Assembly (NCBI GenBank): GCA_034722955.1
Contig: JAYEOM010000040.1
Span: 1-17,732, forward strand
From: Campylobacterota bacterium
Lineage (GTDB): Bacteria > Campylobacterota > Campylobacteria > Campylobacterales > Sulfurovaceae
DNA: 17,732 nt
Reading direction: 5' to 3'
The notes under the pieces are model-generated. The model ran no database searches and was not told where the DNA came from. It saw only the letters and a program-made list of their open reading frames with translations. The position numbers and the translations under genes were made by a program. Shown one piece after another: positions 1-17,732 of this stretch. How positions within the stretch are numbered: position 1 is the stretch's first letter; each line of letters begins with the position of its first letter.

Positions 1-47
1 AAAACTTACAGTAAAAACTAGTATCCATAGTGTTTTAATATCTCACC

Positions 48-112
48 GAGGGAGTCAGGTGATTCATGATTCATTGCTTTGCAACAAATCACAAATCACC
101 AGACCCCTCTAC
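48..112 (-). repeat. GTAG-led long imperfect hairpin (REP-like / mini-element)
   Basis: Arms 54-77 and 81-104 pair at 19/24 positions around a 3-nt loop. Four of the five mismatches are A.C, which become G.T wobbles on the minus strand. The minus strand begins GTAGAGGGGTC. Confidence 0.7.
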
Positions 113-135
113 CTACACTATGACCAAATAAATGT

Positions 136-205
136 GTCAGGTGATGCTAATGCTATCATTCCATCCCATCGCTAATGGCTATGGTTGTTAGCATCACCCC
201 TTTAC
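136..205 (-). repeat. Second inverted-repeat mini-element
   Basis: Perfect 11-bp IR GGTGATGCTAA (140-150) / TTAGCATCACC (188-198). It shares TCAGGTGAT with 55-63 and 16996-17004. The minus strand begins GTAAAGGGGT. Confidence 0.6.
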
Positions 206-299
206 CCCATAAAATTCCTTTTTAGATAATGGTTGAATAGAACCATAAATTTCCGCTAGGTAATTTATTGCGTTCCTATGTTTTGTTGTATCTGAACTT

Positions 300-581
300 T
301 TATGACGGTTTATTTTTCTTAAAAATCTTCATCATTTCAATTGTATTTCTTTCTAAACTTACTTGATAAACAATGGTATACTTTTTATAAGTCATATCTC
401 TAACATTTTTATCGTTGAAGTAATATGAGGGTGGATACATGTATGGATTGTCTAAAATTGATTTTGTATTATTTTTGAGTTCTTTGCTGAATTTTTTACT
501 TGCAGAAGGTTTGTCATTTGCTATATATTTAAGTATATCTTTTAACTCTTGTGAAAAATCTGGATTATTGATTATTCTCAT
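300..581 (-). CDS. Type II TA toxin, RelE/ParE family
   Basis: 93 aa basic protein with the RelE/ParE pattern (F..EL..I..YIA.D.P.A...F; NPYMY; R....KKYTIVYQV). ATGA overlap with the upstream small acidic ORF. Confidence 0.85.
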   Translation of the reverse strand: MRIINNPDFSQELKDILKYIANDKPSASKKFSKELKNNTKSILDNPYMYPPSYYFNDKNVRDMTYKKYTIVYQVSLERNTIEMMKIFKKNKPS

Positions 582-823
582 TTTTGTAGGGTTTCTACAA
601 AACTATCTATATAATCCCAAAAATCATCATTTTCTATCATTTGAACTTTACCGTTATCAATGTTATTTTTGATTTGATGTAACTCTTTTTGTCTCTCATA
701 AAAATAAGAGTCTTGTTCTAAATTTTTATCTTTTGTGATAGTTATACTGTCACTATGGTTATTAACATAACTCATAAAATCATTAACATAATCATCTTGG
801 ATTTGTATTGCCATAGTTTGCAT
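578..823 (-). CDS. Cognate antitoxin of the RelE/ParE toxin
   Basis: Small acidic protein directly upstream of and coupled to the toxin. The ATG at 823 follows a GGAG RBS, so it is preferred over the TTG at 835. Confidence 0.75.
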   Translation of the reverse strand: MQTMAIQIQDDYVNDFMSYVNNHSDSITITKDKNLEQDSYFYERQKELHQIKNNIDNGKVQMIENDDFWDYIDSFVETLQK

Positions 824-850
824 AATATACTCCAATATTTATTTAAGTAT

Positions 851-881
851 ATTATAGCAAAACTTAAGTGAAACTCACTTA
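851..881 (-). promoter_or_regulatory. Extended -10 promoter and palindromic operator of the TA operon
   Basis: TGCTATAAT on the minus strand at 851-859. Perfect palindrome TAAGTGA-AAC-TCACTTA at 865-881. Confidence 0.65.
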
Positions 882-964
882 TTGATAAATACAGGGTCAA
901 GTCTTCACTATTTACTTATTTAGTCAGACCTAAAAATAGGGTCGGGCGATAATTATAATCTTGA

Positions 965-1006
965 TGTTATAATACTAAATTAAGTGTATATCACATATAA
1001 TATACA
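965..1006 (+). promoter_or_regulatory. Promoter(s) and operator for the PIN-remnant/antitoxin operon
   Basis: TGTTATAAT at 965-973. A second TATAAT at 996-1001 lies 6 nt before ATG 1008. Inverted repeat TGTATAT-N8-ATATACA at 985-1006 overlaps it. Confidence 0.55.
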
Positions 1007-1007
1007 T

Positions 1008-1067
1008 ATGTATAAAATTGTGATTGATACTACTGCTGAATTATTTGATAAAGGAGTACTATTATGA
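1008..1067 (+). pseudogene. Internally deleted PIN-domain toxin remnant (19 aa)
   Basis: Translates MYKIVIDTTAELFDKGVLL*: a PIN-like N-terminus (KIVIDT) joined to a PIN-like C-terminal tail. The stop overlaps the antitoxin start (ATGA). Confidence 0.65.
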
Positions 1068-1294
1068 ATGTTGCACTACGATTGCCAGAGTCATTAGGAT
1101 TGAGTCTTAAAGCATTTTCAAAACACGAAAACATCTCTATGAACCAGTTTATAGCCACGGCTATTGCTGAAAAATTATCGACGCTACAAACGTATGATTA
1201 TTTGCAAGAAAAAGCCGACAATGGAAGTGCAGAGCATCTACTTTCTATGCTTCAAAAGGTACCTGGTCGTGATGCTGAGGATTTTGATAAATAA
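1064..1294 (+). CDS. Ribbon-helix-helix (CopG/HicB-like) antitoxin
   Basis: LRLPESL...K.E.ISMNQFIATAIAEKL RHH signature. AAGGAG RBS. This family is commonly paired with PIN toxins. Confidence 0.8.
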   Translation: MNVALRLPESLGLSLKAFSKHENISMNQFIATAIAEKLSTLQTYDYLQEKADNGSAEHLLSMLQKVPGRDAEDFDK

Positions 1295-1308
1295 GAAGTT
1301 TAGTGGTC

Positions 1309-1334
1309 ATATTCAACGCCTGACCCGTAGTGTG
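1309..1334 (+). repeat. 26-bp element end, identical inverted copy at 17531-17556
   Basis: ATATTCAACGCCTGACCCGTAGTGTG matches the reverse complement of 17531-17556 at 26/26. It runs into further GTAGTG units (1337, 1344). Confidence 0.9.
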
Positions 1335-1387
1335 GCGTAGTGGGTAGTGTTTTTCCAACGCACCATTGATTACGCAAAAAGTATTTT

Positions 1388-1493
1388 GTAGGTTTGGCAC
1401 TGCTAAACGATTAATCGGATTTTGGTCAACATAAATGGTTATGATTTTATCAATTTGATATTTGGCTATGGCGTTTGGTGGTACCAAACCTAC
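1388..1493. repeat. REP doublet (REPIN-like)
   Basis: GTAG-GTTTGG-CACTG-CTAAAC (+, 1388-1408) and GTAG-GTTTGG-TACCA-CCAAAC (-, 1473-1493). Each is GTAG plus a hairpin; the two are inverted and 17/21 identical. Confidence 0.75.
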
Positions 1494-1517
1494 CCGATTG
1501 TACCATTGTTGGTAGTC

Positions 1518-2837
1518 TTATTGACCCCTACTGCCTACTACTGAGACTATCTTTTCCAGTAGGTCTTTGGCACTATCATCCCAAGTTGGTATATTTATAC
1601 CGGATCTATCTACAGATATCAAAGTACTTCTCCCCTGCTCAATATCAGTAAGAGTCTCGACTAGAGCACTCTGCTGTTCTATATCAAAATAGGTTATATT
1701 GTCTCTGCCAACCTCTCTATGGATGGGAGTATCACTTGCCAATACCGGTAGTCCATTGTGCAGACTCTCTATGATAGGCAATCCATAACCCTCTACAATA
1801 GAGGGGAACAGCAGTGCAGTAGAGTGTCTGTAGCAGTAGTTGAGCTCCGCATCATCAAGATCATCAAATATCCATAGCTTATCTCCATACTCTTCAGACT
1901 CTCTCATCTCTTGCAGTAGTGACTCTGTCTTCCATCCTGCTCTACCTACAACCACCCAGATAGCATCACTGCCACCCCTCCACAGTGTCCCAAAGGTATC
2001 AAAAAGATAACGATGATTTTTGCGTGGTTCTATGGTAGAGACTGTCAAGTAGATCGGTTTTTCATCTGCATATACTCTCTTGAGATCCTCTCTGGTGGAT
2101 ACCTTGTAAGCCTGAACCTCTTGCAGATCAGATCCCAGCTCAAAGTAGTCAAAACGATACTTCTCTATATCTGCACCCTGACCTTTGAGATATATTTTCA
2201 AATCACTCATAACTGTCTTGGAGATAGAGATATATCCATCAAAATATATCATGGATCTACTATACCAATCATCAAATACTCTACCTAGCGTATCATCACA
2301 AAATTGAGGATGTGAAATAGGGATCAGATCATAAGTCACTCCTATGACTTTAACTCCCCTCTTTTTGGCAAATGCTACACTTTGCCAAACATTTAGATAC
2401 CAGCTAGAGTCAAGCATCAAGAGTATATCATCCTCGTAGAGTCTCTGGGCTTTAGTAAAGGATGCTAAATATAGCTCTATCTTTCGTTCGACTCTCTGCT
2501 GGATATTTTGCCATTTGGATAACTTCCAGTAAGAGTCTATTTTTGTTTGATCTATTTTGATCATGGCACCATTTACCAGTGCTACAGTGACCAATTCCAT
2601 ACCATTTTCCTGAGCATATCTACCGATATGATGGACTATGTTTCGCATAACCCTCTGAATACCGGTATTGACATTGGTACTATAGATATAGGTGCAGTCT
2701 ATCAATAGTTTCTGCTGTTGATCTATTGGACGATGCACGAGAGAGCTATCTCTCATTTTTGAGACAATAGCACTGCCTATAGATGATGATATACCATCCA
2801 AGTATCTCAGACTATTTTTGATAGTTTGCTTCATCAC
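1518..2837 (-). CDS. GT4-family glycosyltransferase (surface polysaccharide)
   Basis: TGIQRV, YDLIPI.HP, VSTIEPRKNH, FPSIVEGYGLPIIE and ASDTPIHRE motifs. Start is GTG 2837 or ATG 2834. Confidence 0.9.
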   Translation of the reverse strand: MMKQTIKNSLRYLDGISSSIGSAIVSKMRDSSLVHRPIDQQQKLLIDCTYIYSTNVNTGIQRVMRNIVHHIGRYAQENGMELVTVALVNGAMIKIDQTKIDSYWKLSKWQNIQQRVERKIELYLASFTKAQRLYEDDILLMLDSSWYLNVWQSVAFAKKRGVKVIGVTYDLIPISHPQFCDDTLGRVFDDWYSRSMIYFDGYISISKTVMSDLKIYLKGQGADIEKYRFDYFELGSDLQEVQAYKVSTREDLKRVYADEKPIYLTVSTIEPRKNHRYLFDTFGTLWRGGSDAIWVVVGRAGWKTESLLQEMRESEEYGDKLWIFDDLDDAELNYCYRHSTALLFPSIVEGYGLPIIESLHNGLPVLASDTPIHREVGRDNITYFDIEQQSALVETLTDIEQGRSTLISVDRSGINIPTWDDSAKDLLEKIVSVVGSRGQ

Positions 2838-2845
2838 CAGAACTT

Positions 2846-3625
2846 TTATTTTACGATAAACCAGGGGTTGAGAAGACTCCTTTTATTGTACACCAATGGT
2901 TTTTGATCTCTCTTGGCTATCTTTTGGTCATACTGATAACTCATCTTGCCACTCTCCCGAACAATCGCATCCGCAGCAGCTGTATCCCACTCCATAGTCG
3001 GTGCCATTCTTGGATAGATATCTGCATCACCTTCGGCTATCATGACTAGCTTCAGAGAAGAGCCCTTGGATACTTGCTCGATAGAGTTGGTCTCCTTTGC
3101 CAACTGATCGATAAAAGCTTGTGTCTCCTCAGATAGGTGAGACTTGGAAGCTACTACTCTTAGGTACTCATCAGGAGTTGCATTGATCTCTAGTGGCAGT
3201 AGTTGCCCATTTTTAAAAGCACCCTCTCCTCTTTTTGCCCTGTACATATCACCTAGTACTGGGGCATAAACAACACCTAGCACTGGAGTATCTCTATGTA
3301 TAAGTGCTATATTTACTGTAAACTCTCCATTTCTTTTGACAAACTCCTTGGTGCCATCTATCGGGTCAATGCACCAATAGTACTCCCAATCTTCTCTCTC
3401 TGGATAAGGAATTTCTCTATTCTCCTCTGAGAGTATAGGTATCTCAGGATAAGCAGCCTCCAGTGCACTACAGATGATCTCATTTGACTTTATATCTGCT
3501 TCTGTCAAAGGTGAGCTATCCTCTTTGTACTCAACTCTAAAATCTCTATCATATATCTCCATGATCGCATCACCGGCACTCTGTGCTATATCTGTAATAG
3601 TATCTATATCAATCTTATCAAACAT
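2846..3625 (-). CDS. cysQ: 3'(2'),5'-bisphosphate nucleotidase
   Basis: [48 protein letters not shown]. Confidence 0.95.
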
Positions 3626-4220
3626 CCAAATATCCTCTCTCCTCTAAATAGTTTACAATCTGATCTGCAACCTCATCTATACTCACTCCATCATTGACAG
3701 AGTGTATCTCTGGCTCTACCGGTGATTCGTATGGAGATGAGACTCCTGTAAAATTTGGGATTTCGCCCGCTCTTGCTTTTTGATACAAGCCCTTTGGGTC
3801 TCTACTCTCACAAGTCTCCAGTGGAGTATCAATATATACTTCGATGAATTCACTCTCTCCCACCAGAGCCCTCACTGCATCTCTCTCTCTTTGAAATGGT
3901 GAGATAAATGCACTCAATACAATCACTCCGGCATCAACAAAGAGTTTTGATACCTCTCCAATACGACGAATATTTTCCACTCTATCTTCATCTGAGAAAC
4001 CAAGTCCGCTATTGAGTCCCATACGGATATTGTCACCATCGAGAAGATAAGTGTGTCTACCCATAGAGATTAGTCTACTCTCTACAGCATTGGCAATAGT
4101 CGATTTGCCTGAACCGCTCAAGCCTGTAAACCAGATGATACACGGCTTTTGTTTTTTTATAACTGCACGATCATCTTTTGTGACTTGATGGTCATGCCAA
4201 ACTATATTTTTGTCTAAAAT
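3618..4220 (-). CDS. cysC: Adenylyl-sulfate (APS) kinase; start codon non-canonical or lost
   Basis: The frame extends upstream of the track start as [18 protein letters not shown]...[13 protein letters not shown]. Also [25 protein letters not shown] and FTGVSSPYE. Confidence 0.9.
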
Positions 4221-4241
4221 AGTATACCCTTTTGTTGAAAA

Positions 4242-5087
4242 TCAATCTACTTTTGAAGAGAGTAGTCTTCGTCTAAATAGTACAAATATTATCAATATAC
4301 CTACTATACCAAGAGCAACTGCATAGAGTAGATTTAGAAGATATGGATATCTAAGTATCCAGTAAAATAGATTTATATCTCTTTCCATCTGCTCAAATAC
4401 TAAGCTATATTCACTATCGATAGCTTTAGTATCTTTAGTGCCAATAGCTTCACTAAGATCATCTATGATGCTCTGATCTGCTTTGGAGACTATATCTACC
4501 ATTAGAAAACTTGTTGTAATACCAAAAGCTGAAGCTTCCATTTTGTTGATACTGACACTTCCTACTCTGGTGGTATCGGATGATATCTCATAGGTCTCTA
4601 CCAGCTTTGATACTTGGACTATCTCTTTGAGTCTCATAGGGTACTCTAAGCCATCCTGCTTCAATCTATCCAAAAAAGATTGCCGCTCTCTTCTCTTGAC
4701 CAGACTAAGAAGCTGATGCTTCTCTTCAAATGTCTTGACACTATTGTAGTGTTTCACAGGGAAATGGTAAGTAACATTACTATCAGATGAGTACTCTATC
4801 TTTTCACGATACCTCACTCTCTTCCTCTTTTTGGTAAGATACTCAACCGCCCTGTAGCGAATAAACCCATCTCTTTTCAAATATGAGAGCTCCGGAAGAT
4901 CAAAATATATCTCAAAGATCTTATCCTCTCTATCCTCAACTCTGTAGCTCTTGGTTGCGAAATACTCTTTTATACTTTGTTGGACACTCTCAAAAGATCT
5001 CTCCACCACATAGAGATGATGCGAAGTAGCATTTGCACTATTTGCCAATAGAAGCCAAAAGGCAAGGAGCCAAACTCTAGCGATCAT
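4242..5087 (-). CDS. Exported, C-terminally anchored protein with a CYTH/TTM-like segment
   Basis: Signal-peptide-like N-terminus ending ANA. IYFDLPELSYLKRDGFIRYR resembles the CYTH YFDT....L.....LR.R motif. C-terminal hydrophobic helix followed by RRR. Confidence 0.55.
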   Translation of the reverse strand: MIARVWLLAFWLLLANSANATSHHLYVVERSFESVQQSIKEYFATKSYRVEDREDKIFEIYFDLPELSYLKRDGFIRYRAVEYLTKKRKRVRYREKIEYSSDSNVTYHFPVKHYNSVKTFEEKHQLLSLVKRRERQSFLDRLKQDGLEYPMRLKEIVQVSKLVETYEISSDTTRVGSVSINKMEASAFGITTSFLMVDIVSKADQSIIDDLSEAIGTKDTKAIDSEYSLVFEQMERDINLFYWILRYPYLLNLLYAVALGIVGILIIFVLFRRRLLSSKVD

Positions 5088-5721
5088 CTCTATCTCTACC
5101 CCAGCTTTTATGTGCTTTGGCTATCAACTCTTCTGCTTTATTGCTACTCATATAGCCCATAAAGTGCATCTTGTTACCTTTGTACCCCTCAAACCAATAG
5201 CGTACTATCTCTATAACCCCTGGAAACTCTATCATCATCTCTCCCAAGCTATCTACTCTTGAAAATGGGCTATTCAGTGGAACTGCAATGATCTTATCAT
5301 CCTGTTCACCACTGTCTAAGAGCTTGATGGCACCTAAGATTTTTACCTTTTGGACTGATCCTCTCTCTACGGCAGAACCTAGAACTATGATATCCAGCGG
5401 ATCGCCATCTCCGCCATCATCTTTGTCTAAAATAGTTTGTGGTATAAAGCCATAATTCCCAGGATAACCCAAATAGTTAACACTTCTTGGATGGTTGTCT
5501 CTGAACTCCCACTCAAGATGACCTGTTTTATGGTTTACTTCCCACTTGTCGGTTGTACCCGCAGGTATCTCTATGAGAGCACTATAGAGACTCCTCTTGT
5601 ATGGTATATCATCTACTAGATGGATATTGGAGAGTATCTTGTACTCTCCGCTAGGTACCAGATCTATCTCATTAGCCATCATAAAATAGAGAGTAGCAAT
5701 AAGTAAAAATAGTATCTTCAT
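5077..5721 (-). CDS. ppa: Family I inorganic pyrophosphatase with signal-peptide-like N-terminus
   Basis: IEIPAG...KWE, YPGNYGFIPQT, DGDPLD, DSGEQDDKIIAV, F..YK. N-terminus MKILFLLIATLYFMMA. Confidence 0.9.
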   Translation of the reverse strand: MKILFLLIATLYFMMANEIDLVPSGEYKILSNIHLVDDIPYKRSLYSALIEIPAGTTDKWEVNHKTGHLEWEFRDNHPRSVNYLGYPGNYGFIPQTILDKDDGGDGDPLDIIVLGSAVERGSVQKVKILGAIKLLDSGEQDDKIIAVPLNSPFSRVDSLGEMMIEFPGVIEIVRYWFEGYKGNKMHFMGYMSSNKAEELIAKAHKSWGRDRDDR

Positions 5722-6404
5722 ACTTGAGCCAAATCACCAGAGTAAGTAATAAGTGTTGCTTTTAGTATCTTATCATCTTTGTGCAACTTATTCATAAATG
5801 AAGTATCATTATCTTTGAGTCGTACCTCTGCAGTTACCTCTTCATATTGAGGTGTGATGGTTTTAGACTTCAGCATAAATCTTTCGACTGATTTTCTGAT
5901 CTCTTTCACTGTAGATTCTGCACTAGAGGTTGTTGGTACTAGCAGATAGGGTTGCTCCTCCTCTGGCTTGCGAGTCATAAAGAGTAGAACTATTGTGATA
6001 ACTACAGAACCTATGATAGAGATATTGAAATACGATACCCCATTTGCGATACCTACGGTAATAGCCCAAAAGATAAATACCAAATCCACAGGATCTTTGA
6101 TAGGAGTACGAAAACGCACAATAGAGAGTGCACCTACCATACCAAGTGAAAGTACCAAGTTGCCACTGATAGTCATGATGATAAGTGTGATAACCATAGT
6201 AATCGCTACTAGTGAAACATTGAAGCTTCTTTGGTAAAGTACTCCTTGAAATGTCTTTTTATAAACATAAAAGATAAACATCCCTATGGCAAATGATACT
6301 CCAAGGTTTATCAAGATCTCTATGGCACTAAAACGCTCCATCCCACTCTGCATCGCAACAAAGCTCTTATTGAATATATCACTATAGTTTAACTGTTCCT
6401 GCAT
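5718..6404 (-). CDS. DUF4956-like membrane protein (VTC-associated)
   Basis: Multiple TM segments. NLVLSLGMVGALSIVRFRTPIKDP signature. Soluble C-terminal domain. Confidence 0.85.
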   Translation of the reverse strand: MQEQLNYSDIFNKSFVAMQSGMERFSAIEILINLGVSFAIGMFIFYVYKKTFQGVLYQRSFNVSLVAITMVITLIIMTISGNLVLSLGMVGALSIVRFRTPIKDPVDLVFIFWAITVGIANGVSYFNISIIGSVVITIVLLFMTRKPEEEQPYLLVPTTSSAESTVKEIRKSVERFMLKSKTITPQYEEVTAEVRLKDNDTSFMNKLHKDDKILKATLITYSGDLAQV

Positions 6405-6406
6405 GA

Positions 6407-7120
6407 CTAATTATCCTCCCACTGTTCAATTTTGAAAAATCTTCTTCCTAGTGTATATTTGCTTATCGCCATTCTCTCTGCTGCGTCCAACTGTAGTACT
6501 CTATGTATGAACTCAGGCAGAACTGTCTCATATTTTATCTCCATTATCTGCTTCCCCTCTAATATTACCGGTATTGTATGTAAATTATCACTAAATATAT
6601 CATAATCTGTATTGCAAGAGTGCAGATCTTTATCAAATGTTATTCTAAGATTGAAAAAGTCAAACATAAATGCATCTCTAGTATAATCTATAATAACCTT
6701 TGGTTTATACTGTTTTGCTGTAAAAACCTTAAAAATCTTATTTAAGATAGGATTACTGTAGGTTAAAAGCTCTCCATAATCTCCATCTATGATTTTGTAT
6801 GCACTCTCCTTTGATATAGTAGCTGTCTCTTTAAAGATTTGATTATTTGCTTTATTTTTAATCTCAAATTTGACTATATCTGATTTGGTATCATAGATTC
6901 TCATCCTATATTTTGCACGAAACATTTCGCCAGACTGCTTATCATATAGAGACTCATCATCGTGCGAATCAAAATAGAGACTACGGATAAAATAACCTTT
7001 GCCTGGTATACTGTACGAATCTGGGCTAAGCACTTGCGTAAGTTTCTTTGATAGTACTTGATACTCTAAATTTGAAATATAGTATTTAAGTTCATTTCGT
7101 TTAACTTGTAGATTACTCAT
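6407..7120 (-). CDS. VTC-domain polyphosphate polymerase-like protein
   Basis: RNELKY, YFIRSLYFD, RAKYRMRIY, FEIKNK, YTRDAF, LRITFD, IMEIKY and ISKY motifs. Confidence 0.9.
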   Translation of the reverse strand: MSNLQVKRNELKYYISNLEYQVLSKKLTQVLSPDSYSIPGKGYFIRSLYFDSHDDESLYDKQSGEMFRAKYRMRIYDTKSDIVKFEIKNKANNQIFKETATISKESAYKIIDGDYGELLTYSNPILNKIFKVFTAKQYKPKVIIDYTRDAFMFDFFNLRITFDKDLHSCNTDYDIFSDNLHTIPVILEGKQIMEIKYETVLPEFIHRVLQLDAAERMAISKYTLGRRFFKIEQWEDN

Positions 7121-7481
7121 GGCTCTCTAACCTCTTATACTCTCTCAATGAAACTTCATCATTTGCATTAAGGATAATGGCTTTTTTATAATATTTTATC
7201 GCTTCACTATCTTTGCCTGCTGCCATTAGAGAGGTAGCTACATAACGATACCTTCTGCCTCTTGTTATGTTGTCATCATCTATCTTGGCAGAAGATAGAA
7301 AAGAGTCATATGCACTCTCAAGATCACCGTTTTTAAATGCAAGATGTCCAGACCTTTCGTGAGCAAGTGCTTTCTCATAGCTCAAAGGACTCAATGCCCA
7401 GAGCAGAAGCAGAGTACTACTTAGCACCGTAGTAGACAAAATAACAAATCCCAAACTTGGCAAATAGTTTTTATTGAGCAT
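7113..7481 (-). CDS. Small membrane-anchored TPR protein
   Basis: N-terminal hydrophobic helix followed by TPR-like helices (G..AFKNGDLESAYDSF; GKDSEAIKYYKKAIILN). Confidence 0.7.
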   Translation of the reverse strand: MLNKNYLPSLGFVILSTTVLSSTLLLLWALSPLSYEKALAHERSGHLAFKNGDLESAYDSFLSSAKIDDDNITRGRRYRYVATSLMAAGKDSEAIKYYKKAIILNANDEVSLREYKRLESHE

Positions 7482-10187
7482 ATTTTACCTTAATCTTATC
7501 TACCAAATCTCTATAGGTACTATTTTGAAGATTTTTATACCAACCATACTGTTCAAGATTAGGTATGATATTGTCTACTCTCTTTTCGATCTTGTACAGT
7601 GATAGCTTATCCGCTTTTACTTCTCTATTGCCTAACAGATATATACTCTTGGCTTCTAAAGACCCACCCTGATCATAGCGACTGTTTTTATTGTAGAGAT
7701 TTATGGCTATACTTTTGGTATCCACAAATATAAGATTGTCTGCATTTACCTTTGACTTGTCTTTGATCTCAACCCCTATTACTGTCCTCAAAAAAAGTGT
7801 ATCTGTTATGTTTGCTTCTGACCACTCACCAACAGAGATACCTTTATCTCCCATATCTATAAAGATATTATCTGAAGCACTCATCGTTGTAGTCATTATA
7901 TCCAAACCATCATTTCCGCTATTGATAAAAATATTGTTTGTTATGTTGACATCAGATATATCGATATCAAGTCCATCGCTTCTCGCATCTATAAACTCAC
8001 AACTATCAACTATACCTTTGGCATAAGCTATATGCATAGCATCATCACCCAAGAAATTTTGACCTATTTTACAGTGACGGACTTCAAACCAACCCATATC
8101 GTGGATGTTGAATTGTGAAGTGTAGTGTATCATATTTCTAGTATCTATTGAGCCATTTTCAAATTCACAATACTCAAATCTGCTACCTGTAGCTGCTTCT
8201 CCCTGCACTGCTACCAATCCCCATGGTTTTTTAGGATCTTTTGCTACAAATTTTATAGGGTGATCTTCTGTTCCGACTGCTTCTACTTTGCCATAAAAAT
8301 AGATAGATCTATTGGCATCTATTACAAATGTTGTACCTGTTGCTATCGTAACTGTTGTATACTTATCATACACCAATGTTTCATCTACCTCAATAGTACC
8401 CTCTAGCTTTACTATTTTATCGGTAGATGTAGAGAGTCTGCTTAACTCTGTAGGTGTTGATGGTTTGACATCAAAGCTCTCTACCTTGGAAAACTTTACC
8501 TTTTTACCTGTAACTGCATTGACTCCCCCAAGCAACAGACTACTATCAAAATCAGCAATAGGAGTAGAAAATGTATAAAATCTTGGCGTGGTTACAACTT
8601 TTGTTTTTCCATATCCTGAGAGATCAAGATTTAGTGCATTGCCATCGACGACTCTGCGTCCCGGATACAAAATAGCATCTTTGATATTTTTAGAATCTAT
8701 TTTTACTGGCGAGTTACCATCAACCGAAAAGAGTATTTTGATATTTTGATGATCTTTTTCTATAGTGTACTTGACTACTGCATCATCAAGCATACTCTTG
8801 AGATAGTTCAATCTTGTTTTCAAATTATTAGAGTAGTGACTGAAAATATTATCTATATCTTTTTCGCTTGCGACTATCAATTGAGGAGGGTTGAGGGTCT
8901 CTCCCCAAGGAAATAACTTTTGATTTATAGTGATTTTTCGTCTCTTGTTATCCTCTAAAAAAGAGTCCATAAACTTCTCTTTCTCTTGACTCATAAGAGT
9001 ATTGATATACTCTATATCTATGATTTGCAATAGTCTAAAGAGCTCCTTGTCTCGCTTAAATTCCAGCTGTGGATTTAATGAGATTTGCTCTATGAGAGGG
9101 TAGTATGAGTTATCTTTGTTTTTATCAGATCTCCAGAAGCGGATATCCCAGGATATTGGAGTAAATTTACCTTTGTATGGATCAAAATATATTTTGTGAT
9201 TATGAAAATAGTCATGATGATGGGTACCCCATAGTACATCTAACGCCAGATAAGTATAATATTGATCACTAAAATAGGTATCTGCAAAATTGAAAAATTC
9301 ACTACTGTCATAGCTATTTACAGCTTCGATCAAGAGGTCTATATCTTCTCTGTTTGCTCTCTGCTCTGCATTTCGCGATGCTTTTTTATCCCATAGATCA
9401 CTCTCGTACCACAATTTTGCCACACCGTCTGCACCCATATAATCTGACCATTTTTTGCTCAAATCATAATCACCATCATAGATACTTCCAGGCATAAGAC
9501 GATTTTTCTTAGAAAAGATTCATCTGTCTGATCTAGATATAGATATAAACCTGCATATTTACCATTGAGAAAAACTCTTACAGTTTTTACATCCGGAGCT
9601 AAAGCACCAACCCTTCCAGCTACTTTTTGAGTAATTGGCTCTATCAACATATCTAGAGAGTATAACTTGGTAAAATTCAATGTTTTCATCATATTGTAGG
9701 AGTTATTATCACCAAATTTTATTTTGAGAGATTTGTTATCATATCTCCAATTCCAAGCACTTCCGCCTCTATATCGTATCTTGATTTTTTTGCTGACACC
9801 ATCACCGATCTTCAATCTCGCATCTACATACTCTTCAAAACCGCTAGATGGCAAATCTGCATTTAAAATATTTAACTCTTTTTGATCTATCCAGATATAA
9901 AAACTCTCTAAATTACTATCTTTTTGAAGTTTAGGTGCTGTGAATTTGATATATTCACCATGCAACTCCTCTCTTAAAAAGTAGTGAAATAGATCTTTTG
10001 TCAATGGCATATCTCTGTATGTTATATCCTTATAGCTGTAGTATTTTGTATAAGCATTAATCAGAAAGGAGAGTACGATCACGACTAGTAGAGTTGATAT
10101 CCATATAGCTCTCTGTGTAGAGATCCTGTAGCTAAAGTATATCAACAGTAGCGATACAAACAGTAGCGATAGATACAACATAAACAT
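7471..10187 (-). pseudogene. CotH-family kinase fused to a right-handed beta-helix; split by a 1-nt frameshift at 9503-9507 (real or sequencing error)
   Basis: CotH motifs IRYRGG...KSLKIK, VFLNGKYAGLY, HNHKIYFDP and PISWD span both ORFs. One extra A gives FLRKNRLMPGSIY and a 905-aa protein. The C-terminus has DGLDID/GDKGISVGE beta-helix repeats. Confidence 0.8.
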
Positions 10188-10224
10188 CTCTATATCTCCC
10201 CCACTATGTTAAATAAAAAATATT

Positions 10225-10950
10225 TTATTTAACATAGTGTCTCTTTACATATTTAACTATAAGAGCTGTTGCCTCATCGACACTCATAGTATCAGTATCG
10301 ATTGTAATCTCAGCATATTGGGGCTCTTCATAGATATCATTGATACCGGAAAAGTGTTGGAGTTCTCCGCTTAGTGCCTTGGCATAGACACCTTTATAGT
10401 CTCGTTTTTTACAACTCTCTATATCTGCTTTAACATATACAACGATATTGTTTTTTACCATTTCACGGATAGCTTTGCGGGATTCCCGGTATGGAGAGAC
10501 GAAAGATGCCACAGTAGATATGGCATTATTTTGCAATTTTTGAATTAAAAAACCTATACGATGCATATGACGGTTTCGATCCTCTCTGCTAAATCCTATA
10601 TCTGGTATAAGATCACGGATATCTTTTGAATCCAGTCTCTCTATAGGAATCTGAAGTTTTTCTAGCTCTTCGTAGACTCTGTCTGCGATCGTTGTCTTAC
10701 CGGAAAGAGGCAAGCCGGTAAACCAGAGATTAAATGGCTCTATCTTCTCTTTTCCCCAGCGTATCTTGAACCATGCTCTCTCATGTGCCCAGTATAGCCC
10801 TACCTTTAGTACCGTCTCTATTAGACCCGCAGCAATCGCTAGATCTAACCTCCCAAAGAAAAAATAGACAATTATGATAGTTGTAGTAGTAGCTACTATA
10901 CGCCAGCTGATTCCCTTCACTATGGAGCGTTGATTGGTTTCTCTATACAT
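10225..10950 (-). CDS. cysC: DUF2061-like membrane domain fused to an APS-kinase domain
   Basis: N-terminal ETNQRSIVKGISWR...HERAW with two TM segments, followed by WFTGLPLSGKTT, GFSREDR, RDYKGVY and FSGINDIYEEP. Confidence 0.85.
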   Translation of the reverse strand: MYRETNQRSIVKGISWRIVATTTTIIIVYFFFGRLDLAIAAGLIETVLKVGLYWAHERAWFKIRWGKEKIEPFNLWFTGLPLSGKTTIADRVYEELEKLQIPIERLDSKDIRDLIPDIGFSREDRNRHMHRIGFLIQKLQNNAISTVASFVSPYRESRKAIREMVKNNIVVYVKADIESCKKRDYKGVYAKALSGELQHFSGINDIYEEPQYAEITIDTDTMSVDEATALIVKYVKRHYVK

Positions 10951-12362
10951 CAGACTGCTTTACAGTTCCACTCTGGAAAATTCTTTCGGATGAAAGCATT
11001 GAGTTCTACTTCTGCTTGGCTATACTCTCTATGTTTGATCGACACCTTATCCTGCTCTCTAGCACTCACATCGACTATCATGCCTGCTCCTACTGTATCA
11101 TTGCTGATACGATCCACTACGATAAAACTTCCGGTTAATCTATTGCTCTTATATGCATCAGCTGCGATAGGACGCGTAATCATCATTCTACAAGATGCGA
11201 TATCATTTAACTGAAGTCTATCTACTTGTGTCCTCTTATATGTATTGACATCAACCTTGTAGTTGATATGCTCAAAGTGACCGTTTACCACTGAAGTTGC
11301 TCGTTTTATATCATAGGTGCGACCAACTATCATAGGTTTCTCATCCATCCAGACTATCATAACCTTGAGGCTATTGGATATCCTAGGCAACTTGTCGGCA
11401 TGAACGATCATATCACCCCTAGAGATATCTACCTCATCTTCTGTCGTTATGGTGATTGCCATAGGAGCGTAAGCTTCATCGGTAGTGGCATTTCGGTCTG
11501 CTTCTGTTGTGTCACCTGCATTGATGATACTTTTGACCTTTGTTGTCTTGCCTGATGGTAATACTGTGACTAAATCACCAACCTTGATGGAGCCTGCAGC
11601 AATCGTACCGCAAAAACCTCTAAAGTCCAGATTTGGGCGATTGACATACTGCACAGGAAATCTAAAGCTCTCTTCTCTCTCCTCCTTGCTCACATCCATA
11701 CTGTCGAGCATGGTAAGCAGAGGTTCGCCAGAGTACCAAGGTGTATGAGTGCTTCTCTCTACAACATTGTCACCATCCAAGGCACTCACGGGGATATAAT
11801 AGCAGTTCTTGATGCCCAACTCCTCCGATAACTCTCCGTAAGATTTGGAGATATCATCATAGATCTTTTCGTCAAAGTCCACAAGATCCATCTTGTTGAT
11901 AGCTACGATAATATGTTCAATACCCAAAAGAGATACTATAAAGCTATGACGACGCGTTTGGGTCAAGATCCCTTTTCTGGCATCTATGAGTATGATAGCT
12001 ACATCAGCTGTAGATGCACCTGTCACCATATTGCGAGTATACTGCTCATGACCTGGTGTATCTGCAATGATAAATTTACGATTTTCTGTAGCAAAAAAAC
12101 GGTATGCAACATCTATCGTAATACCCTGCTCTCGTTCACTCTGAAGACCATCGACTAGAAGTGCCATATCGATCTTTTCACCGGTGGTTCCATATTTTTT
12201 GCTCTCACTCTCGGCAGCTGCAAGTTGATCATCAAAGATCATCTTGGAGTCATACAACATCCTGCCTATGAGTGTACTTTTGCCATCATCCACAGATCCG
12301 CAGGTGAGGAAGCGGAGCATATCTTTATTTTCATGCTCTTTTAGGTAGTTTATAATATCCAT
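10950..12362 (-). CDS. cysN: Sulfate adenylyltransferase subunit 1 (GTPase)
   Basis: TCGSVDDGKSTLIGR, EREQGITIDVAYR, DTPGHEQY, NKMD. Confidence 0.97.
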   Translation of the reverse strand: MDIINYLKEHENKDMLRFLTCGSVDDGKSTLIGRMLYDSKMIFDDQLAAAESESKKYGTTGEKIDMALLVDGLQSEREQGITIDVAYRFFATENRKFIIADTPGHEQYTRNMVTGASTADVAIILIDARKGILTQTRRHSFIVSLLGIEHIIVAINKMDLVDFDEKIYDDISKSYGELSEELGIKNCYYIPVSALDGDNVVERSTHTPWYSGEPLLTMLDSMDVSKEEREESFRFPVQYVNRPNLDFRGFCGTIAAGSIKVGDLVTVLPSGKTTKVKSIINAGDTTEADRNATTDEAYAPMAITITTEDEVDISRGDMIVHADKLPRISNSLKVMIVWMDEKPMIVGRTYDIKRATSVVNGHFEHINYKVDVNTYKRTQVDRLQLNDIASCRMMITRPIAADAYKSNRLTGSFIVVDRISNDTVGAGMIVDVSAREQDKVSIKHREYSQAEVELNAFIRKNFPEWNCKAV

Positions 12363-13273
12363 TAAAAATATCCCTCTATTTTTTTGAGTTCCATAGCACC
12401 CTCTTGATCTTTATCTATCAGACGACCCTCTCGTTCACTACTTGTGGATAGAAGCATCTCTTTGATGATCTCAGGCAGTGTGGATGCCGTAGAGTTAATG
12501 GCACCTGTCAGAGGATAACATCCTAGGGTTCTGAAGCGTACCATCTCATTTTTGGCTGTCTTGAGAAGCTCTTTGGGTACACGGTCATCATCTACCATCA
12601 CCTTGGTACCCTCATACTCAACCACAGGACGCTCCTTGGCGAGGTAGAGTGAAGGTATAGGGATCTCCTCCAGATATATATACTGCCATATATCAAGCTC
12701 TGTCCAGTTAGAGATAGGAAAGACACGAACACTTTCACCTTTTTGGATGGCAGTATTGTAGACACTCCATAGCTCAGGACGCTGGTTTTTGGGATCCCAA
12801 TGGTGATGTTTGTCTCGAAATGAGAATATCCTCTCTTTTGCCCTAGACTTCTCTTCATCTCTGCGAGCTCCGCCAATGATAGCATCATAGCCTCCCTTGT
12901 TGAGAGCCTGCTTTAGGGCTTCAGTCTTCATGATGTCTGTATGGATTTTACTGCCATGTTCAAAAGGTGAAATATCCATCTCGATCCCTTCAGGGTTGGA
13001 GTGAACAATAAGGTCAAAGCCAAGATCCTTCACTCTCTGATCGCGGAACTCTATCATCTCTCTAAATTTCCATAGCGTATCGACATGCAAGAGAGGAAAA
13101 GGGAGTTTGCTAGGAGCAAATGCCTTCATAGCCAGATGTAACATCACAGAGGAGTCCTTGCCTACAGAGTACATCATCACTGGATTGCTAAACTCCGCCG
13201 CAACTTCACGAAGGATATAGATAGATTCAGCTTCAAGTTGCTTGAGATGAGTAAGTCGTTGGGGTGTTATCAT
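12362..13273 (-). CDS. cysD: Sulfate adenylyltransferase subunit 2
   Basis: [47 protein letters not shown]. Confidence 0.97.
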
Positions 13274-13301
13274 TGGTTTCCATTCAACTATTTATTTTGG
13301 C

Positions 13302-13383
13302 TATAATTATATCTAAAAAATATTTTTATAAACTGTTTGTGACTGTTGGAGGCTTTGGTTACTGAAGCAAGATATGCTAAAAT
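13302..13383. promoter_or_regulatory. Divergent promoter region
   Basis: TATAATTATA (13302-13311) gives a -10 box on both strands. TGCTAAAAT (13375-13383) lies 6 nt before the ATG at 13390. Confidence 0.55.
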
Positions 13384-13389
13384 TGCTCT

Positions 13390-14295
13390 ATGAACTTTAC
13401 ATTTGCATCTCCATACTTCCTGATACTGCTACTGCTTATCCCATGCCTATTGTGGTGCAGAGAACATAGCAGGAGATTTTATTTTCCAAAACTAGAGTGG
13501 ATGGAGAGAGAGTCTGTTTTGACTCTTGACTCTCTACTCAAGATAGTACTCTTTACACTGATGGTTATCGCTCTAGCTATGCCATACATCTATGATCCAT
13601 CTTCAAGCAGTCATAAAAAAGGGCGAGATCTCATCCTTGCTATAGATGCTAGCGGTTCGATGGCAGAGAGTGGATTTGATGCAGAGGATCGCTTCAAAAG
13701 CAGGTATGAGATCTCACTGGAACTCTCCAAAGAGTTCATTGGTAAGCGGCTCGATGATAATATGGGTGTAGTTATATTTGGTACCTTTGCCTATACTGCA
13801 TCTGCACTCACTTATGATCTAGGATCTCTCTCTTATATGCTGGATATGACGGCAGTAGGTGTAGCAGGGGAGAGTACAGCTATAGGTGATGCCATCATGC
13901 AGTCTATCCATACTCTCTCTTTTGGCAGTGCAGAAAAAAGAGCTATTATCCTACTAACAGACGGTTATCACAATGCAGGAGTGAGTGCACCCAGTATGGC
14001 TGTAGATAGAGCCAAAAAAGAGGGCATCAAGATCTATACTATCGGTATAGGCAAATCTAACGACTATGATAGAGCACTGCTAGAGACCATAGCTAGAGAG
14101 AGTGGTGGCAAATCCTATGCAGCCAACTCGGCAGAAGGGTTAAAAAAAATCTATAGAGATATAGATTCACTCGAACCAAGCCCGATACGCAGTGAAAATT
14201 TTCTCAACCGATATATGCTATTTTACTATCCGCTTTTGTTAGCTTTTGGGCTTCTGTTTTTCTGGGTCATGTTACAGCGAAGGAGCAGTGTATGA
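13390..14295 (+). CDS. BatA-like VWA-domain membrane protein
   Basis: N-terminal TM segments (F..P..L; ALA.P), MIDAS DASGS, TAIGDA, LLTDG, IYTIGIG, and a C-terminal TM. Confidence 0.85.
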   Translation: MNFTFASPYFLILLLLIPCLLWCREHSRRFYFPKLEWMERESVLTLDSLLKIVLFTLMVIALAMPYIYDPSSSSHKKGRDLILAIDASGSMAESGFDAEDRFKSRYEISLELSKEFIGKRLDDNMGVVIFGTFAYTASALTYDLGSLSYMLDMTAVGVAGESTAIGDAIMQSIHTLSFGSAEKRAIILLTDGYHNAGVSAPSMAVDRAKKEGIKIYTIGIGKSNDYDRALLETIARESGGKSYAANSAEGLKKIYRDIDSLEPSPIRSENFLNRYMLFYYPLLLAFGLLFFWVMLQRRSSV

Positions 14296-15818
14296 GTCTA
14301 CTATATCCACAATTTTTCTGGCTGCTTATACCTATATTTGTTTTATATTATCATCGTCCCAAACGATTGGTAGATACTGCCCACCTCACTATTTTAATGC
14401 TTGTTACTCTAGCACTTACCCGACCCATCTTGGATCAAAAGCCCCAAGAGATAGAGATAGAGGGTAGAGATATTATCATAGCTATAGATATCTCCTACTC
14501 TATGAGAGCAGAGGATATAAAACCTGATCGTTATACTTATGCCAAAGAGGCTATCAATGCTCTTCTAAGCTCCAATACCGCAGACAGTGTCACACTCATA
14601 GCTTTTACTACCAATCCTCTACTCCTATCTCCACCTACTACAGATCATCAACTTATCTCTATAGCACTAGAGACACTCAATCTAGATAACATATTGACTC
14701 AGGGTACATCTCTGGAGAAACTCTTCAAGAGGATATCTGCGCTGAACATGCCAGAGAAAAATCTGCTTCTGATCACTGATGGAGGAGATGAGAGTGATAT
14801 CTCTATGCTTAATGATATCATCCGAGAGTCATCTATCTCTCTGACTATTTTAGCTCTAGGGAGCAGGCAGGGTGTCACGATCAAAAATAGAGATGGCACC
14901 CTCCTCAAGAACAGCAAAGGTGACCTTGTCATCTCCCGTATCAACCCTATGCTGGAGATACTCTCAAGGCAAAACAGTGGTACCTATCTTGCCCCTATAT
15001 CAACTCCGGAGGATACAGCAAAAGCACTACAGGAGAGTTTAGATGCACAACAGCTACAGAAGAGTGTCGTGAAAAAAACCCAACAGGGCTACACAGAACT
15101 CTATCAGTTTCCCCTGCTTTTGGCTACTCTGCTTTTTTTGATACTTCATACACGAGCGGTCAGACTATTGATACTGCTCTCTCTGCTATGGGGGACACAA
15201 TCTTCCGCCTCTATATTTGAGAGATACTCACTGCATCAAGCCTATAGATACTACAGAGATGGTGACTTCAATGCTACCCAACAGAGTATAGCCAATATCG
15301 CACACGCTTCTCTTCAGAGCCAAATGGCACTCGCAGGTAGCTACTATAAGCAGGCATACTACAAAAAAGCACTAACGATATACCGATCTATAGACTCCAC
15401 CTCACTAGCAACCAAACAGATACTTTACTACAATATTGCAAACTGTTATGCTAAACAGGAGAGATATGAGAAGGCAAGGAGCTACTATATCAAAGCTCTG
15501 CAGTTTGGAGAAGATAGTGATGCTCTATATAACTTGGATCTCATCATGATACTAAAGAGCAAAAAACTCTCAAGGCTAAATATGGCACAACCAAAATCTA
15601 AAAGCAACAGCTCTAGTAGTAGCCAAGAGCAAAAAGAGGATGGCAAGAGGAGTGAAGAGCAGCAGAGTTCCGGTAGTGGTGGCGGCAGCCAAAAGAGTTC
15701 CAAAACCAAAGAGGAGATCAGAGCCATCACAGAGGGGGTCAGCAAAAAGCAGCCTCTCGGCTCAAAAGTATATGATCTGATAAACAAAGGATATATTCAT
15801 GAAAAACAGCCTTGGTAA
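14292..15818 (+). CDS. BatB-like VWA domain fused to TPR (BatC-like) and a low-complexity tail
   Basis: DISYSM.A.DI.P.R, PPTTDH, ITDGGD; TPR YYNIANCYAKQERYEKA..YY.KAL; S/Q-rich linker; ends in PW. Confidence 0.85.
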   Translation: MSLLYPQFFWLLIPIFVLYYHRPKRLVDTAHLTILMLVTLALTRPILDQKPQEIEIEGRDIIIAIDISYSMRAEDIKPDRYTYAKEAINALLSSNTADSVTLIAFTTNPLLLSPPTTDHQLISIALETLNLDNILTQGTSLEKLFKRISALNMPEKNLLLITDGGDESDISMLNDIIRESSISLTILALGSRQGVTIKNRDGTLLKNSKGDLVISRINPMLEILSRQNSGTYLAPISTPEDTAKALQESLDAQQLQKSVVKKTQQGYTELYQFPLLLATLLFLILHTRAVRLLILLSLLWGTQSSASIFERYSLHQAYRYYRDGDFNATQQSIANIAHASLQSQMALAGSYYKQAYYKKALTIYRSIDSTSLATKQILYYNIANCYAKQERYEKARSYYIKALQFGEDSDALYNLDLIMILKSKKLSRLNMAQPKSKSNSSSSSQEQKEDGKRSEEQQSSGSGGGSQKSSKTKEEIRAITEGVSKKQPLGSKVYDLINKGYIHEKQPW

Positions 15819-16944
15819 GATAATGATAAAACTCACTATCATACTACTAACTAGTTCAGTACTCTACGCTGGTGGCTTTACCTCTAAATTTACACTAAAC
15901 AAAAGCAACCCATATATCAAGGAGGCTGTAGTATTGACTCTCGATCTTGAGCAGACTGACTCTACTCAAGTAATGCTTTTCAAATTTGATATCAAAGAGA
16001 GCAGGGATTATGAGTTTTACCGTCTTAACATCAAAGAGGAGGATGCTTATCATGCTACGAAAGTACACTATCTGTATCTCATCTATCCTCTCCGTTCCGG
16101 TGATGTCACTATCGACTTTGATCTGACACAGATGGTCACAACTGACGAGAAGGTAGCTTTCAGCTTCTCTGGAGATAGAGACAATATCAGGGGACTCAAC
16201 AAAACGGATATCCCTATCAAGCTCAAGCCGATCAAGCTCAAGGTCAAAGCACTCCCAAAGAATACTGCTCTAGTGGGTGATTTCGATCTCACCACTACCA
16301 TCAAGAGCCATACGGCAAAAGTCTATGAGCCTATCCACTTGAGTATATCTATCAAGGGAGAAGGGTATACCTCCATACTGCCAAACATCATACCGGAGGG
16401 AGATCAGTATAGACGCTTTATGGAGAAACCCACCATCCACTCCACAAGAAGCCAAAAAGGCACAAAGAGTACTCTCACCTACCCTATAGCACTCAGTGCC
16501 AAGGAGAGCTTTGATCTTGCTAGCATAAAGATAAATGCCTTTGATCCAAAGAGTGAAAAATCTTATGAGTTGATCATCCCAAAGCAGCACTTTGAGATAA
16601 CCAAACCAGATCCAGGCAGTATGATCGACAAGATAGACTCTCCGCCACCTCTCTATACGGATTGGGGTTGGTTGACAACTCTACTGGGGTATATGATTGT
16701 CTTTATCGCTGGTTTCTTGAGTGCTAAAAGTATCAACTGGAGAGCCAAACCAAAAGAAGAGTTACCTCAAGAGACCATAAGAGATCAGATAAAATCGATA
16801 GATGATCCCAAAGAGCTCTTGGCTCTACTCATAGCAACTGAGAGCAGAGACTACAGATCCACTATAGAAAAACTAGAAAGTTCTATCTATGGAGAGAGGA
16901 AAATATCTCTGAAGCGTATCAAGAGAGAGTTGGAAAGTTCCTAA
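15799..16944 (+). CDS. BatD-like protein
   Basis: Signal peptide, beta-rich body (YLIYPLRSG, LKVKALP, VGDF), late TM segment. AAGGA RBS before 15799. Positioned after two VWA genes. Confidence 0.75.
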   Translation: MKNSLGKIMIKLTIILLTSSVLYAGGFTSKFTLNKSNPYIKEAVVLTLDLEQTDSTQVMLFKFDIKESRDYEFYRLNIKEEDAYHATKVHYLYLIYPLRSGDVTIDFDLTQMVTTDEKVAFSFSGDRDNIRGLNKTDIPIKLKPIKLKVKALPKNTALVGDFDLTTTIKSHTAKVYEPIHLSISIKGEGYTSILPNIIPEGDQYRRFMEKPTIHSTRSQKGTKSTLTYPIALSAKESFDLASIKINAFDPKSEKSYELIIPKQHFEITKPDPGSMIDKIDSPPPLYTDWGWLTTLLGYMIVFIAGFLSAKSINWRAKPKEELPQETIRDQIKSIDDPKELLALLIATESRDYRSTIEKLESSIYGERKISLKRIKRELESS

Positions 16945-16952
16945 GTAGAGAA

Positions 16953-17004
16953 GTAGAGGGGTAACAATATAAGATGATTGCTTATATTTACGTGTTCAGG
17001 TGAT
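16953..17004. repeat. GTAG-led hairpin and element-end motif between converging genes; may also terminate transcription
   Basis: GTAGAGGGGT (the same 10-mer as minus strand 103-112), stem AATATAAG/CTTATATT (16966-16988), and TCAGGTGAT at 16996-17004 just beyond the transposase stop. Confidence 0.5.
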
Positions 17005-17013
17005 AACGATAAC

Positions 17014-17523
17014 TCACTCCCTACTCCTCTTTATCACCCCAAACACAGCAGGTTGCGATATACCCAATACTTTGGCAATCATATGCTGAGAGTAGCCTTG
17101 TGCAGTAGCATCTAATATTATTCTGTTTCGCTCTTTCATATCCTTTATGTCTTGAAATAACTTTTCTAACTCTTCTACCTTTGGTCGTGTATCAATATTG
17201 GGTGCTTCTAGCAGGGAAGATGCCTCTCTAAGTTCTTGTAGTTGTACTCTGTCTACAGGGTTAGTCAAAAATAGTTCTATCGCCTCTTTGTACCCCAAGG
17301 GTATTTGTTCCTTCGGTCGGACATCTTCTTTATAGTTTTGCACCACCCACGAGTTTTTTAAACACTCTGGTATCTCTTTGTAGTTTAGAAAGTGATGATA
17401 CGAACTGTATGGGTAGTCTGCTAAATCTTTTACAATATTGGCTTTAAGTGGGTTTTGTTCTATATAGCACGAGAGGGTATAGAGGTAAGCTTCATCCTTG
17501 ACATACCACGATTTAAATCTTCC
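17014..17523 (-). pseudogene. 5'-truncated Y1 (HUH) REP-associated tyrosine transposase with C-terminal HTH
   Basis: GRFKS, YIEQNPLKA, YPYSSY and the HTH GYSQHMIAKVLGIS are present. The N-terminal HUH half is absent; the sequence switches to GTAGTG repeats at 17524. Confidence 0.85.
17291..17323. repeat. Putative 33-nt in-frame palindromic insert
   Basis: GC-richer TACCC-CAA-GGGTA hairpin plus an imperfect TGTTCC..GGACA stem. Removing it keeps the frame (NYKED-KEAIEL). Confidence 0.45.
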
Positions 17524-17538
17524 TACACTACACACTAC

Positions 17539-17732
17539 GGGTCAGGCGTTGAATATACACTTTTTTTATGCTATACTACAAAAAAGCAAAAAGGTCAATC
17601 AATGCCAAGAGAGATAATGCCATAATAACAGCACTAAAAGATGGGTATACCCAAGCGAAGATTGCTAAGTTTATTGGGGTTTCTCGATCTTTGGTTTGTA
17701 AGATTTTGAAAGGAAGTGGTGTATATTCAACG
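17539..17732 (+). mobile_element. MITE-like internally deleted RAYT element (right end runs off the window)
   Basis: IR CGTTGAATATACAC (17547-17560) / GTGTATATTCAACG (17719-17732). TGCTATACT -10, AAGG RBS, then ATG CCA AGA (MPR) at 17602 joined out of frame to RDNAIITALKDGYTQAKIAKFIGVSRSLV. Confidence 0.75.

What the first reader, a model, noticed from the sequence alone, without database searches (positions are those of the whole stretch)
4242..10187. Candidate extracytoplasmic polyphosphate-driven phosphorylation system: CotH/beta-helix, TPR, VTC, DUF4956, exported PPase, exported CYTH-like protein
Seen: six tightly coupled genes (overlapping or 2-nt gaps). Known: in yeast the VTC catalytic domain makes polyP and feeds it through a membrane channel; CotH proteins are atypical kinases; VTC/DUF4956/CotH neighbourhoods occur in bacteria without a function I can cite. 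Inference: VTC plus DUF4956 is a split polymerase/translocase exporting polyP. The membrane-anchored CotH (Arg in the inter-TM loop suggests the kinase domain faces out) would use it where ATP is absent, on a glycan bound by the beta-helix. The exported PPase and CYTH-like protein would clear PPi/PPPi or trim chains.
Basis: partly seen in the sequence, partly recalled or inferred. Interest (0 to 1): 0.85.

Follow-up and report, generated by a model that had tools for sequence, protein, structure and literature searches.

The report
Candidate polyphosphate-export surface-modifying cassette
This 6-kb inserted gene block joins a yeast-type polyphosphate-making enzyme and a membrane protein to exported enzymes, and probably supplies phosphate for chemistry outside the cytoplasm; the three-gene core is widespread and untested, and the kinase-like gene is broken in this particular genome.

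Summary
The genes are real, but there are seven ORFs, not six: cotH is split by a one-base loss at 9503-9507. That loss stands in contigs of three runs; a fourth has the intact frame, as do relatives. The block is a 6-kb insertion into a cysC'-cysC operon. Its core is conserved: DUF4956 lies beside VTC in 39 of 39 well-flanked loci, CotH in 36; the CYTH-like gene in 13, TPR in 7, PPase in 5, all in one clade. VTC keeps all nine Vtc4 active-site residues, and the genome already has PPK1 and three PPK2. CotH partners are exported (53 of 55 have an N-terminal hydrophobic segment). The trio is in print beside Gram-positive pel operons, without a function, and this scan noted it before on other DNA (261 findings). 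Best reading (0.4): polyphosphate is made, exported and used as phosphoryl donor on a surface glycan or protein. Export and donor use are inferred, not shown. New variant of a known gene set; interest 0.6.

The parts
9459..10187 (-). cotH, 5' part (242 aa): two hydrophobic segments (about 1-22 and 24-48) and the kinase N-lobe (YRGG at 139, KSLKIK at 152); runs out of frame after DESFLRK
9503..9507 (-). A5 run where the cotH frame breaks; one run's contig carries one more base here and has the frame open
7471..9495 (-). cotH, 3' part (674 aa): kinase C-lobe with loop GTHHHDYFHN (residues 90-99, His93 at 9219-9217) and WD (116-117), then a right-handed beta-helix (about 360-640) with 16 invariant Asp/Lys/Ser/Gly/Glu positions
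7113..7481 (-). membrane-anchored TPR protein (122 aa); part of the CotH ORF in L011 and L025
6407..7120 (-). VTC-domain protein (237 aa), no hydrophobic segment, Vtc4-like active site
5718..6404 (-). DUF4956 (228 aa): five membrane helices plus ACT-like domain; invariant G88, G91, R97, R99, K103, D107; 9-nt in-frame loss behind 5935
5077..5721 (-). family I inorganic pyrophosphatase with signal-peptide-like N-terminus; a second, cytoplasmic PPase lies on contig C61
4242..5087 (-). CYTH/TTM-fold protein (281 aa) with signal-like N-terminus and C-terminal membrane anchor; catalytic residues not conserved
10202..10239 (.). upstream junction: end of cysC', first copy of a diverged 17-nt direct repeat (10239-10223) and a perfect 17-bp inverted repeat
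4208..4224 (-). downstream junction: second copy of the repeat (13 of 17 identical); holds ATT at 4220 where relatives have the cysC ATG

Best explanation
In intact copies, cytoplasmic VTC polymerises polyphosphate from ATP (inferred from residues, about 0.8) and passes it through an oligomer of DUF4956 into the periplasm (inferred, about 0.7 given synthesis). The membrane-anchored, outward-facing CotH/beta-helix protein uses it in place of ATP to phosphorylate a surface polymer (inferred, about 0.6-0.7 given export). The conserved His at the catalytic Asp place would act as base or as a phospho-His carrier. The acceptor is most likely an O-antigen or other glycan, possibly pilin or S-layer protein. 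The exported PPase removes PPi remnants; the CYTH-fold protein binds or guides the chain without cutting it; TPR is an adaptor. These three are optional extras of one clade. In this genome the pathway is probably off, because cotH is frameshifted.
For: Shown: K200, R264, R266, K281, Y359, R361, E426, S457, K458 of Vtc4 map to K12, R72, R74, K88, Y146, R148, E194, S220, K221 (hand count); eight are invariant in 132 of 132 rows, S220 in 128. R8 and K196 are basic as in Vtc4 where hydrolases have an acidic patch (mapping by motif). The genome has PPK1 and three PPK2, so another cytoplasmic polymerase looks redundant. DUF4956 beside VTC in 39 of 39 and CotH in 36 of 39 well-flanked clusters. Reverse test: 9 of 9 CotH/beta-helix matches in 8 of 251 genomes lie within 2 kb of a VTC (one genome was the centre of the search). 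DUF4956 has invariant R97, R99, K103 after a short Gly-rich helix in 90 of 90 rows. 53 of 55 5'-complete CotH partners have an N-terminal hydrophobic segment; several look like lipoproteins (by eye); one record reads CotH-membrane helix-VTC (P0129). The third partner varies but is always an envelope protein: beta-helix alone, Cthe_2159, HlyD-like, porin O/P. Glycan genes flank 12 of 23 beta-helix loci clearly and 2 more weakly (no background control). That the periplasm lacks ATP is recalled.
Against: No activity is measured for any bacterial member that I could find. E10 is invariant, as in TTM hydrolases and unlike Vtc4, and the K458 equivalent also exists in the hydrolase AtTTM3. CotH lacks the Asp whose mutation kills B. 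subtilis CotH. Some VTC-DUF4956 loci have no CotH (3 of 39; L145-L149). Deleting each gene of the trio in Streptococcus intermedius left Pel production and aggregation nearly unchanged, and those authors thought the polyphosphate stays in the cytoplasm. 9 of 23 beta-helix loci showed no glycan gene among the neighbours scanned. PPase is present in only 5 of 39. cotH is broken here.
Confidence: 0.4

Rival explanations
1. Polyphosphate is exported, but it is itself the product: a surface polyanion or cation sink. CotH-His and the beta-helix bind, anchor or cut the chain and phosphorylate nothing else.
For: The kinase can be missing while a beta-helix protein or Cthe_2159 stands in its place (L146, L148, L149). 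The beta-helix has 16 invariant positions in 37 of 37 rows, mostly Asp and Lys. HlyD-like partners occur (weak Pfam hits below cut-off). The catalytic Asp is absent.
Against: CotH is the partner in 36 of 39 loci and keeps the beta-3 Lys, catalytic-loop Asn and invariant His; most CotH partners without a beta-helix keep an NxD loop (by eye).
Confidence: 0.2
2. A signalling unit without export: the exported CotH/beta-helix senses a surface polymer, MgtC-like DUF4956 relays across the membrane, and VTC makes or breaks a cytoplasmic phosphate signal that tunes glycan synthesis.
For: DUF4956 has the MgtC layout with an ACT-like domain. The S. intermedius DUF4956-type mutant showed only a small change in aggregation and perhaps in Pel amount. 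E10 is hydrolase-like.
Against: It does not explain an exported PPase found only in the module, HlyD-like or porin partners, or the basic Vtc4-type residues.
Confidence: 0.2
3. Uptake: exported enzymes free phosphate or short chains from outside, DUF4956 imports them, and VTC hydrolyses or stores them.
For: Exported PPase; porin O/P beside one VTC-DUF4956 pair (L145); PhoD near L023; MgtC is linked to phosphate metabolism.
Against: Placement among surface-glycan, pilin and S-layer genes; Vtc4-type active site; no phosphate-uptake genes in this window.
Confidence: 0.1

Closest known systems
cotH / polyphosphate polymerase / DUF4956 accessory genes of Gram-positive pel operons (10.1101/768473; S. 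intermedius SIR_1592-1594, 10.1101/2024.04.20.589940)
   Same: Same three families, contiguous; CotH secreted; MgtC-like membrane plus ACT protein; next to a polysaccharide locus; function unknown.
   Different: Here a Gram-negative host, no pel genes in the window, CotH fused to a beta-helix with His for the catalytic Asp (SIR_1594 is said to keep catalytic residues and has FN3), plus TPR, exported PPase and a CYTH-fold protein. Those authors did not find the trio outside pel operons and placed the polyphosphate in the cytoplasm.
Yeast VTC complex (Vtc4/Vtc3/Vtc1; PDB 3G3Q, 8I6V)
   Same: Tunnel domain homologous (E 8e-16) with all nine named active-site residues; a membrane partner with invariant basic residues at a cytoplasmic helix end.
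   Different: No SPX domain, no fused membrane domain, Glu at the Thr198 place; partner is MgtC-like with five helices and ACT, not a recognised Vtc1-type protein; exported clients encoded alongside.
Bacillus spore-coat kinase CotH (PDB 5JD9)
   Same: Whole kinase domain aligns (E 1e-33); RG motif, beta-3 Lys, loop Asn and WD Asp kept.
   Different: Asp228 place is His; membrane anchor and beta-helix added; no sporulation; ATP use doubtful; gene broken in this genome.
Clostridium perfringens NELoc-2 (PMC2879425)
   Same: VTC, a 222-226 aa membrane protein and CotH in a row, near a chitin-synthase-like glycosyltransferase.
   Different: Listed without mechanism; two VTC-membrane pairs; no beta-helix fusion named.
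TTM tripolyphosphatases (ygiF, AtTTM3)
   Same: Fold of the 281-aa protein.
   Different: Exported and membrane-anchored; ExExK, tunnel arginines and metal Glu not conserved.

Membership tests
VTC polyphosphate polymerase-translocase | TTM tunnel domain with K200, R264, R266, K281, Y359, R361, E426, S457, K458 | tested here: met
VTC polyphosphate polymerase-translocase | basic residues in place of the hydrolase acidic patch | tested here: inconclusive
   R8 and K196 basic as in Vtc4; E10 acidic as in hydrolases; fourth position not mapped
VTC polyphosphate polymerase-translocase | Vtc1-type membrane channel | tested here: inconclusive
   DUF4956 model searches were filled by the ACT domain; membrane part barely tested
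VTC polyphosphate polymerase-translocase | SPX regulatory domain | tested here: not met
   237-aa ORF is covered by PF09359 alone
VTC polyphosphate polymerase-translocase | polyphosphate synthesis coupled to membrane transit | not testable with these tools
   needs purified proteins and vesicles
CotH protein kinase | CotH kinase fold with beta-3 Lys, loop Asn and WD Asp | tested here: met
CotH protein kinase | catalytic Asp228 | tested here: not met
   His in either alignment register in the window's clade; one His invariant in 25 of 25 rows of A4; Asp228 essential
CotH protein kinase | single intact reading frame in this genome | tested here: not met
CotH protein kinase | ATP-dependent Ser phosphorylation | not testable with these tools
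   needs an assay
pel accessory trio (cotH, polyP polymerase, DUF4956) | the three families contiguous | tested here: met
pel accessory trio (cotH, polyP polymerase, DUF4956) | contiguous with pelDEAFG | tested here: not met
   flanks are cysD-cysN-cysC' and cysC-cysQ-GT4
family I inorganic pyrophosphatase | PF00719 domain with DxDPxD and YK motifs | tested here: met
   motifs read (motif names recalled)
TTM tripolyphosphatase (281-aa ORF) | closed beta-tunnel fold | tested here: met
TTM tripolyphosphatase (281-aa ORF) | acidic patch, metal Glu and tunnel Arg/Lys | tested here: not met
   positions 21-25, 77, 79, 199-201 not conserved in 15 rows
MgtC family (DUF4956) | membrane domain followed by cytoplasmic ACT-like domain | tested here: met
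   2lqj Z 7.9, rmsd 2.9, 80 aligned, tied with many ferredoxin-like folds; JGI names some homologues YhiD

The most novel reading that the evidence does not exclude
Bacteria and archaea have a widespread, undescribed way to do phosphoryl transfer outside the cytoplasm: a two-protein polymerase-channel (VTC plus an MgtC-like protein) exports polyphosphate, and a kinase-fold enzyme with His in place of the catalytic Asp passes phosphate from it, through a phospho-His, to surface glycans or proteins. It would also give the MgtC fold a channel function.
Probability: 0.3. Interest if true: 0.9.

Novelty: new variant of a known kind. Interest (0 to 1): 0.6.

Why it matters
Exported CotH-like kinases pose a plain question: what donor do they use where there is no ATP? 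This gene set offers a testable answer. If right, it adds a prokaryotic polyphosphate exporter, a kinase fold that runs on polyphosphate, a function for MgtC-like proteins, and a surface modification that may occur on Pel and O-antigens. The family is large (about 16,000 VTC-profile matches at 50% clustering), and three laboratory species among the 14 control genomes carry all three families, so the test is within reach. This locus itself is a poor test object, because cotH is broken.

Tried and rejected
Complex prediction of VTC with three DUF4956 copies (L026 pair, own alignments): no verdict, scores 0.27, 0.34, 0.18 against a mark of 0.32, controls not folded; no evidence either way. DUF4956-CotH 'fusions' (most of the 120 listed): the 16 proteins I read show nested, inconsistent junctions, typical of assembly mosaics, so rejected as topology evidence; VTC-DUF4956 fusions were 5 single-member records. 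Fold searches of the DUF4956 model listed no VTC membrane subunit; an absence there shows nothing. Single-sequence PDB search with VTC and profile searches with DUF4956 and the beta-helix gave nothing significant. Assembly error for the cotH break: rejected, since contigs of X1 (possible source), X2 and X4 show it. Phase variation or programmed frameshift: unlikely; the run is five or six A and the codons are not kept as a run in 17 relatives. PPase serving the neighbouring ATP sulfurylase: rejected, since it entered with the insertion, has a signal-like N-terminus, and no cysD or cysN match was seen in the 31 loci tallied. No RNA holder listed. Promoter and terminator scans were at chance level. 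The careful tree did not finish; the quick tree was used. The original CotH structure paper was not held. Literature searches for the export idea found nothing on point; most subscription papers are not searched.
Full report
Setting. The window is a whole contig of a 2.5-Mb, near-complete genome. Its VTC protein is 85-89% identical to Sulfurovum-type records, so the host is probably a Campylobacterota bacterium. The minus-strand operon reads cysD, cysN, DUF2061-cysC', the block in question, cysC, cysQ, GT4.

Observation. The 281-aa ORF has the CYTH/TTM fold by model and two structure searches. But cotH is in two ORFs, broken inside the kinase domain at five A; read through with X it would be 905 aa, and the 25 relatives aligned are single ORFs of 839-1190 aa. 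Contigs from four runs of one study were laid on the block. X1 (possible source), X2 and X4 (depth 2.3) have the break; X3 (depth 10.9) has one more base and an open frame. The 9-nt loss in DUF4956 is in X1 and X4, not X2 or X3. So both are natural variants, and this genome's copy looks decayed. It is the only CotH match in the genome.

The block is an insertion. In 8 of 10 relatives with DUF2061-cysC', cysC follows within 35 nt; one has a 458-nt gap, one shows no cysC in the 1.1 kb held, and none shows module genes there. A diverged 17-nt direct repeat flanks the block, and vtc and cotH are AT-richer than the cys genes (0.32-0.35 against 0.40-0.45). All six genes thus arrived as one unit, and the sulfate-activation context is incidental. 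DUF4956 was found in 5 of 401 genomes of the phylum, the beta-helix CotH and the exported PPase in 2 of 401, the same two; the second genome probably repeats a locus counted below.

What is conserved. I pooled 111 loci (26 from genomes, the best 80 of 579 metagenome matches, 5 from relatives), collapsed them to 84 clusters at 90% VTC identity, and kept 39 with at least 4 kb on both sides. The sample leans to close relatives. DUF4956 is within 4 kb on the same strand in 39 of 39 (78 of 84), CotH in 36 (62 of 84), the CYTH-fold gene in 13, TPR in 7 (undercounted: two more small TPR genes appear by Pfam), PPase in 5. All six occur together in 2 of 39. On a quick VTC tree the three extras fall in one 31-row clade (SH-aLRT 94) that spans several phyla. 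In a reverse test on 251 gammaproteobacterial genomes, 9 of 9 CotH/beta-helix matches lie within 2 kb of a VTC, while 4 of the 12 genomes with VTC had no such match. In those and other loci the third partner is a lone exported beta-helix protein, Cthe_2159, an HlyD-like protein (weak hits) or porin O/P. The fixed part is a cytoplasmic enzyme plus an inner-membrane protein; the variable part is always in the envelope. This is the best comparative argument for something crossing the membrane.

VTC. The profile hits yeast Vtc4 best (E 8e-16). All nine residues that the cryo-EM preprint names as binding triphosphate and Mn (passages read) are kept by my count, eight in 132 of 132 rows. Martinez et al. 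(PMC4641920, passages) separate hydrolases from Vtc4 by an acidic patch: here two mappable positions are basic like Vtc4 and one (E10) is acidic like the hydrolases, and the K458 equivalent does not discriminate. Polymerase is likely, not certain. The genome already has PPK1 and three PPK2.

DUF4956. The model (pLDDT 76, pTM 0.54) has five membrane helices and an ACT-like domain. By the positive-inside rule (recalled) the invariant R97, R99 and K103 lie at the cytoplasmic end of a short Gly-rich helix. This resembles the Lys/Arg rings at the mouth of the yeast channel, but only as an analogy.

CotH. The domain aligns with B. cereus CotH (E 1e-33). The Asp that matches B. subtilis Asp228 by its spacing to Asp251 (10.1101/469122, passages) aligns with His93 or His94 of the 3' ORF, depending on register; one His is invariant in 25 of 25 beta-helix rows, some closely related. 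Some archaeal-type rows also lack the WD Asp. Partners without a beta-helix mostly keep NxD (by eye). His as base in PI3-type kinases, and phospho-His transfer in PPK1 and periplasmic acid phosphatases, are recalled precedents. The beta-helix has 16 invariant positions in 37 rows and no significant PDB sequence match, so it may be catalytic rather than a mere binder.

Extras. All five PPase clusters have a signal-like N-terminus, and the genome has a separate cytoplasmic PPase. The CYTH-fold protein has a signal and a C-terminal anchor but keeps none of the tunnel catalytic set; it keeps a basic K123-H124...R132-R135 patch. It is probably a binder.

Acceptor. Glycan genes flank 12 of 23 beta-helix loci clearly and 2 weakly; I scanned only the nearest one or two genes of a subset and ran no background control. 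L031 sits beside two pilin genes; L012, L029 and L034 sit beside DUF4214 or RTX proteins. The acceptor is open.

What is known. The trio is described beside Gram-positive pel operons (10.1101/768473, passages) and listed in C. perfringens NELoc-2 (PMC2879425, passages). For S. intermedius (10.1101/2024.04.20.589940; abstract and sections 16, 20, 24 read) the authors call CotH secreted, place the polyphosphate in the cytoplasm, did not find the trio outside pel operons, and saw little effect of deletions. Its supplementary tables, which I could not see, may bear on the distribution. Six searches (listings only) gave no paper on export or on the His variant; DUF4956 occurs in 5 held papers. This scan holds 261 notes with these words from at least 243 genomes; they are leads, not support.

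Verdict. A real, mobile, widespread gene set whose core is in print without a function. This copy is a richer variant, and it is broken. Export of polyphosphate is more likely than not (about 0.55-0.6); its use as donor on a surface polymer is the single best reading (0.4). New variant of a known kind; interest 0.6; 0.9 if the mechanism is shown.

Noticed in passing
window 3618-4241: The second cysC has no ATG, GTG or TTG before its P-loop; ATT at 4220 stands where relatives have ATG inside the end of cysC'. The insertion may have weakened this gene.
   Followed up: partly
window 10202-10239: Perfect 17-bp inverted repeat with a 4-nt loop over the cysC' stop, touching the cotH ribosome site; possibly a relic of the insertion or an attenuator.
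   Followed up: no
window 1518-4241 and 10225-13273: cysD-cysN-(DUF2061-cysC')-cysC-cysQ-GT4: two APS kinases, one behind a membrane domain, found in 11 of 61 related genomes; three sulfotransferase genes lie on other contigs. Probably supplies PAPS for surface-glycan sulfation.
   Followed up: partly
G000:C1 2767-25683: ORFs that look by eye like an ABC-transporter O-antigen cluster (wzm/wzt, methyltransferase, GDP-mannose dehydratase, GT4 paralogues of the window's GT4); a candidate acceptor.
   Followed up: no
P0154-P0257: Many VTC proteins carry 100-390 aa N-terminal extensions with no Pfam hit that look disordered and basic.
   Followed up: no
L145 5584-11294: DUF4956 and VTC next to a phosphate-selective porin O/P, with no CotH match in 16 kb.
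   Followed up: partly
L036 7257-17211; G059; G462: Two or three different VTC modules in one genome; in L036 two face each other around a flippase gene.
   Followed up: no
window 300-835: ParE-type toxin with an upstream 85-aa partner gene, AT-rich; an ordinary toxin-antitoxin pair.
   Followed up: no
window 13390-16944: BatA/BatB/BatD-like VWA and TPR genes on the plus strand.
   Followed up: no
window 17014-17732: HTH-ending ORF that looks like a transposase remnant; the contig end matches ends of five other contigs, so it is a repeated element.
   Followed up: no
run X3, window 5823: The contig with intact cotH has its own 12-nt in-frame loss in DUF4956.
   Followed up: no
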